Shown here in pieces: positions 1 to 64,000 of a stretch of 64,000 nucleotides of DNA. The stretch covers positions 544,001-608,000 of the forward strand of contig CAWFDF010000008.1 of the NCBI GenBank assembly GCA_963814585.1, given 5' to 3'. This DNA comes from an uncultured delta proteobacterium. GTDB taxonomy: Bacteria > Myxococcota > Myxococcia > Myxococcales > Anaeromyxobacteraceae. Below the pieces are notes generated by a model. It saw only the letters and a list, made by a program, of their open reading frames with translations, was not told the origin of the DNA and ran no database searches. The position numbers were made by a program, and so were the translations under genes. Positions within the stretch are counted from its first letter, which is position 1, and the number at the start of each line of letters is the position of its first letter.

Positions 1-2
1 CC

Positions 3-569
3 GTCGACATCACCAGCTGGGGCCCGTTGCTCTCCTGCTGGGACTGCCACGCCGGCACGGGCGCGACCGGGATCCTCACCGCCACGGTCACGGCCCACGG
101 CGGCGCGGTGACCCTGCGCGGCAACGCGACCGCCCCGACCACGGCCCGGGCCGCCGCGACGACCAACGAGGCCACCCTCTGCAAGATCTGCCACGCCGGC
201 TACGACGCCAGCACCGGCCCCAACCACGGGACCGGCTCGGCGTTCCCGAGCAACGGGAGCGGGAACATGGTGTTCTACACGCGGTGGGGCTGCAACAAGT
301 GCCACGGCAGCAACTACACCACGGCGGTGGTGCGGCCCGTCCGCGCCCAGGACGTCCACGGCGTCGACTCGCTGCCGGCGAATGGGACCAAGATCTCCAG
401 GTGGTCCACCGACCCCAGGCCCTATGCCTTCATCCGCAACACCACGGCGCTGTCGAACCACCAGCCGGGCCGGATTGGCGCGACGGCCTACTCCCCGAAC
501 TGCGTGCACCTCGCCGACACGGACTGCAACAGCCGCACCGAGACCTACTCGCCTGGCGGCACCTACTAG
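3..569 (+). CDS. Multiheme c-type cytochrome, C-terminal part (5' end outside the window)
   Basis: Frame is open from the window edge; three CxxCH motifs (CWDCH, CKICH, CNKCH); TAG at 567-569. Confidence 0.85.
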   Translation, partial: VDITSWGPLLSCWDCHAGTGATGILTATVTAHGGAVTLRGNATAPTTARAAATTNEATLCKICHAGYDASTGPNHGTGSAFPSNGSGNMVFYTRWGCNKCHGSNYTTAVVRPVRAQDVHGVDSLPANGTKISRWSTDPRPYAFIRNTTALSNHQPGRIGATAYSPNCVHLADTDCNSRTETYSPGGTY

Positions 570-597
570 GAGCCGGTAGGGCTCGGGGCTCCTCGCA

Positions 598-627
598 CCG
601 GCATGGAGCCTCCCGACTCCATGCCGG
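598..627 (+). terminator. Stem-loop after the cytochrome gene
   Basis: CCGGCATGGAG / CTCCATGCCGG, 11-bp perfect inverted repeat with an 8-nt loop; no U tract. Confidence 0.5.
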
Positions 628-665
628 CCCTCGAGGCCGGGCGCGGTTGACCGCCTCCCGTCCCC

Positions 666-1805
666 TTGGTAGCCAGGGCGGGCGTGCGTCCTCCTCGTCC
701 GGCACCGGCCAGCCTCCTCGCCGCCACGCTGGCCATCGCCCTGGCCGGCATGGCCTGCCGGGCCGCGCCCCGTCCTGCGCTCGCCGCCTCGAGCGAGGCG
801 GGGACGCCGTCGTGGGAGCTCGACAACCCGGTCCAGCCGCTCCCCGCCCCGCCGCTCGGCAGCCCGGCCGACTTCGCCGCCACGCCGTGGGTCACGCCGG
901 AGAAGGTTCGACTCGGCCGCTGGCTCTTCCACGACGCGCGCCTCTCGGCCGACGGCACGCTCTCCTGCGCCTCCTGCCACCGCCCCGCGCACGGCTTCTC
1001 CGAGCCGAGCGCGCACTCCACCGGCATCCGCGGCCAGCGGGGGACCCGAAAGGCGCCGCCCATCCTCAACGCCGCCTGGCCCATCTACCCGGTCTGGTTC
1101 TGGGACGGCCGCGCCGCCAGCCTCGCCGAGCAGGCCAAGGGGCCGCTGGCCAACCCCATCGAGATGGCCAGCCCGCTCGACGCCGTGGTGGCCACCGTGG
1201 CCGCCCGCCCAGGATACCGGCGCGCCTTCGCCCAGGCCTTCGGCGACGAGCGGCTGGACATCGACCGGATCGCCGAGGCCCTGGCAGCCTACGAGGCGAC
1301 CCGCCTCTCCGGCAACTCGCGCGCCGACCGGTTCGACGCCGGCGACGAGTCGGCCCTCTCGCCGGCGGAGCGGCGCGGGCGCGAGCTCTTCTTCGGCCGC
1401 GCCGGCTGCAACAAGTGCCACCTCGGCCCCAACTACACCGACGCCCGCTTCCACAACCTCGGCGCCGGCTGGCGCCAGCCGCCGCCGGGCGCGCCGCTGG
1501 CCAGCGGCTTCGCCGATCCGGGCCGCGCCGCCGTGACGCACGACGAGCGCGACACCGGCGCCTTCAAGACCCCCACGCTCCGCGAGGTCTCCCGGCGCGC
1601 TCCGTACATGCACGACGGCTCGCTGGCGACGCTGCGCGATGCGGTGGCCCATTACCGCCTGGGCGGCATCCCCAACCCGTGGCTGTCGGAGCTGTCCAGG
1701 CCCATCCCGCTCACCGGGACCGAGGTGGACGAGCTGGTCGCCTTCCTCGTCGCCCTCGACGGCGAGGGGTTCGCCGACGTCCCGCCGAGGTCCTTCCCCC
1801 GGTGA
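666..1805 (+). CDS. Di-heme cytochrome c peroxidase (CCP/MauG family)
   Basis: LGRWLFHDARLS-x-DGTLSCASCH, FWDGRA, NPIEM, GCNKCH, FKTPTLR, PYMHDGS; N-terminal signal peptide. Start may be GTG 684. Confidence 0.93.
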   Translation: MVARAGVRPPRPAPASLLAATLAIALAGMACRAAPRPALAASSEAGTPSWELDNPVQPLPAPPLGSPADFAATPWVTPEKVRLGRWLFHDARLSADGTLSCASCHRPAHGFSEPSAHSTGIRGQRGTRKAPPILNAAWPIYPVWFWDGRAASLAEQAKGPLANPIEMASPLDAVVATVAARPGYRRAFAQAFGDERLDIDRIAEALAAYEATRLSGNSRADRFDAGDESALSPAERRGRELFFGRAGCNKCHLGPNYTDARFHNLGAGWRQPPPGAPLASGFADPGRAAVTHDERDTGAFKTPTLREVSRRAPYMHDGSLATLRDAVAHYRLGGIPNPWLSELSRPIPLTGTEVDELVAFLVALDGEGFADVPPRSFPR

Positions 1806-1842
1806 CCGGTGACGTGTCAGACCGCCCTGCCACACTCCGGGT

Positions 1843-2673
1843 GTGCGGCGGTTCGTGACCATCGACCTGGAGACGGTACCCGACGAGGAGCTGGTGGCCT
1901 CGGTCGGGCGCCACGGGGGAGCCAGCTACGCCGAGCAGCTGAAGCGGGTGGTCGCCGATCGGCGCGCCCGCACCGGCGGCCGCAGCGACTTCCTCCCGCT
2001 TCCCTACCACCGCCCCGTGGCCGCCTGCCTGCTCGAGGCCGTGGAGGAGCGCGGGCTGGTGACGCCCACCGACGCCGTGTGCTGGACCGATCAGAAGGAG
2101 CCGGAGGCGCGGTTCCTCGAGCGGGTCTGGGCGCGGCTGGAGGGCGCCACCGCCATCACCTTCCACGGCGGCGGGTTCGACCTGCCGGTCCTGGCGCTCC
2201 GGTCCCTGAAGCTGCGGGTGCCGGCGCCGGGCTGGTCCGGCGAGGCGCGCCGGGGCGGGTCGCCGGCCCACGTCGACGTCAAGGAGCTGCTGGCCGGCGC
2301 CGGCTCGGGGGGCGCGGCGCCGCTCGACCTCTACGCCAAGCTGGTGGGCCTGCCGGGCAAGGTGGACGTGGCCGGGGAGGACGTCGGCGCGCTCTACGCC
2401 GCCGGGGCCCACGACCGGATCGCCGCCTACTGCATGACCGACGTGATCCAGACCTGGCTGCTCTGGCTGCGCCACCGGCTGGTCGACGGCTCGCTCACGC
2501 ACGACGGCTACGAGGAGAGCGCCGCGGCCGCGCAGGCCCGGCTGCCGGCGCTGCTCTCGGCTCGCCTCTCGCCGGGCGAGCTGGTCTCGCTCGCGGACTT
2601 CCTCGAGCGCTGCGCCCCGTTCTTCTGCGAGTCGCGCCCGGCCCGGCACGACGTCCGCCGCGCCTCCGGTTAG
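1843..2673 (+). CDS. Stand-alone PolB-related 3'-5' exonuclease (DnaQ-like fold)
   Basis: ExoI DLETVPD, ExoII GFDLPVL, LPGKxDV, ExoIII YCMTDV. Confidence 0.85.
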   Translation: MRRFVTIDLETVPDEELVASVGRHGGASYAEQLKRVVADRRARTGGRSDFLPLPYHRPVAACLLEAVEERGLVTPTDAVCWTDQKEPEARFLERVWARLEGATAITFHGGGFDLPVLALRSLKLRVPAPGWSGEARRGGSPAHVDVKELLAGAGSGGAAPLDLYAKLVGLPGKVDVAGEDVGALYAAGAHDRIAAYCMTDVIQTWLLWLRHRLVDGSLTHDGYEESAAAAQARLPALLSARLSPGELVSLADFLERCAPFFCESRPARHDVRRASG

Positions 2674-2713
2674 TGCCTGGGGCGCGGCACTGGTTCCCCG
2701 AACCAGGCTGGCC

Positions 2714-2750
2714 CTCCCTGCGGCGTCACCTACGCCGCGTTGCGGGAGCT
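2714..2750 (-). promoter_or_regulatory. Putative bacterial SECIS element
   Basis: mRNA UGA-AG-CUCCC-GCAAC-GCGGCGU-AGGUG-ACGCCGC-A-GGGAG: lower 5-bp stem, upper 7-bp stem, G-containing 5-nt apical loop starting after 19 nt. Confidence 0.7.
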
Positions 2751-3254
2751 TCAGCCGGGGCGCCACGGCGGCTCGGCGCCACCATCGGGAGAGACCGTCG
2801 GCGGGGCCAGCCCGAGCAGCGCCGCCGCGCTCGCCGCCAGCCGGTTGGCGTCCTCCCGGCTCCACCCCTCCGCGGCCGCGACGATCCGGCCCCCCCGATC
2901 GACGAGGATCCACGTCGGCGTGACCCTCGCGCCCAGCGCGTCCGAGGCCCGCCACGGCTCGGGATCGCGCAGCACCCGGACCTTCCCGGCCCAGCCGCAG
3001 GCCTCCGCGAAGGCGGCCGTCCCGGCCTGGTCGTCCTGCGAGATGGCGAGGACCCGGAGGCCGTCCAGGCCGGCGAAGCGGGGCAGCACCAGCCCCGCCA
3101 CCGCGGTGGCGGGACAGTCGGCCTTGTAGACGAAGAGGAGCGCCGGCCCCTCCCCCTCCAGCGACCGGAGCGGGACCGGTGCGCCGACCTCGTCGGAGAC
3201 CTCGGCGGCTGGGAGGAGGGCACCGGCCGCGAGCTGGGGCGGGAGCGCGGGCAT
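2730..3254 (-). CDS. AhpC/TSA thioredoxin-fold redoxin; probable selenoprotein (UGA at 2751-2753 read as Sec, true stop TAG at 2730-2732)
   Basis: YKADCPAT, VLAISQD, VTPTWILVD. C-terminus reads PWRPG-UGA-SSRNAA-UAG with a SECIS-like hairpin directly 3' of the UGA. Without recoding the CDS ends at 2751. Confidence 0.8.
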
Positions 3255-3308
3255 GCCGGCATGCTGCCCCGGCCCGCCCCGCCACGCAACGGCCGGCCTG
3301 GAAGACGG

Positions 3309-3341
3309 CACGGCCGGCCCGGGTGCCCCCGGCCGGCCGTG
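3309..3341 (-). terminator. GC-rich stem-loop downstream of the small basic ORF
   Basis: CACGGCCGGCC / GGCCGGCCGTG, 11-bp inverted repeat. Confidence 0.45.
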
Positions 3342-3368
3342 GACCTGTGCTGCGCCTGGCGCCTTCGA

Positions 3369-3500
3369 CTAGCGGGGGCCCTTCTTGGCGCGACGCTTGC
3401 GCTTGATCGACAGGGCCCGCTTCCGCTTCACCTGCGCCCGCTTCGGCTTGCTGCGGTGCGACGCCTTGCGCTTCGAACGATTGCCCTTGATGGCGGCCAT
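3369..3500 (-). CDS. 43-aa Lys/Arg-rich small protein (not in the ORF track)
   Basis: AGGAGGAGGA Shine-Dalgarno just before the ATG; MAAIKGNRSKRKASHRSKPKRAQVKRKRALSIKRKRRAKKGPR*; third positions almost all G/C. Confidence 0.8.
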   Translation of the reverse strand: MAAIKGNRSKRKASHRSKPKRAQVKRKRALSIKRKRRAKKGPR

Positions 3501-3539
3501 GCGGTCCTCCTCCTGATCCTGGTTGAAAGCGGCGGCAAT

Positions 3540-4643
3540 CTACTCCAGCCAGTCCTTGTCGCGAAGCTTCTTCGGCAGGTACTCCTCGGTGATGAAGCTG
3601 ATGCCCCGCCGCGAGAGGGCCTCCAGCTCGAACTTCAGGCCGGAGCGGACCATCTCCTGGATCTCCCGCTGCCACCGCTTGTCGGCGAACCAGGGGTAGG
3701 CCAGCATCTGCCTGGCGCGCGCCACGTCGCCGTCGTCCATCTTGATGGCCACGTTCATGGGCAGCTGGTACTTGTCCTTGTCGAAGCTGGAGAGCCCGAC
3801 GAAGCGGGCCGAGGGCACCGCCATCCGCATCGACTCGTAGGCCAGGTTGATCGATCCCTGCTTCATCACCGAGTAGATGTAGAAGCCCCACGGATCGTTG
3901 TCGACCAGCACGTAGACCGGCAGGCGCAGCTCGGCGTGGAGCCGCTGCACCATGCGCCGGACCCCGCGCGGCGGCTGGCCTCCGCCCTGGACGATGATGC
4001 ACCGCTCCCGCTTCCAGAACTTGTCCTCGTTGAAGCGGCTCCAGACGGCGTCCTTCTCGATGAGGAGGACGTACCTGGCCTCGTGCTTGCCGAACTGGAC
4101 GACGTTCTCCTCGACGATGGAGGGCACGGCCCAGCCGCCCGAGCCCATTCGCCGGAGGTCGATGGTGTCCCCGGTGTCGCGGATGGTGACCGGGCCGACC
4201 ATCGAGCCCTTGCGCGACGCGAAGAGGTGCAGCTCCTCGCGCAGGGCGTCGAGCGAGACCTCGAGGTCCTCGATGATGGGGTCCGACTCGTCCTGCTCCT
4301 CGAAGGTGTTCTGCCTCGAGTCGCCGATGGTGTGCTTGGTGATGTAGTAGAGGTCGCGGATGCTGGTGGTCTTGCCGCTCTCCACCAGCTCCTTGCAGGC
4401 GTCCGAGACCAGGAAGGTCTGCATGAACTTCTTGGCCATCGCCACGTTGAAGAAGTAGCGCTTCTGCTTCTGGCTCCCCAGCTGCACCACGCCCTTCTTC
4501 TTGTCGAAGTGGACGTTGGCCAGCGAGCGGATGGGGATCTCCACGAAGGGGTTCTTCCTCCCCTTCACCGCCTTCAGCACGCCCTCGGCGAGCCGCTCGA
4601 TCTTGTCGACCGTCCTCTTGGAAACCGCGTCCAGGCGAGCCAT
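3540..4643 (-). CDS. top6A: DNA topoisomerase VI subunit A (Spo11-like)
   Basis: IRDLYY (catalytic Tyr), EQDESDPIIEDLE, toprim IEKDA and DNDPWG, ELEAL. Confidence 0.95.
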   Translation of the reverse strand: MARLDAVSKRTVDKIERLAEGVLKAVKGRKNPFVEIPIRSLANVHFDKKKGVVQLGSQKQKRYFFNVAMAKKFMQTFLVSDACKELVESGKTTSIRDLYYITKHTIGDSRQNTFEEQDESDPIIEDLEVSLDALREELHLFASRKGSMVGPVTIRDTGDTIDLRRMGSGGWAVPSIVEENVVQFGKHEARYVLLIEKDAVWSRFNEDKFWKRERCIIVQGGGQPPRGVRRMVQRLHAELRLPVYVLVDNDPWGFYIYSVMKQGSINLAYESMRMAVPSARFVGLSSFDKDKYQLPMNVAIKMDDGDVARARQMLAYPWFADKRWQREIQEMVRSGLKFELEALSRRGISFITEEYLPKKLRDKDWLE

Positions 4644-4646
4644 GGG

Positions 4647-6723
4647 CTACTCCGCCTCCTCTTCGCCGCGCCGCGGCCGACGGGTGAGCTTCTCGCTGGC
4701 CTCTTCCAGCTTCCTGTCCTCGGCGGCCAGATCGGCCTCCGTCACCTGGCCGGCCACCCTGAGGAAGTCGCGCTGGATGCCGTCGCGGCTCTTCCCGGTG
4801 ATGCGGTGGATGGCGTCGGCCACCTCCTCGATGTAGAGCTCGAAGATGGAGCGGCGCTGCGCCTGGTAGTCGGCCTGCTGCTTCTTGCGGATGAAGGTGG
4901 CCAGCTTGCGCCCGCACTCCTGCGCGGCCAGCTGGATCTCGCGGATGATCTCGGGGTAGTGGGCCAGCGCCTCCTTGGCCTCGCTGGTGAACGGCACCCA
5001 CACCGAGGCGATGTGGACCAGCAGGGCCATGGGCCCGACCGGCAGCGAGCCCTTGGGCTGCGAGAGCATGTAGTTTCGCCAGTCGGTCTTGACGATCGAC
5101 TCGGTCATCCCGCAGGCACTGCGCTGGAAGAGCAGCGGCACCCGGTTGGCGAAGCGGAAGAGCTCGATGGTCTTGTCGGCCGGCCAGGAGCCGCCGTAGG
5201 CCAGGCCGACCTCCACCTGGAACGGGTTGCCGCGATAGACCTTGGGAGGGCGGGTCACCGTGGCGATGAAGTAGTCGTGCCCCTTGATCTTCTCGACCCC
5301 CTCCTCCGGCGTCGCCGGCGGCACCGGCGGCGGCGCCACCTCGGCGGCCCTTCCCTTCCTCCTGGTGGCCTTCTTCTTGGCGGCGGCGTCGAGGTCGAGC
5401 TGGCCGTCCTCCTCCTCCGGGCCCTCCGACTCGATGACCGAGAGGAAGCTCACCAGCCCGCGCCGCATCAGCTCGTCGCCGATGGGGCTGAGGCAGCCGG
5501 TGGACGGCGCCATGATCCTGGTGGCCAGGATCCCGCTGCGCAGCTTCTCGGCCAGCGCGCGGTCCCCGCCGATCTCCCGCGGGCGCAGCCGCTCCTTCAG
5601 GCCCGCGTTCCTCAGGATCTCGGCGGCCACCGGCGGCGACACCCGGCTGAAGGCGGTCTGCAGGAAGCCCTTCAGGTCGTGGCTCTTCGACTCCGAGGCC
5701 ATGAGCATGAGGGCGCCCAGCTCGACGCCGTGCGGGTGCGGCTTGATCTCGAGGGCCTCCTTGGGCAGCTCCTCGGTGGCGCGCGGGAAGGTGAGCAGCG
5801 GCTGGCGAGGCCGCTGGTAGTGCACGGTGGCGTGCGGGTTGGCGAGCGCGGTGTGCTCCACGTAGCGGTTGACGAACCGCTGCCCGGTCCGCCAGTCGGC
5901 CACGATCTCGAGCTCGATGCGGGTGCCGTGGTCCAGGTGCCAGTCGCGCTGCTCCTCGTCGGCCACCACCGTGGGGTTGTTCTTGCGGGTGTCGATCTGG
6001 ATCTCGAAGACGTGGGCCGGCTTGCCCCTCCCGGTGCGCGAGGTCACGCGGATGGGCCGGCCGGTGGTCAGCTGGCCGTACATGGCCGCCGCCGAGATGC
6101 CGATGCCCTGCTGGCCTCGCGACTGCTTGAGCCGGTGGAACTTGGAGCCGTAGAGCAGCTTGCCGAAGATCTTGGGGACCTGCGCCTTGACGATGCCGGG
6201 GCCGTTGTCCTCGACGATGACCACGAAGCGCCCTTCGCCCCTGGTCAGCTCCCCCTGGCCCTTGGCGTCGAGCCCGAGGTCGCGGACCTCGATGGTCAGC
6301 TCGGGGAGGATGCCGGCCTCCTCGCAGGCGTCGAGCGAGTTGTCCACCGCCTCCTTGATGGTGGTGAGCAGCGCCTTGGAGGGGTTGTCGAAGCCGAGCA
6401 GGTGCCGGTTCTTGGTGAAGAACTCGGAGATGGAGATCTCCCGCTGCTTGGTGGCCATCTGCTCGGCGGTGGCGCGGCGCCTGGGCTTCCGGTCCAGCTC
6501 GCGGGACGGCTCGACGGGCCCGCCCGGCGCTTCGACCGCCGCTGGGGGAGGCGGCGCGGCCGGAACCCTGGCCGCCTTCGGCCTGGCCTTCGCCGGCGCA
6601 GCCTTCCCCGGCCGTGCCGGGGCCCTGGCCGGCGCCACGTCGAGCAGCGAGAGCTGCCGTTCCGCCCTGGCGGACCCCGTGAGCCTTCCCCTTCGCCGCC
6701 GCCGCCTTCTTGGTTGCCGCCAT
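4647..6723 (-). CDS. top6B: DNA topoisomerase VI subunit B (probable 1-nt insertion near 6675-6691 in the N-terminal extension)
   Basis: REISISEFFTKNRHLLGF, EAVDNSLDA, EDNGPGI, LLYGSKF, SRGQQGIG, RFANRVPLL, VPFTSEAKE. ATG 6723 (MAATKKAAAAK) is 1 nt out of frame with the body; in-frame ATG at 6458 is an alternative start. Confidence 0.93.
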
Positions 6724-6828
6724 GGTCCCCTAAACCCTCGCGATATCGAACGCTTCCGGTCTAGCACGCGGCCCCCGGAGGCGCGACAAAACGGCTCCCG
6801 GGATTGACCTTTCCAGGGGGGTGGTTAC

Positions 6829-7782
6829 ATGAGGACCATGCCATTCGATCCCGCCAGAACCGCCAGGAATCCTGCCGCTCCCCGACCCGCCCCGGCCGGC
6901 GCGCCGCCTGCCGGCGTCGGCCGCAACTACGCCCGCACCGCCGTGCTCATGGGCGGCCTGGTGGCGCTGCTGGCCATCGGCGGCAGCCTGGTCGGCGGAC
7001 CCCGGGGGATGCTCGCCTTCGGCGCCATCGGCCTCGTCTTCAACTTCCTCGCCTACTGGTTCTCCGACAAGCTGGCGCTCCTGGGCAATGGCGCCCGCCC
7101 GGTCGAGCGGGCCGACCTGCCCGAGGTGTACGAGATCGTGGAGCGGCTGACGCGCCGGGCCGGCCTGCCCATGCCGCGCATCTACGTCATCCCCTCCGAG
7201 GCCCCCAACGCCTTCGCCACCGGCCGCGATCCGGAGCACGCCGCCGTGGCCGTCACCGCGGGGATCCTCCGGATCCTCGACCGGCGCCAGCTGGAGGGCG
7301 TGCTGGCCCACGAGCTGGCCCACGTCCAGAACCGGGACATCCTCATCGCCACGGTGGCGGGGGCCATCGCCGGGCTCATCTCCACCATCGGCTACGTGAT
7401 GCGCTGGGGCGCCATCCTCGGCGGCGGCCGCAGCGACCGCGAGGACGGGCCGAGCGGCCTGGAGCTGCTGGCCTGGGCCATCGTGGCGCCGCTGGTGGCG
7501 CTGGTCATCCAGCTGGCCATCTCCCGCTCGCGCGAGTTCGGGGCCGACGCCACCGGCGCCGCGCTGGTGGGAGACCCCGAGCCGCTGGCGCAGGCGCTGC
7601 TCACGCTGGAGCGAGGCAACGACCTCTCCCCCATGGCCTCGGCCGGCCCGGCCACCGCCCACCTCTTCATCGTCAACCCGCTGCGCGGCGGGGTCGGGAA
7701 GGTGCTGTCCTTCTTCTCGACCCACCCGCCGGTCGAGGAGCGGGTGGCCCGGCTGCGGGCGCTGCGCGGCCAGCTGCGGTAG
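6829..7782 (+). CDS. htpX: Zinc metalloprotease HtpX (M48)
   Basis: PNAFATGR, HELAHVQNRD, ISRSREFGADA, FSTHPP; start 6829 or 6838. Confidence 0.93.
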   Translation: MRTMPFDPARTARNPAAPRPAPAGAPPAGVGRNYARTAVLMGGLVALLAIGGSLVGGPRGMLAFGAIGLVFNFLAYWFSDKLALLGNGARPVERADLPEVYEIVERLTRRAGLPMPRIYVIPSEAPNAFATGRDPEHAAVAVTAGILRILDRRQLEGVLAHELAHVQNRDILIATVAGAIAGLISTIGYVMRWGAILGGGRSDREDGPSGLELLAWAIVAPLVALVIQLAISRSREFGADATGAALVGDPEPLAQALLTLERGNDLSPMASAGPATAHLFIVNPLRGGVGKVLSFFSTHPPVEERVARLRALRGQLR

Positions 7783-7828
7783 CCGGCCCGGGCGCGCGCG
7801 ATCCTGCCGGCGGGCGGGGTCCCCCGAC

Positions 7829-8857
7829 TCAGGGCACCAGCACCACCTTGCCGAACAGGGCCCGGTCGGCGAGGAGTTCCTGCGCCCTCACCACCTCGGC
7901 GAGCGGCAGCACCCGGGCCACCACCGGCCTCAGCTTCCCCTGCCCGACGAAGGCCAGCACCTGGAGGAGGTCGGCGGCCGTGCCCATGGTCGAGCCGAGG
8001 ATGGAGAGCTGCCGGAAGAAGACGTGGCGCAGGTCGGTGAGCGGGTCGAAGCCGGTGGTGGCGCCGACCGTGACGATCCGGCCCCCGACGCCGGCCGCCA
8101 GCAGGCTCTTCTCCCAGGTGGTCTTGCCGACGTGCTCGAAGACCACGTCCACCCCCTGCTTGCCGGTGAGCCGCTTCACCTCGGCCAGGAAGTCCTGTGA
8201 CTCGTAGTTGATGACCTCGTCGGCGCCGAGGGCCCGGGCCTTCTCCAGCTTGGCGTCGGAGCCGGCGGTGGCGATGACGCGGGCACCCAGCAGCCGCGCG
8301 ATCTGCACCGCCGCCACGCCCACCCCCGATCCGGCGGCGTGGACCAGGATGGTCTCGCCGGGGCGCAGCGCCGCGCGCACCGCCAGCGCGTGCCAGGCGG
8401 TCATGAAGGTGAGCGGGACCGCGGCCGCCTCCTCGAAGGAGAGGTTCGCCGGCTTGGCGCAGAGGTTCCGCGCCGGCACCTCGAGCCGGGTGGCCTGGCC
8501 GCCGGAGACGTGCTCCCCGAGGATGACGAAGTGCCGGCAGAGGTTCTCACGGCCGGACAGGCAGCGCTCGCAGCGGGTGCACCCGATCGACGGGTTGATC
8601 ACCACCTCGTCCCCGGCCCTCCAGCCGGTGACCCCTGGACCGACGGTCTCGACCACCCCGGCCACGTCGGAGCCGAGCACGTGGGGGAAGGCCAGCCTGA
8701 GGCCCGGCCAGCCCTTGCGGACCCAGAGGTCGAGGTGGTTGAGCGCGGCGGCTCGCACCGCCACCACCACGTTTCCGGGGCGCGCCGCCGGATCCGGCAG
8801 CTCGAGCAGCTCGACGACCTCGGGACCACCGTGGGCTCGGATGGCTGCGGCCTTCAT
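7829..8857 (-). CDS. Zinc-binding medium-chain dehydrogenase/reductase
   Basis: ALNHLDLW, GSDVAG, CTRCERC-x7-C, AAGSGVG, FGKVVL. Confidence 0.9.
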   Translation of the reverse strand: MKAAAIRAHGGPEVVELLELPDPAARPGNVVVAVRAAALNHLDLWVRKGWPGLRLAFPHVLGSDVAGVVETVGPGVTGWRAGDEVVINPSIGCTRCERCLSGRENLCRHFVILGEHVSGGQATRLEVPARNLCAKPANLSFEEAAAVPLTFMTAWHALAVRAALRPGETILVHAAGSGVGVAAVQIARLLGARVIATAGSDAKLEKARALGADEVINYESQDFLAEVKRLTGKQGVDVVFEHVGKTTWEKSLLAAGVGGRIVTVGATTGFDPLTDLRHVFFRQLSILGSTMGTAADLLQVLAFVGQGKLRPVVARVLPLAEVVRAQELLADRALFGKVVLVP

Positions 8858-9011
8858 GCGGACCTCCCCGCGGGTGCCCGACGAGCCTATGCCGGCGGGC
8901 GGCCCCGTGCCAGCGGCCCTCGGGCCGGCCGGCGGGTCCAGCTGGAAGCCCAGCCGGGGACGCTGGCCAGGTCGGGTTGCGCGAGCGGCCCCGCGCCGCT
9001 AAGCGAGCGGC

Positions 9012-9500
9012 ATGACCACCGCGCTCCTCGCCCTCGTGCTCGCCGCCGGCCTCAAGGCCGGCGACCAGGCTCCTGACTTCACGCTCCCCGACACCGAAGG
9101 GAAGCCGGTCACCCTCTCCAGGCTGCTCGAGCAGGGGCCGGTCATCCTGGCCTTCTACCCGAAGGCCTTCACCTCCGGCTGCACCAAGCAGAACTCCAAC
9201 TTCCGCGACAAGTACGCCGAGGTGGAGAAGAAGGGGGCGCAGGTGGTCGGCATCTCCACCGACGACGTGGCCACGCAGAAGAAGTTCAAGGCCGAGTACA
9301 AGCTCCCCTACCCCTTGCTGGCCGACGAGGGCGGCAAGGTGGCCAGCCTGTACACCGGCACCATGCCGGTGGTCGGCTACGCCAGCCGCTCCAACGTGGT
9401 CATCGGCCAGGACGGGAAGGTGGTGAAGATCGTCGAGGGGAGCGACGCCATCGACCCCAACGGCGCCATCGCGCTGTGCCCGCTCCGGAAGAAGGGGTAG
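9012..9500 (+). CDS. bcp: Peroxiredoxin, Bcp/PrxQ type
   Basis: [26 protein letters not shown]. Confidence 0.88.
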
Positions 9501-9524
9501 GCCGGCTCCGCCCGGGCTCTTCGG

Positions 9525-10439
9525 CTAGTTCCGCTCCTGCTCGCCGGCCACGGCGCGGACCACCTCGGCCTCGCCGCCGTCGGTGGCGAGCCGGGTGCCG
9601 GTGGCCCAGTGGGCCCGCCTGAGGTAGCCGAGCCCGAGCCGGCCCTCCGGCGTGGTCGCCGCGCTGGTGACGGCGCCGACCTCGGCGCCGGCGGCGCAGA
9701 GGCGGCTCCCCGGCCCGGCCCCTTCGGGCAGCCGCAGCTGCACCAGCCCGCGCTGGATCTGCCCGCGCGAGGTGGCCCGGACCACCACCTCCTGCCCCGG
9801 GTAGCACCCCTTGGTGAAGCTGACGGCGTCGGCGGTCAGCCCCGCCTCCATGGGCAGCCTGGAGCCGTCCAGCTCGGCCCCCCAGCGCCCCACGCCGCCG
9901 GCGATCCGCAGCGCCTCGAGGTCGGCCTCCTCGAGCGGGGCCGCGCCGCCGGCCACCAGCCCGGCGCGCAGGGCCTCGGCCCGCTCGGCCGGCACCAGCA
10001 GGTCCAGGGCCAGCGCCCCGCGCCGCTTGTTCACCCAGCGCGGCAGGCCGGCGCCGGCGCCCTCGGCGGCCGCAGCCGCGCCCGGGCCGAGCAGCGGCAG
10101 GACGCGCCACGCCGTCGAGCGATCCTCGACGGTGACGTCGTCCATGATGATCATCTTCTCGAGCAGGGCGCGAAACGCCGGCGCCGCCTCCGGATCGACG
10201 TCGAGCAGGATGCCGTCGGGCAGGATGAGCAGCTGCCCCTCGGCCACCAGGTGGCCCTTGGCCGTGAGCAGCGCGAAGTGGGCGGCGCCGCCGGGCGGCA
10301 GGGCGCGAACCTCCTGCGTCAGCATGCGGTGCAGGTAGGCGCGGGCATCGGGGCCGCCGGCGTGGAGCAGGGTGCGGGGTCGGATCGGCCCCACCGCGAG
10401 CCCGCCGTGAGCGGCCCGGAAGTTCTCGAGGAGCGTCAT
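9525..10439 (-). CDS. ygfZ: YgfZ/GcvT-family folate-binding protein
   Basis: GPDARAYLHRMLTQ, LLTAKGH, signature SFTKGCYPGQE; ATG overlaps the upstream stop codon. Confidence 0.88.
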   Translation of the reverse strand: MTLLENFRAAHGGLAVGPIRPRTLLHAGGPDARAYLHRMLTQEVRALPPGGAAHFALLTAKGHLVAEGQLLILPDGILLDVDPEAAPAFRALLEKMIIMDDVTVEDRSTAWRVLPLLGPGAAAAAEGAGAGLPRWVNKRRGALALDLLVPAERAEALRAGLVAGGAAPLEEADLEALRIAGGVGRWGAELDGSRLPMEAGLTADAVSFTKGCYPGQEVVVRATSRGQIQRGLVQLRLPEGAGPGSRLCAAGAEVGAVTSAATTPEGRLGLGYLRRAHWATGTRLATDGGEAEVVRAVAGEQERN

Positions 10440-11374
10440 CGAGGGGGAAGATAACGGCGCCCCCACGCCGCCACAACCGCACCGACGGCCTCCCCCCGCT
10501 GCGCCAGCAGCACCCCCGACAGGACCATCGCGCCGCCGGCCACCAGGCCGGCGCCCAGCGGGTCGCCGAGCAGGGCCCAGGCCAGCGGCGCGGTCAGGAC
10601 CGGCTGCAGATTGGACCAGACGGCCACGCGGCTGGCCTCGGCCCGGCGCAGGGCCCAGTAATAGAGCAGGTAGGAGACGACGCTGGTGACGACCACCAGG
10701 TAGGCGAGGCTCCCCCACCCGGCCGGCGAGAGCCGCTGGAAGGACGCCGCGCCGGAGAGGGCGACTCCGAACGGGAGGTAGACGAGGGTGCCGATGATCA
10801 CCGCCACCCCGGTGGAGACCAGCGCGCCGTGGCGCTCGGCGTACCGCTTGCCACCCACGGCGAAGACCGCCCACGCCACCACCGCCAGCAGCACCAGCAG
10901 GTCGCCCCGCAAGGTCCCGCCGGCGGCCAGGGAGGAGCCGCTCGAGGCGATGACCACCGCCACGCCGGCGAAGGCCAGCGAGATGCCGCCCAGCTTGGGA
11001 AGCGTGGCCGGCTCGGCCAGCTGCCAGCGGGCCAGCAAGAAGACGAAGATGGGGGTGAGCGCGTAGAGCAGCGCGGCGTGGGCGGGCGACGTGTGGGCCA
11101 GCCCGGCCAGGAAGAACCCTTGGTTGATGGGGATGGCCACCACGCCCAGCGCCGCCAGCCCGAGCAGGTCGCGGCGCGGGATCCTGATCTTCGTCCGCGC
11201 CAGCAGGCCCGCGTAGCAGAGAGCGGCGAGGACGAACCGGGCCAGCGCCACCTCCCAGGGCGAGAGCTCGCCCAGCACCCGCTTGGCGGCGAGGTAGGTC
11301 CCGGCCGAGAGGACCGAGTGGAGGAGCATGACCAGGTGGACGGCCACGAGGGGGCGAACCCTACTGCCCTTCAC
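10436..11374 (-). CDS. DMT/EamA family transporter
   Basis: About 10 hydrophobic segments; ARF, GLAHTSPAHAALL, NLQPV. Start uncertain (GTG 11374 or ATG 11329). Confidence 0.88.
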   Translation of the reverse strand: MKGSRVRPLVAVHLVMLLHSVLSAGTYLAAKRVLGELSPWEVALARFVLAALCYAGLLARTKIRIPRRDLLGLAALGVVAIPINQGFFLAGLAHTSPAHAALLYALTPIFVFLLARWQLAEPATLPKLGGISLAFAGVAVVIASSGSSLAAGGTLRGDLLVLLAVVAWAVFAVGGKRYAERHGALVSTGVAVIIGTLVYLPFGVALSGAASFQRLSPAGWGSLAYLVVVTSVVSYLLYYWALRRAEASRVAVWSNLQPVLTAPLAWALLGDPLGAGLVAGGAMVLSGVLLAQRGEAVGAVVAAWGRRYLPPR

Positions 11375-12392
11375 CGAGCCTGGCCATGGCCCAGGCCGCC
11401 GCGGCGCGCACCCCGTCGTGGGGGCTCTGCGCCCAGGCGGCGACCAGCGGCCGCCAGCGCGCCTCGCCGGTGCCGCCGGCCACCAGCAGCGCGTTGCGCA
11501 CCAGGCCGTCGAAGCGGGCCCGCGCCAGCGCGGTGCCGTGGAAGCGCCGGGCGTACCCGGCCTCGGTGAGCCGGAGCAGCGCCTCGATGGGGAGCGCCGC
11601 CTGCCCGTCGCGCGGCCGGAGCTCCGGGTCCGAGCCGGGCGCCACCGCGCCGTTCCACGGGCAGCAGGTCTGGCAGTCGTCACAGCCGAAGACGTGCTTC
11701 CCCAGCCGCTCCGCCATCGCCGGCGGGATGGCCCCGCGCCGCTCGATGGTCCAGAAGGAGAGGCAGCGGCGGGCGTCCACGAAGCCGGGCTCGGGGATGG
11801 CGCCGGTCGGACAGGCCGGCAGGCAGGCCTGGCAGGCACCGCAGCGCTCCTGGTGCGGCGCGTCGGGCTCCAGCTCCCGGTCGAGGAGCAGCGTCGCCAG
11901 CAGCACCCAGGAGCCGTGGCGTGGCGTGATGAGGCAGCCGTTCTTGCCGATCCAGCCCAGGCCGGCGCGCTGCGCCCAGGCCTTCTCCATGATGGGGGCG
12001 ACGTCGGAGGTGGCCAGGCAGCGCAGGCCCGGGTCCCGCGCGGCCAGCTCGGCCGCGAGCCCCTTCAACCTCCGCTTCATCACCGCGTGGTAGTCGCGGC
12101 CGCGGGCGTAGCGCGCCACCTCCCCCTGGTCCGGCAAGGGCGGGGGCGGCTCGGCATCGCGGTAGGAGAGCGCCAGCGCCACCACGCTGCGCACGCCGGG
12201 GAGGAGCCGGGCCGGGTCGAGCCGCTCGGCCCGCTGGGTCCGCAGCCACGCCATGTCGGCCTCCCAGCCCTCGGCCAGGACCCGGTCGAGGGCGGAGGCC
12301 TCGAGCGGCCCGGCCCGGGCCACGCCCACCTCGTGGAACCCGGCCTGGAGGGCCGCCGCCTTGACGAAGGCGCTGTCGAGCGGCGTGGCCAC
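11361..12392 (-). CDS. queG: Epoxyqueuosine reductase
   Basis: VARYARGRDYH, AGLGWIGKN, CGACQACLPACPTGA, FGCDDCQTCCPWN. Confidence 0.93.
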   Translation of the reverse strand: MATPLDSAFVKAAALQAGFHEVGVARAGPLEASALDRVLAEGWEADMAWLRTQRAERLDPARLLPGVRSVVALALSYRDAEPPPPLPDQGEVARYARGRDYHAVMKRRLKGLAAELAARDPGLRCLATSDVAPIMEKAWAQRAGLGWIGKNGCLITPRHGSWVLLATLLLDRELEPDAPHQERCGACQACLPACPTGAIPEPGFVDARRCLSFWTIERRGAIPPAMAERLGKHVFGCDDCQTCCPWNGAVAPGSDPELRPRDGQAALPIEALLRLTEAGYARRFHGTALARARFDGLVRNALLVAGGTGEARWRPLVAAWAQSPHDGVRAAAAWAMARLGEGQ

Positions 12393-12465
12393 GGCGGCGC
12401 ACTCTAGCACCCCGAACCCGGCCAAAAACTCGACGCGATCGATATCGCCCCTAGCATGGCCAGCC

Positions 12466-13323
12466 ATGGCACGAAGGCTCGATCTCCACGCATGGGACCG
12501 CCTCCCCGGGACCGCCCAGCGCGGCCCCGGCTGGGCGCTGGCGCAGGGCGATTGCCTGGCGTCGCTCGAGAGGCTCCCCCCGCACTCGGTCGACCTCTGC
12601 TTCGCCGATCCGCCCTACATGCTCTCCAACGGCGGGACCTCCTGCCAGTCGGGCCGGCGCGTCTCGGTCGACAAGGGGAGCTGGGACGTGTCGCGCGGCG
12701 TGCAGGGCGACCACGCCTTCCAGGCCGGGTGGTTGAAGGCGGTCCGCCGCGTCCTCAAGCCCTCCGGCACGCTCTGGGTCTCGGGCACCCAGCACGTCAT
12801 CTTCTCGATCGGCTTCGCCATGCAGGAGCTCGGCTACCACCTGCTCAACACCGTCACCTGGTACAAGCCCAACGCCTCGCCCAACCTGGCCTGCCGGATG
12901 TTCACGCACTCCACCGAGATCCTGCTGTGGGCCAGCCCCGCCAGGTCGAAGCCGCTGGCCCACCGCTTCAACTACCGGGCGATGAAGCAGGAGAACGGCG
13001 GCAAGCAGATGCGCGACCTCTGGGCCATCACCGAGCAGCCGGTGCCGGGCGGTGAGCAGGTGGTCTGGCCGCTGCCGACGCCGAGCCCGCGAGAGAAGAC
13101 GCACGGGCGCCACCCCACGCAGAAGCCCATCGCCCTGCTCGACCGGGTGGTGGCCGCCAGCGCCCAGCCCGGCGACCTGGTGCTCGACCCCTTCTGCGGC
13201 TCCGGGACCACCGGCGTGGCGGCCGTCCGGGCCGGCTGCCGCTTCCTCGGCCTGGAACGTGACGGGGAGTACGTCGACCTGGCGGCCCGCCGTCTCCGCG
13301 CCACCGAGCCCGGGGCGCGTTGA
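12466..13323 (+). CDS. DNA amino-methyltransferase (N6-A/N4-C, beta class), orphan
   Basis: FADPPY precedes HPTQKP and DPFCGSGTT; no endonuclease gene adjacent. Confidence 0.92.
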   Translation: MARRLDLHAWDRLPGTAQRGPGWALAQGDCLASLERLPPHSVDLCFADPPYMLSNGGTSCQSGRRVSVDKGSWDVSRGVQGDHAFQAGWLKAVRRVLKPSGTLWVSGTQHVIFSIGFAMQELGYHLLNTVTWYKPNASPNLACRMFTHSTEILLWASPARSKPLAHRFNYRAMKQENGGKQMRDLWAITEQPVPGGEQVVWPLPTPSPREKTHGRHPTQKPIALLDRVVAASAQPGDLVLDPFCGSGTTGVAAVRAGCRFLGLERDGEYVDLAARRLRATEPGAR

Positions 13324-13389
13324 GCCGCCGGTCCCCGGCCCCCGCGCCGGCGCTTCCCCGCCCCCGGCCCGCGTGGTACAGCCACTCGC

Positions 13390-14438
13390 GTGAGAGGCCA
13401 GCCCCCCCGCCATCCCGATGATCCGAAGGCGGAGCTCTCCGAGCTGGAGGGGACCATCGCCGACGCCTCGGCGCTGCAGCCCGGCGATCGGCTGGTGTAC
13501 CCGGCGCAGGGCGTCTGCGTCGTGGTCGGCCCGGAGATCCAGGAGATCGCCGGCCAGCGGCTCGAGATGGTCCGGATGCGGCGCGAGGAGGACGGCGCCG
13601 CGGTCCTCGTCCCGCGCGGCAAGGTCGCCTCCGTCGGGCTGCGCCGGGTCGCCTCGGCCGAGCTCATGGAGGGGGTCTTCCACTACCTCGCCGCCGACCT
13701 CGCCGACCCCGAGCTCAACTGGAAGATCCGCCACCGGGACAACGCCGACAGGATGGTGGCGGGTGGCGTCCTCGGCATCGCCGAGGTGGTCAAGGGGCTC
13801 CACGCCCTCTCCCGCCTCCGGCCACTCCCCACCAAGGAGCGCGGCCAGTTCGACAACGCCCGCCACCTGCTGGTCGCCGAGGTGGCCGCCTCGCTCGGCG
13901 TGCTGCCCGGCCTGGCCGAGGACTTCGTCGACTTCGCCTTGATGCCGCCGGCCGGCACCCGCTTCAAGCTGAAGCCGCCGCCCAAGCCGATCCTGCTGCC
14001 GAGCCGCCCGCCGCGCCGCCGCATCGTGGTCGAGGAGGAGGGTGACGGGCTCGATGACCTCGGGCTCGAGGAGCTGGGGATCGAGGGGCTCGGCGAGGAG
14101 GCCGTCGGCGAAGGCGCGGCCGAGGCGACCGGCGACGGCACCGGGGCCGAGCCCGGTGAGGAGGCGGCCGTGGCCGCCCCGCCCGCGCCGACTCCGCTCA
14201 AGCTGGTGCCGGCGCTGGCGGCCGCGGTGAAGGCCGCGGCCGGCTCGGCGGTGGCACGGACGGCGCCGAAGAAGCTCCCGGCACCGAGGAAGTCGGCACG
14301 GCCGGCCGGCAAGAAGGCCGGCGGCAAGAAGGCCGGCAAGGCCGCTGGCAGACCCGCCAGCAAGACCGCGGCCAGGAAGAAGGCCAGCGGCAGGGCGGCC
14401 GGCAAGCCGGCCGCCACGAGGGGGGGAAGAAGAAGTGA
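13390..14438 (+). CDS. carD: CarD with N-terminal CarD/TRCF domain, acidic linker and histone-H1-like K/A tail (probable 1-nt deletion in G7 run 14420-14426)
   Basis: PGDRLVYPAQGVC, VGLRRV, NWKIRHR, LLVAEVA; acidic EEEGDGLDDLGLEE; KKAGGKKAGKAA tail. One added G gives GGKKK-TGA overlapping the next gene's GTG. Confidence 0.85.
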
Positions 14439-14977
14439 TCCGGCTCGCCACCCTCGCCCCGCTCGACCCCGCCGACACCGTCGCGCTGGTGAAGTCGCTT
14501 CGCGCCACCTTCGGCCTCGGCACCGAGCACGCCGGCGAGCTCCGCCTGCCGAAGGGCGGCGCCAAGGACGGCTCCTGGGACGCCGCCGAGCTCCTCGCCG
14601 CCGCCGGACCGGTCCGGGCCGTGGCGGACGACAAGATCCTCTTCATCACCGAGGCACCGCTCTCACTGGCCGCCGGACCGCTCGGCGCTCCTCCCAGCTG
14701 GGGCTTCGCCCACTACGGCGGGGACCGCGCCATCCTGACCCTGGCCCGGCTCCCATCGCGCGGCGTGACCGAGGCCTCGATCGAGGCCTGGCGCCGCCGC
14801 CTGGCGCGCGAGGCGGTGCACGTCATCGGCCACCTCTGGGACCTCCACCACTGCTACGACGCCCGCTGCGCCATGCACCCGTCGTGGTCGCCGCACCTCG
14901 GGCCGACGCCCGACTCCAGCCTCTGCACCTTCTGCCGCGAGAAGAGCGAGCGGAAGATCCGGCTCGCCAAGACCTGA
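14435..14977 (+). CDS. carG: CarG-like zinc protein (archaemetzincin fold, no catalytic Glu)
   Basis: HVIGHLWDLHHC-x4-CAM-x16-CTFC; lies directly after carD. Confidence 0.82.
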   Translation: MIRLATLAPLDPADTVALVKSLRATFGLGTEHAGELRLPKGGAKDGSWDAAELLAAAGPVRAVADDKILFITEAPLSLAAGPLGAPPSWGFAHYGGDRAILTLARLPSRGVTEASIEAWRRRLAREAVHVIGHLWDLHHCYDARCAMHPSWSPHLGPTPDSSLCTFCREKSERKIRLAKT

Positions 14978-14986
14978 TCCGCGTCC

Positions 14987-15883
14987 ATGGCGGCACGCCA
15001 TCTCGCCGAGCTCCTGGCCCACCTGCGCGACGACCTGCGGTCGCAGGTTCGCGGCTGGGGGGGGAGTGGGCGCGAGTGGCTGCGGCGGACCCCGGCGGCG
15101 CGAGCACCCCGACGCCAGCTCGCGGCCCAGGGGCTCGCGATCGGGCTCGGCGTGCTGGGACTCGCCTCGCTCGACGCCCGGGAGCGTCTCGCCGATCGCC
15201 TCCCCACCTCGCGCGACTGGCGCGCCCTCACGGCGCTGCTGGAGCGCGACGCCCGGCCCGGCGACCTGGTCGCCATTCTGCCGCCGTGGCTGGAGCGGGC
15301 CCGCGCCCACGTGCCGTCTCGCCTGCCGGTGCTGGCCACCAGCGCCCTCGACGCCGAGTGGCTCCCCGGCGTCCGGCGGGTCTGGCTGGTGGCGGCGAGC
15401 GCGGTCACCACGGCCGGTCCGCGGCCCCCGCTGGAGGGCCGCGTCGCGGTCACCGACGCTCAGCAGGTCGGACGGCTGCGGGTGACCCGTCTCGAGCTGG
15501 CCGCGCCGGTGCTCCCGGTCGCCTCGCTGGCGGAGCGGGGCGGCACGGAGGCCCGCTGGCGCGAGGTCCACGGCATCCCGCGCCGCTGCCTGGAGCTGGC
15601 CGGCGGGTCCGGCACGCCGGCCAGCCTGAGCTGGCCGCGCCTCGTGCTCGGCAGCGCCCTGGCCGGCCACGCGGCCCTGCTGCCGGCGTCGGCCGGCCGG
15701 GCCAGCCTGCGGTTCCGCCTCGACGACGGCCCGCCCGTGACGATCGAGGTGACTTCGCGCGGCGGCTGGCAGCCCTTCCGGATCGACACGGTTCGCTTCG
15801 CCGCCACGTCACGATCCGTGACGGTCGAGGCGGAGACGCCACCCGGCGCCGCCCTCTGCATCGAGGCGCTGGTCCTGCCATGA
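14987..15883 (+). CDS. Hypothetical membrane-anchored protein
   Basis: GC3-biased ORF in the operon; one hydrophobic segment; stop overlaps the next ATG (ATGA). Confidence 0.7.
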   Translation: MAARHLAELLAHLRDDLRSQVRGWGGSGREWLRRTPAARAPRRQLAAQGLAIGLGVLGLASLDARERLADRLPTSRDWRALTALLERDARPGDLVAILPPWLERARAHVPSRLPVLATSALDAEWLPGVRRVWLVAASAVTTAGPRPPLEGRVAVTDAQQVGRLRVTRLELAAPVLPVASLAERGGTEARWREVHGIPRRCLELAGGSGTPASLSWPRLVLGSALAGHAALLPASAGRASLRFRLDDGPPVTIEVTSRGGWQPFRIDTVRFAATSRSVTVEAETPPGAALCIEALVLP

Positions 15884-17475
15884 TCGGGCGCGGCCGCATC
15901 GCCCTCGGCTGGGGCGCCGTGGCCTTCGCCGCGAGCCTGGCGCTCTCCGGCGCCCCGGGCATCTCGACCGGCGAGGCGGCCATGCAGTCGGCCGGCATCC
16001 GGGTCGCCGGGTGGCTGGTGGCGGCGCCTCGCCACCCGGCCGGGAGCCTCGGGGGCCTGTCCGAGATCTCCTCGGAGCGTGGGCGGCCGCTGCTGGCCGA
16101 GACGTTCCATGGCTTCGCCGGCGCCGGCGGCGAGCGGCTCGGGCTCGGCCCCATCCGCGGGCCGCGGCTGGGCGCGGCGCTGGTGGCCGGCGTGCTCGCC
16201 GCCGCGCTGGCGATGGGCGGCTTCGCGCTCGGCGGCGCGCCGGCGGCGTTGCTGGCGCCGGCGATCTTCTGGTTCACGCCCCGCACCCTCTCGCTCGGCC
16301 TGCTCGCCACGCCCGACCTGCTCGGCGCCTTGCTGTGGCTGGTCGCGGTGCAAGCCTTCGGCCGCGCGCTCTCGGAGACCACGCGCCTGGCCCGGACCCG
16401 CGCCGGCCTCTGGTGCGGCTGCCTCTGCGCCGCCGCCGCCGCCGTGAGGCCGGACCTCGCGGCGCTCTGGCTGGTGCTGGTCGCCCACTGGGGCCTGGGG
16501 CGGCTCCACCTGGGCTGGCTGGCCCGCCACAACCACCCCACCCCCGAGCCAGCTGGCGACTGGGCCGCCCGGCTCCGGCGAGTCCCGACGGCCATCGGGG
16601 CGGCGCTCCTGCTCATCCCGGCGGCGGTGCTGGCCTGCTGGCCGAGCCACTGGAGCGCGCCGCTCCATGGCGCCGGGGCGCTGCTGGCGACCGCCGGCTG
16701 GGGCCTGCCCCCGCCCCTCGTCAACCCGGCGCTCCTCGCCCTGGCCGCCCTGCCGGCGCCGACCGTGGCCCTGCTGGCGCTCGGGGCCGGCCACGCCGCG
16801 CTCCGGTTGTCACGGGCCCTGCGACGCCGTGACGGCACGGTGGCCTGGCAGGAGACGCTCTGGCTGCTGGCCGGGCTGATCCCGCTCCTGCTCGCTGCCG
16901 TCGGCGTCTCCCCGCGGCTCCCGGGGCTGGCGCCGGTGGTCCAGGCGCTGCCGCCGCTGGCGCTGCTCTCGGCCCGGGCGCTGGGGTCGCTGGCGGAGGC
17001 CGCCTGGCCGGCGCGGCGGCTGGCCCTGACCGGCACGCTGGCCATCTTTGTCGTCTACCCCGGGCTCCGGGCCACGGCGACCACCTTCCCGAACGGAGCT
17101 TCGGCCTGGGGCGAGCCGCTCGGAGGTGCCGCCGGGGCGGCGTGGCGTGGCTGGCCTCCCCAGGACGGCGGCGAGGCGGTGCGCGGCCTGCTGGAGGCCC
17201 TGACGCTCCACGCGGTGCCGGGGGCCCGGATCCGCTGGATCGGCGCAGCCCCCTTCGCCATCGAGCGGTACCGGCGGGCGGGGCTGCTGCGCGCCGACCT
17301 GGTCGACGCCACCTCCGTGGCCGAGGCCGATCTGGCGGTGGTGGCGCGCGGCGGCGCTCGGGACGAGGAGTACGAGGCCTGGACCGCCTTCGGCGCCACG
17401 CGGGTCGTCGACGGCCTCTTCCTCGACGAGGTAGCGCTGGTCCTGATCCAGGCCCGACCCGGGGCCTGGCGCTGA
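15880..17475 (+). CDS. Polytopic membrane protein, possibly a GT-C (ArnT/PMT-like) glycosyltransferase
   Basis: 3' part of ORF 13390..17475 from MIGRGRIA; many TM segments, LLATPD motif, soluble C-terminal domain. Confidence 0.65.
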   Translation: MIGRGRIALGWGAVAFAASLALSGAPGISTGEAAMQSAGIRVAGWLVAAPRHPAGSLGGLSEISSERGRPLLAETFHGFAGAGGERLGLGPIRGPRLGAALVAGVLAAALAMGGFALGGAPAALLAPAIFWFTPRTLSLGLLATPDLLGALLWLVAVQAFGRALSETTRLARTRAGLWCGCLCAAAAAVRPDLAALWLVLVAHWGLGRLHLGWLARHNHPTPEPAGDWAARLRRVPTAIGAALLLIPAAVLACWPSHWSAPLHGAGALLATAGWGLPPPLVNPALLALAALPAPTVALLALGAGHAALRLSRALRRRDGTVAWQETLWLLAGLIPLLLAAVGVSPRLPGLAPVVQALPPLALLSARALGSLAEAAWPARRLALTGTLAIFVVYPGLRATATTFPNGASAWGEPLGGAAGAAWRGWPPQDGGEAVRGLLEALTLHAVPGARIRWIGAAPFAIERYRRAGLLRADLVDATSVAEADLAVVARGGARDEEYEAWTAFGATRVVDGLFLDEVALVLIQARPGAWR

Positions 17476-17576
17476 GGCGCCGCCCTCCTGTTCCCCGGTG
17501 GCGGCTGCTAGGATGCGCCACGGCGCTGGCGCTCGCCGGGGTGTGGTCGGCGATCGGCACGGCCGAGAGGTGACAC

Positions 17577-18023
17577 GTGATCCTGCTGCTCTCGCTCGGC
17601 AACGGCTCTCGCGGCGACGATGGCGTCGGCCTGGCGCTCGGGCGCGCCCTGGTGGCGCGGATGCCGCCCGGCTCGCACATGATGGTGGAGGCGGTGCAGC
17701 TGCAGCCCGAGCACGCCGAGCAGGCGGCGCGCGCCGACGCGGTGGTCTTCCTCGACGCGGCGGTCTCCGGGGCACCGGGCGAGGTCCGCGCCAACCAGGT
17801 CACCTCCCGCGCGCCGCGAGCCGCGCTGCTCCACGCCCTGACCCCGGAGGAGATCCTCGGGCTGGCGCGCACCACCTACGGGAACGCGCCGCAGGGGCTG
17901 CTGGTCACGGTGGGCGGCAAGGACTTCTCCTTCGTCGAGCGGCTCTCGACCGAGGCGGAGGCGGCGCTGCCGGAGGCGGTGGAGAAGGCGCTGTCCTGGC
18001 TGGCGCCGTACCTGGCGCGGTAG
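17577..18023 (+). CDS. Hydrogenase maturation protease family (A31)
   Basis: LGNGSRGDDGVG, QLQPE, VVFLDAA, HALTPE. Confidence 0.85.
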   Translation: MILLLSLGNGSRGDDGVGLALGRALVARMPPGSHMMVEAVQLQPEHAEQAARADAVVFLDAAVSGAPGEVRANQVTSRAPRAALLHALTPEEILGLARTTYGNAPQGLLVTVGGKDFSFVERLSTEAEAALPEAVEKALSWLAPYLAR

Positions 18024-18093
18024 AGGCGCGCCCCAGGCACACCCCTTTCGGCGCATGCGTTCCGGTTCGCCCTTCGGCGGCAGGGGACGCGGC

Positions 18094-18121
18094 TTGACGA
18101 TGTCCTTCCCGGTCATATGTT
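18094..18121 (+). promoter_or_regulatory. Sigma70-like promoter of ssrA
   Basis: TTGACG-16 nt-TATGTT upstream of the tmRNA. Confidence 0.55.
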
Positions 18122-18146
18122 GGTATGTGATGCCGCAGTTCGTCAT

Positions 18147-18495
<349 letters not shown>

Positions 18496-18502
18496 TCTGT
18501 AA

Positions 18503-18640
18503 CTACTCGACCTCACTCGGCTTCGTCAGGCCGGGTGGGGTCGTCTCCATCAGGTCTCCAACGGGACCGTCCTCCGCCGCCGTCCGGTCGAGGAGCCGGA
18601 TGGCGGCGTCCTTGTGGGCCGGCGACAGGTGCATGGACAT
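18503..18640 (-). pseudogene. C-terminal remnant of a tyrosine integrase
   Basis: MSMHLSPAHKDAAIRLLDR...GDLMET resembles the post-catalytic tail RYxHLSP...AIRLLD; abuts the ssrA 3' end; rest of the gene is absent. Confidence 0.6.
18511..18540 (+). terminator. Hairpin after the tmRNA
   Basis: CCTCACTCGGC pairs with GCCGGGTGGGG (includes G.U pairs). Confidence 0.55.
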
Positions 18641-18737
18641 CATGGCGAAGGACCTCCCGCCCCTCATCGGCCAGCTGGAAGGTCTCTTGTCGGGCGCTCC
18701 TCGGTAGCGACCGTCTCCAGGATGTCTCCAGTCTCCA
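18543..18737. repeat. Five GTCTCCA direct repeats in two clusters
   Basis: Copies at 18543, 18554, 18713, 18724 and 18731; both clusters contain a pair with 11-bp periodicity. Confidence 0.75.
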
Positions 18738-19101
18738 GGCTGCCCCTTGTCGACTCGGGTCGTCTCCCGTTGACGACGCCAGGAACCCCGACCTACCGCC
18801 AGTGAACGCCATTCCGCCGGGAGGCCTGCCCAGTCGCCCGGTTGGTTGCTCGCTTACGGTCACTTTCGATCCCCGGCACCTCCATTGGCCTGGCCCCGCG
18901 GTGTTGCGGGGCCCCTCATCCCGGCTCACCAGGCGCTCCACGGCCGGGACCGCCAACTTCCGGTGAACCTCTGCCGCCGGAGTGGGCTGCCGCGTCCAGG
19001 CGCTGCTGCGCCAGGGCCGGGCGGATGGACGCACTCCGGCGTGGGCGCGCCCCGTGGTCGAGGGACTGCCACCAGGTCGTGGAACGCCCTACACTGACTT
19101 C

Positions 19102-19374
19102 ATGAACGTCGTGGAGCTGAAGGCCCTGGCGCAGGCGGCCGAAGCGCTCTCGGGAGCTGCCGCGGGTCTTCACGGCCACGCGGAGGTCGCCGCGTACAAC
19201 AACCTCGTCTCCCGCTTCCGCGAGCGGGTCACCAGGGCGCTCAACAGGCTGACGCTCGGGCAGGTCGTCGAGCCCGAGCTGACGGACGAGCTGTGGCTCA
19301 TGGCCAGGGAACTGCCGGCCGCGCGGCGCAGCGCCGAGGCCGTCGCTCAGCGCGATCCGGCCCTGGCCGAGTAG
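19102..19374 (+). CDS. Small hypothetical helical protein (90 aa)
   Basis: MNVVELKALAQ...; GC3-biased codons. Confidence 0.6.
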   Translation: MNVVELKALAQAAEALSGAAAGLHGHAEVAAYNNLVSRFRERVTRALNRLTLGQVVEPELTDELWLMARELPAARRSAEAVAQRDPALAE

Positions 19375-19459
19375 ACGCCCTTGGCCACGAGCTGGACCCG
19401 CTGCTCGGCGAGCGGATCCTCAGCAGGCTTCGGGGGGACCGAACCGGCGGCCGGCGCAG

Positions 19460-20527
19460 TCACCGCCGATGCGAGAGCGCGATGGTGAAGGTCACGTCGG
19501 GGATCGTGTCGATGAAGAGGTTCTCCCCGACGGCCAGGTCCAGGGACGTCGCCGGGCCGAAATGGATCGTGCCGCCGACGGTGAGCAGGACCGAGCTGGC
19601 CGCCAGCTGGGGGAGCTCGCTCTCGTAGAAGGAGCCGTGAACGTCCAGCTGCGCCTTGAGGTCGAGCCGGCTCACCGCCCGCCAGCTCAGCCCGAACCCA
19701 CCGAAGGCCACGGCCTGCCGCTGCCGTGCCGCGAGGACGTCGCTCTCGCTCGAGGCCAGCAGCCCCAGGCGGCCGAACCAGGTGATGCCGCAGGAGCCCA
19801 TGCCGCGCTCGACGCCGTTGAGGCTCAGCGAGAGATCGGTGCTGCCGCTGCCCATGAGCTGCGAGCTGTCGCCGGTCGGGAGCTCGAGGCTGGCGTGCAG
19901 GCTGAGCTCGCGCGGGCCGTCTTCCGCCCCGTACAGCCGGGTCGCGGCGAAGAGGCGGACGTCTCCCAGCCCCTGCTGATCGGAGCGGACGGCGATCGAC
20001 TCCTGGCCCTGGAAGCGATGGCTGTAGTCGAGCTGGTTGATCGGCATCGCGTTGCGCTCGCCGGTCGGCAGGCCGAGGAGCTCGTGCCAGCCGATGATGA
20101 AGTCGTCCAGCAGGCCGCCGCGCTGGAAGACGAGCGGGATCTCGATGCCGGCCTCGAGCTGATCCGAGAGCCCGAATCGCACCGAGAACGCCAGCCGGTA
20201 GGTCTCGCCGTCGAGGGAGATCGACTCGCTGGCGCTGTCCGCCAGCTTCGAGTTGTTGGTGAGATCGAAGGCGGCCTGGAACTGGACGTGACCCGCCGGC
20301 GTCAGCTCGGCTGGCTCGAATGCGGGCAAGCCGTAGACCTGGATGAACGGGTTCTGGTCGCGGACGCCGAGCGGCGCAGGCGGACCTGCCACGTCGTCGG
20401 CCTGGGCGTGGCCGGGCGACACGCCCAGGAGGCCCAGCAGGAGGACCGCCCGCCAGGCCCCGAGGGCCACACGCCCGCCTCCGGCCGCCACGCCGGGGTC
20501 GGGGGAGCCAGGCCAGCTCCCCGTCAC
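19460..20527 (-). CDS. DUF3187-like outer-membrane beta-barrel protein
   Basis: Signal peptide, PLGVRDQNP, LDGE, GGLLDDFIIGWHELLGLP, GLGDVRL, LELPTGD, PDVTF; GTGA overlap with the upstream gene. Confidence 0.75.
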   Translation of the reverse strand: MTGSWPGSPDPGVAAGGGRVALGAWRAVLLLGLLGVSPGHAQADDVAGPPAPLGVRDQNPFIQVYGLPAFEPAELTPAGHVQFQAAFDLTNNSKLADSASESISLDGETYRLAFSVRFGLSDQLEAGIEIPLVFQRGGLLDDFIIGWHELLGLPTGERNAMPINQLDYSHRFQGQESIAVRSDQQGLGDVRLFAATRLYGAEDGPRELSLHASLELPTGDSSQLMGSGSTDLSLSLNGVERGMGSCGITWFGRLGLLASSESDVLAARQRQAVAFGGFGLSWRAVSRLDLKAQLDVHGSFYESELPQLAASSVLLTVGGTIHFGPATSLDLAVGENLFIDTIPDVTFTIALSHRR

Positions 20528-23500
20528 GGCGTCCGCACGAAGATCGCCTCGTTCAGGAAGGCGGCGTCCTGCCAGTAGACGCGGCCGCTCGGCTCCACCG
20601 CCACCTGATCCTTGATCGAGTAGTGGCTGGTCACCGCCTGGGCCGACGCCCCGGAGGCCATGTCCACCAGGATCACCTGCTTGCCGCCGGGCTCCCCGAA
20701 CTCCAGGTAGACGACGAAGTTCCCCGCCATGTCGAACTGGCCGAGGAACGGCCAGTGCGTGCCGAGGTTGGTCTCCACGTCGTCCGGGTTCCCGAGGACG
20801 CCGTCGGGACCGGCCTCGAGGACGTAGATGATCCCGCTCTCGACGATGCCGATCCGCTCCCCGGCGACGCGGATGTCCCGGACGTCACGGTAGGGCTGGC
20901 CCGCCAGCGGCGAGCCGGTCGGGTGGAGGAGGACGGTGGTGGACGCCGGATCCGTCGCGCTGAAGACGGGGTTCGCCGCCGTGCCCCCCGCCTTCCGCAG
21001 GCAGGCCATGTGCGCGTACGACCAGCCCGGCGGCGTCGGGTAGCTGGCGTGCGCGCAGCTGAAGACGGCGTAGCGCGCGCTCACCGCGGCCACGGCCCGG
21101 TAAGGGGACGGCTCGGCCGACACGCCCGGCCCCGGCAGGACGTCCACGACGCTCGGGGTGCGCAGCCCCCCCGCCCCGCTCGGCTCCAGGACATAGGGCC
21201 GCCGCACGTCGCTGGCGTCCCGGACCGCGACGATGGCCTTGCCCTCCTTCGCGAGCAGCACGTCGAGCCTGGAGGGGGAGACGTTCAGGACGTCCACGGC
21301 CGGGTAGCTGGCGAGAGCCGCCGGCGTGAACCAGAGCCCCGTGGCGTCGGCCCGGTACGCCGTCACCCGGGAGTAGGCGTTGGTCGCCACCAGGTAGTGG
21401 GGGCCGGTCGCTCCGGCCAGGTACCCGTAGTGGGAGGCGTTGCCCGGCAGGGTGGCGTCCCCGCCGGTGGTGGTCCGCGCCCGGAGCAGGCTCCCCGACT
21501 GGAAGACGAAGGCCCCCTGCCCGTTGGCGATGGGCCAGGAGAGCGGCACCCCATCGGCCACGTCCCAGCGTGACTGCGTGAGGTCCAGCCAGAGCAGGTC
21601 CTCGGAGAGGTTCGCCTGGTTGTTCTGGTAGACGAGGAGGCCGTTGCTGACCGAGGGGTAGTAGCGCGGCGTCGCGCTCGGCACCGAGCGCACCAGGGTG
21701 TCGTCGGCCGTCCCGAAGGTTCCATCCCCGCCGGCGAACCAGTCGGTGATGTGGCCCGTCCCGCCGGAGGCGTTGTCGAGCGCCACCAGGTGCGGCCCGT
21801 CGGTGGCGACGTACCAGTTCCAGGGACTGAGCGTGGCGGTGTACGAGCGGCTCGCGATCACGTCTCCCGCCCCGAAGGCGGCGCCGGCCGCGGAGGGCCG
21901 CCGCGACGCCAGGGTCGCGGTGGTGCCGGTGTAGGAGCCGGTCGCGAGTTGCTCCCCGTCGGGCGACAGCCCGGCTGCCTGAACCGTCGCCGCGAGGTCG
22001 TACGTCGTCCTCCCGCTGGCGTATCCGCCGGCGGCCGCCGAGACGATGGTCCACACCCAGCCGGTCCCTGGATCGTGCCGGTAGAGCAGCCGGCGCCCGG
22101 AGATGGCCAGGCCCCCGACGGTCTGGCCCGACATGACCGCGACCGGGGCCGGGTCGTCGGCCGTGCCAATCTTGCCGTCGCCCCCGGGATCTCGCACGTA
22201 CACGTTGCTCGTCCACGGCGTGCTGGTCAGGGTCTCCACCCAGGCGACCCACTCGCCCCCGGCCGCCACCGCGCTGACCCGGTAGCCGGCGGGCACGGTC
22301 CGGATGCTGGTCACGGTGTCGGTGGTGCACCAGCCCGCGGCCCCCGGCCGCCGCACCTGGACCTCGTAGCTGCCGGTGTACCCGGGGTAGACGACGAGCG
22401 TGCTGGAGCCAATCTGCGAGCCCTGCTCCCCGGCGTTTCCGGTCGACCCGACCAGGCAGGTCGGGTCGGTCGCATCGCGCCTCCGGTTGGGCCCGAGGTC
22501 GGTGAGGTGCCCGTACCAGGTCAGCAACGTGCCGCGCATGTGCGGCCCGAACTCCCAGTCGGTGGTGGCGGTGACGATCCCGCCCGTTCCAGCGGTGGGC
22601 ACCGGCTGGCTCACGCTCGAGCCGACGTTCCCGGCGAGGTCCACGGCGCGCACCGCCACGTTGGTGATGGTGCCGCTGCGGAGCGGCACGTTCACCCCGA
22701 GGAAGCGGCTGGTGGCGTCGGCGGAGCAGCGCAGCCGCGGGTCGGTGCAGCCGCAGGTGCAGGGGTCGTACCCGGCGCCGTCATGGCAGGTCTCCGCCGG
22801 GCAGAGCGGCGTGAAGCCGGATCCGGAGTCGACCTCCAGCCAGGCGATCCCCGCCCACGGGGTGGGCGCACCGGCGGGGAGGTCGGTGGCTCCCGCCGTC
22901 AGGAAGAAGGAGACGTCGTCCGCGTTCACGACGAGGGCCGCCGGGTCGTAGGCCGGCACGAGGGTGGGCGGCACCGGGGGCGTGAGGTCGCTCAGGATCG
23001 CCAGCGAGGCCGTGGCGCTGGCGTTGCCGGCCCGGTCGACGGCCCGCGAGTAGACGCAGTTCCTCAGGCCGCCGGCCAGGTTCACCGAGGTGGAGTCGGG
23101 CGAGGCGGTCCAGGCCGGGCTGGAAGGCGTGGAGGGACAGGCCGCGGTGGCGCCCACGGTGGAGACGAACGTCTCGTAGCGCGCGAAGTTGGCGTCGCTG
23201 TCCGAGCCGGTCAGGATGACCGTCGCGGTGGTGGCGTCCACCACCGTGCGGCTCGTCCGCATCGTGGGGGTCGCGGGGACGGCCTGGTCCTGCACCACCA
23301 CCACGCTCGACTCCGGCCCCGCGTTCCCCGCCCAGTCGATGGGCCGGACCCGCAGCGGGTTCGAGGCGTTGGCGGCGAGCGGCGAGAAGCCGAGGCTCGC
23401 GGGCGGCGTCGGCGCCACCGGCACGAGCGTGGCCGCGCTCCAGTCGGCGGCGCTGCCCACCAGCACCTGGTAGCCGCGCAGGTTGCCGTCGGTGGCGGCC

Positions 23501-26196
23501 ACGGAGATGGGCACGGAGATGGAGCCCAGGTTGGTGTAGCCGGGCTGCGCGCCGGCCGGGACGGTCGGGGTGGCGAGCAGCACCGCCGTCGGCGGGACCG
23601 TGTCCACGCAGCGCACGGCGGGGTAGAGCGGTGCAGTCGAGGACTGGGCCACCGCCGTGGCCGTCCCATCGGGCGGGACGGTGGTGGTGATCGCGTAGGG
23701 CTCGCAGGCCCGCGTCGTGCCGACGCTGGCCAGGACCGCGAAGCTGCCCGGAGGCACCGGCGTGACGGCCCAGCTGCCGTTCACCGCCGTGGTGGTGGCC
23801 GCCGACCAGGCGGTGCCGTCGAACGCCGTCCCGGTGATCGAGATGGAGATGCCGCTGGAGTTGGCGTTGGGGACGCCGGCGCCCCCCACGTCGTCCCAGA
23901 GCCTGGCCGTGCCGGTCAGCGCGCCGGTCGCGAGCACGAGGGTGAGCGGGGTGGCGGGCGGCGAGGTGGCGTTCCCGGCCACGGTGACCGTCGAGGCGGC
24001 CGGCCGGAAGAAGGGCCTGGTCGCCGTGATGGTGTACGGGGAGCCGGGCGGGAGGCTGACCGGTACGCCCTCGAAGCGGAAGTGGCCGCTCGCATCCGTG
24101 ACCGTCGGCGCCACCGAGAGCCCGGCCGCGGTGAGCGCGACCTGGATGCCCGACTGCTGGGAGGTGACCGGGAAGCCCGCGAGCCCGCCCGCCGAGACCG
24201 ACACCGTCCCCTCCACCACGCCGCGCGACACGCGCAGCGTCACGGCGGGTGCGCTCGCCGCCCCGCCCGCCACGGCGACCCCGGGCGACGACTCCGGGTC
24301 GTAGCCCGACTTCGCGTAGGCGAGCGAGTAGGTGCCCTGCGGCAGCCCGGCGATGGACCAGGTCCCGCCGGTGGCGGTCGTGGTCGAGCCGGTGACCGCC
24401 TTGCCGTTCAGGTCGCTCCCCGAGAGCGACACCAGGATCCCGTCCGCCGTGCCGCGCTCCACCGCGGCCACGCCGCCCACCGACCCGCCCGTCGCCAGCT
24501 GGAGCGCCACCGCGTCCACGGGCGTGGTGGCGTGCGCCGTGACCGCGAAGGCGGCGCTGGTCGCCGGGGCGTACGCCGGGCGGTCGAACCGGGCCGTGTA
24601 CCCCGTCCCGGCCAGCAGCCCCCGGGCACTCCAGGCGCCCGTGGCGTTCGTCACGGCGGTCTGCGTGTCCGGCCCGCCGGAGATGGTGACCACGATCCCG
24701 GCCGAGTCCGCCGCGCCCGTCGCGGTGGCCACCCCGGCCGCGTCCCCGCGCGACGCCGCGAGCGTCACGTCGAACAGCGTCACCTCGTCCCCGGGCCCGA
24801 GCACCACCTGGGCCCGCTGTGCGTCGTACCCGGCCCGCTCCATCACCACGGCGTGCGTCCCCGCCCCCACGCCCAGGAGCGTCCACGATCCCGTCCCCGC
24901 CGTCGCGGTGACCAGCCCCGTCGCCCCCTCGATCCTCACGGTGGTCCCGCCGTGCCCCCCGGCCGCCGCCCCTTCCAGGTAGGTGTTCCCGTGCAGCGCG
25001 CCCGGGATCGCGGCCAGCGTCACCGGCGTCGCCGTCACGGTCGCCTTCGCCACCACCGCGATCGCGCCGACCTGCTCCAGGTACCCCGGCTGGCGCCGGT
25101 AGGCGATCGAGTACGAGTTCACCGGCAGCTGGTCGACACGCCAGTTCCCGTTGGAGTCCGTCAGCGCCGCCGCGATCGGGTCGGGGTTCGGGTTCTCCGC
25201 CGTCGCCGGAGGCGTCAGGCTCACCTGGATCCCGGAGTGGTCTCCAGCCCCCTCCAGCCTGGCGACCCCCACCACCGACCCGGTCTCCCGCAACAGCTCC
25301 ACGCCGGGAAGATCCGTGACGGCACCTGGCGCCACCACCGCGGCGGTGCCCACCGCGCCGTAGTCGCGAAGCTCGAAGGCCACGTTGTACGTCCCGGCGG
25401 GCACCAGGCCGACCAGGCCGTAGTGGCCGTCGGGGGCGCTGGTGGTGGTGGCCTCGAAGGGGGTCCCCGCCACGGTGACCCCGCTCACCCGCACCGTGAC
25501 GCCGCCGGCGTCCGGGGCACCAGGCACCGCGACCACGCCGCGCACGCCCCCCGGGTTCCAGGCCATGGGGACGTCGGGCGCGGGAGCCACCAGCCCTTGC
25601 AGCACCGGGAAGGAGGACGAGGTGGCCTCCTGGAAGCCCTCTCTCGTCACCTGCAACGTGTAGGTCCCCACCGGAACGTCGGCGAGCTGGTACTGGCCAG
25701 CCGCGTCCGAGGTCACGGCACCGGGGATCCCCTTCAGGCTCACGCTGGCGCTGGCCAGCGGCACGTCGGCGTGACCCATGCCGTCGTCGAAGGTCACCCG
25801 GCCCAGCACCGAGCCGCGCGCCACCCCCAGGGTGATGGTCGGCACGGCCACGTCGTGGCCGCCCTGCGCGAGCGTCACCGCGATGCCGGTGAGCAGCCCG
25901 TCCACCCAGCCCGACTTGACCGCCTGGACGGACCAGGTGCCGGCCGGCACCCCTGAGATGGCGAAGGCGCCGCTCGCGTCCGTGTCGGCGGCCATGGAGG
26001 TGCCGGGGATGGAGACGTGGATCCCGTTCAGCGTCGGCGCGATCGTCCCGGCGGGCACCTCCAGGGCCACCAGGCCGGTGAGGCGTGCCCTGGCCTGCAG
26101 GGGCTCCGGCGTGGCGGGATCGTAGGGGTTGTCATGGGTCGGCGATCCACAGGCCGCCAGGAACGAGGCGAAGACCAGCGTCACGAGACTGCGCAC
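20524..26196 (-). CDS. 1890-aa lipoprotein with tandem carboxypeptidase-regulatory-like/Ig repeats and a propeller-like C-terminus
   Basis: Lipobox FLAAC, NPYDP; about 9 repeats starting GxxxGxxx; three DxAGN Ig/Fn3-like units; three GxDGxxGxxDD motifs. Confidence 0.85.
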   Translation of the reverse strand: MRSLVTLVFASFLAACGSPTHDNPYDPATPEPLQARARLTGLVALEVPAGTIAPTLNGIHVSIPGTSMAADTDASGAFAISGVPAGTWSVQAVKSGWVDGLLTGIAVTLAQGGHDVAVPTITLGVARGSVLGRVTFDDGMGHADVPLASASVSLKGIPGAVTSDAAGQYQLADVPVGTYTLQVTREGFQEATSSSFPVLQGLVAPAPDVPMAWNPGGVRGVVAVPGAPDAGGVTVRVSGVTVAGTPFEATTTSAPDGHYGLVGLVPAGTYNVAFELRDYGAVGTAAVVAPGAVTDLPGVELLRETGSVVGVARLEGAGDHSGIQVSLTPPATAENPNPDPIAAALTDSNGNWRVDQLPVNSYSIAYRRQPGYLEQVGAIAVVAKATVTATPVTLAAIPGALHGNTYLEGAAAGGHGGTTVRIEGATGLVTATAGTGSWTLLGVGAGTHAVVMERAGYDAQRAQVVLGPGDEVTLFDVTLAASRGDAAGVATATGAADSAGIVVTISGGPDTQTAVTNATGAWSARGLLAGTGYTARFDRPAYAPATSAAFAVTAHATTPVDAVALQLATGGSVGGVAAVERGTADGILVSLSGSDLNGKAVTGSTTTATGGTWSIAGLPQGTYSLAYAKSGYDPESSPGVAVAGGAASAPAVTLRVSRGVVEGTVSVSAGGLAGFPVTSQQSGIQVALTAAGLSVAPTVTDASGHFRFEGVPVSLPPGSPYTITATRPFFRPAASTVTVAGNATSPPATPLTLVLATGALTGTARLWDDVGGAGVPNANSSGISISITGTAFDGTAWSAATTTAVNGSWAVTPVPPGSFAVLASVGTTRACEPYAITTTVPPDGTATAVAQSSTAPLYPAVRCVDTVPPTAVLLATPTVPAGAQPGYTNLGSISVPISVAATDGNLRGYQVLVGSAADWSAATLVPVAPTPPASLGFSPLAANASNPLRVRPIDWAGNAGPESSVVVVQDQAVPATPTMRTSRTVVDATTATVILTGSDSDANFARYETFVSTVGATAACPSTPSSPAWTASPDSTSVNLAGGLRNCVYSRAVDRAGNASATASLAILSDLTPPVPPTLVPAYDPAALVVNADDVSFFLTAGATDLPAGAPTPWAGIAWLEVDSGSGFTPLCPAETCHDGAGYDPCTCGCTDPRLRCSADATSRFLGVNVPLRSGTITNVAVRAVDLAGNVGSSVSQPVPTAGTGGIVTATTDWEFGPHMRGTLLTWYGHLTDLGPNRRRDATDPTCLVGSTGNAGEQGSQIGSSTLVVYPGYTGSYEVQVRRPGAAGWCTTDTVTSIRTVPAGYRVSAVAAGGEWVAWVETLTSTPWTSNVYVRDPGGDGKIGTADDPAPVAVMSGQTVGGLAISGRRLLYRHDPGTGWVWTIVSAAAGGYASGRTTYDLAATVQAAGLSPDGEQLATGSYTGTTATLASRRPSAAGAAFGAGDVIASRSYTATLSPWNWYVATDGPHLVALDNASGGTGHITDWFAGGDGTFGTADDTLVRSVPSATPRYYPSVSNGLLVYQNNQANLSEDLLWLDLTQSRWDVADGVPLSWPIANGQGAFVFQSGSLLRARTTTGGDATLPGNASHYGYLAGATGPHYLVATNAYSRVTAYRADATGLWFTPAALASYPAVDVLNVSPSRLDVLLAKEGKAIVAVRDASDVRRPYVLEPSGAGGLRTPSVVDVLPGPGVSAEPSPYRAVAAVSARYAVFSCAHASYPTPPGWSYAHMACLRKAGGTAANPVFSATDPASTTVLLHPTGSPLAGQPYRDVRDIRVAGERIGIVESGIIYVLEAGPDGVLGNPDDVETNLGTHWPFLGQFDMAGNFVVYLEFGEPGGKQVILVDMASGASAQAVTSHYSIKDQVAVEPSGRVYWQDAAFLNEAIFVRTP

Positions 26197-26274
26197 GGGT
26201 GCCCCCTGGGATGATGGCTTCCACGAGGATATTGGCTATTGTTCGACGAATCCACCCCTCACCTGGGAGTGCGC

Positions 26275-27234
26275 ATGCGGGCAGGCCTGGCTTTCCTGGC
26301 GACGATGGCTCTCCTTCACGGCGAGGTGGCGCACGCCCAGGCGCAGCCCCCGCGCGCGCCGCCGGCCTCCGTGGCCGCCCCGGGTTCCGTCGAGATCGCC
26401 ATCCGGCGCGTCGCGGACGGCCTGGCCGCCGGCTTCGCCCGGCTCCCCGGCAACGCCCGTTACCGTCGACTCGCCGTGCTGGTCTTCAGCGAGGTGGGCG
26501 AGGAGACCAAGAAGCGGAAGCTCGGCACCATCGTGGCGGCCGAGGTGGCCACCGTGCTGCGGCGCGATCACGGCCTGCTCCTGGTGGAGCGCGAGAAGCT
26601 CGGCCAGGTGCTGGGCGAGCTCAAGCTCCAGGAGATGCTCAGCGTGGACCCCAGCCAGGCCAGCCGGATCGGCCAGATGGCCGACGCCCAGGCGCTGGTG
26701 GTGGGCTCGGTGGCCGAGACGGGCGATCGCTACCTCATCACGGCCCGGATCGTGTCCACCCAGACCGGCGAGTCACTCGCCGCCGAGTCGGCCTCGATCC
26801 CGGAGGCGGCGCTGGTGGCGGTGGCCAGCGACGCGGTGGTGCTCCGCTCGCGCGGGGACGCCGCCCTCAGGAGCCTGCTGGTCCCCGGCATGGGCCAGTT
26901 CTACAACCGCCAGCCTGCCAAGGGCTGGGCCTTCGCCGGGGTCGCGCTGGGCCTGGCCGGTGGCGCCGTGGGGTTTCACGTGGCCGGCTCCTCGGCGCAA
27001 TCGGACTACGAGTCGGCCACCAACCCGACCGACGCCCAGAAGTACTACGATGAGGCCGAGAGCCTGTACCGCACCCGCGACTGGCTCCTGGTGGGCCTGG
27101 CGGTCACCTGGGCGGTCAACGTCCTCGACGCCTACCTCTCCGGCGTCGACGGCCGCGCCATGCTGGGCGGCGTGGCCATCGCTCCGGCCCCCCTCCAGGG
27201 CGGTGGCGGCCTCGTGCTGGCCGCCCGCTTCTAG
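26275..27234 (+). CDS. Exported protein with a CsgG/FlgO-like domain and a DUF5683-like C-terminus
   Basis: RLAVLVF, LVEREKLGQVLGE, IGQMADAQALVVGSV, ARIVSTQTGE; AALRSLLVPGMGQFYN; NVLDAY; terminal Phe. Confidence 0.8.
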   Translation: MRAGLAFLATMALLHGEVAHAQAQPPRAPPASVAAPGSVEIAIRRVADGLAAGFARLPGNARYRRLAVLVFSEVGEETKKRKLGTIVAAEVATVLRRDHGLLLVEREKLGQVLGELKLQEMLSVDPSQASRIGQMADAQALVVGSVAETGDRYLITARIVSTQTGESLAAESASIPEAALVAVASDAVVLRSRGDAALRSLLVPGMGQFYNRQPAKGWAFAGVALGLAGGAVGFHVAGSSAQSDYESATNPTDAQKYYDEAESLYRTRDWLLVGLAVTWAVNVLDAYLSGVDGRAMLGGVAIAPAPLQGGGGLVLAARF

Positions 27235-27308
27235 CGCCGCGCTCCAGTGGCGTGCCGGGGACGACGCCGACGCCGCCAGGCCCGGCGCCACCCTGCCCTC
27301 CACCGCCC

Positions 27309-28382
27309 TCACGCCCGCAGGAACGCCTCCCGGTCGCGCTCGGAGTCGATGGCCTCGGAGAGGAGCTGGTAGAGCTCCTCCTCGGTGCGGGCGCTGACCG
27401 CGGCCCTGGCCACCAGGATGCGGGCCAGCGGCCCGACGTGGAGCGCCAGGGACTGGCGGACCCGCTCCAGCAGGTCCGGATCCCATGAAGGCGGCGGGGT
27501 CATCGGCCGCGAGGCCAGGTCCACCTGGTCCGGGTCGTGCGGCGACCCGGGCGTCGCCATCCGGGACGGCTCGCCGCCGAGCTCGGCCCCCCAGGCGGCG
27601 AGGGCGCGCTGGCGATCCACCCCGGCGGGCACGTGCTGCAGCAGGGCCTCGCGGAGCTCCTGGAGGCTGGTGGCCCGGGCAGCGGCCTGGCGCACCAGGA
27701 GGTGCGCCAGGGGACCGACCACGGTGCTGAACCAGCCCTCGATCCGCTCCAGCACCTCCCCCGCCAGGACCGGCGCCTCCACCTGCGGCGGCTCGACGGC
27801 GGTGGCCACCGCCGTCCTGGCGAACTGCCGGGCGCCGGGCGGAAGCAGCTCGTAGACGGTGTGCTCGCGGGTGTGCTTGTCGCGCCTCACCCCCAGGTAG
27901 CGGAAGAGGTCGACGTAGGTGTCCGACAGGCAGCTGGCGACCTCGTAGAAGGATCGCGAGACCAGGATCTGGTTGTCGGAGGCGAAGCTCATGACCCGCT
28001 GGCCGACGTTGATCCCGTCGCCGATGGCGTTGAGGTTGCCGTTGATGTCACGCACCAGCTTGACCGGCCCGAGGTTGATGCCGAACCGCGCTCGCATGGG
28101 GCTGTCCCGCTTCGGCTCCTCCTCGACGAGCGCGCCCAGCATGCGCAGCCCGCAGAACATGGCCGCCTCGGGGTCACCCAGGAAGCAGACCGCAGCGCCG
28201 TCCCCGGTGTCGAGGATCACGCGGTCGGCGGCCGGGACGTCCTGGATGCCCACGCCCAGGGACTGGTTGAAGCGGTCCTTCCAGGCCTTCTGGATGGCCA
28301 CCGACTGGACCGAGTACTCGACGATGTCGACGAACACGACGCTGCAGAGCCAGGTCCGGTCCAGCTTGGGCAGCTCGTCCAC
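27309..28382 (-). CDS. Class III adenylate/guanylate cyclase with two C-terminal helical repeats
   Basis: FVDIVEYS, DTGDG, RFGINLGPV, IGDGINVGQRV; repeated VGPLAxxLV units. Confidence 0.9.
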   Translation of the reverse strand: MDELPKLDRTWLCSVVFVDIVEYSVQSVAIQKAWKDRFNQSLGVGIQDVPAADRVILDTGDGAAVCFLGDPEAAMFCGLRMLGALVEEEPKRDSPMRARFGINLGPVKLVRDINGNLNAIGDGINVGQRVMSFASDNQILVSRSFYEVASCLSDTYVDLFRYLGVRRDKHTREHTVYELLPPGARQFARTAVATAVEPPQVEAPVLAGEVLERIEGWFSTVVGPLAHLLVRQAAARATSLQELREALLQHVPAGVDRQRALAAWGAELGGEPSRMATPGSPHDPDQVDLASRPMTPPPSWDPDLLERVRQSLALHVGPLARILVARAAVSARTEEELYQLLSEAIDSERDREAFLRA

Positions 28383-28388
28383 GGCCGA

Positions 28389-29483
28389 TCACCTCTCCAG
28401 CAGCTTCATGGCCGCCGTCAGGCTCCGCCGCATCCGGTTGAAGGCCTCGCCCAGCACCGAGATCTCGTCATGGCCCGTGACCGGGAGCTCCGGGACGTCC
28501 ATGTTCCCCTTGCTGATCTCGTCGGCCATGGCCGCGAAGCGGCTGACCGGCCGGATCACGGTCAGGACCAGGACCAGGTTGAGCAGGACCAGGGTCACCG
28601 CCGCCACGATGGCGACCGAGGTCGCCAGCTGGCGGAAGGCCCGATCGGCCATGGCCACCGTCACCGAGACCGGCACCGAGACGATCTGGGCCGCCACGAC
28701 CTCGTCCTCCTTCCACCCGAACCCGTTGGCGGTGCCGTAGAGCGCGATCATCTCGGGCGGCGCCGCCGCGGGCGTGGAGTGGCACTCCAGGCAGGACTTC
28801 CCGGCGCGCATGGGCCGGGCCAGGTAGAGCGACGGGCCGAGCGGCGACAGCCGCTCCCCGTCGAAGGCCACCAGCTCGGGCCGGTTCCGGAAGGCCTTGA
28901 CGATGTCCTCCTCCCAGTCGACGGCCCGGTCGCGCGGGTTGGTCGGGTTGAGGGTGGCCTCCTTGTAGGTGAACTCGGGGTGCTTCCTGGTCAGGTAGCT
29001 GAAGATCTCGGTGGCGGCGTAGGCCGGAACGGTCTGCGGCCGGAAGACGTGCACGGTCGGCCCCTTGCGGGCGCACAGCCCCTGGAACGGGTCCGCCATG
29101 GGCTCGTCTCGCAGCGCGCTGGCAGGCGGGCCCCCGGCGCCGTGCTCGCCGGCGCGCTCGACGCGCGCCCGCTCGGCGGAGGCCCGCGCCGCCGCGACGC
29201 GGCGCTCCATGGCCGCCTTCAGGACGTCCCGCTTGGCGCAGAGCTCCTGGACGAGCGCCGCCACCTCGTCCTCGCGCTGGTTGGCGTCACTGAAGGAGGG
29301 GCGGACCTGCTCGGTCGTGTAGTTCCTCATGGCCAGGGCGGTCTCCATCATGATGCGCGCCTGGTAGAGCACCTGCTCGCGGGCATTGCGCTGGAGCTGC
29401 CCGTAGAAGAGGTAGCCCGCGACGCCCAGGCCGAGGCCGAACACCAGCACGTACACCAGGCTGAACTTCACCAGAAGCCGCAT
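28389..29483 (-). CDS. Membrane sensor with a DUF3365/Tll0287-like heme c domain and HAMP; no output domain
   Basis: TM, VPAYAATE, YKEATLNPTNPRDRA, CLECH, GFGWK, TM, HAMP (DEISVLGEAFNRM). Confidence 0.88.
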   Translation of the reverse strand: MRLLVKFSLVYVLVFGLGLGVAGYLFYGQLQRNAREQVLYQARIMMETALAMRNYTTEQVRPSFSDANQREDEVAALVQELCAKRDVLKAAMERRVAAARASAERARVERAGEHGAGGPPASALRDEPMADPFQGLCARKGPTVHVFRPQTVPAYAATEIFSYLTRKHPEFTYKEATLNPTNPRDRAVDWEEDIVKAFRNRPELVAFDGERLSPLGPSLYLARPMRAGKSCLECHSTPAAAPPEMIALYGTANGFGWKEDEVVAAQIVSVPVSVTVAMADRAFRQLATSVAIVAAVTLVLLNLVLVLTVIRPVSRFAAMADEISKGNMDVPELPVTGHDEISVLGEAFNRMRRSLTAAMKLLER

Positions 29484-29499
29484 GGACTCCTCCTCTGCC

Positions 29500-31089
29500 T
29501 CACCTGGACGACGACGGGGACCAGACCATTCGCTGCCCGGCCACCACCTGGACCGTCTCCTCCACCACGCCGGCCGTGGCGTGCTTGAGCTGGATCCGGT
29601 GGGCACCTGGCGGGAGCCGCAGCTCGCGCGGGCTCAGGCCGGCCGGCCGGCCATCGATGGTGATCTGCGATCCCGGCATGCCGAGCACCGTGACCACGCC
29701 CTCGGGGCCGCCGGCGGTCGCCGCCGCGGGCACGGCCGCGAAGGAGGGCCGCTCGGTCTTCTGGGCCGGAGCCGGCGCGCCGATCGGGGCCGGCACCGTG
29801 GCCTTCTCCGGAGGGCTCTCCAGCGGCGTGACCAGCGGCGCCGTGGGCGCTCGCACCCAGCTGAGCCCGTACCAGACACCGCCTCCGAGCAGCAGGGCCC
29901 CGATCACCGACACCGTGATGACGGCCAGGGCCCTGGCGGTCTCACGCGCCTCCTGGCGCGGGGCCGGGGTCGCCGGCCGATGTCGTGGCGTGGGCCGTGG
30001 TGCCGACGTGGGCCGCGACGCACCGGGCGGGGCCTGCGGCCTGGCCGTCGGTCCCGGGCGCGGAGACGGCCTGGTGCCGCCGCCGGGCATGGCGTCGACG
30101 ATCGCGGTGGCCTGGGCCCTGGGAGCCGACACCGGCTGCTCGCCCGTGGCGCTGCAGGCGAGCAGCTCGCGACGGAAGGCCATGGCGGACGGGAAGCGCT
30201 CCTGGCGATCCGTGGCCAGGGCCCGCATGATCACGGCCTCGAGATCGGGAGGAACGGCGAGGTCGGGGCGCCGCCTCCGCAAGGGCACCGGCGGCTCGAC
30301 CAGCATCTTCGCGACCAGGGCACCCGGGGTGGCGGCCTCGTACGGAAGCTTGCCCGCCACCAGCTCGTAGAGGACCACGCCGACGGAGTACAGGTCGGTT
30401 CGAGGGTCGAGCTCCTCCCCGCGAGCCTGCTCCGGGCTGGCGTATCCCGGGGTTCCACAGGTCATCCCCTCCCGCGTCAGCTTCGGTCCGCCGCTGCCGT
30501 CGCGGAGCTTGGCGATGCCGAAGTCGAGGACCTTGACCACGTCGGTCTCGTCGTGCCGGGTCTCCAGCATGACGTTCTCCGGCTTGATGTCGCAGTGCAG
30601 GATGCCCAGGGCGTGGGCCTCGGTGAGCGCGGCCAGGATCTGCGAGCCGATCTTGACGATCCGCCGGGCCTGGACGGGGAACTCGTCGGCGATGACCCGG
30701 GCCAGCGTGCGACCCGGCAGGTACTCCAGCGCCATGAAGAGCGTTCCGTCGTCGGCCTGGCCGAAGTCGATGATCGAGATGGAGTTGGGGTGGTTGAGCC
30801 GGGAGGCGGCGCGCGCCTCCCGGTGGAACCGGGCCACGATGGTGGGATCGGCCAGCAAGGCACGATTGAGGATCTTGAGGGCGACGGGGCGGTCGAGGGC
30901 GAGGTGGGTGGCGCTGTACACGACGCCCATGCCGCCGCGGCCGATGACCTGGTGGACGAGGTACTTCTGCGCCACCGTCTTGCCCACGAAGGGATCGTTG
31001 CTCGCGACCGCCGCAGGCGCCTCGGCTCCGCAGAACGGGCAGAACCTCGCCTTTCCGACATCGCGCATGCACGTGGTGCAGGTCGACAT
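29500..31089 (-). CDS. Hanks-type Ser/Thr kinase with Zn ribbon, TM and PEGA-like C-terminus
   Basis: CTTC/CPFC, GRGGMG, VALK, HCDIKPEN, DFG, GTPGYASPEQ. Confidence 0.92.
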   Translation of the reverse strand: MSTCTTCMRDVGKARFCPFCGAEAPAAVASNDPFVGKTVAQKYLVHQVIGRGGMGVVYSATHLALDRPVALKILNRALLADPTIVARFHREARAASRLNHPNSISIIDFGQADDGTLFMALEYLPGRTLARVIADEFPVQARRIVKIGSQILAALTEAHALGILHCDIKPENVMLETRHDETDVVKVLDFGIAKLRDGSGGPKLTREGMTCGTPGYASPEQARGEELDPRTDLYSVGVVLYELVAGKLPYEAATPGALVAKMLVEPPVPLRRRRPDLAVPPDLEAVIMRALATDRQERFPSAMAFRRELLACSATGEQPVSAPRAQATAIVDAMPGGGTRPSPRPGPTARPQAPPGASRPTSAPRPTPRHRPATPAPRQEARETARALAVITVSVIGALLLGGGVWYGLSWVRAPTAPLVTPLESPPEKATVPAPIGAPAPAQKTERPSFAAVPAAATAGGPEGVVTVLGMPGSQITIDGRPAGLSPRELRLPPGAHRIQLKHATAGVVEETVQVVAGQRMVWSPSSSR

Positions 31090-31272
31090 CCAGTGCGGCC
31101 CCCGGGTCAACGCTTGCTGTGGCACATAGTCGCGGCAGGGGGAGCCCGCTTGGATTCGTTGGAGGCCTGACGGGCCCGCTCCAACGATTCGCGAATCTGG
31201 CCAGGCCGGGGTGTAAGTTGATTCTTCCAGGCGCCTCTGGCTGCTCCAGCGGGCCCTCACAGGAGCTCGTCC

Positions 31273-31692
31273 ATGAACGAAGACTTCGCCGAGGCGATGA
31301 ACCGGCTCCCGGGCTGGGTCAGGGAGATGGGGGTCACCATCGTCACGGCCAGCGCCGACGAGGTGACCTGCGCGTGGGAGGTCACCGCCAAGCACCACCA
31401 GGGCTACGGGATCGTCCACGGCGGCGTGCACTGTGGCGTCATCGAGACGCTGGCCTCGATCGGCGCGGCGCTGGCGGCCCTGCCGCGCGGCCAGCGGGTC
31501 GTCGGCCTGGAGAACAGCACGTCATTCATCCGGGCGGTCACGTCCGGCCGGCTGAGGGGGAGCGCCCGCCCCGTGACGCGGGGCCGCACCACGCAGGTCT
31601 GGGAGGCGTGGATCCGGGACGAGCAGGAGAACCTGGTCGCGCAGGGGCGGGTCCGGCTGCTCTGCATCGACGAGAAGCGCCCGCTGGGGTGA
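31273..31692 (+). CDS. PaaI-family hot-dog thioesterase
   Basis: HHQGYGIVHGGV, ETLAS, GRTTQVW. Confidence 0.92.
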   Translation: MNEDFAEAMNRLPGWVREMGVTIVTASADEVTCAWEVTAKHHQGYGIVHGGVHCGVIETLASIGAALAALPRGQRVVGLENSTSFIRAVTSGRLRGSARPVTRGRTTQVWEAWIRDEQENLVAQGRVRLLCIDEKRPLG

Positions 31693-31727
31693 GCCCTGGG
31701 CGCGGCCGGCCAGCCGGGCCGCGCGCC

Positions 31728-33401
31728 TCAGGCCTCCCAGATGACGCCCTGGCCACCGGCGTACCAGCCCGGGACCTGCGGCGCGTACCTCGCCTCGATC
31801 ACCGAGCGCCTCAGCTTCAGCGACGGCGTCAACGACCCGTCCTCGATGGACCAGCGGTCCTTGGCCACCACCAGGAAGGCCAGCCGCTCGTACGCCGGAA
31901 GCTCGCGGTTGACGGACTCGCGCAGCCGCTCGAGCGCCGCGGTCACATCCGTCCGCAGCTGGGGCTCGCCGATCCGGTCGTGAAGGTGCTCGGCGAGCTG
32001 GACCACGGCATGGGTGGTGGCCTGGCCCGAGCCGGCGACGCAGCACAGCTCGATGTCGCCCGAGCGGTTGAGCAGGTTCTCGATCGGCGCCGGCGCCACG
32101 TACTTGCCCTTGCTGGTCTTGAAGAGCTCCTTGACCCGGCCGGTGATCATGAGCCGGCCCTCGGCGTCGATGACCCCCAGGTCGCCGGTCCTGAGGAAGC
32201 CGTCGGGGGTGAACGACTCGCGCGTCAGCTCCGGCTCCTTGTGGTAACCGGCCATGTTCCCGGGGCTCTTCACCAGGATCTCGCCGTCCTCGCCCAGCCG
32301 GCACTCCACCCCCTCGTAGGGCTGCCCCACGAAGCCGGGCAGGCCGCCGCCGGGCCGGGTGGCGTGCGAGTAGCCGACGTTCTCGGTCAGCCCGTAGCCC
32401 TCCAGCAGCTCGAGGCCGAGGTCGCGGTACCAGGTGATCAGCTCGGGCGGGATGGGGGCCGAGGCGCTGGCGGCGAAGCGCACCCGGTCGAGGCCCAGGC
32501 CCCTGAGGACCTTCTTCTTGACGAACGCCGACAGGATCGGGACCCGGAGCAGGAGCGCCAGCCGCCGCTCCGGCAGCCTGGCGAAGACGCCCCGCTGGAA
32601 CTTGAGCCACAGGCGCGGCACCGATGCGAAGAGCGTGGGCCGGGCGCGCTGGAGGTCCTCCAGGAAGGTGTCGATGCTCTCGGCGAAGGAGACCCGGTAC
32701 CCGGTCGCCAGCGAGCCGCACTCGGAGATCAGCCGATCCATGATGTGCGCCAGCGGCAGGTAGGAGAAGCCGCTGTCGCTGCCCCGGATCCCGAGCATCC
32801 GGACCAGGCCGTTCACCGAGTTCGAGAGCGACGCGAAGGTGTGGATCACGCCCTTGGGCTGGCCGGTGCTGCCCGAGGTGTAGACGATGAGGGCCCAGTC
32901 GTCGGCCGGCCGGCGCGGCTCGCCGTCGAGGGGCTCCTGGCTGGCGACGATGGCCTCCCACTTCGGCAGCGCCGTCGGCGGCGCCAGCGGCAGGGCCACG
33001 CAGGGCAGTCCCCGCGGAACCCCACGGGCGATCTCGTCCCAGGCGTCGAGCTTGCCGACGAAGAGCAGGCGGCTGTCGCTGTGCTCGAGGACGAAGCGCA
33101 CCGTGGCCGCCTGGTAGGTGGGGAAGAGCGCCACCGAGACGTGGCCCGCCATCCAGATGGCGAGGTCGGTGAGGAAGAAGTGGGCGCAGTTCTTGGAGGC
33201 GATGGCAATGCGGCTCCCCGGCGGGAGGCCGAGCGAGGCCAGGTAGGCCGCCATCCGCTTCGACTCGTCGAGCACCCGCCCGAAGGTGAAGTCCTCGACG
33301 CGCCCCCCACCCAGCGGCTGGGTCAGGTAGACGTCGTCGCGACGCGCGGCCGCGACCCGGTAGAAGGCGTGGAGGACGTGCTCGTCTTCGCGGACACTCA
33401 T
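31728..33401 (-). CDS. Long-chain acyl-CoA ligase (AMP-binding)
   Basis: YTSGSTGQPKG, YLPLAH, EGYGLTE, TGDLG, GRVKELFKTSKGKY. Confidence 0.93.
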   Translation of the reverse strand: MSVREDEHVLHAFYRVAAARRDDVYLTQPLGGGRVEDFTFGRVLDESKRMAAYLASLGLPPGSRIAIASKNCAHFFLTDLAIWMAGHVSVALFPTYQAATVRFVLEHSDSRLLFVGKLDAWDEIARGVPRGLPCVALPLAPPTALPKWEAIVASQEPLDGEPRRPADDWALIVYTSGSTGQPKGVIHTFASLSNSVNGLVRMLGIRGSDSGFSYLPLAHIMDRLISECGSLATGYRVSFAESIDTFLEDLQRARPTLFASVPRLWLKFQRGVFARLPERRLALLLRVPILSAFVKKKVLRGLGLDRVRFAASASAPIPPELITWYRDLGLELLEGYGLTENVGYSHATRPGGGLPGFVGQPYEGVECRLGEDGEILVKSPGNMAGYHKEPELTRESFTPDGFLRTGDLGVIDAEGRLMITGRVKELFKTSKGKYVAPAPIENLLNRSGDIELCCVAGSGQATTHAVVQLAEHLHDRIGEPQLRTDVTAALERLRESVNRELPAYERLAFLVVAKDRWSIEDGSLTPSLKLRRSVIEARYAPQVPGWYAGGQGVIWEA

Positions 33402-33531
33402 GCGTGGAGCCCCGGATCAGACCCCATCGAGGTGCCGATGTCGAGTCGGGACGGACCAGCAGGTCCAGCCCGGGCCGGCCGATGCTCGGCCACGGGTCGA
33501 GCCGGGGAGCGCTGGCCCGGAGGAGGGGCGC

Positions 33532-34161
33532 CTACCTCAGCGTCCGGACTGCGGCCATCGCCTCGGGGAAGATGGCGTCGGCGGTCTCGGCGGCGTGGAG
33601 CAGCTTCAGGCTGCCGGCCGGGAGGCGTCCCAGCTCGGCGAGGTAGAGCGCCCGCTGCTTCCGCAGGTCGTCGACCGTGAAGAGCCCCTTCATCTTGTCG
33701 CCCAGCTCCTGCGCCGCGGCCTCCGGGGCGAGATCGACGAAGATGGTCAGGTCGGGCGAGAGCGGTGGAGCGCCCGACATGCCGCGCGCTCGCGACTCCA
33801 GCACGTTCAGGTCCTCACGGAACCAGTCGTGGCCCTTCAGCTCGGCGTAGACCACCGAGGAGAGCGTGTAGCTCTTGCAGAGCACCGTCTTCCCGGCGGC
33901 CAGCTTCTCGCGGGCCACCGCCGAGACCCGCGCCCTCGACGCCAGCTCGAAGAAGAAGTCGGCGTCGAACCGGCCGTAGCGCCAGTTGCCGTCGAGGGCC
34001 GCGGCCCCCATGAGCTGGGCCCGGCCGCTGTCGGGGCTGTCGAGCTCGTAGACCTCGATCCCCTCGGCGGCCAGCCCGGCGCGCACCTTGTCCACCAGCG
34101 CCACCACCAGCCGTCCCGCGCCGTAGATGCCCTCGAAGACGATGAACTTACCCTGCTTCAT
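33532..34161 (-). CDS. Thymidylate-kinase-like protein with a degenerate P-loop
   Basis: GKFIVFEGIYGAGR, SSVVY, PDLTIFVD. Confidence 0.75.
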   Translation of the reverse strand: MKQGKFIVFEGIYGAGRLVVALVDKVRAGLAAEGIEVYELDSPDSGRAQLMGAAALDGNWRYGRFDADFFFELASRARVSAVAREKLAAGKTVLCKSYTLSSVVYAELKGHDWFREDLNVLESRARGMSGAPPLSPDLTIFVDLAPEAAAQELGDKMKGLFTVDDLRKQRALYLAELGRLPAGSLKLLHAAETADAIFPEAMAAVRTLR

Positions 34162-34201
34162 CCGTGTGCCCCCAGGCGCCCTTCAACGAGCGCGGACGAG
34201 T

Positions 34202-37093
34202 TCACTGCAAGACCGCCTTGAGCGCCTCGCCCGTGGTGGAACGACGCTGCTTCTCCACCTCGCGCGGATCGACCTCGACGTGCTTCTCGTCCGGGGTGAT
34301 CTTGAACAGGGGCTGCCCCTTCTGGACGATGGACCCCTCGCCGCCCTGGATGATGATCCTGTCGAGCGTGCCGGAGAAGGGCGCGCGGACCGTGTTGAAC
34401 ATCTTCATCACCTCGATGATGTAGAGCGGCTGCCCCTTGTCGAAGTGCATCCCCTCGGTGACGAAGCGCGGCCGGCCCGGGGCCTCCTGCCCGTAGTACA
34501 TGCCGCCGCTCACCGCCACGATCTCGTCCGCCTTGGTCTGCGGCGGCGGGACCAGCACCTTCTTCATGCGGGCCTGCAGGTCGGCGTCGTTGAGGTGGGC
34601 CGGGATGGTGACGTCGAGGTTGTCCTCGACGCGGAACCCGAAGAACTTCACCTTCTCGGCGATGGTGAAGAGCATGCCGAGCAGCTCGTTGCCGGCCTCG
34701 AAGCCGAGGTGGGCCGATTGAATCCGCTCCCACGCCGCGGCGTCGTATCCGCCCTGCGGCGACTCCTTGCGGAGCACCTCGTCGAGCTCGTTGAACTGCC
34801 CCTCGCCGAGGCCGAACCTGGAGCGCAGCTCGGCGTAGAAGCGGGTGGCCCGCGACAGCAGCGCCTGGTCGTGCTCCCAGATGACCTCGGCGGCGGGGGC
34901 CTTCGGGTCCCAGGCCATGTTGAGGTACTCGTAGGTCTCCTGGAGGATCCCCAGCGGGTTGCGGCGCCACGCCAGCTTCCCGCCCTCGATCCGGAAGTCG
35001 TTCCGGTGAAGGCTGAGCCAGCCGGAGAGCAGGTGCGGGTCCTCGAGGAGCCGGTCCATGGGGCGCGTCAGCAGCGTCCCCTTGCGGTCGAGCACCTCGG
35101 ACATGGCCTTGACCATGGCCGGATCGTCGGGGTGGCTCGCCGCCGCGCGCTTGGCGTAGTGCTTCTTCATCTCCAGGAAGGCGAAGACCGTGTCGATCCT
35201 GGTCGACTCCTCCTTGAGCTGGCCCACCAGCGTCAGGTAGGGCACCACGAAGCGGGTGGTCGGCTTGGCCATCACGTTCTGGCCGATGAACCAGTTGACC
35301 AGGCCGTAGTGGAACTCGAGGTTGGTGGCGACGTCCTGGCCGCGGAGGCTGGTCCGGGCCAGCACCGTGGAGAGGTGCTGGTAGCTGGCCAGCCGGTCCT
35401 CTCCCTTGGTCAGCAGCAGCGCGATGTTGGAGTCGTAGGCGCCGGCCACCCGGTAGCGCATGAACATGCCGGTGTCCGGGTTGGGCAGGCTGATGCCCTG
35501 GTCGTCGCGGATCTCGCCCTCGATGGGCGTCGACCAGAAGCGGATGACGCCGCCGGCGTGGGGCGAGAGCGAGGCGTCGGTGGCGTTGAGCCGCGCCTCG
35601 GCGGCGGCGCCGAAGCGCGGGAGCCGCACCGGCCTGGGGAGCCGCCTCTTGTGGCGCGCCAGCAGCGCCATGGCCTCGACCAGCGACTCGACGACGAAGG
35701 CGTCGCTCGGATCGTCCGGATTGGTGAACTTGAGGCTGTAGCAGAGCTCCGAGACCCGGTGCTCCACCTGGATGCGGGTGTTGACCTCCATGAAGTAGTA
35801 GCGATCGCGATCGACGATGCACTCGAAGGTGGAGGCCGAGTCGAGCCCGACCGCCTGTCCGAAGCGCGCCGCGTCGGCCTCCATCCGCTTGAGGATCTCG
35901 AGATCGGTGGCCAGTGACTTCGCCTCGGCCTTCCGGCCGGCCTTCTCGGCGCGCTCGACGGCGTCGGCCAGCCCTTCCTGGGTCACCGAGATCTCCAGGA
36001 GCTTCTGCTCGTGCATCTGCAGCGAGCAGTCGCGGCCGCCCAGGGAGACGCACCAGTCGCCGTTGCCGAGCAGCTGGATCTCGTTGTGGCGGGTCTGCTC
36101 GATGTTGAGCTCGATGAGGACGTTCTTGTTGTCGCCGACGCCGGTGGCCTTGACCTCGCTGAGCACCTCGCGCACCAGCGCGGGGGCCTCGGCCGAGGCC
36201 GCGGCGACGTCCTTGTCGGTGGCCTTGGCCAGGGTCAGCAGCGAGCCGCCCAGGATGCGCTGGCCCTTGCCGCCTCCGCCGCCGATGGCCTTCAGTCGCA
36301 CCCGGCTCTGCGGGTGCTCCTTGAACATGGCGGCGACCTCCTTCTCCACCTGCGCGCCCAGCTCGTCGATGGTGTAGAGATCCTGGCCGCTGGCGTAGCA
36401 GGCCGCCAGGATCTGGTCGGCCAGGTCCTCGAGCGAGAGCTTCTCGTTGGCCACGACCTTGGGGTCGACGCTCAGCTTGCGGGCCTCGATGACCGCCAGC
36501 AGCTGCTTCCGCGTGGGGAACTTGGCCACCACGGTGCGAGCCGTGACGTTGTTGATGCCCGGGGTGACGCTGACCTTCACCTCCAGCGCGGTCCGCTTGG
36601 CCTCGTCCTTCTTGCCGGCGCGGGCCTGGGTCGTCGAGTTGGGGCCGATGAACTTGAGGCCGGCCTTCTCGAGGGTGGCGACGAACTCCTCGTCCTCGGC
36701 CATGAAGCCGTAGCCGGCGAACACCGAGTCGTAGCCGTTGTCGTGCGCGATCTGCACGATCTGGTTCATGCGCTCGACGCGCTCCTCCTTGCTGGCGCCG
36801 GAGTAGTCGGGCACCCGGTGGACGCGGCTGGTGTCGTTGAACTGGCGCAGCTCGGGCGCCAGCGCGTTGGGGTAGACGATCGAGTCCTTCTCGGAGAGCA
36901 GGATCCCGTAGTGGCTGATCCCCATCTCCTCGAAGACGTCCATGGCCTCCTTGCGGATGGGGCCTCGGCAGACGATGAGCGGCTTCAGGTCGGTGCAGGC
37001 GAAGGAGCGGACCCACTCCGACTTCGACTCCCCGAGGCGGCGGTCGCGGTGGATGAGCGGGTTGTGGCGGTACAGGTCGGTGGGCAGGGCCAT
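34202..37093 (-). CDS. Acyl-CoA carboxylase biotin carboxylase-BCCP subunit
   Basis: AGYGFMAE, GGGGKG, RDCSLQ, EVNTRIQVEH, YDSNIA, biotinylation motif EVMKM. Confidence 0.93.
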   Translation of the reverse strand: MALPTDLYRHNPLIHRDRRLGESKSEWVRSFACTDLKPLIVCRGPIRKEAMDVFEEMGISHYGILLSEKDSIVYPNALAPELRQFNDTSRVHRVPDYSGASKEERVERMNQIVQIAHDNGYDSVFAGYGFMAEDEEFVATLEKAGLKFIGPNSTTQARAGKKDEAKRTALEVKVSVTPGINNVTARTVVAKFPTRKQLLAVIEARKLSVDPKVVANEKLSLEDLADQILAACYASGQDLYTIDELGAQVEKEVAAMFKEHPQSRVRLKAIGGGGGKGQRILGGSLLTLAKATDKDVAAASAEAPALVREVLSEVKATGVGDNKNVLIELNIEQTRHNEIQLLGNGDWCVSLGGRDCSLQMHEQKLLEISVTQEGLADAVERAEKAGRKAEAKSLATDLEILKRMEADAARFGQAVGLDSASTFECIVDRDRYYFMEVNTRIQVEHRVSELCYSLKFTNPDDPSDAFVVESLVEAMALLARHKRRLPRPVRLPRFGAAAEARLNATDASLSPHAGGVIRFWSTPIEGEIRDDQGISLPNPDTGMFMRYRVAGAYDSNIALLLTKGEDRLASYQHLSTVLARTSLRGQDVATNLEFHYGLVNWFIGQNVMAKPTTRFVVPYLTLVGQLKEESTRIDTVFAFLEMKKHYAKRAAASHPDDPAMVKAMSEVLDRKGTLLTRPMDRLLEDPHLLSGWLSLHRNDFRIEGGKLAWRRNPLGILQETYEYLNMAWDPKAPAAEVIWEHDQALLSRATRFYAELRSRFGLGEGQFNELDEVLRKESPQGGYDAAAWERIQSAHLGFEAGNELLGMLFTIAEKVKFFGFRVEDNLDVTIPAHLNDADLQARMKKVLVPPPQTKADEIVAVSGGMYYGQEAPGRPRFVTEGMHFDKGQPLYIIEVMKMFNTVRAPFSGTLDRIIIQGGEGSIVQKGQPLFKITPDEKHVEVDPREVEKQRRSTTGEALKAVLQ

Positions 37094-37142
37094 CGGTCTC
37101 TCTCTCTGGACGAGCGGCGGGCGGTGGGCGACGGGCCTTCGC

Positions 37143-38867
37143 TCAGTGGAACTCGCGCTGTGGGCCGGTCATCGCGGAGGGCTGGTAGTGGCGCATCAGG
37201 AAGCCGATGTTCTCGGCCAGCGCCTGCCGCAGGTCGGTCGGCATGACGATGGAGGAGATGGAGCCGAGCGAGAGCCCTTCCTTCGGGTTCATCAGCTCCC
37301 GCTCGTACCGCTGGTTGAGCAGGGTCTCCTGCGCCTTCACCCAGTCGGCCGCCTCCTTCTCGGCGTCCCGCTTGGCCTCGGCGCCGTCCATGCCGGCGGA
37401 GGTGCGCGTGGCGATCCCCTTCTTGACCAGCTCGGCGACCGCGCCGCGGATCTTGCGGAGCTCGTCCTTGTAGACGAACTCCTTCCCGGCCGGCCCCATC
37501 ACCGCGAGCCGGGTGGTGGGGAGCGCCAGCACCAGGTCGGCGCCGGTGGGGTAGTTGTTGTAGGAGGCGTAGGCGCCGCCGAAGGCGTTGCGCAGGATGA
37601 GCAGGATGCGCGGCGTTCGCACGTCGACGATGGCGTCGAGCATGGAGCGGCCGGCCTGGACGATGCCGCGGGCTTCCTGCTCGCGGCCGGGGAGGAAGCC
37701 GGTGGTGTCCTCCATGAAGATGATGGGGATGTTGTAGATGTTGCAGAAGCGGACGAACCTGGCGATCTTGACGGCGCTGTCGCAGTCGATCTGGCCGGAG
37801 CCGACGGCGCTGTTGTTGGCCACGAAGCCGACCACCTGCCCGCCCAGCCGGCCGAAGGCGGTGACCGCCTCGCGGGCGCGCTCCGGCTGGATCTCGAAGT
37901 AGTCGCCGTAGTCGCAGACGCCCTGGATGATGATGGAGACGTCGAAGGGCGTGTTGAAGCCGGATGGAGAGTTGAAGGCCTTCTTCAGCAGCGTGTTGAT
38001 CTCCCAGGTCTTGCGGTCGATGGGATCGCTGGTGGGCTGGAACGGCGCCGACGTGCGGTTGTTGTCCGGGATGTAGGAGAGCAGCCGCACCGCCTGGCGC
38101 AGCGCCGCCAGCTCGTCCTGCACCGTGAGGTCGGCGACGCCGGAGGCGCCGTGGACCTTGGGGCCGCCCAGCTCCTCGGGCGTGATGTCCTCTCCCAGCA
38201 CCGACTTGACGACGCCGGGGCCGGTCAGTCCGAAGAAGGTGTCGCCGGGCTGGATGACGAAGCTGCCCTGCCTCGGCAGGTAGGAGCCGCCACCGGCGTT
38301 GAAGCCGAACATGCACATGATCGACGGGACCACGCCGCTGATCTTGCGGAGCGCGGTGAAGGCCTCGGCGTAGCCGTCGAGCCCGCCGACGCCGGCCGGC
38401 ACGAAGGCGCCGGCGGAGTCGTTCATGCCGATGAGCGGCATCCCCTTGTCGCCGGCCATGCGGAACAGGCGCGCCAGCTTGTTGCCGTTGGTGGCGTCCA
38501 TCGAGCCGGCCCGGACCGTGAAGTCGTGGCCGTACACCGCCACGTCCCGGCCGCCGATGTCGAGGATGGCGGTGACCAGCGAGGCGCCGTCGAGGTTCTT
38601 GCCCCAGTTCTGGTAGAGGACGTTGGGCGGCTTCTGGGAGAGCACCTTGAGCCGCTCCCAGACCGTCATGCGCTTCTTGAGGTGCTGCTTCTCGATGGCG
38701 TCGACCGGCACCGAGCGGATGGGGCGCAGGATGAGGTCGTACCCCTCCTTCATCGCCTCCTCGTAGGGGCCGGTGGCTCGGGAGATCTCGCCGGGGATGG
38801 TGAACTCCACCTTCTCCGGCGGATCGAACGGATTGATCAGGGACGGTCTGATGGCCTTCGTGGTCAT
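37143..38867 (-). CDS. Acyl-CoA carboxylase carboxyltransferase subunit
   Basis: [41 protein letters not shown]. Confidence 0.93.
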
Positions 38868-39217
38868 GTGTCGCGTTCCTCGTGCGTTCCGGCTGGCGCG
38901 GCGATAATCGAGCGGATAGGTCAATCAACCCGAACGGTTGCAGCGCTGCGTCTTCCCGATTGGGAGGCGCATCCTGACAAGGCGGGGGCCACGAGGCAAG
39001 CCATTCGAGATCCCGAACGTTCGATGTTTGCTGGCACATCGCGTCATCCAGGGTGGGGCGGGGCACGAGACCCTGCATGGCCGCGGGACTTCTGGTATAG
39101 GTGTCCCGGCAGTGCGGACCTGGATTCCAGCCGCACGCCGAACAACGCCAGCGCCTACGCCGACAACGCGAGCCTGGCCGCCGCCCGAAAGAGCGAGCGC
39201 CTTCCCTGAGTGGTTGA

Positions 39218-39535
39218 TTGGAGCACCGCAACTTGAACGAACCTCGCCACACCAAGCCGCGGCACGACCGCCCGGCCCGTCGCCAGCGCCGCACCCTCCG
39301 CGGAGCGGGTCCGCAGGCCCAGTTCATCCCCGTCACCGCAGAGGGCTTTCCGGCGGCCGTGCCAGACGTCCCGCCACCATCCCCGGCGGTGTTCACCACC
39401 GAGGCCGCGCGCGCCACCTACCCGTGGCTCCCGGCCCGGGTCATCGCCGGGAGCATCTGGCGCGGCCCGGCGCACGTGAAGGTCCGCGTCGACGCCGCGG
39501 GCGAGGCCGCCCCCTGGCCGCCTCCGCGCCCGTGA
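39218..39535 (+). CDS. Possible small hypothetical protein
   Basis: ORF with mostly G/C third positions; GGAG precedes TTG 39233; no motif recognised. Confidence 0.4.
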   Translation: MEHRNLNEPRHTKPRHDRPARRQRRTLRGAGPQAQFIPVTAEGFPAAVPDVPPPSPAVFTTEAARATYPWLPARVIAGSIWRGPAHVKVRVDAAGEAAPWPPPRP

Positions 39536-39566
39536 GCTGAATCGCCTCCGCGCCCATGAGCTGAAG
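39519..39566. repeat. 24-bp tandem duplication
   Basis: CGCCTCCGCGCCCGTGAGCTGAAT / CGCCTCCGCGCCCATGAGCTGAAG. Confidence 0.75.
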
Positions 39567-39599
39567 GCCTCGGTGTCCCGATTGAGGACGTCTCCGGTC

Positions 39600-39734
39600 C
39601 TCGCAATTCTTGCGAGTTCTCCAGGTGGGGCGCAGCCGACGCGCACCGCGCTGGCCAGGCGATCCTGGCCGAGTCGTGAAAGCACTTGCGATTCGCGGTC
39701 TTCCGGCGGACCCCTGGTTGGTGCGCTACGTGCA
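39600..39734 (+). promoter_or_regulatory. Putative sigma54 promoter with an upstream palindrome
   Basis: CTCGCAA-TTC-TTGCGAG (39600-39616); TGGTGCG-CTAC-GTGCA (39719-39734) has exact GG-N10-GC spacing. Confidence 0.5.
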
Positions 39735-39823
39735 TCCACCTGGAACTTCAGAGGATTCAGACCGGTCGACTCCATTTTGGCGTCCGGGCAGACCTCGAAC
39801 AACCCGAACGACGGAGAAGAACG

Positions 39824-40012
39824 ATGGCGAACCAGATCACCGAGGACTGCACCAGCTGTGGCGCCTGCGAGGCCGAGTGTCCGAGCGGGGCGATCGCCGA
39901 GGGCGACGACCGCTACGTGATCGACGCGGCCAAGTGCGACGAGTGCGCCTCCCATGGCGGCACGTCGGCGTGCCTGGAGGTCTGCCCGACCGAGTGCATC
40001 GTCAAGCTCTAG
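39824..40012 (+). CDS. 2[4Fe-4S] ferredoxin (62 aa)
   Basis: CTSCGACEAECP and CDEC-x8-CLEVCP; GGAG RBS. Confidence 0.95.
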   Translation: MANQITEDCTSCGACEAECPSGAIAEGDDRYVIDAAKCDECASHGGTSACLEVCPTECIVKL

Positions 40013-40048
40013 GTCGAAGCCGCCCCGAGGCCATGGCCTCGCCGGCCC

Positions 40049-40077
40049 AGGAGACCCCGCCCTTGGCGGGGTCTCCT
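40049..40077 (+). terminator. Hairpin after the ferredoxin gene
   Basis: AGGAGACCCCGCC-CTT-GGCGGGGTCTCCT, 13-bp perfect stem. Confidence 0.7.
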
Positions 40078-40139
40078 CGTCTGGGGACCGGCCCCGGCGC
40101 TGGAGTTTGTCTCGCCGGCGCACTAGCGTGCGCTCCTCG

Positions 40140-41945
40140 ATGACTCCGGCCTCGACCCAGCGGCTCGCGCTGGTCCTTCGCGCCTTCACCGGGGTGCTGG
40201 CCTCGTCCCTGGCGCTCTCCCTGGCGAGCGCGGGCGAGGCCGCCCCGGTGCGAGGCCCTCCGACCTGCGCCGACGCCTGGCGAATGATCGACTTCGCGGT
40301 CGCTCGCCACGTGGCCCATGATCGGCTCACGCCAGACCTGGCGACGAGAGCGCGCGACCTGCTCGCGGAAGCGCTGATCGCCGACCACCCCTGGTTGATG
40401 GCCGAGGACCTCGCCGCGCTCAAGGGGCGCGCCGCCGCCACCAGCGGCGCCACCTTGCTGGCCGAGCGCGCTGCCGGACGATGTGGCCACCTCGATGCGC
40501 AGCTGTCGCGGGTCGAGGCCGCGCTGACCCGGGCCGCCAGCCTCTTCCCTGACCCGGGCATGCTCAGCACCGCGCTGCCCGACGAGCCGCCGGAAGATGA
40601 ACCTCAGGAGGCCGAGACGCCCCCGGTCTCGGTCGACGGGCTGCGCACGCTGATCTCGGGTGATGCGCTCGTCGAGGCCTGGCGCGTTCGCGGTGCTTCG
40701 GAGTGGCCGGTCGCCCGGGCCTTCGGGGCCAGGCGCGCGCTGCGCTGGCTGGAGCTCTCGCGGCAGCGCCTGGCCAGCCGTGGAACCGCCGACCTGGTCA
40801 ATGCCTTCGCGCACGCCCTCGACCCACACAGCCGCTACGAGACCGAGGAGGAGGCCGACCAGTCCGATCGAGAGCTCAACCCTCCGATCGGCCTGCTCGG
40901 GCTGGACTTCGGCGACCCGGTGCCCGGAGGCATGCCGGTGGTCGGGCTCCATCCCGGCTCACCGGCCGCGCGCCATCGCGGGTTGCGCGTCGGCGACGTC
41001 ATGACCGCGGTCGGGGCCACCTCGATCGCGGACCGAGACGCCGACGAGGTCTCCGCCTTGCTCGACGCCTACGAGGAGGCGGTTCCCCTGACCTTCGCGC
41101 GTCCGTCGGGACGGAAGCTGGGGCCGCCGAGGCGCTTGCAGCTGGTGCGCGAGGTGCTGAAGGATCGGAACATGTCGGTCACGGCGACGCCCCAGGTCGA
41201 GAAGGGGCAGCGCGTGCTGGTGGCGAGCGTGGAGGAGGTCGACCAGGACACGGCGGACGGCGTGGAGCGAGCGCTTCACCTCGGGCGCCGACCTCCGGAC
41301 GCGGTGGTGCTGGACCTGCGGGGCTGCACCGGCGGCTACCTCACGACCTCGGTGGCGATCGCCGGACTCTTCCTCGCCGGTGGGCCGGTCGTGCGCCTGC
41401 ACAGGCTGGGCATTCCCGACGAGGTGATCGGTGATCCCGAGCCGACCCGAGCCTACGCCGGCCCGGTGCTGGTGCTGGTCGACGAGGAGACCGCCTCTGG
41501 CTGCGAGATCGTCGCGGGCGCCCTGCGGGCGCGTGGGCGGGCGCTGGTGATCGGCGCGCCTCGGACGTTCGGCAAGGGGACGATGCAGGACATCTTCGAC
41601 GGCGAGATCCCGACGGGAGCCCTCTACGTCACCACCGGCATCTTCTACCTTCCGGACGGCACCTCTCCGCAGGGTGCCGGCGTCCCGGTCGACCTGGTGG
41701 TCGCGCCTCCGACCGACGGGCTGGTGACCGAGTCTTCCTTGCCGTGGGCGCTACCCTCCCCGCCGCCGGTCCCGCCTCTCGACGGAGGCGATGCCGACCG
41801 CGACCCGACGCTGCAGGAGTCGCTCGAGCGGCTCGGCGCGGTGGTCCCGGAATCGAGGCGATCGCAGCGGGAGGGGACCGACATGGTCCTGGTTCGGGCG
41901 ACCGAGCTGGCGGCTCGACTCGTGGCGGAGCGGCGGAAGCGCTAG
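40140..41945 (+). CDS. C-terminal processing protease (S41, Tsp/Prc-like) with PDZ domain
   Basis: LDPHSRY, PGSPAA, LDLRGCTGG, TASGCEI, TFGKGT, SPQGAGVPVD. Confidence 0.88.
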   Translation: MTPASTQRLALVLRAFTGVLASSLALSLASAGEAAPVRGPPTCADAWRMIDFAVARHVAHDRLTPDLATRARDLLAEALIADHPWLMAEDLAALKGRAAATSGATLLAERAAGRCGHLDAQLSRVEAALTRAASLFPDPGMLSTALPDEPPEDEPQEAETPPVSVDGLRTLISGDALVEAWRVRGASEWPVARAFGARRALRWLELSRQRLASRGTADLVNAFAHALDPHSRYETEEEADQSDRELNPPIGLLGLDFGDPVPGGMPVVGLHPGSPAARHRGLRVGDVMTAVGATSIADRDADEVSALLDAYEEAVPLTFARPSGRKLGPPRRLQLVREVLKDRNMSVTATPQVEKGQRVLVASVEEVDQDTADGVERALHLGRRPPDAVVLDLRGCTGGYLTTSVAIAGLFLAGGPVVRLHRLGIPDEVIGDPEPTRAYAGPVLVLVDEETASGCEIVAGALRARGRALVIGAPRTFGKGTMQDIFDGEIPTGALYVTTGIFYLPDGTSPQGAGVPVDLVVAPPTDGLVTESSLPWALPSPPPVPPLDGGDADRDPTLQESLERLGAVVPESRRSQREGTDMVLVRATELAARLVAERRKR

Positions 41946-42030
41946 CGGCCCCCGCCCAGCTGCTCGGCCACGCCGCGACCACGTGCTCCGACCACTGGCG
42001 ACCACCTGCCCGGGTCGGGAGGGGAACTCC

Positions 42031-43194
42031 TCACGGACGGGAGGACGGAGGAGGAGGCGGCGGCGGAAACCTCTCGAGCGGGAGCTTCCCCTCATGCAGC
42101 GTCCCGTCCACCACGAAGGTGGGCGTCGACCGGATGTTCGCCTTCATCCCGGCCGCGATGTCGGCCGCCAGGCGCGCCTCGGTCGCCGGCGATCCCAGGC
42201 ACGCCTTGAACCGGCCCACGTCGAGCTTCAACCGGGCCGCCAGCTCCTCGGGAGTCGCCGGCGACCTCTGGCTCGCGTACAGCGCGTCGTCCATCGCCTC
42301 GAACTGCCCTTGCGCCTCGGCGCAGATGGCGGCGCGCGCCAGCGAGCAGGCCCTCTGGTGGAACGGCCGCTTCAGCACGGGGTTGCACGCCTGGTCGAGC
42401 GGGAAGTGGCGCCGCACCACCTGGATGTCCGGCCTGATTCGCAGCACCTCCCGCAGCTCGGCGTGGGCGAGGGCGCAGTAGGGACACTCGTAGTCGCTGA
42501 ACAGCACCGCCGGCCCGGTGGCGGCCGGCAGCGGCGGGAGGATCGACAGGACGTTGCCCGCCGCCGTCGAGCCACTCGGCGGCCTCGCCCGCACCTCGAC
42601 GCGCGGGTAGGTGGCGATGAGGAGCATCACCCCCACCAGGCCGGCCACCACCACGGCCGCCGCCCGGCGTGGATGGCTCCAGGCCGCCCGCAGGTCGGCC
42701 CGCACGGAGGCGGCCGCCCCCACCGGCCGGGAGGCCAGCCAGCCGGTCACCAGCAGCCCGAGCGACACCGCCCAGGACCCCATGCACAGCAGGCACCACG
42801 CGCCCACGCCCAGCTTGGAGATGAACGCCAGCGCCACCGACGTGGCCGCGGTGAAGCCTCCCAGGACCAGCAGCAATCCCGCCGGCCATCGAGGGTGGAG
42901 CCGCCCCGCCGAGAGCCCCCACGCCGAGAGCGACGCGACCACGGCATAGCCGACCACGCCCCAGGCCGCGATCGGCACGCCGAAGAGCACCGACCAGCCG
43001 CTCAAGGCCACCTTGTCGCAGTCGACCTCCTCGCTGATGGTGCAGAAGCTCGTCAACCCGGCCGCGGCGTCGTGGTGGACGCGCACCAGGAGGGCAGCCA
43101 TCGCCATGCCGGCCAGGGCGAGCAGCAGCGAGGCCGCGAAGGCCGCGCGAGGCGTGGGCGGCGTTGGCGTCCTGGGCGCGGGCTGACGGGCCAT
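42031..43194 (-). CDS. VKOR-DsbA fusion disulfide oxidoreductase
   Basis: FCTISEEVDC, WCLLC, FSDYECPYC, HFPLD, STPTF. Confidence 0.92.
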   Translation of the reverse strand: MARQPAPRTPTPPTPRAAFAASLLLALAGMAMAALLVRVHHDAAAGLTSFCTISEEVDCDKVALSGWSVLFGVPIAAWGVVGYAVVASLSAWGLSAGRLHPRWPAGLLLVLGGFTAATSVALAFISKLGVGAWCLLCMGSWAVSLGLLVTGWLASRPVGAAASVRADLRAAWSHPRRAAAVVVAGLVGVMLLIATYPRVEVRARPPSGSTAAGNVLSILPPLPAATGPAVLFSDYECPYCALAHAELREVLRIRPDIQVVRRHFPLDQACNPVLKRPFHQRACSLARAAICAEAQGQFEAMDDALYASQRSPATPEELAARLKLDVGRFKACLGSPATEARLAADIAAGMKANIRSTPTFVVDGTLHEGKLPLERFPPPPPPPSSRP

Positions 43195-43209
43195 CGAGGG
43201 GGTGGAGCG

Positions 43210-43512
43210 CTAGTCGATCGAGCAGGGCTTGATAGGCTCACAGGGCTTGGCGTCCGCTGCCTTGCCCGGCTCGACCGTCTTGCCGGTGCCCGCCGCCTTG
43301 CTGGCATCCTCCACCCGGGCCGGAGCGGGCTTCGTGGGTGGCTCGGTCGCCTTGGCCGGGGTGCCTTTGGCCGGGGTGCCCCGGGCTGGCGCCGTCTGGG
43401 CCGGCGCCGCCGCGCTGGAGGACGCATCGGCCGGCGCCTTGTCGATCGTGCCATCCGAGATCGAGATGATCGCCAGAGAGGCGGCGAGCGATTGGGCGAT
43501 GAACTGGTTCAT
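43210..43512 (-). CDS. Small Pro/Ala/Lys-rich protein with a C-terminal Cys pair
   Basis: Hydrophobic N-terminus, low-complexity middle, ends KPCEPIKPCSID. Confidence 0.7.
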   Translation of the reverse strand: MNQFIAQSLAASLAIISISDGTIDKAPADASSSAAAPAQTAPARGTPAKGTPAKATEPPTKPAPARVEDASKAAGTGKTVEPGKAADAKPCEPIKPCSID

Positions 43513-43572
43513 GTGGTGTCTGACCTCGCTGCGGGAGTTAACCCGGACCTCACCTCCCGCGCAACCACCACG

Positions 43573-45393
43573 TCAGCGTGCGGGCTCTCCGCCAGGCGTC
43601 CCGGCCCCGCCGGCGCCGGCGCCGGCCCGAGCTCGCAGCCCGTCCCGCTCCCGCTCCGCGGCCGCCGCCCGCGCCGCCTCGCGCTCCGCCACCGCCCGCG
43701 CCGCCCCGAGCGCCGCGGCGTTGTCGCGAAGCTCCTTCTCCAGGGCCGCCCGCCTCGCCTCCAGCGACCGCGCCTGTCCCTCGGCGTCCCCGACCCGGCG
43801 CCGCGCCTCGTCCCGCTCTCCGCCCAGGCGCCCCGCCTCCTTGAGCGCCGCGGCCTCCCGACGCCCGGCCTCGGCCGCCGCCTCCCGGGCCGTCGCCAGC
43901 TGTGCCTCCACCCCGGCCAGACGCTTGAGCGCCCCCTTGGCCTCCCCCTCCGCCCGGGTGGCGACCTCCCGCCCGTGATCGGCCTCCTGCCGGGCGGCGC
44001 CCAGCGCCTGCTCCAGCCTGGGGAGCTGGGCCAGCCGCGCCTCGACCCGCTTCAGCTCCTTCTGCTTGGAGTCGGCAGCGCCTTCCAGCCGGGCGATCTC
44101 CGCCTCCAGCGTCCCTCGCGAGCGATCGAGCTCCTCGAGCTTCCGTCCCAGCGAGGCCTCACGCGCCGTCAACTCGAGCAGCTTCCCGGTGAGCAGCTGG
44201 TAGCCGGCCACCACCAGGGGAAGGAGCACCGCCACCACCGCGGCGGCCGCGGCCAGCTCGCTCCGGTGGCGCCGGATGAAGAGCGCCGCGCGCCTCAGCC
44301 CGGAGCGGCGCTCGTGCCAGGTCGGCTCCAGCTTGCGGAAGCGGCGCAGCTCATCGGCCAGCGCCCCCGCCGTGCTCGGCCGATCCTCCGGGCGCTGCGC
44401 CAGGGCCCTGGCCACGATCTCGCGCAGCCGCGGGGGGACTCCGCTCGGGAGCGGAGGTGGCCTGGGATCGGCGTCGCCGCTCCGGCCGGCGTGAGGTGCC
44501 GTGCCCGAGAGGAGGAAGTAGAGCGTCCCGCCGAGCGTGTAGACGTCCGAGGCCGGCGTCGGCGGCAGCCGCTCGCGCCACTGCTCCGGCGCCATGTACG
44601 CGACCGTGCCGATGGGGAGCGAGCGCCCGGTCGCCGTTCCACCCCAATCCGGCGCGCTCCGCCGCCCGTCCTGCCGGGCCCGGCCTTCGGCGCCCGGGGC
44701 CGCCTCGTCCGGCTGCGCCGCCGCCAGCGAGGTGGCGATGCCGAAGTCGGCCAGCATCACCCGCCGGCTCTCCGGCGTGAGCAGGACGTTCTCCGGCTTG
44801 ACGTCGCCGTGGACGATGCCGGTCCGGTGCGCGGCATGGACCGCGCCGGCCAGGTCCTCCACCAGCCGGGCTGCGTCCAGCGGGGAGAGCCCGGGCTGCG
44901 CCTCCCGAAGGGAGCGGCCGATCCGGATCGAACCGGGCGCCTCCTCGTCCGGATCGGCGCAGACCGCCATCTCCACGTAGAAGGGACCGCCCTCGATGCG
45001 GCCGGCGTCGAAGACCGGCACCACGTGGGCACTGGGAATGCGCCGCGCCCGTCCGGCCTCGCGCCGCACCTGCTCGACGAACTCGCTCATCCCGGGTCCC
45101 GGGCGCAGCAGCTTGAGCGCCACGTAGCCGTCGAGCGGTGGCCGCCGCGCCAGGTAGACCTTGCCGTGCGCCCCCGCGCCCAGCTCGCGCTCCAGCGTGA
45201 ACGGCCCCAGCTCCACCGGGTACGGTCCCGAGGGCAGTGGCCCGTCCGGCCGGTCGTAGTGGGCCAGCAGCGCGTGGACCAGCTCGGCCAGCGCGGCGTC
45301 GCCGCCGCACAGCTCGTCGACCAGCCTCGCCCACTCGGCCCGGTCCTGCTTGAGGACCAGCTCCACCACCACGTCAGCGCCCAGCCTGGTCAC
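43573..45393 (-). CDS. Ser/Thr kinase with TM and long coiled-coil C-terminus, coupled to the ECF sigma
   Basis: ELCGGDAALAELV N-terminus, GAGAHG, VALK, HGDVKPEN, DFG, GTVAYMAPEQ; GTG overlaps the sigma gene's TGA. Confidence 0.9.
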   Translation of the reverse strand: MTRLGADVVVELVLKQDRAEWARLVDELCGGDAALAELVHALLAHYDRPDGPLPSGPYPVELGPFTLERELGAGAHGKVYLARRPPLDGYVALKLLRPGPGMSEFVEQVRREAGRARRIPSAHVVPVFDAGRIEGGPFYVEMAVCADPDEEAPGSIRIGRSLREAQPGLSPLDAARLVEDLAGAVHAAHRTGIVHGDVKPENVLLTPESRRVMLADFGIATSLAAAQPDEAAPGAEGRARQDGRRSAPDWGGTATGRSLPIGTVAYMAPEQWRERLPPTPASDVYTLGGTLYFLLSGTAPHAGRSGDADPRPPPLPSGVPPRLREIVARALAQRPEDRPSTAGALADELRRFRKLEPTWHERRSGLRRAALFIRRHRSELAAAAAVVAVLLPLVVAGYQLLTGKLLELTAREASLGRKLEELDRSRGTLEAEIARLEGAADSKQKELKRVEARLAQLPRLEQALGAARQEADHGREVATRAEGEAKGALKRLAGVEAQLATAREAAAEAGRREAAALKEAGRLGGERDEARRRVGDAEGQARSLEARRAALEKELRDNAAALGAARAVAEREAARAAAAERERDGLRARAGAGAGGAGTPGGEPAR

Positions 45394-46169
45394 GCGTCCG
45401 CCTCCTCTCCCGCCCTGCCCCTCACCTGGCGCGCCGCCACCCACGCCGCGAAGAGCCGCAGGTCCTGCTCCACCCGCGCCGGCGTCGAGCCGAGGGCCGC
45501 GGCGATGGCTGACCGTGACTCCCCGTGAAGGTAGTACCTCCGCGCCGACTCGGAGATGGCCACCCGCCGCCCCAGGCGCGGGTCGACGGCCGCCGCCGCC
45601 GCCGCCCGCTCCACCAGTCCCAGGTCCGGCGCCACCGCCAGCCGCGCCCAGGCGAGGAAGAAGGCGAGCCGCTGCTGGACCATCCCCTTCGACTCGCCGA
45701 GCAGCTCGGCCGTCTCCGACTGGGTGAAGCCGGCCACCAGGTGGCACTCCACCGCACGGGCGATGCGCCGGCGGCGCGAGATGTTGGGATCGGCGCGGAG
45801 CTGCGCCAGCAGCTCCAGCACCGCCAGCGAGTCCTCACGGGAGCCCGTCAGCGCCTCGCCGTGGATCAGCGTGAGCACGGGCAGCAGCGAGGCGGCCTCG
45901 CGCCCACGCCGCCGCGCCGTGGCCCGCCAGCGGGAGATCCAGAGCCGGCGGATGAGGAAGAGGCAGTAGGCGGTGAAGTGGCGGGCGTCCCGGAAGGTGG
46001 TGCGCCGGCGGAGGATCCTCTCCAGCGCGGTGTGCAGGCCGGCGGTGCCGGCCAGCGTCGGCGGAGCGCCCCGGCTCATGGCGCGGACGCGCTCGCGCAG
46101 CTCGTCGTAGGCCTCGGCGACCAGCTGCTCGGTGCTCGGGCCCTGTCCCGCTGTCGCCGCCGTCTCCAT
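45390..46169 (-). CDS. ECF43-like sigma factor with a tandemly duplicated sigma4 domain
   Basis: AYDELR, TLAGTAGLH, DARHF; two 69-aa repeats DP...A-xx-LG...V-x-Q-x-L...AW. Confidence 0.8.
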   Translation of the reverse strand: METAATAGQGPSTEQLVAEAYDELRERVRAMSRGAPPTLAGTAGLHTALERILRRRTTFRDARHFTAYCLFLIRRLWISRWRATARRRGREAASLLPVLTLIHGEALTGSREDSLAVLELLAQLRADPNISRRRRIARAVECHLVAGFTQSETAELLGESKGMVQQRLAFFLAWARLAVAPDLGLVERAAAAAAVDPRLGRRVAISESARRYYLHGESRSAIAAALGSTPARVEQDLRLFAAWVAARQVRGRAGEEADA

Positions 46170-46361
46170 CGGAGCGCCCGAGGGTATCCCGGACCGGGGC
46201 TCCAGGGCAGGGGCGGCCGGAATCTCGCCGCGGTGAAAAGGCCCGTTTCGGTCGTGGTGGCGGCAGCTTGGAGGTCCTGCCGGCCCGGGCCCGGTAGCCA
46301 GATGGGCGAGCGGCGGCGTCTGTGGATCACGGGGGCACGTCGCCCCGAGGAGAACACGACC

Positions 46362-46913
46362 ATGCCGACCAGCCAGACCGAGCGACCTTCGCTCGCCACC
46401 GTGCCCGCCATCGCCGACGCCCAGCGCTGGGCCCACCTGCTCGACCACGCCCGCGCCGTCGCCGCCAAGGTGCTCCGCCGGCCCAGGACCCACCCCGACG
46501 TCGAGGACCGCGCGCAGGACGCGCTGGTGGCGTTCCTGGTCTCCGGGATGCCTCGCTTCGACGCCGCGCTGGGAACGCCCGAGGCCCTGCTCGGCACCAT
46601 CGTCCGCAACGGGGCGCTGTCGCAGCTTCGTGACGGCGCCACCCAATCCCGCCTCGGCGCCCAGCTGGCCGCCGAGACGCCCACCTCGAGCCCCGGCTCC
46701 CAGCGCCGTGCCGAGGCGGTCCGCGACCTCGGCCGCGTCCTCTCCCGCCTCTGCCCCGGGCACGCCGAGGCGCTGGTCAGCATCGACCTGGTGGGCGAGG
46801 GGATCGCCGAGGCCGCCCGCCGCCTCGGCAAGAGCTACCAGGCCATGAACGGCCAGGTGGGGCATGCTCGCGCCGCGGCCCGGCGGGTCGCGCTGGAGCT
46901 CGTGGCGGCCTAG
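46362..46913 (+). CDS. Second ECF-type sigma70 factor
   Basis: DVEDRAQDA (region 2.2), RFD, IVRN, GEGIAEAARRLGKS...ARAAAR; GAGGAG RBS. Confidence 0.8.
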   Translation: MPTSQTERPSLATVPAIADAQRWAHLLDHARAVAAKVLRRPRTHPDVEDRAQDALVAFLVSGMPRFDAALGTPEALLGTIVRNGALSQLRDGATQSRLGAQLAAETPTSSPGSQRRAEAVRDLGRVLSRLCPGHAEALVSIDLVGEGIAEAARRLGKSYQAMNGQVGHARAAARRVALELVAA

Positions 46914-46957
46914 CGTTCCAGCCGCCACGAGCCCAGCCTCCCCGGCCCCACCCCGCC

Positions 46958-47506
46958 CTACCGGCGAGCGACCTGCTGGCCATCGGAGCGCTGGTCGCCC
47001 GGCAGGCGCAGCTCGGCGCGGCGGTTCTGGCTCCAGGCCTCCTCACCCGCACCGCTCACCAGCGGAAGCTCCTTGCCGAACGAGACCGTCTTCAGGGCCG
47101 CCCCGACACCGAGATCCACCAGGTAGGCACGGACCGAGTCGGCGCGGCGGTTGCCGAGCGCCAGGTTGTAGGCGGTGGTCCCGCGCTCGTCGGTGTGCCC
47201 CTCGATGACGACCGAGACCGGCCGCCTCTGCTCGAGGCAGGAGGCGGTGGTCTTCAGCTCGGCGCGGGCGCCGGCGTCGAGGCTCGCCGAGTCGAAGGCG
47301 AAGTGGACCCGCGAGACGGAGCAGGCGGGCGGGTCGGCGACCGGCCGCGGCTCGATGGACGGGGCGGCGGGCGTCGCGGACGAGGCGACGACGTCGCGGA
47401 CCTCGGTCTCGGGCCGAGCGACCGTGGCCGGCGAGGCGCAGCCGGCGGCGAGCGCGGCCAGCAGGGCGCCGAGGAAGAGGGGGGTGACGATACGGTCCAC
47501 GCGCAT
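46958..47506 (-). CDS. OmpA/Pal-like peptidoglycan-binding lipoprotein
   Basis: Lipobox AAGC, FAFDSASL, IEGHTDERG, YNLALGNRRA, SFGKELP, NRRAE. Confidence 0.92.
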   Translation of the reverse strand: MRVDRIVTPLFLGALLAALAAGCASPATVARPETEVRDVVASSATPAAPSIEPRPVADPPACSVSRVHFAFDSASLDAGARAELKTTASCLEQRRPVSVVIEGHTDERGTTAYNLALGNRRADSVRAYLVDLGVGAALKTVSFGKELPLVSGAGEEAWSQNRRAELRLPGDQRSDGQQVARR

Positions 47507-47606
47507 GTGGGGCCTCCGGGCCTGGTGGCGGGATCGGACCCGCACCCGTGCTACCCACCACCCCTGGAGTTCTCTCGCGCCGCCCCGGGCCTGGCGGCCA
47601 GGACCG

Positions 47607-47996
47607 TCAGCGGACTGGTCCTCCGGGACCAGGTGGCCCGGGGAGGCGCCCCGGCTCTAGGGCGCCCGCCTCGGCGTCGACCGGGCCGCCGGCACGCGAC
47701 GCCTTCGGCAGGGCGTCGACCACCGGCCCTTCCTCGCTGGCTGCCCCGTGATGCGATCCCTCCGCCCAGCCGGGATCGATGCGGACGGTCCGGAAGGTCA
47801 CCGGTCGAAGCGGCGGCGGCGTCCGGCCCGTCAGCCGGTACCAGAGCGAGCGCGCCAGCCCGAGGATCAGCAGCGCGCCGGCCACCGGAAGCAGCACCGC
47901 GAGGCTGGCGGAGACCACCAGCGCCGTCAGCGCCCCGAGCACGACCAGCAGGAGGATGGCCGGAAGGCAGCCGCGGACCTGGACCTGGCGCATCAC
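47607..47996 (-). CDS. Small membrane protein
   Basis: Two N-terminal hydrophobic helices and a Pro/Gly tail. Confidence 0.65.
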   Translation of the reverse strand: MMRQVQVRGCLPAILLLVVLGALTALVVSASLAVLLPVAGALLILGLARSLWYRLTGRTPPPLRPVTFRTVRIDPGWAEGSHHGAASEEGPVVDALPKASRAGGPVDAEAGALEPGRLPGPPGPGGPVR

Positions 47997-48053
47997 GGGA
48001 GTATAGCCCCCGACCGTGGAGCCCCGTCACGGCGCCCCCCGCAGCGGTGCGGG

Positions 48054-49535
48054 CTAGAGCTGGGGGGTCAGCAGGCGCGCCAGCGACGAGAAGAGCCGGG
48101 CGGGAAACCGCTCCCGCCGCCCCTCCGGCGAGCAGGGCCGCGCCCGCTCCAGGTCGCGGAGGAAGAAGGCGGCCAGCTCCTCCACCGCGGGCCCGCCGTG
48201 GATCGCCGCCACCACCTCGAAGTTGAGCCGCAGGCTCCGGTTGTCGAGGTTGGCCGTGCCGACGATGCCCAGGTCGTCCATCACGCAGGTCTTGGCGTGG
48301 ACCATGGGGGGCCCGTACCGGTGGATGGCCGCGCCGGCCGCCAGCAGCCCCTGGTGGAAGGTCCGGCTGGCCGCGTCCACCAGCCGGGAGTCGGTCCGCG
48401 CCGGCACCAGCAGGCGGACGTCGACGCCGCGAAGGGCCGCGCTCTCCAGCGCCGCGGCCATCGGCTCGCTCGGCAGCAGGTACGGCGTGGTGAGCCAGAT
48501 CCGGCTCCGCGCCCCGGCGATGGCCGCGAAGTAGAGCGCCTCGACGGCGTGGCCGGTCTCGTCGAGCCGCGACTGGCGCGGGCCGGTCTCGTCGGGTCCG
48601 GAGGCGACGATCTGCACCAGGTGGTCTCCGCGGTCCGCCTCGGGGAAGTAGCGGGCCCGGAGGCCCTCGGACTCCGGCGGTGGCTCGCCCGGGCGGGAGA
48701 AGAGCCAGTCCTCCAGGAAGGCCAGCTGCAGCCCGTGGACCGCGTTGCCGGCCAGGCGCACCTGGGTGTCGCGCCAGGCCGCATCGCCCTGCGCCTCGCG
48801 GCTGTGGTTGTCGCTGATGTTGACGCCGCCGGTGAAGCCGGTGAGCCCGTCGCAGACCACGATCTTCCGGTGGGAGCGGAAGTTGAAGAACCGGGCCGAG
48901 GCCTTTCCGCCGAAGGCCGGGTTGAAGCGCGCCACCTGGCCGCCGGCCGCGAGCAGCGGCGCCAGGAAGGCGCGGGTCAGGGCCGAGGAGCCCGCGGCGT
49001 CCACCAGCAGCCGCACGGTGACCCCGGCGCGAGCCCGCTCCACCAGGGCGTCGCGCACCCGGGTCCCGATCCGATCCGGCGCGAAGATATAGTACTCCAG
49101 GTGAACATGGTCCCGGGCGGCGGCGATGGCCTCGACGATGGCCTGGAAGGCCCGGTCCCCGTCGTCGTAGAGCGTGACCGAGGTGGCGGTCTCGGCCGGC
49201 ACGGCGGTGAGCGTGCGCGCCAGCTGGAGCAGCTGCCGGGTCGGCAGCGGCGCGGCGGCCTCCAGCGCCTCCCAGGCCTCGGGCTTGCCCGGGACGCTCT
49301 TGCGGGCCGCGGCGCGGCGGAGCAGGCGACGCTTCAGCCGGCGCGGGCCGAGGAAGAGGTAGACCGGCACGCCGACCACGGGCAACATCGCCAGACCGAG
49401 GATCCAGGCCAGCGTGGTGACCGGCGGCCGCCGCTCCTGCAGCATCCACCCCGCCATGAGGACGAGCCAGAGCGCCTCCAGCCCCACCAGCGTGGCGGGG
49501 GATCCGAGCGTCTCGAGGAGGCGGGCTCCCGTCAT
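48054..49535 (-). CDS. cls: Cardiolipin synthase
   Basis: Two N-terminal TMs; two HKD motifs (HRKIVVCD, HAKTCVMD); NLDNRS-x3-NFE. Confidence 0.93.
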   Translation of the reverse strand: MTGARLLETLGSPATLVGLEALWLVLMAGWMLQERRPPVTTLAWILGLAMLPVVGVPVYLFLGPRRLKRRLLRRAAARKSVPGKPEAWEALEAAAPLPTRQLLQLARTLTAVPAETATSVTLYDDGDRAFQAIVEAIAAARDHVHLEYYIFAPDRIGTRVRDALVERARAGVTVRLLVDAAGSSALTRAFLAPLLAAGGQVARFNPAFGGKASARFFNFRSHRKIVVCDGLTGFTGGVNISDNHSREAQGDAAWRDTQVRLAGNAVHGLQLAFLEDWLFSRPGEPPPESEGLRARYFPEADRGDHLVQIVASGPDETGPRQSRLDETGHAVEALYFAAIAGARSRIWLTTPYLLPSEPMAAALESAALRGVDVRLLVPARTDSRLVDAASRTFHQGLLAAGAAIHRYGPPMVHAKTCVMDDLGIVGTANLDNRSLRLNFEVVAAIHGGPAVEELAAFFLRDLERARPCSPEGRRERFPARLFSSLARLLTPQL

Positions 49536-49634
49536 CTCGCTGCTCCTATCACGGAAGGCCGACCGTCGGCGTCAGGCCCTTGCCGGTGGCCGGGAATGTG
49601 ATTTACGCGCCACCTTTGGGTACATTCCTCGCAG

Positions 49635-50747
49635 ATGATCGATGCCGTCCATTGCGGAAGTTGCGGCCGAGAGGTCCCCCGGCCGTCCGGCCCCGGCGCG
49701 GCCTGTCCCGCCTGCCGGGCGCCGCTGGCACCGGGCGCCCAGGCCGTTCCGGCCCGGACCGTGCCGGCCGGGGTCGAGGCCGTCGAGGTCCCGTTCCTGG
49801 CGGGCGACTTCGAGGACCTGGAGCTGGGCCCGGAGCCGGGCACGGCGCCCTCCCCGCCGTCACCCAGCCGACCCGACGCCCTCGGCGAGGCGCCCGCCTC
49901 GCGCCACACCCAGAGCGAGTCCTCGCGAGCCGCGGCCCGCATGGCCAACGTCCCGACCTTCAAGGCCGCCAGCGCGCGAGGCGGGTTCCCCATCCTCCCC
50001 ATCGGCATGGGCCTGGCGCTGATCCTCGGCGTCACCGCCTTCGCCCTGCTTCGGGGTCGGCCGGCGGCCCCTGCCGTCGTCGCGGCGCCCTCCAGGGAGC
50101 TGGAGGTCGCCAGGATCGGACGGCCGCCCGAGCCGTCCCCGTCGGTCTCCTCCGAGCCGGATCCTCCCGCCCCGGTGGTGACGATGGACCTCCCGGCCGA
50201 CGAGATCCGGGTGCCTCGGCCTCGGCCCAAACCCCACGAACGCGAGGCTCGGGCTCGCCCGGCCCGCCCGGCCGCACCGCCGGCTCGCGAGGTCACCCGC
50301 CCGGACAAGCCAGCCAGCAACCGCCTCGCCCCCGCGCCGGCGCCGGCGCCGGCGCCGAGAGTCGAGCCCGATCCCGTGCCGCCGCCCCAGTTCGTGGCCG
50401 CCCCACCGGCCGAGCCCCCGAGCCTCCCGGCGCCACTGGCCATCGGCCCGAGCTTCGCCCGCGAGGGCTACCAGAAGGCCCGGCCCTCGACGCCGGGCTG
50501 CGTCGCCGCCTCGCTCCGCCTGCCTCGTGACATCGCCGACGTCAGCGGAGCGAGCGCCACCGTGAAGTTCGCGGTGGACGAGACCGGGAAGGTCTCGCAG
50601 TTCAGCTACCTCTCGGGGCCCGACGAACCGCGAATCGGCGCCGCCATCTGGGCCGCGGTCCAGCGCTGCGAGTGGACCCCCGGCGCCACCGGGCAAGGGA
50701 AGCCCATCGCGCTCTGGGTGACCATGCCGATCAAGTTCGGCAGGTAG
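49635..50747 (+). CDS. TonB-C-domain protein with an N-terminal Zn ribbon
   Basis: CGSC...CPAC, TM, Pro-rich linker, VKFAVDETGKV...WTPG...GKPIALWVTMPIKF. Confidence 0.8.
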   Translation: MIDAVHCGSCGREVPRPSGPGAACPACRAPLAPGAQAVPARTVPAGVEAVEVPFLAGDFEDLELGPEPGTAPSPPSPSRPDALGEAPASRHTQSESSRAAARMANVPTFKAASARGGFPILPIGMGLALILGVTAFALLRGRPAAPAVVAAPSRELEVARIGRPPEPSPSVSSEPDPPAPVVTMDLPADEIRVPRPRPKPHEREARARPARPAAPPAREVTRPDKPASNRLAPAPAPAPAPRVEPDPVPPPQFVAAPPAEPPSLPAPLAIGPSFAREGYQKARPSTPGCVAASLRLPRDIADVSGASATVKFAVDETGKVSQFSYLSGPDEPRIGAAIWAAVQRCEWTPGATGQGKPIALWVTMPIKFGR

Positions 50748-50753
50748 CAGGCG

Positions 50754-51392
50754 TCACCCCCTGTTGACGCCGGCGAGATCGGTGCCCACCATCCCGGACC
50801 GGAACGAGCGGGGGTCGATCCGCGTCAGCCGGCCCTCCTGCGCCGGCGTCAGCAAGGGCCGGTGAGGGCCGTCGTCGAGCCGCTCCGCGAGGCGCGGCGC
50901 CGCGGCCTCGTCGAACTCCCAGCGAAGCCGATCGAAGCGGCGCAGGTCGAGCGGGCGCGCCGAGTAGGCGCGCAGGGTCCGCTGCCTCCTCAGGCTGTAG
51001 TAGGGCTCGAAGTAGCTGAGCGCGAGCTCGCGCAGCGTCCGGTGGATCGGCTCGCGGTAGCGCAGGCCGGCGAAGTTGGACTTGGCGAGCGCGCCCCAGG
51101 CCCCGTCCACCTTGAACACGGCGAGGACGTGGTCGTCGTCTCGGGTGGCCCGGAGGTCGAGCAGCAGCGGCGGGTGGCCATGGAAGCGGAGCGCCGCAGC
51201 CGCCAGCAGGGCGCCGTCGAAGCAGTGGGCGCGCCGCTCGGCGAGGGCGCGACGAGGTGATGCCGGGGCATCCTCGGTCCGGTAGGCGAACTGGTCGATC
51301 AGGTCCTGGATGCGCCGCGGGGTCGAGAGGCGGCGCAGGGCGGCGCGCTCGGCGCGGCTCCAGGGCTGGGGGTGGGGGCGTGGGTCGGTCAT
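50754..51392 (-). CDS. Transglutaminase-like conserved protein
   Basis: AHCFDGALLAA, DDDHVLAVF, WGALAKSN, LRYREP. Confidence 0.7.
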   Translation of the reverse strand: MTDPRPHPQPWSRAERAALRRLSTPRRIQDLIDQFAYRTEDAPASPRRALAERRAHCFDGALLAAAALRFHGHPPLLLDLRATRDDDHVLAVFKVDGAWGALAKSNFAGLRYREPIHRTLRELALSYFEPYYSLRRQRTLRAYSARPLDLRRFDRLRWEFDEAAAPRLAERLDDGPHRPLLTPAQEGRLTRIDPRSFRSGMVGTDLAGVNRG

Positions 51393-51559
51393 GGGCGGGG
51401 CGAGAACGTACCCTCCCCGGCGCCGCCACGTCGAGCAGGACCCGGCGGAGCACCAGGAGCACGGCGGAATGCCGGCAGGAGCTCCACACTCCGGGCGCGA
51501 GGTGTGCCAATATCCGCGCCCGTCGCGGCGCCCTCCTGGCGCCCTGGAGGCTCTGGATC

Positions 51560-52192
51560 ATGAACAAGAACCTGTTGCTCGGCGCCGTCGGTGGCCTGCT
51601 GATCGGCATCCTCGTCGGCTACACCATCGGCCTCTCCAAGGGGATGAGCGAGGCCCAGAAGCTGCTCGGATCCGCCCCGCTCCCGGCCTTCGACGCGGCG
51701 CCGCCGATGCCGGCCGGCATGCCACCTGGCGTGCCTGCCGGGATGCCGGCGCCCGGTCCTTCGCCGGAGGTCTTCCAGCGCATCGAGATGAACCAGAAGC
51801 TGGCCGCCAGGGATCCCAAGCAGGTGGGCGTCTGGATCCAGCTCGGCAACGACTACTTCGACACCAGGCAACACCAGAAGGCCATCGACGCCTACGCCAA
51901 GGCGCTGGCCCTCGACCCCAACAACCCCGACGTGCTGACCGACCAGGGGGTCATGTACCGGGACACCGGCCGCTTCGACGAGGCCATCGCCAACTTCGAG
52001 AAGGCCAACAAGATCGACCCCAGGCACGTGCAGAGCGCCTTCAACCTGGGGGTGGTCTGGGCCAACGACAAGCACGACGGCGCCAAGGCGGCGGCCGCCT
52101 ACAAGAAGGTCATCTCCATCGCCCCCAACAGCCCGCAGGCCAGCGAGGCCCGCAGGGCGCTGGCCGGCCTCACCCAGGGTCAGCAGAGGTGA
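51560..52192 (+). CDS. Membrane-anchored TPR protein
   Basis: N-terminal TM; WIQLGNDYFD, AIDAYAKALALDP, AFNLGVV. Confidence 0.88.
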   Translation: MNKNLLLGAVGGLLIGILVGYTIGLSKGMSEAQKLLGSAPLPAFDAAPPMPAGMPPGVPAGMPAPGPSPEVFQRIEMNQKLAARDPKQVGVWIQLGNDYFDTRQHQKAIDAYAKALALDPNNPDVLTDQGVMYRDTGRFDEAIANFEKANKIDPRHVQSAFNLGVVWANDKHDGAKAAAAYKKVISIAPNSPQASEARRALAGLTQGQQR

Positions 52193-53283
52193 CGGGCCCG
52201 GAGCGCCCGGCGCCTCCCGCCTCCGCGGCAGGCGCCACGCTCCTCATCTACGGGGCCAACGGCTACAGCGGCGAGCTGATGGCACGGCGCGCGGTGCAGC
52301 GCGGCCTGCACCCCGTCCTCGCCGGCCGGACCGCCGGGCCGGTGCAGCGGCTGGCGGCCGAGCTGGGGCTTCCGCACCGAGTCTTCTCACTCGACGATCC
52401 GGCCGCGATCGACGCCGGCCTGGAGGGAGTGGCCGCGCTGCTCCACGCCGCCGGCCCGTTCTCGCGCACCTCGCGCCCCATGGCCGACGGCTGCCTGCGC
52501 CGCCGCGTCCACTACCTCGACATCACTGGCGAAGGCGCGGTCTTCGCGGCGCTGGCGCGGCGCGACGGCGAGGCCAGGGCGGCCGGCGTGACGCTGCTTC
52601 CCGGGGTCGGCTTCGACGTGATCCCGTCGGACGGCCTGGCCGCCCACCTGGCGCGCCGCCTCCCCGGAGCCGCGCGGCTCACGCTCGCCTTCAAGGGCAT
52701 CGGCCAGCCATCCCGGGGCACCGCCCTCACCGCGCTGGAGGGACTCCACCTCGGCGGGATGATCCGGCGCGGGGGGAAGCTCGTGCGCGTGCCGGCCGCG
52801 TGGCGGACCCGCGACTTCGACTTCGGCCGAGGCCCGCTCACCTGCATGACCATCCCCTGGGGCGACGTCTGGACCGCGTGGCACTCCACTGGCATCCCCG
52901 ACATCGAGGTCTACATGGCGGCGTCGCCTGGCATGCGCGCCTTCGCCCGGGCCTCGCGCTCCCTCGGCCCGCTGCTCGGGTCACGCCCGGTGCAGCGAGC
53001 GCTGCAGGCACTGGTCCGCTCCCGGCTCACCGGGCCGGATGCCGCGGCGCGCGCGCGCGGACGCTCGCTGCTCCACGGCGAGGTGGAGCACGCCGACGGC
53101 CGGCGCGCCTCGGCGCGGATCACCACGCCCGAGGCCTACGCCTTCACGGCGCTGGCCGCGGTCGAGTGCGCCGAGCGGGTGCTGGCCGGGCGCGCCCCCT
53201 CCGGCTTCCAGACCCCCTCGCTCGCCTTCGGCCCCGACCTGGCGCTCTCCATCGCCGGCGTCGAGCGCGTCGACCTCGAGTAG
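52189..53283 (+). CDS. Saccharopine dehydrogenase-like NADP oxidoreductase
   Basis: IYGANGYSG, AGPF, HYLDITGE, GVGFDVIPSD; GTGA overlap. Confidence 0.9.
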   Translation: MTGPERPAPPASAAGATLLIYGANGYSGELMARRAVQRGLHPVLAGRTAGPVQRLAAELGLPHRVFSLDDPAAIDAGLEGVAALLHAAGPFSRTSRPMADGCLRRRVHYLDITGEGAVFAALARRDGEARAAGVTLLPGVGFDVIPSDGLAAHLARRLPGAARLTLAFKGIGQPSRGTALTALEGLHLGGMIRRGGKLVRVPAAWRTRDFDFGRGPLTCMTIPWGDVWTAWHSTGIPDIEVYMAASPGMRAFARASRSLGPLLGSRPVQRALQALVRSRLTGPDAAARARGRSLLHGEVEHADGRRASARITTPEAYAFTALAAVECAERVLAGRAPSGFQTPSLAFGPDLALSIAGVERVDLE

Positions 53284-53409
53284 CTCGCCCTCCATTCGCG
53301 CCCGGCCGGCCCCTTCCACGACTCGCGTTGCCGGGGCGGACCTGCTAGGACCCCGCCACCACACGCCCCGGCGCGCGAGCCGCGCCCGGTGCGCCACCCT
53401 GGAGCCGTC

Positions 53410-54696
53410 GTGTCGACCTTTGCCCAGCTTGGACTCTCCGAGAAGTCGCTGCAGTCGCTGACCCGCGCCGGCTTCGAGCACCCCACGCCGATCCAGGCCC
53501 GCGCCATCCCGCCGGCCCTGGAGGGAAAGGACGTCATCGGCACCGCCGCCACCGGCACCGGCAAGACCGCGGCCTTCCTGCTGCCCATCATCGAGCGGCT
53601 GGCCGGCAAGCCGGGGACCCGCGCCCTGGTGCTGGCCCCCACCCGGGAGCTGGCGCTCCAGATCGGGGAGGAGCTGGAGCGCTTCGGCAAGGCCCGCCAC
53701 GTGCGCGGCGCCGTGGTGATCGGCGGCGTGGGGATGGGCCAGCAGGAGCGGGCCTTCCGGGACCGGATCGAGGTGATCATCGCCACGCCCGGCCGACTGG
53801 TCGATCTCCTCCAGCAGGGCCTGGCCCGGCTCGACCTGATCGAGGTGCTGGTGCTCGACGAGGCCGACCGGATGCTCGACATGGGGTTCAAGCCGCAGCT
53901 CACCAAGATCCTGCAGAAGCTCCCGCGCACCCGGCAGACGCTCCTCTTCTCGGCCACCACGGCGGGCGAGGTGGCCGAGTTCGCCCAGACCCACCTGAAG
54001 GCACCGGTGCGGGTCGAGGTGGCGCGCAGCGGCACCACCGCGGCGCGCGCCGAGCAGCGGGTCTTCCTCTGCGGGCAGGAGGAGAAGACCCCGCTCCTCC
54101 TGACCCTGCTGGCCGAGGACGACCTCTCCACGCTGGTCTTCACGCGCACCAAGCGGCGCGCCGATCGCGTCGCCAAGGCCGTGGAGCGTGCCGGCCACAA
54201 GGTGGCTCGCATCCACGCCGACCGATCGCAGGGGCAGCGCAAGCAGGCGCTCGACGGCTTCAAGGACGGCCGCTACCGGGTCCTGGTGGCCACCGACATC
54301 GCGGCGCGCGGCATCGACGTCGCCGACATCGGCCACGTGGTCAACTTCGACCTCCCGCACGTCCCGGAGGACTACGTCCACCGCGTCGGCCGGACGGCCC
54401 GCGCCGAGGCCAGCGGCCGAGCCTCCGCCTTCTGCGCCCCCGACGAGATCGACCTGCTGCGCGCCATCGAGCGGCTCACCCGGGTGCTGCTGCCGCGAGC
54501 CGAGGTGCCACGCGAGGCCGAGGTCTTCAGGTCAGAGCACGCCCGGGCCGAGGAAGGGCGCAAGCATCAGGGCACCCCGCCACACCGGCGCCCCGGCCCC
54601 GGCGGTGCCGGTGGCACCGGCCGCGGCGGAGGCGGGCGCGGCGGCGGCCGGGGCGGCTGGAAGGGCAAGCGCCCGGGCGGCAGGGCCTCGGCTTGA
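53410..54696 (+). CDS. DEAD-box RNA helicase (RhlE-like)
   Basis: PTPIQ, TGTGKT, PTRELA, TPGR, DEAD, SAT, ARGID, HRVGRT; RGG tail. Confidence 0.95.
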   Translation: MSTFAQLGLSEKSLQSLTRAGFEHPTPIQARAIPPALEGKDVIGTAATGTGKTAAFLLPIIERLAGKPGTRALVLAPTRELALQIGEELERFGKARHVRGAVVIGGVGMGQQERAFRDRIEVIIATPGRLVDLLQQGLARLDLIEVLVLDEADRMLDMGFKPQLTKILQKLPRTRQTLLFSATTAGEVAEFAQTHLKAPVRVEVARSGTTAARAEQRVFLCGQEEKTPLLLTLLAEDDLSTLVFTRTKRRADRVAKAVERAGHKVARIHADRSQGQRKQALDGFKDGRYRVLVATDIAARGIDVADIGHVVNFDLPHVPEDYVHRVGRTARAEASGRASAFCAPDEIDLLRAIERLTRVLLPRAEVPREAEVFRSEHARAEEGRKHQGTPPHRRPGPGGAGGTGRGGGGRGGGRGGWKGKRPGGRASA

Positions 54697-55355
54697 CCTC
54701 GCCCGACCAGCTGGCTCGCTGGCGCGACTTCGTCCGGCGGCAGACGGCGCCGACGCCGGTGGCCCTGGTCCCCGAGATCTCGCTCTACCAGGCCACCGAG
54801 CTGACGCCGCTCTGGCACGCCACCTCGGCCCAGCTGGACCGGTACGACGCCTCGCCGTTCTGGGCCTTCCCGTGGGCGGGCGGCCAGGCCCTGGCCCGCC
54901 ACCTGCTCGACCGGTCGGAGCTGGTGCGAGGGCGACGGGTGCTCGACTTCGCCACCGGCTCGGGGCTGGTGGGGATCGCGGCGCTGCTGGCCGGCGCCGC
55001 CTCCGTCGACTCCACCGATCTCGCCCCGTTCTGCGAGGTGGTGGTCCCCATGAACGCCTCCCTCAACGGCGTGTCGCTCACGCCCCGGCTGGTCGACGTC
55101 ATGGGCCAGCCGGTCGACGGGATCGACGTGGTGCTGGCCGGCGACGTCTTCTACGAGCGGCCGCTCGCCGAGGCGTCGCTGGCCTGGTTCCGCGCCCTGG
55201 CGGCCCGCGGCGTGATGGTGCTGGTGGGCGATCCCGGCCGGCTCTACTCGCCCCGCCAGGGCGTCTCCGACCGGGCCTGCTTCGAGGTGCCGGTCTCGCT
55301 GGAGATCGAGGAGCGCTCCCCCATGCGCGCCTGGGTGCTCCAGATCCTCCCTTGA
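54693..55355 (+). CDS. Class I SAM-dependent (protein lysine-type) methyltransferase
   Basis: PFWAFPWAGGQALAR, VLDFATGSG, AGDVFYE, GDPGR. Confidence 0.88.
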   Translation: MTSPDQLARWRDFVRRQTAPTPVALVPEISLYQATELTPLWHATSAQLDRYDASPFWAFPWAGGQALARHLLDRSELVRGRRVLDFATGSGLVGIAALLAGAASVDSTDLAPFCEVVVPMNASLNGVSLTPRLVDVMGQPVDGIDVVLAGDVFYERPLAEASLAWFRALAARGVMVLVGDPGRLYSPRQGVSDRACFEVPVSLEIEERSPMRAWVLQILP

Positions 55356-55424
55356 GAGGAGCCCGCCGGGTGCGTCCCGTTCGGGGTTTGGCCGCTCTTC
55401 GCGAAGCGCCGTACAAGGGGCCTC

Positions 55425-58358
55425 ATGGATAACGCCTCCGAGGTCGCGCCGCCCCCTCCGCCCCGGCCCTGGCGCCGCCGGCTGATCCGCACCGCCATCG
55501 CGGCGGGCGTGCTGGTCGCCGTGACGGCCGTGCTCGGCTTCCTGGTGGCGCCCCGGGTGATCCGCAACGCGCTGGAGAAGGACGGGAGCGCCTTCCTGGG
55601 AAGGCGAGTGACCGTCGCCGAGGTCAAGGTCAACCCCTTCACGCTCACCATCGACGTGAACGGGCTGGTGGTCGCCGACCGGGATGCGCCCCGCCTGGTG
55701 GCCTGGGAGCAGCTCCACGTCCGCCTGGCGCCCTGGCGGCTCCTGCAGGGGCTCGCTGGCGTGGCCGAGGTGAGGCTCATCCGCCCCTTCTTCCGGACCG
55801 CGCTCGACGGCACCGGTCGGCTGAACGTGCAGGACCTGTTGGGAGAGGAGGGCGCGCCACCGCCCGTGACGCCTGGGCAGGAGCGGCGCCGCCGGCTGGG
55901 CGTGGCGCTCGACCTGCTGGAGGTCGTCGAGGCCCGGGTGGCCTTCGCCGACGCCACCCGCAAGCCCACGTTCGAGTCCGAGGCGGGGCCGCTCTCCTTC
56001 CGGATGGAGAACTTCAGGACCACCGGCGACACCGACAGCCCGTACTCGCTCCGGGGCGCCACCGAGGCCGGTGAGTCCTTCGCGTGGCAAGGAACCTTCC
56101 ACTCCGACCCGCTCCGCTCGGCCGGCACCATCTCCTTCCAGGGGCTGTCGCTCCCCAAGTACGGCCCCTACCAGGTCGACGCGGCCCCGGCGCTGCTGGT
56201 GGAGCGCGGGACCGCCTCGGTGGAGGCCCGCTACGCGCTGGAGCTGGGGACCGGGAAGCGCACCTTCACGGTGAGCGGGCTCTCGCTGCTGGTCGAGGAC
56301 CTGGTGCTGGCGCGCCGCCGGGACGCCAGCCGCGCCCTGGAGCTGCCGCGCGTGGAGGTGACCGGCGTCGACGTGGACCTGCTCGGGAAGACCGCCTCGG
56401 TGGCCGGCGTGAAGGTGACTGGCGGCCGGATCTCGCCCCGGCGGGAGCGAGATGGCCACTTCGCCCTCCTCGACATGCTGGAGACCACCCCCGGCCCCCC
56501 CTCCCCCTCCCCCTGGCGCTGGTCGGTGGCGACGGTGGCCGTCGAGCGGCTCTCGGTCGCCGCCGAGGACCTGCTGGCGCCCCGGCCGGTCCGCCTCGAC
56601 CTCTTCGACGTGAACGTCAGGCTCGACGGCCTGAGGCCGGACCCTGCGGCGGCCTGCCCGCTGGACGCCTCGTTCCGCGTCGGCGAAGGCGGGACCGTCT
56701 CGGTGAAGGGCACGCTCCGCCCGTTCGCCAGCGCTGGCGAGCTGGCGCTGGAGGTGGCCGGGCTCGACCTGGTGCCGGTCTCCCCCTACGCCGCGGACGC
56801 CACGCCGCTGCGCATGGCGGCCGGGACCCTCGGACTCAAGGCGCGGATCACCTTCGACGCCTCCGGCGCTGCCGCCCGCTGGACCGTCGCCGGCGACCTG
56901 CGGGTCGATGGCCTGAACCTTCGCCACCCCCGGCGAGACGAGGACCTGGTCCGCTGGCGCTCCCTGGAGCTGCTCGGCCTCGACGCCGCCTCGTCGCGCC
57001 GGGCCGCGGTGCGGGTGGTCCGGGTCACCGAGCCCAGGCTTCGCGCCGTCGTCTTCGAGGACGGCGCCACCGGCCTGGAGCCCACCGGTCCCGCGCCGGG
57101 CCAGGACGCCCCCGCTGCCAGGGCGGCCGCGGCGACGCCTCCTCCCGGCGCACCGGGCGGCGGCGCGCCGTGGCGCACCGCCGTCGGGCTCTTCCAGGTG
57201 GTGCGCGGGCGCGTCAGCTTCACCGATCGCTCGCTCCAGCCGCCGGTCCACGCCGCCCTCACCGACGTCGAGGTCCGCATCGCCAGCCTCTCGTCGGACC
57301 CGCAGGTCCGCTCCACGGTGGACGTCAAGGCGCAGGTGGATGGCGCCGCCCCGTTCACGGCAACCGGCACGCTCAACCCCCTGCGTCAGGAGGCCTTCAC
57401 CGACCTCGCGGTCACCGCCCGGGGCGTCGACCTGACGCCGCTCGGCCCCCTCGCCGGTCGGCACCTCGGCTACCTGATCCAGAAGGGGAAGCTCGACCTC
57501 GACCTGGCCTGGAGGGTCGAGGAGCGGCGGCTCAAGGCCGGCAACGTCGTCCGCCTCGACCAGTTCACGCTCGGCGAGGCCGTCGAGAGCCAGGAGGCCA
57601 CCTCGCTCCCGGTCCGCCTGGCGCTGGCCATCCTCACCGACAAGGACGGGGTCATCCTGCTCGACGTCCCCGTGGAGGGTCGCCTCGACGACCCGGAGTT
57701 CCGGCTCGGCCGGGTCATCTGGCACACCATCACCTCCCTGCTGGTCAAGGTGGCGGCCTCCCCGTTCAGCGCCCTGGCCTCGCTGGTTGGCGGCGGCCAG
57801 GACGACCTCTCGCTGGTCGAGTTCGCCCCGGGCGCGGCCGCGCTCGACGAGGCCGCCCTCAAGCGGGTCCAGCTGCTGGCCAGGTCGCTGGCGGAGCGGC
57901 CCCGGCTCAACCTCGAGCTGGACGGGGCCGCCGACCCCGCCGCCGACGGTGCCACCCTTCGTCGCGCCGGCCTGGAGCTGCTGCTGCGGCAGGCCAAGGC
58001 GGCGGCGCAGCGCCCGCCGGTGGCGGCCGACTCGGTGCAGGTGACGCCCGAGGAGCGACCCCGCTGGCTGGCCAGCGCCTGGGCATCCGCCAGCCCGCCC
58101 CCGCTGCAGCCGGCCGTCGCGGCCAGGCCGGGCGCGTCGCCGTCGTCACCGCCCGACGCGGCCGTCATGGAGGCGCGCCTGCTGGCCGGCGTGAGCCTCC
58201 CGCCGGAGGCGCTGGGCGAGCTGGCGGCCGCCCGGGCCCAGGCCGTCCGGGAGGCGCTGCTCGCGGCCGGCCTGGATCGGTCCCGCCTCTTCCTGGTGGA
58301 GGGTGGGGAGCGCGCCCGCAAGGAGCCGGCGCCACGGGTCTACTTCGGCGTCAGGTAG
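55425..58358 (+). CDS. DUF748-domain (AsmA-like) envelope protein
   Basis: N-terminal TM, VNPFTL, repeated FxD and DLxPxxPY units, LPVRLALAIL, G-x-LDDPEF. Confidence 0.85.
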   Translation: MDNASEVAPPPPPRPWRRRLIRTAIAAGVLVAVTAVLGFLVAPRVIRNALEKDGSAFLGRRVTVAEVKVNPFTLTIDVNGLVVADRDAPRLVAWEQLHVRLAPWRLLQGLAGVAEVRLIRPFFRTALDGTGRLNVQDLLGEEGAPPPVTPGQERRRRLGVALDLLEVVEARVAFADATRKPTFESEAGPLSFRMENFRTTGDTDSPYSLRGATEAGESFAWQGTFHSDPLRSAGTISFQGLSLPKYGPYQVDAAPALLVERGTASVEARYALELGTGKRTFTVSGLSLLVEDLVLARRRDASRALELPRVEVTGVDVDLLGKTASVAGVKVTGGRISPRRERDGHFALLDMLETTPGPPSPSPWRWSVATVAVERLSVAAEDLLAPRPVRLDLFDVNVRLDGLRPDPAAACPLDASFRVGEGGTVSVKGTLRPFASAGELALEVAGLDLVPVSPYAADATPLRMAAGTLGLKARITFDASGAAARWTVAGDLRVDGLNLRHPRRDEDLVRWRSLELLGLDAASSRRAAVRVVRVTEPRLRAVVFEDGATGLEPTGPAPGQDAPAARAAAATPPPGAPGGGAPWRTAVGLFQVVRGRVSFTDRSLQPPVHAALTDVEVRIASLSSDPQVRSTVDVKAQVDGAAPFTATGTLNPLRQEAFTDLAVTARGVDLTPLGPLAGRHLGYLIQKGKLDLDLAWRVEERRLKAGNVVRLDQFTLGEAVESQEATSLPVRLALAILTDKDGVILLDVPVEGRLDDPEFRLGRVIWHTITSLLVKVAASPFSALASLVGGGQDDLSLVEFAPGAAALDEAALKRVQLLARSLAERPRLNLELDGAADPAADGATLRRAGLELLLRQAKAAAQRPPVAADSVQVTPEERPRWLASAWASASPPPLQPAVAARPGASPSSPPDAAVMEARLLAGVSLPPEALGELAAARAQAVREALLAAGLDRSRLFLVEGGERARKEPAPRVYFGVR

Positions 58359-58360
58359 GG

Positions 58361-58411
58361 TTGACAAGGATGCGCGAACGGACGATAACGCGCCGCGAAT
58401 GAGCGTTCGCG
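58361..58411 (+). promoter_or_regulatory. tetR promoter with a palindromic operator over the start codon
   Basis: TTGACA-17 nt-GATAAC; CGCGAAT-GAGC-GTTCGCG (58394-58411); extra half-site CGCGAAC at 58373. Confidence 0.6.
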
Positions 58412-59040
58412 TCGCCACCTCCTCCGCCCGGTCGCGGCAGCGGCAGGCCCATGAGCGGGTCCGCCGCGAGATCCTGATGGCCGCGGCGGCGGTCTTCGCG
58501 CGGCACGGCTACGCCGCCGCCACCCTGGCCGACCTGGCCGAGGCGGCCGGCTACGCCCCGCCCTCCCTCTACCGGTACTTCGAGAGCAAGGAGGAGATCT
58601 TCTCCAGCCTCATCCAGCTGCTGAAGCGGGAGCTGTTTGCCACCTTCGAGCTCCCCGTCGACCGCGACCTGCCGCTGGCGGCCCGGCTCGAGGCGCTGCT
58701 GCGCGCCCAGTTCGCGCTGATGCGCGACCGGCGCGAGGTCTTCGCCGTCCTGCTGGCGAGCCGGCCGGCTGCCGATCCCGGGGAGCCGCCGATGCCCGAC
58801 CTGCGCGCCGGGATGGCCCTCTACGAGTCGCACATCGCCGGGTGGCTGCGCCGCCACGTGGCCCGCCGCGAGCTGCGCTGCCCGGTGGAGCTGGCCGCCC
58901 GCGCCTTGACCGGCCTCTCGCACGCCTTCCACAGCTGCCACGTGGGCGGCCACCGCGAGTCCACGGTCGCCGAGCAGGCCAGGCAGGTCGTCGAACTCGC
59001 CCTCCACGGCGTCCAGGCCGCCGCCCCTTCGTCGCACTGA
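58399..59040 (+). CDS. TetR/AcrR-family regulator
   Basis: ILMAAAAVFARHGY...LYRYFESKEEI. Confidence 0.93.
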   Translation: MSVRVATSSARSRQRQAHERVRREILMAAAAVFARHGYAAATLADLAEAAGYAPPSLYRYFESKEEIFSSLIQLLKRELFATFELPVDRDLPLAARLEALLRAQFALMRDRREVFAVLLASRPAADPGEPPMPDLRAGMALYESHIAGWLRRHVARRELRCPVELAARALTGLSHAFHSCHVGGHRESTVAEQARQVVELALHGVQAAAPSSH

Positions 59041-59065
59041 GCCATCGAACCCAGGAGTCCTCGAC

Positions 59066-60151
59066 ATGCACGGCCGTCACCTCTTCCCCGCCGCCATCGC
59101 CGCCCTCGCGCTCGCCGCCTGCGGCCACAAGTCCGACAAGGCGGCGCTCCCCGACGCCGGGACCCCGACCCGCGCCGTCAAGGTCACGAAGCCCACCACA
59201 CGGCTGGAGACCGGCCTGGCGCGGGCCACCGGCCCCATCCGGGCCCGCGAGGACGCGGTGCTCGCGGCCAAGGGCTCGGGGCAGATCAAGCGGGTGCTCG
59301 TCCAGGTGGGCGACCGGGTCAAGGCCGGCCAGCCGCTGGTGGAGATGGACGCCGCCATGCAGGCCATCGGCACCGAGAACGCCCGGGCCGCGCTCAAGGT
59401 GGCCGAGGCCAGCCTGGCCTCGGCGCAGCGTGAGCTGAAGCGCGGCCAGGAGCTGAGCGAGCAGCAGGTGCTGCCCGAGGCCAGCTTCGACCGCCTCAAG
59501 ACCGGCGCCGAGATGGCCGCCGCGCAGGCCGAGCAGGCGCGGGCCGGCCTGCGGGCCGCCGAGCAGCAGCTGGCCGACTCGGTCATCACCGCCCCCTTCA
59601 CCGGCGTGATCACCGGCCGCTTCAAGAACGCGGGCGACTCGGTCACCGCCATGCCGCTCACCCCCATCGTCTCCATCGCCGACGTCGACCACCTCGAGGC
59701 CCGGCTGGCCGTGCCCGAGGGCGTGGAGCCCTTCGTCAAGGTCGGCCAGAAGGTCACCGGCGTCACCACCCCGGGCGCCCAGAGGTTCGAGGCGGTGGTC
59801 CGGGTCAAGAACGCCGTGGTCGACCCCGGCAGCCGGACCATCGAGGTGCTGGCCGACGTGATCAAGGTGGAGGGGGTGCCGCTCCGCCCCGGCACGCTGG
59901 CCAACGTCGACTTCGGCGGCTTCGGCGACCGGGACGGGCTCTACGTGCCGTCCAGCGCCGTCCAGGCCGCCGGCAACGAGGCCTGGGTCTTCGTGATCGT
60001 GAACGGCAAGGCCGAGAAGCGCGCCATCAAGCCGGTGCAGGTGAACCCCGGCACGGTGGCGGTGGAGGGCGGGCTCGACGCCAGCGCCGCCGTCATCCTC
60101 GACCCTGGAACGCTGGCGGCGGGCGACGCGGTCGCCCCGCTGGCCGACTGA
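59066..60151 (+). CDS. RND periplasmic adaptor (MFP) lipoprotein
   Basis: LAAC, GDRVKAGQPL, ITAPFTG, VDPGSRT. Confidence 0.93.
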   Translation: MHGRHLFPAAIAALALAACGHKSDKAALPDAGTPTRAVKVTKPTTRLETGLARATGPIRAREDAVLAAKGSGQIKRVLVQVGDRVKAGQPLVEMDAAMQAIGTENARAALKVAEASLASAQRELKRGQELSEQQVLPEASFDRLKTGAEMAAAQAEQARAGLRAAEQQLADSVITAPFTGVITGRFKNAGDSVTAMPLTPIVSIADVDHLEARLAVPEGVEPFVKVGQKVTGVTTPGAQRFEAVVRVKNAVVDPGSRTIEVLADVIKVEGVPLRPGTLANVDFGGFGDRDGLYVPSSAVQAAGNEAWVFVIVNGKAEKRAIKPVQVNPGTVAVEGGLDASAAVILDPGTLAAGDAVAPLAD

Positions 60152-60179
60152 CGCGGCGCCCGCCCGCCCCGGAGCCGCC

Positions 60180-63306
<3,127 letters not shown>

Positions 63307-63366
63307 GGCCCCGACGGCCGAGGGGCGGACGCGGGCTGGTGGCCACCTGAGCGGCGCGCCTCCGGC

Positions 63367-63906
63367 CTACTTCTTGGGGTGGGCGTGCGCCCTCGGCAGG
63401 TACGAGGCGTCGGCCGTGGGGTGGCACTTCGCGCAGAACTCGGCGGTCTGGAAGATCAGCCCGGCCGCCTTGGCCGCGGCCGGGTTCTTCATCACCGAGG
63501 CCTTGGCGTACTCCGACCCGTTGCCGTGGCACCCCTCGCAGTCGAGGGCCTTGCGGGCGTGGCCGGACTTGACCCAGGAGTCGTACTGGAGCTTGTGGCA
63601 GGTCCGGCACTGGCCGGCGCCGAGCTTCTCGCGCTGCGGTGGCGGAGGCGCCTTCCCGACCGTGGACGCCGGTGGCCGGGTGACGGCCCTCTCCGTGGCC
63701 GGAGGCCTGGCCTGGGCAGCCGGCGCCGGCGCCGAACCGGGTTGCTGCGGCGCGGTCGCCGGGACCGACGGGGGTGGTGGTGCCGGCGCCTCGGCAGGTG
63801 CCTTCGCCACCGGCTGCGATGCCTTCGGCGCCTGCTCACCGCACCCGCTCGCGAACAGGGCGAGCACCGAGAAGGCCGTGAGACGGGCTGAGCGTGTCGT
63901 GCACAT
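63367..63906 (-). CDS. Triheme c-type cytochrome lipoprotein (c554-like)
   Basis: Lipobox ASGC, Pro-rich linker, CRTCH, W-xx-SGHA, CEGCHG, CAKCH. Confidence 0.88.
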   Translation of the reverse strand: MCTTRSARLTAFSVLALFASGCGEQAPKASQPVAKAPAEAPAPPPPSVPATAPQQPGSAPAPAAQARPPATERAVTRPPASTVGKAPPPPQREKLGAGQCRTCHKLQYDSWVKSGHARKALDCEGCHGNGSEYAKASVMKNPAAAKAAGLIFQTAEFCAKCHPTADASYLPRAHAHPKK

Positions 63907-64000
63907 GAAGAACGTCGGTCCTTTCGCTGCCACCGGCTGACGCCAGCGAGCTTACCCGGTCCCGGGCCACCGCCCAAGCAGGCCGCGACGCTCCGGCCCG

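What the first reader, a model, noticed from the sequence alone, without database searches (positions are those of the whole stretch)
3369..3500. Uncalled 43-aa protamine-like protein directly behind topoisomerase VI
Seen: strong RBS, 21 of 43 residues K/R, no acidic residues, start 39 nt after the top6A stop on the same strand, hairpin downstream. Inference: a nucleic-acid-binding miniprotein. It could be a DNA-condensing or accessory partner of bacterial topo VI (plant topo VI needs accessory subunits), or a small ribosome-associated protein of the bS22/bTHX type.
Basis: partly seen in the sequence, partly recalled or inferred. Interest (0 to 1): 0.7.

Follow-up and report, generated by a model that had tools for sequence, protein, structure and literature searches.

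The report
Conserved basic miniprotein, not topo-VI-specific
A real, conserved gene for a 43-residue, extremely basic protein sits right behind topoisomerase VI in this bacterium, but related bacteria keep the same gene beside translation genes and often have no topoisomerase VI at all, so it is likely a small ribosome- or RNA-binding protein rather than a topoisomerase partner.

Summary
Window 3369..3500 (minus strand) encodes a 43-aa protein with 21 K/R and no D/E. It has an AGGAGGAGG Shine-Dalgarno, starts 39 nt after the top6A stop, and is followed by a GC-rich hairpin.

It is a genuine gene. It is intact in all 43 Anaeromyxobacteraceae loci fetched. In-frame dN/dS is 0.43-0.58, against 0.9-1.2 in shifted frames. 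A recognisable family (M-A/P-x-x-K-G-N-R-S/T-K-K/R-K ... N-R-S/A-K ... K-R-K/R-R) spans the order Myxococcales.

The topo VI link is lineage-specific. A profile finds the peptide in 99 of 115 genomes of the large-genome family f6 (taken as Myxococcaceae), but only 4 of 115 of them have top6A. In nine genomes with both genes they are unlinked. There the peptide gene lies head-to-head with prfA (12 of 13 loci) or downstream of rpsA.

No Pfam, NCBIfam or PDB sequence family matches it, including bS22/COX24_C, eL41, bL32 and bL34.

Best reading (about 0.45): an undescribed, largely unannotated ribosome-associated polycation of the bS22/bTHX kind. This is inferred, not shown. A topo VI accessory role restricted to Anaeromyxobacteraceae remains possible (about 0.12).

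The parts
3369..3500 (-). 43-codon ORF plus TAG stop for the basic miniprotein (5.0 kDa, pI 12)
   Evidence: Intact orthologues in 43 of 43 f1 loci and 18 of 18 loci fetched outside f1. dN/dS 0.58 order-wide and 0.43 within f1, against 1.23 and 0.92 in shifted frames.
3506..3514 (-). Shine-Dalgarno AGGAGGAGG, 5 nt before the ATG
   Evidence: A GGAG-type SD sits at the same place in the 20 f1 loci listed and in most non-f1 loci.
3537..3542 (-). -10-like hexamer TAGATT overlapping the top6A stop codon: a possible own promoter (inferred, weak)
   Evidence: In 14 of 38 distinct f1 loci a TTGAC(C/G)-N16-18-nA(G/C)ACT promoter-like pair lies between top6A and the peptide gene. In the window's genus only the -10-like box is kept, and the best -35 matches 3 of 6.
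3309..3341 (-). G+C-rich hairpin (11-bp stem) 28 nt after the stop; terminator-like but without a U-tract
   Evidence: z -1.74. Across 26 family loci the 70 nt after the stop have mean z -1.71, with 15 of 26 below -1.64, and the stems differ in sequence.
3540..4643 (-). top6A (context: upstream neighbour on the same strand)
   Evidence: NF003333, 613 bits, over cut-off; TP6A_N, Toprim.
4647..6767 (-). top6B (context)
   Evidence: NF003218, 747 bits; Topo-VIb_trans, HATPase_c.

Best explanation
The ORF is a real protein-coding gene of an undescribed miniprotein family found across the order Myxococcales, and it likely acts as a small rRNA-bound (ribosome-associated) polycation rather than as a topoisomerase VI subunit.

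Shown: the gene, its conservation, its compact unit (SD, 37-44 codons, hairpin), and the fact that its position behind top6A is confined to the Anaeromyxobacteraceae.

Inferred: the 5-kDa, +20 peptide is predicted to form short N-terminal turns plus one long helix. It would sit in an RNA pocket of the ribosome, as bS22, eL41, bTHX or bL34 do, using a conserved N-terminal motif (G6 N7 R8 S9 K10 ... N15 R16 S/A17 K18) for specific contacts. In Anaeromyxobacteraceae it is probably transcribed both by read-through from top6BA and, in many genera, from its own promoter.
For: 1. Real gene. It has ATG, SD and stop in 43 of 43 f1 loci (38 distinct) and in 18 of 18 non-f1 loci. dN/dS is 0.58 (283 of 308 pairs below 1) against 1.23 and 0.92 in shifted frames, and 0.43 within f1 (184 of 189 pairs below 1).

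2. Order-wide and single copy. Profile A1 hits f1 39/39, f6 99/115, f3 4/5, f4 5/8, f9 1/1 and f2 1/1, with one hit per genome and none in any family outside the order.

3. Dissociated from topo VI.

4. Translation-gene neighbours elsewhere. It is head-to-head with prfA-prmC at 51-166 nt in 12 of 13 f6 loci. rpsA is the next gene upstream on the same strand in L091, and 1.8 kb upstream in L080.

5. Specific non-basic residues are conserved (N7, N15 at 90% or more; R8, K10, R16 invariant). This fits a defined binding site better than bulk charge.

6. Composition class. In this genome the only other SD-preceded ORFs of this kind are bL34 and one other unannotated ORF.

7. Arg codons of the 20 f1 orthologues (CGC .72, CGG .21, AGG .01) resemble r-proteins plus EF-G (.64/.26/.03) more than the background (.47/.39/.08).

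8. AF2 with the family alignment gives mean pLDDT 81 and a helix over residues 18-40.

9. Precedent. bS22 of Borrelia was unannotated, about 30 aa and 61% K/R, and its authors expected more such cases (PMC10618245, passages read).

10. The genome has no detectable PF08213-type bS22.
Against: There is no direct evidence of ribosome binding. No similarity was found to any ribosomal family: Pfam and NCBIfam give nothing at E <= 1 for the window's peptide. Among 26 members, one matches Ribosomal_L41 at E 0.75 and one matches ArfB at E 0.95, both chance-level. The PDB profile search gives only bL32m at E 1.2, and hhalign rejects that lead.

Language-model neighbours with a family name (DUF6800, COX24_C, Ribosomal_L41) score 0.76-0.79, below the tool's 0.9 lead threshold, and may reflect composition only.

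The linkage to top6A is invariant within the Anaeromyxobacteraceae (all 40 f1 genomes; 43 of 43 loci). It is tighter than the linkage to the next gene downstream, which is kept in 10 of 20 loci. RNA-library contigs from two studies bridge the top6A 3' end and the ORF. Co-expression with topo VI in this family is therefore likely.

The prfA adjacency is divergent, not operonic, and f3 and f9 contexts show no translation genes. The codon comparison pools non-independent orthologues from other genomes against a background taken from one genome. In the window's own gene n is only 10 Arg codons (P = 0.025 for 2 or more CGT).
Confidence: 0.45

Rival explanations
1. This is a general nucleic-acid-binding polycation that is not a stoichiometric ribosomal protein. 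It could be a nucleoid-associated or DNA-condensing peptide, an RNA chaperone, or a ribosome-assembly or hibernation helper, and it would act by charge neutralisation wherever it is made.
For: Net charge is +20.6 with no acidic residues. The gene context varies between families: top6A in f1, prfA in f6, rpsA in f4, PilZ or hydrolases in f3 and f4. No ribosomal family matches. The adjacency to a DNA topoisomerase in one family fits a DNA-side role.
Against: Position-specific conservation of uncharged residues (G6, N7, S9, N15, S/A17) holds over an order in which the C-terminal half drifts. That argues for a defined partner, not bulk condensation. The gene is single copy and only 37-44 aa. The translation-gene neighbours and r-protein-like Arg codons point to the translation apparatus.
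Confidence: 0.25
2. In the Anaeromyxobacteraceae the peptide is an accessory partner of bacterial topo VI. It would be co-expressed from the top6B-top6A-peptide operon and would help the enzyme bind or bridge DNA.
For: Invariant same-strand adjacency, 30-150 nt behind top6A, in 43 of 43 f1 loci across at least 8 genera. The same holds in 38 of 40 named contigs; in the other two the top6A match is merely split. Some loci leave only about 30 nt, with no recognisable promoter between the genes (L029, L035, L038, L041). RNA-library contigs bridge the two genes (X16 record 1 and X18 record 17).
Against: There is a double dissociation across the order. The peptide occurs without topo VI (f6: peptide 99/115, top6A 4/115). 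Topo VI occurs without a peptide match (G028, G035, G030, G037, G270). The two are unlinked in 9 of 9 non-f1 genomes that have both, and in two of these (G226, G186) the peptide stays beside prfA. 12 of 12 non-f1 top6A loci lack any basic small ORF downstream. 14 of 38 distinct f1 loci carry a promoter-like TTGAC-N16-18-nAGACT pair between the genes, so the peptide gene is at least partly autonomous. Within-family synteny can persist without function.
Confidence: 0.12
3. It is not a functional protein. It could be a leader peptide or attenuator ORF controlling a downstream gene, a small RNA, or a chance ORF in G+C-rich DNA.
For: The ORF is followed directly by a hairpin. Antisense frames are also open, as usual in 73% G+C DNA. 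No proteomic evidence was available.
Against: The amino-acid sequence, start, SD and stop are conserved over an order, with many synonymous changes and dN/dS below 1 only in this frame. In f6 the gene downstream is convergent (PGA_cap on the opposite strand), so there is nothing to attenuate. Downstream genes differ between lineages and are unrelated to Lys or Arg metabolism.
Confidence: 0.04

Closest known systems
bS22 (mycobacteria, Bacteroidia, Borrelia; analogue of mS38 and eL41)
   Same: Size class (30-40 aa against 43), about half or more K/R, helical prediction, usually missed by annotation, and a stand-alone small gene (PMC10618245, passages read).
   Different: No sequence match. PF08213 finds nothing in this genome, although it rings over its cut-off in the Corynebacterium control. 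It scores 1 of 301 Myxococcota, below cut-off. No solved bS22 chain matches the family profile at E <= 10. Ribosome binding is untested.
eL41 (PF05162)
   Same: A very short, almost purely K/R helix; the C-terminal KRKRRAKK stretch looks similar.
   Different: Only 1 of 26 members matches, at E 0.75, and the model does not find the ORF in the genome. eL41 has 25 residues and lacks the conserved GNRSK...NRSK N-terminal motif.
bL34 (rpmH) and bL32 (rpmF) N-terminal segments
   Same: bL34 is the only known protein of the same composition class in this genome. The N-terminus of a mitochondrial bL32 gave the sole PDB hit, at E 1.2.
   Different: Canonical rpmH and rpmF are present elsewhere in the genome, and their models do not hit this ORF. 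hhalign of the family against the genome's own bL32 gives probability 0.1%.
bTHX (Thermus) and bL37/bL38 (lineage-specific small r-proteins)
   Same: Lineage-restricted, very small, basic, and discovered late. These properties are recalled from general knowledge and from the listing and abstracts.
   Different: No Pfam family of any kind matched. No structural or biochemical data exist for the present peptide.
Accessory subunits of plant topo VI (RHL1, BIN4; recalled, not retrieved here)
   Same: The idea that a type IIB topoisomerase can need extra small DNA-binding partners; here the gene is adjacent to top6A.
   Different: Those are much larger eukaryotic proteins. Here, co-occurrence with topo VI fails outside one family.

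Membership tests
bS22 / COX24_C (PF08213) | Sequence match to the family model or to solved bS22 chains | tested here: not met
   no Pfam hit at E <= 1 or 10; 0 matches in the genome; the control Corynebacterium is over cut-off; no bS22 chain at E <= 10.
bS22 / COX24_C (PF08213) | About 30-40 aa, half or more K/R, helical | tested here: met
   43 aa and 49% K/R. The AF2 model has a helix over 18-40 at pLDDT about 90. These features are not specific to bS22.
bS22 / COX24_C (PF08213) | Bound in the 16S h2/h27/h44/h45 pocket of the 30S subunit | not testable with these tools
   Needs ribosome purification with MS or cryo-EM.
eL41 (PF05162) | Match to the family model | tested here: not met
   1 of 26 members, E 0.75; the ORF is not among the matches.
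bL32 (PF01783) | Match to the family model or to the genome's own bL32 | tested here: not met
   canonical rpmF at C8:507758-507922; this ORF is not hit; hhalign probability 0.1%.
bL34 (PF00468) | Match to the family model | tested here: not met
   (canonical rpmH at C9:294956-295084; this ORF is not hit).
Topo VI accessory subunit | Co-occurrence and linkage with top6AB across taxa | tested here: not met
   The genes are linked only in f1. The peptide occurs without topo VI in at least 95 f6 genomes. The genes are unlinked in 9 of 9 non-f1 genomes that have both.
Topo VI accessory subunit | Physical binding to Top6A/B and an effect on activity | not testable with these tools
   Needs pull-down and enzyme assays.
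Leader peptide / transcription attenuator | A regulated gene downstream on the same strand, after the terminator | tested here: not met
   In f6 the downstream gene (PGA_cap) is convergent, and downstream genes differ between lineages.
Protamine-like / nucleoid-condensing polycation | Conservation of composition rather than of positions | tested here: inconclusive
   The N-terminal 28 positions are position-specifically conserved, while the C-terminal third keeps only its composition.

The most novel reading that the evidence does not exclude
An ancestral Myxococcales ribosome-bound miniprotein was recruited in the Anaeromyxobacteraceae as a third, DNA-binding subunit of bacterial topoisomerase VI. 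This would explain why it is welded to top6A in every genome of that family while living beside prfA or rpsA elsewhere. It would be a bacterial counterpart of the accessory subunits of plant topo VI and a case of a ribosomal peptide moonlighting on DNA.
Probability: 0.08. Interest if true: 0.8.

Novelty: new variant of a known kind. Interest (0 to 1): 0.5.

Why it matters
If the favoured reading is right, an entire bacterial order carries a ribosome component that annotation pipelines miss. That order includes the model organism Myxococcus xanthus and the bioremediation genus Anaeromyxobacter. The peptide would join bS22, bTHX, bL37 and bL38 as evidence that bacterial ribosomes differ between lineages in small polycationic parts. 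Such differences matter for antibiotic binding, ribosome assembly and genome annotation.

Whatever the peptide does, the work gives a clean family definition, a phyletic range, cultured strains that carry the gene, and a simple test: top-down MS of purified ribosomes. It also removes a tempting but poorly supported claim about a bacterial topo VI cofactor.

Tried and rejected
- TAG stop as a signal linked to RF1/prfA. 36 of 38 distinct f1 loci and 13 of 18 non-f1 loci end in TAG. But TAG is 46% of the stops of long ORFs in this genome and relatives are not independent, so I dropped this.
- bL32 N-terminus lead (PDB hit at E 1.2). Rejected.
- Relationship between the peptide and the second basic small ORF on C14. 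hhalign gives probability 0.3%.
- Complementary distribution with a PF08213-type bS22. Uninformative, because the model finds essentially nothing in the phylum (1 of 301, below cut-off).
- DUF6800 (PF20607) lead from the language-model search. It does not hit the ORF, and no control genome is over cut-off.
- Foldseek of the AF2 model against the PDB. No match at E <= 10, as expected for a 43-aa helix.
- Complex prediction of Top6A with the peptide (own alignments A3 and A1). The verdict was 'no answer', score 0.00 against a mark of 0.32, and controls were not run. This is evidence neither for nor against binding.
- Depth of metatranscriptome contigs. The peptide bins have much lower summed word depth than the top6A bins. 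The tool states that contig depth cannot rank genes and that the runs were found through the whole stretch, so I draw nothing from it. DNA carry-over in RNA libraries is also not excluded.
- Sigma-70 and terminator consensus scan of 2600-7000. It found 0 promoters and 0 terminators. The consensus used is too A+T-rich for this genome.
- Earlier scan notes. Nothing was found by sequence or by words.
- Literature. No paper in the searchable library contains any of four 8-residue motifs of the family. The searches (listings and abstracts only) showed no Myxococcus ribosome structure with a new protein and no M. xanthus small-ORF survey.
- The supplements of PMC10618245, which hold bS22 sequences, were not read.

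Full report
WHAT IS THERE. The ORF lies on the minus strand of the window, from 3500 down to 3369 including a TAG stop. It encodes 43 residues: 11 Lys, 10 Arg, no Asp or Glu, 5022 Da, pI 12, net charge about +20.6. An AGGAGGAGG Shine-Dalgarno sequence (3506-3514) ends 5 nt before the ATG. The gene directly upstream on the same strand is top6A (3540..4643; NF003333, 613 bits against a cut-off of 465), preceded by top6B (4647..6767; NF003218). The gap between the top6A stop and the ATG is 39 nt. Twenty-eight nt after the stop there is an 11-bp G+C stem (3309-3341). It has no U-tract, and in the window alone it is only marginally better than shuffles: z -1.74, with 13 of 200 shuffles as good. The only addition is that the feature lies on the minus strand.

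IS IT A GENE? Yes.
- A protein query finds it in all 12 other genomes of the genus (E <= 1e-11) and, more weakly, in the 12 further genomes of the family sampled in that call.
- In the 20 loci first fetched, the ORF is intact, 37-44 codons long, begins with ATG behind an SD, and stops.
- Over all 43 loci fetched from the family (38 distinct) the same holds.
- Third codon positions vary most (0.31 against 0.19 and 0.18).
- Nei-Gojobori dN/dS over the well-aligned first 30 codons of 26 order-wide members has a median of 0.58, with 283 of 308 usable pairs below 1. The same nucleotide alignment read in the two shifted frames gives 1.23 and 0.92. Within the family the median is 0.43, with 184 of 189 pairs below 1.
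- The organism is an Anaeromyxobacteraceae MAG, going by the names.
- The gene is almost never called. There are 10 proteins among 5.8 billion and 48 clusters among 1.84 billion representatives read exhaustively by HMMER. All carry no name or 'hypothetical protein'.
- 46 of the 48 clusters are 31-83 aa. The two long ones (365 and 167 aa) look like read-through gene calls.

HOW FAR DOES IT REACH, AND IS IT TIED TO TOPO VI? I searched 301 genomes spread over the phylum twice: once with a profile of the peptide and once with the top6A model.
- The peptide is found in f1 (Anaeromyxobacteraceae) 39/39, f6 99/115, f3 4/5, f4 5/8, f9 1/1 and f2 1/1. It is not found in f5, f7 or f8, nor in any family outside the order. 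There is one hit per genome.
- I take f6 to be Myxococcaceae. Its genomes are 9-13 Mb, and one family member is recorded from Citreicoccus inhibens.
- top6A is found in f1 39/39 but in only 4/115 of f6.
- Nine genomes outside f1 have both genes (G218, G226, G186, G275, G026, G033, G038, G210, G032). In all nine the genes are on different contigs or at least 83 kb apart. G218 is flagged unpublished, and the count stands at 8 of 8 without it.
- Five genomes have a top6A over the cut-off but no peptide match at E <= 0.01 (G028, G035, G030, G037, G270).
- In 12 of 12 non-f1 top6A loci there is no ORF of 25-90 aa with at least 35% K/R starting within 400 nt downstream.
- The weak profile hits outside f1 are genuine. 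All 18 loci fetched hold an ATG-started ORF of 34-42 codons with the shared motif M-(A/P)-x-x-K-G-N-R-(S/T)-K-(K/R)-K-x-x-N-R-(S/A)-K ... K-R-(K/R)-R. Two of them also have a longer upstream-extended frame.

Within the Anaeromyxobacteraceae, however, the linkage is invariant: 43 of 43 loci have top6A ending 30-150 nt upstream on the same strand. The same holds for 38 of 40 named contigs, among them cultured Anaeromyxobacter sp. PSR-1, A. soli, A. terrae and A. oryzisoli. In the other two contigs the top6A match is only split. That sample overlaps the first one in species.

WHAT SITS NEXT TO IT ELSEWHERE.
- In 12 of 13 f6 loci the gene is head-to-head with prfA (release factor 1), which is followed by prmC. 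The two start codons are 51-166 nt apart. In the thirteenth locus prfA is 3.3 kb away.
- The gene on the other side, a PGA_cap-family gene, is convergent.
- In one f4 genome (L091) the peptide gene is the next gene after rpsA on the same strand, 180 nt behind it. In the other (L080) rpsA is 1.8 kb upstream.
- In f3 and f9 the neighbours are hydrolases, PilZ or MlaC-like genes, with no obvious theme.
- In two f6 genomes that do have topo VI (G226, G186) the peptide gene still sits by prfA.

A COMPACT, PARTLY AUTONOMOUS UNIT. Across 26 diverse loci the 70 nt after the stop fold better than dinucleotide shuffles: mean z -1.71, with 15 of 26 below -1.64. They form long G+C stems of unrelated sequence, some with U-runs. 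Between top6A and the ORF, 14 of 38 distinct f1 loci carry a promoter-like TTGAC(C/G)-N16-18-nA(G/C)ACT pair 22-48 nt before the ATG. In the window's genus the gap is too short for that. A -10-like TAGATT overlaps the top6A stop codon (3537-3542), and the best -35 matches only 3 of 6, so an own promoter here is an inference. A few loci show no promoter-like sequence at all. Contigs from two metatranscriptome studies, from relatives about 90-94% identical, bridge the 3' end of top6A and the ORF: X16 record 1 covers 3350-3673 and X18 record 17 covers 3405-3555. This fits read-through transcription, but it comes from contigs, and DNA carry-over is not excluded.

WHAT IS IT LIKE? No curated family matches.
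- Pfam and NCBIfam give nothing at E <= 1 for the window's peptide. For 26 members at E <= 10 there are only two chance-level single hits: Ribosomal_L41 at 0.75 and ArfB at 0.95.
- A family profile against all PDB chain sequences gives one hit at E 1.2, the N-terminus of a mitochondrial bL32. The genome has canonical rpmF and rpmH elsewhere, and hhalign against its own bL32 gives probability 0.1%.
- The Pfam model that covers actinobacterial bS22 and mS38 (PF08213) finds nothing in this genome, although it rings over its cut-off in the Corynebacterium control. It finds 1 of 301 genomes of the phylum, below cut-off.
- The eL41 and DUF6800 models do not find the ORF.
- Language-model neighbours are first the family's own unnamed clusters (0.94-0.96). 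The nearest named clusters, at 0.76-0.79 and below the tool's lead threshold, are DUF6800, COX24_C and Ribosomal_L41. The same pattern appears for a 45%-identical family member. I treat this as a composition-level lead only.
- AlphaFold2 with the family alignment gives mean pLDDT 81, short N-terminal turns and one long helix over residues 18-40. Foldseek finds nothing.

WHY I FAVOUR A RIBOSOME-ASSOCIATED ROLE (INFERENCE).
1. The gene is order-wide, single-copy, and independent of any one neighbour.
2. Where neighbours have a theme outside f1, it is translation (prfA-prmC, rpsA).
3. Uncharged positions (G6, N7, S9, N15, S/A17) are conserved across the order while the C-terminal third keeps only its charge. 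That fits a defined RNA pocket better than bulk DNA condensation.
4. In this genome the only other SD-preceded ORFs of the same composition class are bL34 and one further unannotated ORF.
5. Arg-codon choice in the 20 f1 orthologues (CGC .72, CGG .21, AGG .01) is closer to a Pfam-confirmed set of r-proteins plus EF-G (.64/.26/.03) than to 773 long background ORFs (.47/.39/.08). This comes with the caveats of pooling and non-independence.
6. There is precedent. bS22 of Borrelia was unannotated, about 30 aa and 61% K/R, and was found only in the cryo-EM map. Its authors expected further cases (PMC10618245, passages read).

None of this shows binding to a ribosome, so I put this reading at about 0.45.

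RIVALS.
- A non-ribosomal nucleic-acid binder, such as a nucleoid protein or RNA chaperone, is about 0.25.
- A topo VI accessory role restricted to the Anaeromyxobacteraceae keeps about 0.12, because of the invariant linkage and likely co-transcription there.
- A non-protein or leader-peptide reading is about 0.04. Frame-specific conservation argues against it, as does the convergent downstream gene in f6.

The single complex-prediction job (Top6A with the peptide) gave no verdict and is listed only among the things tried.

NOVELTY AND VALUE. The family is undescribed. No name exists in any source, no family model covers it, and none of four motif strings appears in the searchable literature. 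The kind of object, a lineage-specific, unannotated polycationic miniprotein, is known. I therefore rate it a new variant of a known kind, with moderate interest (0.5). It is a well-defined, easily testable candidate for a new ribosomal component in an order that contains a major model organism. It also corrects an attractive but unsupported topo VI story.

Noticed in passing
G000:C14:420376-420483, minus strand (= L114:2977-3084); outside the window: A second unannotated basic small ORF: 35 aa, 15 K/R, no D/E, with a GAAGGAG SD. A single-protein query finds it in 26/30 f1, 4/4 f5, 1/1 f7, 6/30 f8 and 0/31 f6 genomes. It has no Pfam hit and is unrelated to the present family by hhalign. It is another candidate small ribosomal or nucleic-acid-binding protein.
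   Followed up: partly
L075:4111-4264 and the equivalent intergenic regions of L076, L078, L079, L083, L084, L088, L092: The 150-166-nt spacer between the peptide gene and the divergent prfA in Myxococcaceae-type genomes holds nearly invariant blocks (GTCAAGAAAtTCCTTGG; GAGCrTGAAAgAAGGGC). It also holds a 5-bp hairpin with one covarying pair (G-C to A-U in 3 of 8). This is possibly a shared regulatory region.
   Followed up: partly
window 3369-3371 and orthologues: 36 of 38 distinct Anaeromyxobacteraceae copies and 13 of 18 copies elsewhere end in TAG. TAG is 46% of the stops of long ORFs in this genome, so this is not remarkable.
   Followed up: yes
window 6474-6767 (minus strand), the first ~98 codons of the top6B ORF: The top6B ORF as listed starts at a GTG. 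It carries about 98 Arg/Pro/Ala-rich residues before the NF003218 match begins at residue 99. This is either a basic N-terminal extension of the B subunit or an over-extended start.
   Followed up: no
window 2751-3311 (minus strand): The gene downstream of the peptide is a thioredoxin-fold protein with AhpC/TSA and Redoxin hits just below the Pfam cut-offs. It is kept near the peptide gene in only 10 of 20 family loci, so it is linked less tightly than top6A.
   Followed up: partly
window 3540-4643 (top6A): Contigs from four soil and sediment metatranscriptome libraries cover most of top6A at 85-99% identity. This suggests that bacterial topo VI of this lineage is expressed in the environment. 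DNA carry-over is not excluded.
   Followed up: no
L101:13561-14952, minus strand (G000:C14, r-protein cluster): One 464-aa open frame hits uL4, uL23 and the N-terminal domain of uL2. It is probably an artefact of my first-start ORF caller or an assembly frameshift in the MAG.
   Followed up: no

Follow-up and report, generated by a model that had tools for sequence, protein, structure and literature searches.

ECF sigma factors are defined by a sigma2 domain and one sigma4 domain. The locus described here lies in a window of 64,000 nucleotides (the whole stretch of DNA that was analysed) and encodes a 259-aa protein (P0001; 45390..46169, minus strand) with an additional sigma4 domain, which raises the question of what a second copy contributes and how such a protein is controlled. 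Our analysis confirmed that this tandem-sigma4, ECF43-like sigma factor combines a sigma2 domain with two sigma4 folds and has a threonine, Thr42, where the acidic motif would normally stand.

Architecture of the tandem sigma factor

A domain search, a structural model and alignment placed the sigma2 domain, with its Arg-rich region 2.4 helix, at residues 12-84 (45918..46136, minus strand). The canonical sigma4 copy, sigma4a, occupies residues 111-179 (45633..45839, minus strand) and its duplicate, sigma4b, residues 180-248 (45426..45632, minus strand). An earlier note on this DNA had proposed a 69-aa repeat marked by the pairs DP127/DP196 and AW173/AW242, and these do fall at those positions with a spacing of 69 residues; as a marker, the Asp of "DP" is conserved but the Pro is not (24/120 at position 128). 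Local self-alignment of the two halves scored 76, with 20 of 61 columns identical, a score reached by none of 5000 shuffles (mean 26, maximum 57), and GC3 is 0.94-0.96 in each repeat. The HTH pattern claimed for both repeats was recovered by AlphaFold2, which gave the same four-helix pattern twice (sigma4a: 111-126, 133-145, 150-157 and from 161; sigma4b: up to 195, 202-214, 219-226 and from 230) with pLDDT 85-97 over residues 121-250 in ten-residue blocks, and with one continuous helix (161-195) at the junction.

Structure prediction also folded sigma4b by itself (pLDDT 90), and the closest fold to this isolated model is sigma region 4 (SigR4, Z 9.2, rmsd 1.8, 62 aligned); sigma factor chains fill all of the top 13 rows of the comparison, SigmaE4 scored Z 8.3, and Foldseek on sigma4b returned no row with E <= 0.001. 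The expectation of two Sigma70_r4 matches held in part: Pfam gives one, whereas a family-built profile sees two. Because Pfam finds only one, detection of both domains requires the family-built profile. Sigma4b alone had no Sigma70_r4 or r4_2 match in Pfam, only HTH_28 (E 0.05), and the sigma4a family profile scored a median of 33 bits on 26 sigma4b sequences. A sigma3 + sigma4 arrangement was rejected, since the first HTH follows an ECF linker, the continuous helix joins the HTHs, and the repeats resemble one another more closely than they do the sigma4 of other ECF43 proteins. A frameshift, fusion or assembly artefact was also rejected, given 147 homologs that are mostly 243-286 aa long.

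Conservation and origin of the duplicate

A scan of the genome-contig collection returned at least one tandem-sigma locus, and tandem sigmas were found in 33 of the 92 genomes of one myxobacterial family; one homolog, P0046, is named from the described species Anaeromyxobacter oryzae. The host family comprises soil and sediment myxobacteria. Sub-clades of the tandem sigma share 27-46% identity. Both repeats are present in 139/139 aligned homologs, of which the most distant have 27% identity, and evolve under purifying selection, with pN/pS of 0.33 for sigma4a, 0.43 for sigma4b and 0.84-0.95 for the termini, and there was no intact one-copy revertant among them. At the sequence level, sigma4b was shown to be the product of one internal duplication. 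It is monophyletic in the tree (support 99/94), and the tandem clade (91/84) has 18 single-sigma4 relatives as its sister group (83/52), with an outgroup of only four ECF-B sequences. Two sigma4 domains were present in 0/133 single-sigma4 relatives, and no tandem form outside the family was found among the best 150 of 233 matches (401 genomes of the phylum); two longer-looking matches from outside were single-sigma4 when checked with the family profile. Sigma4b was not found in other architectures among 66 matches, and an Atlas part search with it gave leads only, all under 0.9.

The sigma4a recognition region, near invariant at 0.94, is basic (+2.0), whereas that of sigma4b is more variable (0.80) and neutral (-0.25). 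In the TxxE...SxxTVK signature of the sigma4 HTH, whose positions we take to have DNA-contact roles, sigma4a keeps T149 (T/S in 132/139), E152 (137/139) and S160, and distant members also T163 and K165. Across the 139 aligned homologs, sigma4b lacks this signature and features P218 (93/139), A221 (78/139) and E234 (107/139) at equivalent positions, the last of which is presumably basic in most sigma4 domains. Seven surface arginines of sigma4b (R198, R201, R210, R211, R219, R232 and R247) are each conserved at >=87% in the close clade. Among the 21 distant members, in which the helix is not basic, 18 have D/E at position 232; conservation there is mostly of the sigma4b core (A223, V233, L237, F240 and W/Y243). 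Sigma4b is probably a pseudo-sigma4 that has kept its fold and lost its base-reading face.

Thr42 and the adjoining kinase

The ECF43-like identity proposed in the earlier note was supported by the Sigma70_ECF domain, the Thr42 motif and an adjoining Hanks kinase. Pfam Sigma70_ECF matched residues 8-176 with 37.4 bits (cut-off 21.1), and such a match in place of separate r2 and r4 matches is an ECF43 trait according to part of the PMC7826278 supplement. The best NCBIfam match, TIGR02999 (Sig-70_X6), scored 55.5 bits and did not reach its cut-off of 126.15. TLAGTA is indeed present in region 2.2 (residues 38-43), and alignment makes Thr42 (AGTA; codon 46044..46046, minus strand) the predicted phospho-acceptor, with T in 138/139 and S in 1/139 aligned homologs. 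It aligns with the Thr of the TL(Q)xTA motif of single-sigma4 relatives, and its equivalence to EcfK T51 and the EcfP Thr was supported; the region 2.2 motif is given as QTTA for ECF43 and QATE for EcfK in a section of PMC13147305. EcfK has a second phosphosite in the linker, T106; its possible counterpart in the tandem sigma, T100, occurs in 107/139 homologs and lies outside the residues common to the 21 distant members. The two-domain sigma2 + sigma4 plan of ECF43 is not matched, owing to the additional sigma4, nor is the predicted ECF43 promoter, GTC (-35)/CAG (-10), compared with GGTRGCC/CGYTT in motif A (see below); that published motif is itself a prediction, as described in part of PMC7826278.

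The 606-aa Hanks-type Ser/Thr kinase (43573..45393, minus strand) is encoded by a gene whose start overlaps the sigma stop codon (GTGA). It comprises an N-terminal helical segment, a non-RD kinase domain, one TM helix (residues 380-398, hydropathy peak 2.39) and a C-terminal tail of ~190 aa, rich in Ala, Glu and Arg, that we read as a coiled coil. The four tandem-family kinases scanned had no TPR ectodomain, an ECF43 kinase trait, and gave weak matches only to coiled-coil families. Partnership with the sigma is supported by a Hanks kinase directly downstream in 33/33 tandem-sigma genomes, and the kinase is the sole neighbour found at all 33 loci. Residues K94, D197, N202, DFG and APE are invariant across 114 kinases, and the kinase alignment revealed a clade-specific insert, MAVCADPDxxxPGSIRxG (44911..44970, minus strand), in 14/14 aligned tandem-family kinases and 0/2 single-sigma4 ECF43 kinases.

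By analogy with EcfP and EcfK, the tandem sigma would very probably be made at a low constitutive level alongside the membrane kinase and stay inactive until the kinase phosphorylates Thr42. A TAnnnT -10-like hexamer recognised by eye 11 nt before the sigma ATG (TACCCT, 46181..46186, minus strand), and at the corresponding place in most of the loci inspected, also by eye, may be a housekeeping-type, near-leaderless -10 of this gene; a consensus and terminator scan detected no full sigma70 site before it and no terminator.

A predicted promoter and sigma cascade

Comparative genomics identified a candidate promoter, motif A (GGTAGCC-N11-CGGCGGCGTCT; 46293..46321, plus strand), with a predicted -35 box and extended -10. 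Its consensus, GGTRGCC-N11-CGGYGGCGYTT, precedes the divergent gene in 22/22 close-clade genomes, and the exact pattern occurs in 16 of these and in 0/70 other genomes; motif A occurs in 0/337 control upstream regions. Motif A, like motif B below, was picked by eye from the same loci. There is only one motif-A site per genome, and a PWM scan of the locus's own genome found one strong site (25.3 bits; next 19.1). No wider regulon emerged, as one-mismatch matches are frequent in sigma-less genomes and reversed control matches occur too. A motif-A-like site was not found at the six genus-g3 loci that also carry sigma4b; at five distant loci with both copies, a -35-like GGC[CA]G and a -10-like CG[CTG][TG][TG] persist and CGGYGG is lost. 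From these comparisons we infer that motif A is very probably read by the tandem sigma. Once phosphorylated, it would join core RNA polymerase and open this single promoter, with sigma2 and its Arg-rich 2.4 helix reading CGGYGGCGYTT and sigma4a reading GGTRGCC.

The predicted motif A target is ECF-B (46362..46913, plus strand), an ordinary two-domain ECF sigma of 183 aa whose region 2.2 is acidic (DVEDRAQD). Its transcript is predicted from sequence to begin with a GGGGGC..GCCCC hairpin (46331..46346, plus strand), whose G-run is conserved at motif positions 38-41. The predicted end output is an OmpA/Pal-family lipoprotein (46958..47506, minus strand; OmpA E 4e-20), preceded by motif B (GAGAGAA-N13-GGGTAG; 47551..47576, minus strand), the predicted ECF-B promoter of ompA. 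In ECF-B-bearing genomes ompA has motif B in 14/15 cases and motif A in 0/15, whereas in six genomes where ECF-B was not found, which are 56-91% complete and probably one clade (one event), motif A precedes ompA in 6/6 and motif B in 0/6. Motif B has a background of 14/337 control upstream regions, and its strict form gave 21 matches versus 36 control matches. ECF-B is likely to transcribe the lipoprotein gene from motif B. Because motif A precedes either ECF-B or else ompA/Pal, the tandem sigma appears to head a small two-sigma cascade, from kinase through tandem sigma and ECF-B to the OmpA lipoprotein, and because the ECF-B output would be an OmpA/Pal lipoprotein, the circuit resembles an envelope response. 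ECF-B as reader of motif A (autoregulation) was disfavoured, as motif A stays in the six ECF-B-less genomes; as a partner for sigma4b it was disfavoured too, since 12 genomes with an ECF-B-less locus still have sigma4b.

Phased A/T lies upstream of motif A (46246..46271, plus strand), with TTT at -47..-45 and GCTTGG at -27..-22, counted from the first base of the -35 box. TT is found at -26..-23 in 18/22 close-clade promoters, and helically phased A/T, at about -61, -72 and -83, reaches ~-85. The 10.5-bp A/T periodicity is 4.64, compared with a shifted null of mean 1.02 and maximum 3.14 (0/2000), and it holds in eight non-redundant promoters; the phased A/T also stays with motif A at three loci with an insertion between motif and sigma gene. 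Motif-B control regions gave an amplitude of 0.08 (n=12), a weak control because these regions often lie in coding DNA. Binding of alpha-CTD or another activator would leave similar phased A/T.

Possible roles of sigma4b

Among the roles that had been suggested for sigma4b, a switch of -35 specificity is disfavoured by the loss of the T/E/T/K signature and by the single motif-A site per genome. The idea of an extra upstream element fared better in one respect: no second base-specific box was seen one turn upstream (0.22 bits at -14..-1), but phased A/T is present, as is a conserved TT ~24 bp above the -35 box. Our tentative reading is that sigma4a reads the -35 box and sigma4b is a non-base-reading extension on upstream DNA. 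Because the sigma4a recognition helix continues rigidly from its C-terminal end into sigma4b, the duplicate should point to what we assume is the side where upstream activators and alpha-CTD normally sit. It could hold or prop bent upstream DNA via backbone contacts, or reorganise alpha-CTD binding, and perhaps tighten or boost the motif A promoter as an activator arm built into the sigma. It is unlikely, though conceivable, that all of this combines in one phosphorylation-gated polypeptide that engages -10 to about -60/-85, atop a kinase-sigma-sigma cascade that some lineages short-circuited.

Docking of the cognate kinase is a close rival to the upstream-DNA reading, if somewhat unlikely in itself. 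Sigma4b would bind the N-terminal helical segment or the insert, hold the sigma at the membrane and provide substrate specificity, leaving sigma4a free for DNA and the beta-flap. This would fit a domain that lost its DNA-contact residues and conserved its core, beside a kinase that is the only neighbour at 33/33 loci and carries a clade-specific insert (14/14 vs 0/2); however, insert and sigma4b occur together through a single evolutionary event, single-sigma4 ECF43 proteins do without sigma4b, and the phased upstream A/T is left unexplained. A sigmaE associated with dCas12f offers a precedent in its HTH-like CTD, which docks on a partner according to part of its description, and its chain 9n9q_C is the top Foldseek row, at a non-significant E of 0.015. 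Autoinhibition, also raised in the earlier note, would place sigma4b on sigma2 or the sigma4a flap-binding pocket as a second lock beyond Thr42. In its favour, the model is compact (pTM 0.74) and can be aligned across both domains to CnrH in its anti-sigma-bound form (Z 9.4, 137 aligned, rmsd 5.2), and the C-terminal extensions of ECF41 are partly inhibitory (PMC8999054, in part), but we regard it as improbable: the continuous 161-195 helix leaves little freedom for fold-back, the compact pose covers sigma2 and sigma4a (aligned range 8-183) and the tandem sigma is predicted to be off already when unphosphorylated.

Sigma4b might instead have no job of its own, the copies being mutually dependent for folding and the duplicate kept as a structural cap. 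The mostly core conservation in distant members and the lower constraint on sigma4b (pN/pS 0.43 vs 0.33) agree with this, yet it has little probability given that sigma4b is predicted to fold well alone, that the close clade conserves its surface arginines and that none of 139 homologs reverted to one copy, though one stop codon suffices. Base reading by both copies, with sigma4b on an alternative -35 or both on a GGYRGC direct repeat, is very improbable. In the close clade, where R219 and R232 are conserved, motif A does contain such a repeat, GGTRGC (0-5) and GGYGGC (19-24), that is, the -35 box plus CGGYGG 19 bp downstream; but the five distant loci keep both copies without CGGYGG, each genome has only one motif-A site and E234 is acidic in 107/139 at a usually basic position.

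Relation to known systems

In agreement with the earlier note, no described two-sigma4 ECF was found in the literature, ECF classification text or reviews searched; search terms for one found none in part of the PMC7826278 supplement, and the ~1000-protein ECF43 alignment (Iyer et al. 2020) could contain one. The tandem family shows that evolution can fix a second copy of sigma4 and retain it over deep time, which gives sigma factors a route to diversify. To our knowledge, the promoters targeted by kinase-gated ECFs are poorly known, and this system lends itself to a direct test: both the phosphosite and the downstream sigma are predicted, the latter along with its own promoter, the cognate kinase is encoded next to the tandem sigma, there is one target promoter of high information content, and a short-circuit variant occurs naturally. 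With 18 bases and a single occurrence in each genome, motif A would be well suited to an orthogonal transcription part that is switched by a kinase.

The closest known systems are EcfK-PknS of Xanthomonas citri and EcfP-PknT of Vibrio parahaemolyticus, which share with the tandem sigma the Sigma70_ECF domain, a region 2.2 that is uncharged and places Thr third in a QTTA-type motif, the lack of an adjoining anti-sigma, and a +1 Hanks kinase that has one TM helix and is extended at its N-terminus. Unlike EcfK and EcfP, the tandem sigma has a second sigma4, a 5-residue insert and A-to-F change common to both copies, a different promoter and another sigma as target; its kinase differs from PknS and PknT in being non-RD, in carrying the clade-specific insert and in having an ectodomain that resembles a coiled coil in place of TPR. 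The dCas12f-associated sigmaE of Bacteroidetes (PDB 9n9q) is likewise an ECF of ~260 aa in which sigma4 is followed by an HTH-like domain, a non-canonical CTD that binds dCas12f (10.1101/2025.06.10.658880, PMC13472631, in part). In the sections consulted this CTD is not described as a sigma4 duplicate, and the protein comes from a different phylum and a different ECF lineage; the tandem-sigma locus showed no Cas gene, and similarity to 9n9q_C is weak (Foldseek rmsd 28; profile E 0.48, sigma4 only). The Group 1-3 sigmas FliA, WhiG and SigB, types that appear among the weak Foldseek rows of the tandem sigma, are of similar length with two HTH-type domains after sigma2, but these are sigma3 and sigma4, whereas the tandem repeats most resemble each other. 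ECF41 (SnoaL), ECF42 (TPR) and ECF238 (Cys-rich) also feature an extension fused after sigma4, no anti-sigma and a very small regulon that adjoins the gene; in the tandem sigma, by contrast, the extension copies the protein's own sigma4 and coexists with kinase gating.

Two sigma4 domains in one ECF sigma factor

The open reading frame at 45390-46169 (-) encodes a 259-residue protein, in which the landmarks of the tandem sigma4 repeats lie exactly where the earlier note had placed them. The C-terminal halves, sigma4a (residues 111-179) and sigma4b (residues 180-248), self-align with 20 of 61 columns identical and a score of 76, which none of 5000 shuffles reached (mean 26, maximum 57). Pfam's Sigma70_ECF scores above its cut-off over residues 8-176 and the best NCBIfam match, TIGR02999, falls under its own, while sigma4b is nearly undetectable by Pfam; this may explain why such proteins are annotated in databases as plain ECFs. 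AlphaFold2, given 120 homologs as input, predicted the four-helix pattern twice, linked by a single unbroken helix (residues 161-195). Modelled on its own, sigma4b was predicted confidently and most closely matched sigma region 4 domains (SigR4, Z 9.2, rmsd 1.8, 62 residues); Foldseek returned no significant row for the whole-protein or sigma4b model.

A word-index search identified 147 homologs, of which the 120 listed share 69-91% identity over most of their length. An exhaustive profile search added 11 full-length clusters featuring both repeats (26-46% identity), beyond which matches were ordinary single-sigma4 ECF43-like proteins aligned only to around position 180. The second repeat is filled in all 139 rows of the merged alignment. 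Of 92 genomes in the window's family, 33 carry tandem forms; homologs with names belong to Anaeromyxobacter or Anaeromyxobacteraceae, and no tandem form from another family appeared among the 150 matches listed from 401 genomes of the phylum. Loci L079 (G091:C4) and L080 (G079:C69), within the same family, each encode an ordinary ECF43-like sigma with one sigma4, accompanied by a long kinase, and genome G091 carries such a sigma together with the tandem system. The tandem sigma is split over two frames at L098 (G032:C31) and the kinase is called as two pieces at L048 (G030:C2), either of which may reflect sequencing error or decay.

Single-sigma4 relatives have neither the five-residue insert nor the Ala-to-Phe change that the two repeats have in common. 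A tree was built from 26 copies of each repeat and 30 of 133 single domains, with few columns and a rough bootstrap; in it sigma4b forms one clade (99/94) and the single domains split from both repeats (99/99). These results indicate a single internal duplication. Uncorrected pN/pS across 21 genes was 0.27 for sigma2, 0.33 for sigma4a, 0.43 for sigma4b and 0.84-0.95 for the termini. Both repeats are therefore predicted to fold, and they persist in homologs under constraint, which answers the concern that only one might form an HTH or that both might not be kept under selection.

Judged by their residues, the two copies differ in kind. At positions 149, 152, 163 and 165, which we take to be DNA-contacting places in other sigma4 domains, sigma4a has T/S149 (132/139) and E152 (137/139), and in distant members also T163 (15/21) and K/R165 (13/21). 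Equivalent places in sigma4b are mostly P218, A221 and E234, and position 232 is D/E in 18 of the 21. The sigma4b recognition helix is neutral (charge -0.25 vs +2.0) and less conserved (0.80 vs 0.94), although the domain retains its core and, in the close clade, also seven arginines.

Thr42 and the associated kinase

Thr42 is the third residue of AGTA, and the phospho-Thr is likewise third in the ECF43 motif QTTA and in QATE of EcfK (accessible part of PMC13147305). This position is T or S in 139/139 sequences, and its proposed equivalence to the ECF43 region 2.2 Thr is supported. A Hanks-type kinase gene (43573-45393 (-)) directly follows the tandem sigma in 33/33 genomes. Its catalytic residues are intact, with an HGD/HSD catalytic loop, and a single TM helix is accompanied by a long Ala/Glu/Arg-rich tail. 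We read this tail as a putative periplasmic coiled coil, whereas ECF43 kinases typically feature TPRs, according to the accessible part of PMC7826278. An insert is present in 14/14 tandem-family kinases and 0/2 single-sigma4 ones. Kinase residues 1-50 (45244-45393 (-)) comprise a helical segment, LCxGDxxL...LL, common to single-sigma4 ECF43 kinases and a candidate sigma-binding element. A TAnnnT hexamer, identified by eye shortly 5' of the sigma start at most loci, would fit constitutive sigma synthesis with control via phosphorylation.

Downstream of the kinase, a small protein without a Pfam family (43210-43512 (-)), present at six loci, is preceded by a conserved TTGCGC-N17-TTAACT-like promoter-like site (43536-43564); a VKOR-DsbA fusion (42031-43194) comes next.

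A predicted target circuit

The divergent gene, ECF-B (46362-46913 (+)), encodes an ordinary second ECF with an acidic region 2.2 and is preceded by motif A (GGTRGCC-N11-CGGYGGCGYTT, spacer not conserved; 46293-46321 (+)), which was first drawn by eye from these same loci and tested afterwards. Motif A is present at the locus in 22/22 close-clade genomes and in 0/337 control upstream regions; its exact pattern occurs once each in 16 of these 22 genomes and in 0/70 others. In its own genome it is the sole strong site, even with that site excluded from training. A G-rich hairpin (46331-46346 (+)) appears to begin motif-A transcripts, and its G-run is conserved despite differing downstream genes.

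ECF-B was not found in six genomes (56-91% complete, probably one clade), and in all six an OmpA/Pal lipoprotein gene replaces it under motif A (L060-L065; G023, G029, G034, G036, G021 and G032). G033 (L058) looks like the ancestral state, since it has the same flanking genes but an intact ECF-B and convergent ompA. In ECF-B-bearing genomes, ompA (46958-47506 (-) in the window) is never under motif A; a nearby ompA lies under a second predicted promoter, motif B, in 14/15 (background 14/337). On the simplest reading of these sequences, the tandem sigma would read motif A, ECF-B would read motif B, and one lineage would have deleted the middle, ECF-B, step of this cascade.

Five distant loci have a related -35/-10 pair 5' of their ECF-B gene. 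Six genus-g3 loci (L073-L078), from a distant sub-clade, keep the tandem sigma and kinase with neither ECF-B nor motif A nearby; at L073 the product of the divergent gene is of low complexity and its start resembles a signal peptide. At L049, L051 and L059 the sigma gene is separated from motif A/ECF-B by the insertion of an unrelated gene, for a CHASE hybrid histidine kinase or an acyltransferase.

Possible roles of sigma4b

An extra upstream element had been suggested for sigma4b. As a base-specific box this is unlikely, because the turn above the -35 element is not conserved (0.22 bits vs 1.5) and CGGYGG is lost in distant clades that retain both sigma4 copies. What stands is a TT around 24 bp above the -35 box in 18/22 promoters, together with A/T peaks that, counted the same way, lie near -36 and -46. 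The 10.5-bp A/T amplitude was 4.64 (shifted null mean 1.02, maximum 3.14), persists in eight non-redundant promoters and moves with motif A at three loci where an insertion parts it from the sigma gene; no such phasing was seen at 12 motif-B promoters, which make a weak control. Taking the inferred start site, around 37 bp away from motif A's first base, the peaks would lie near -61, -72 and -83. This phasing, together with the modelled rigid join between sigma4b and the end of the recognition helix in sigma4a, makes an upstream arm that does not read bases our tentative best guess. Docking of sigma4b on the kinase ranks not far below, as a somewhat doubtful reading that has a precedent in the HTH-like CTD of dCas12f-associated sigmaE (accessible parts of 10.1101/2025.06.10.658880, PMC13472631).

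Relation to known ECF sigma factors

The accessible parts of reviews and classifications (PMC7826278, PMC8999054, PMC8103513) list SnoaL, TPR, Cys-rich, TM, DUF1835 and WD40 extensions of ECFs, with no sigma4 duplicate among them. Searches of the openly accessible literature likewise found no description of a two-sigma4 ECF, in line with the earlier note. The tandem sigma is a real and conserved form of kinase-gated ECF, apparently undescribed, for which a target circuit is predicted. The ECF43-like label holds for predicted function, through the Thr and the kinase, and not for strict membership: this protein would work like ECF43 sigmas, but its architecture, kinase ectodomain and predicted promoter differ from theirs, it scores under the TIGR02999 cut-off, and in the tree the tandem sigmas form a sister clade that is modestly supported.
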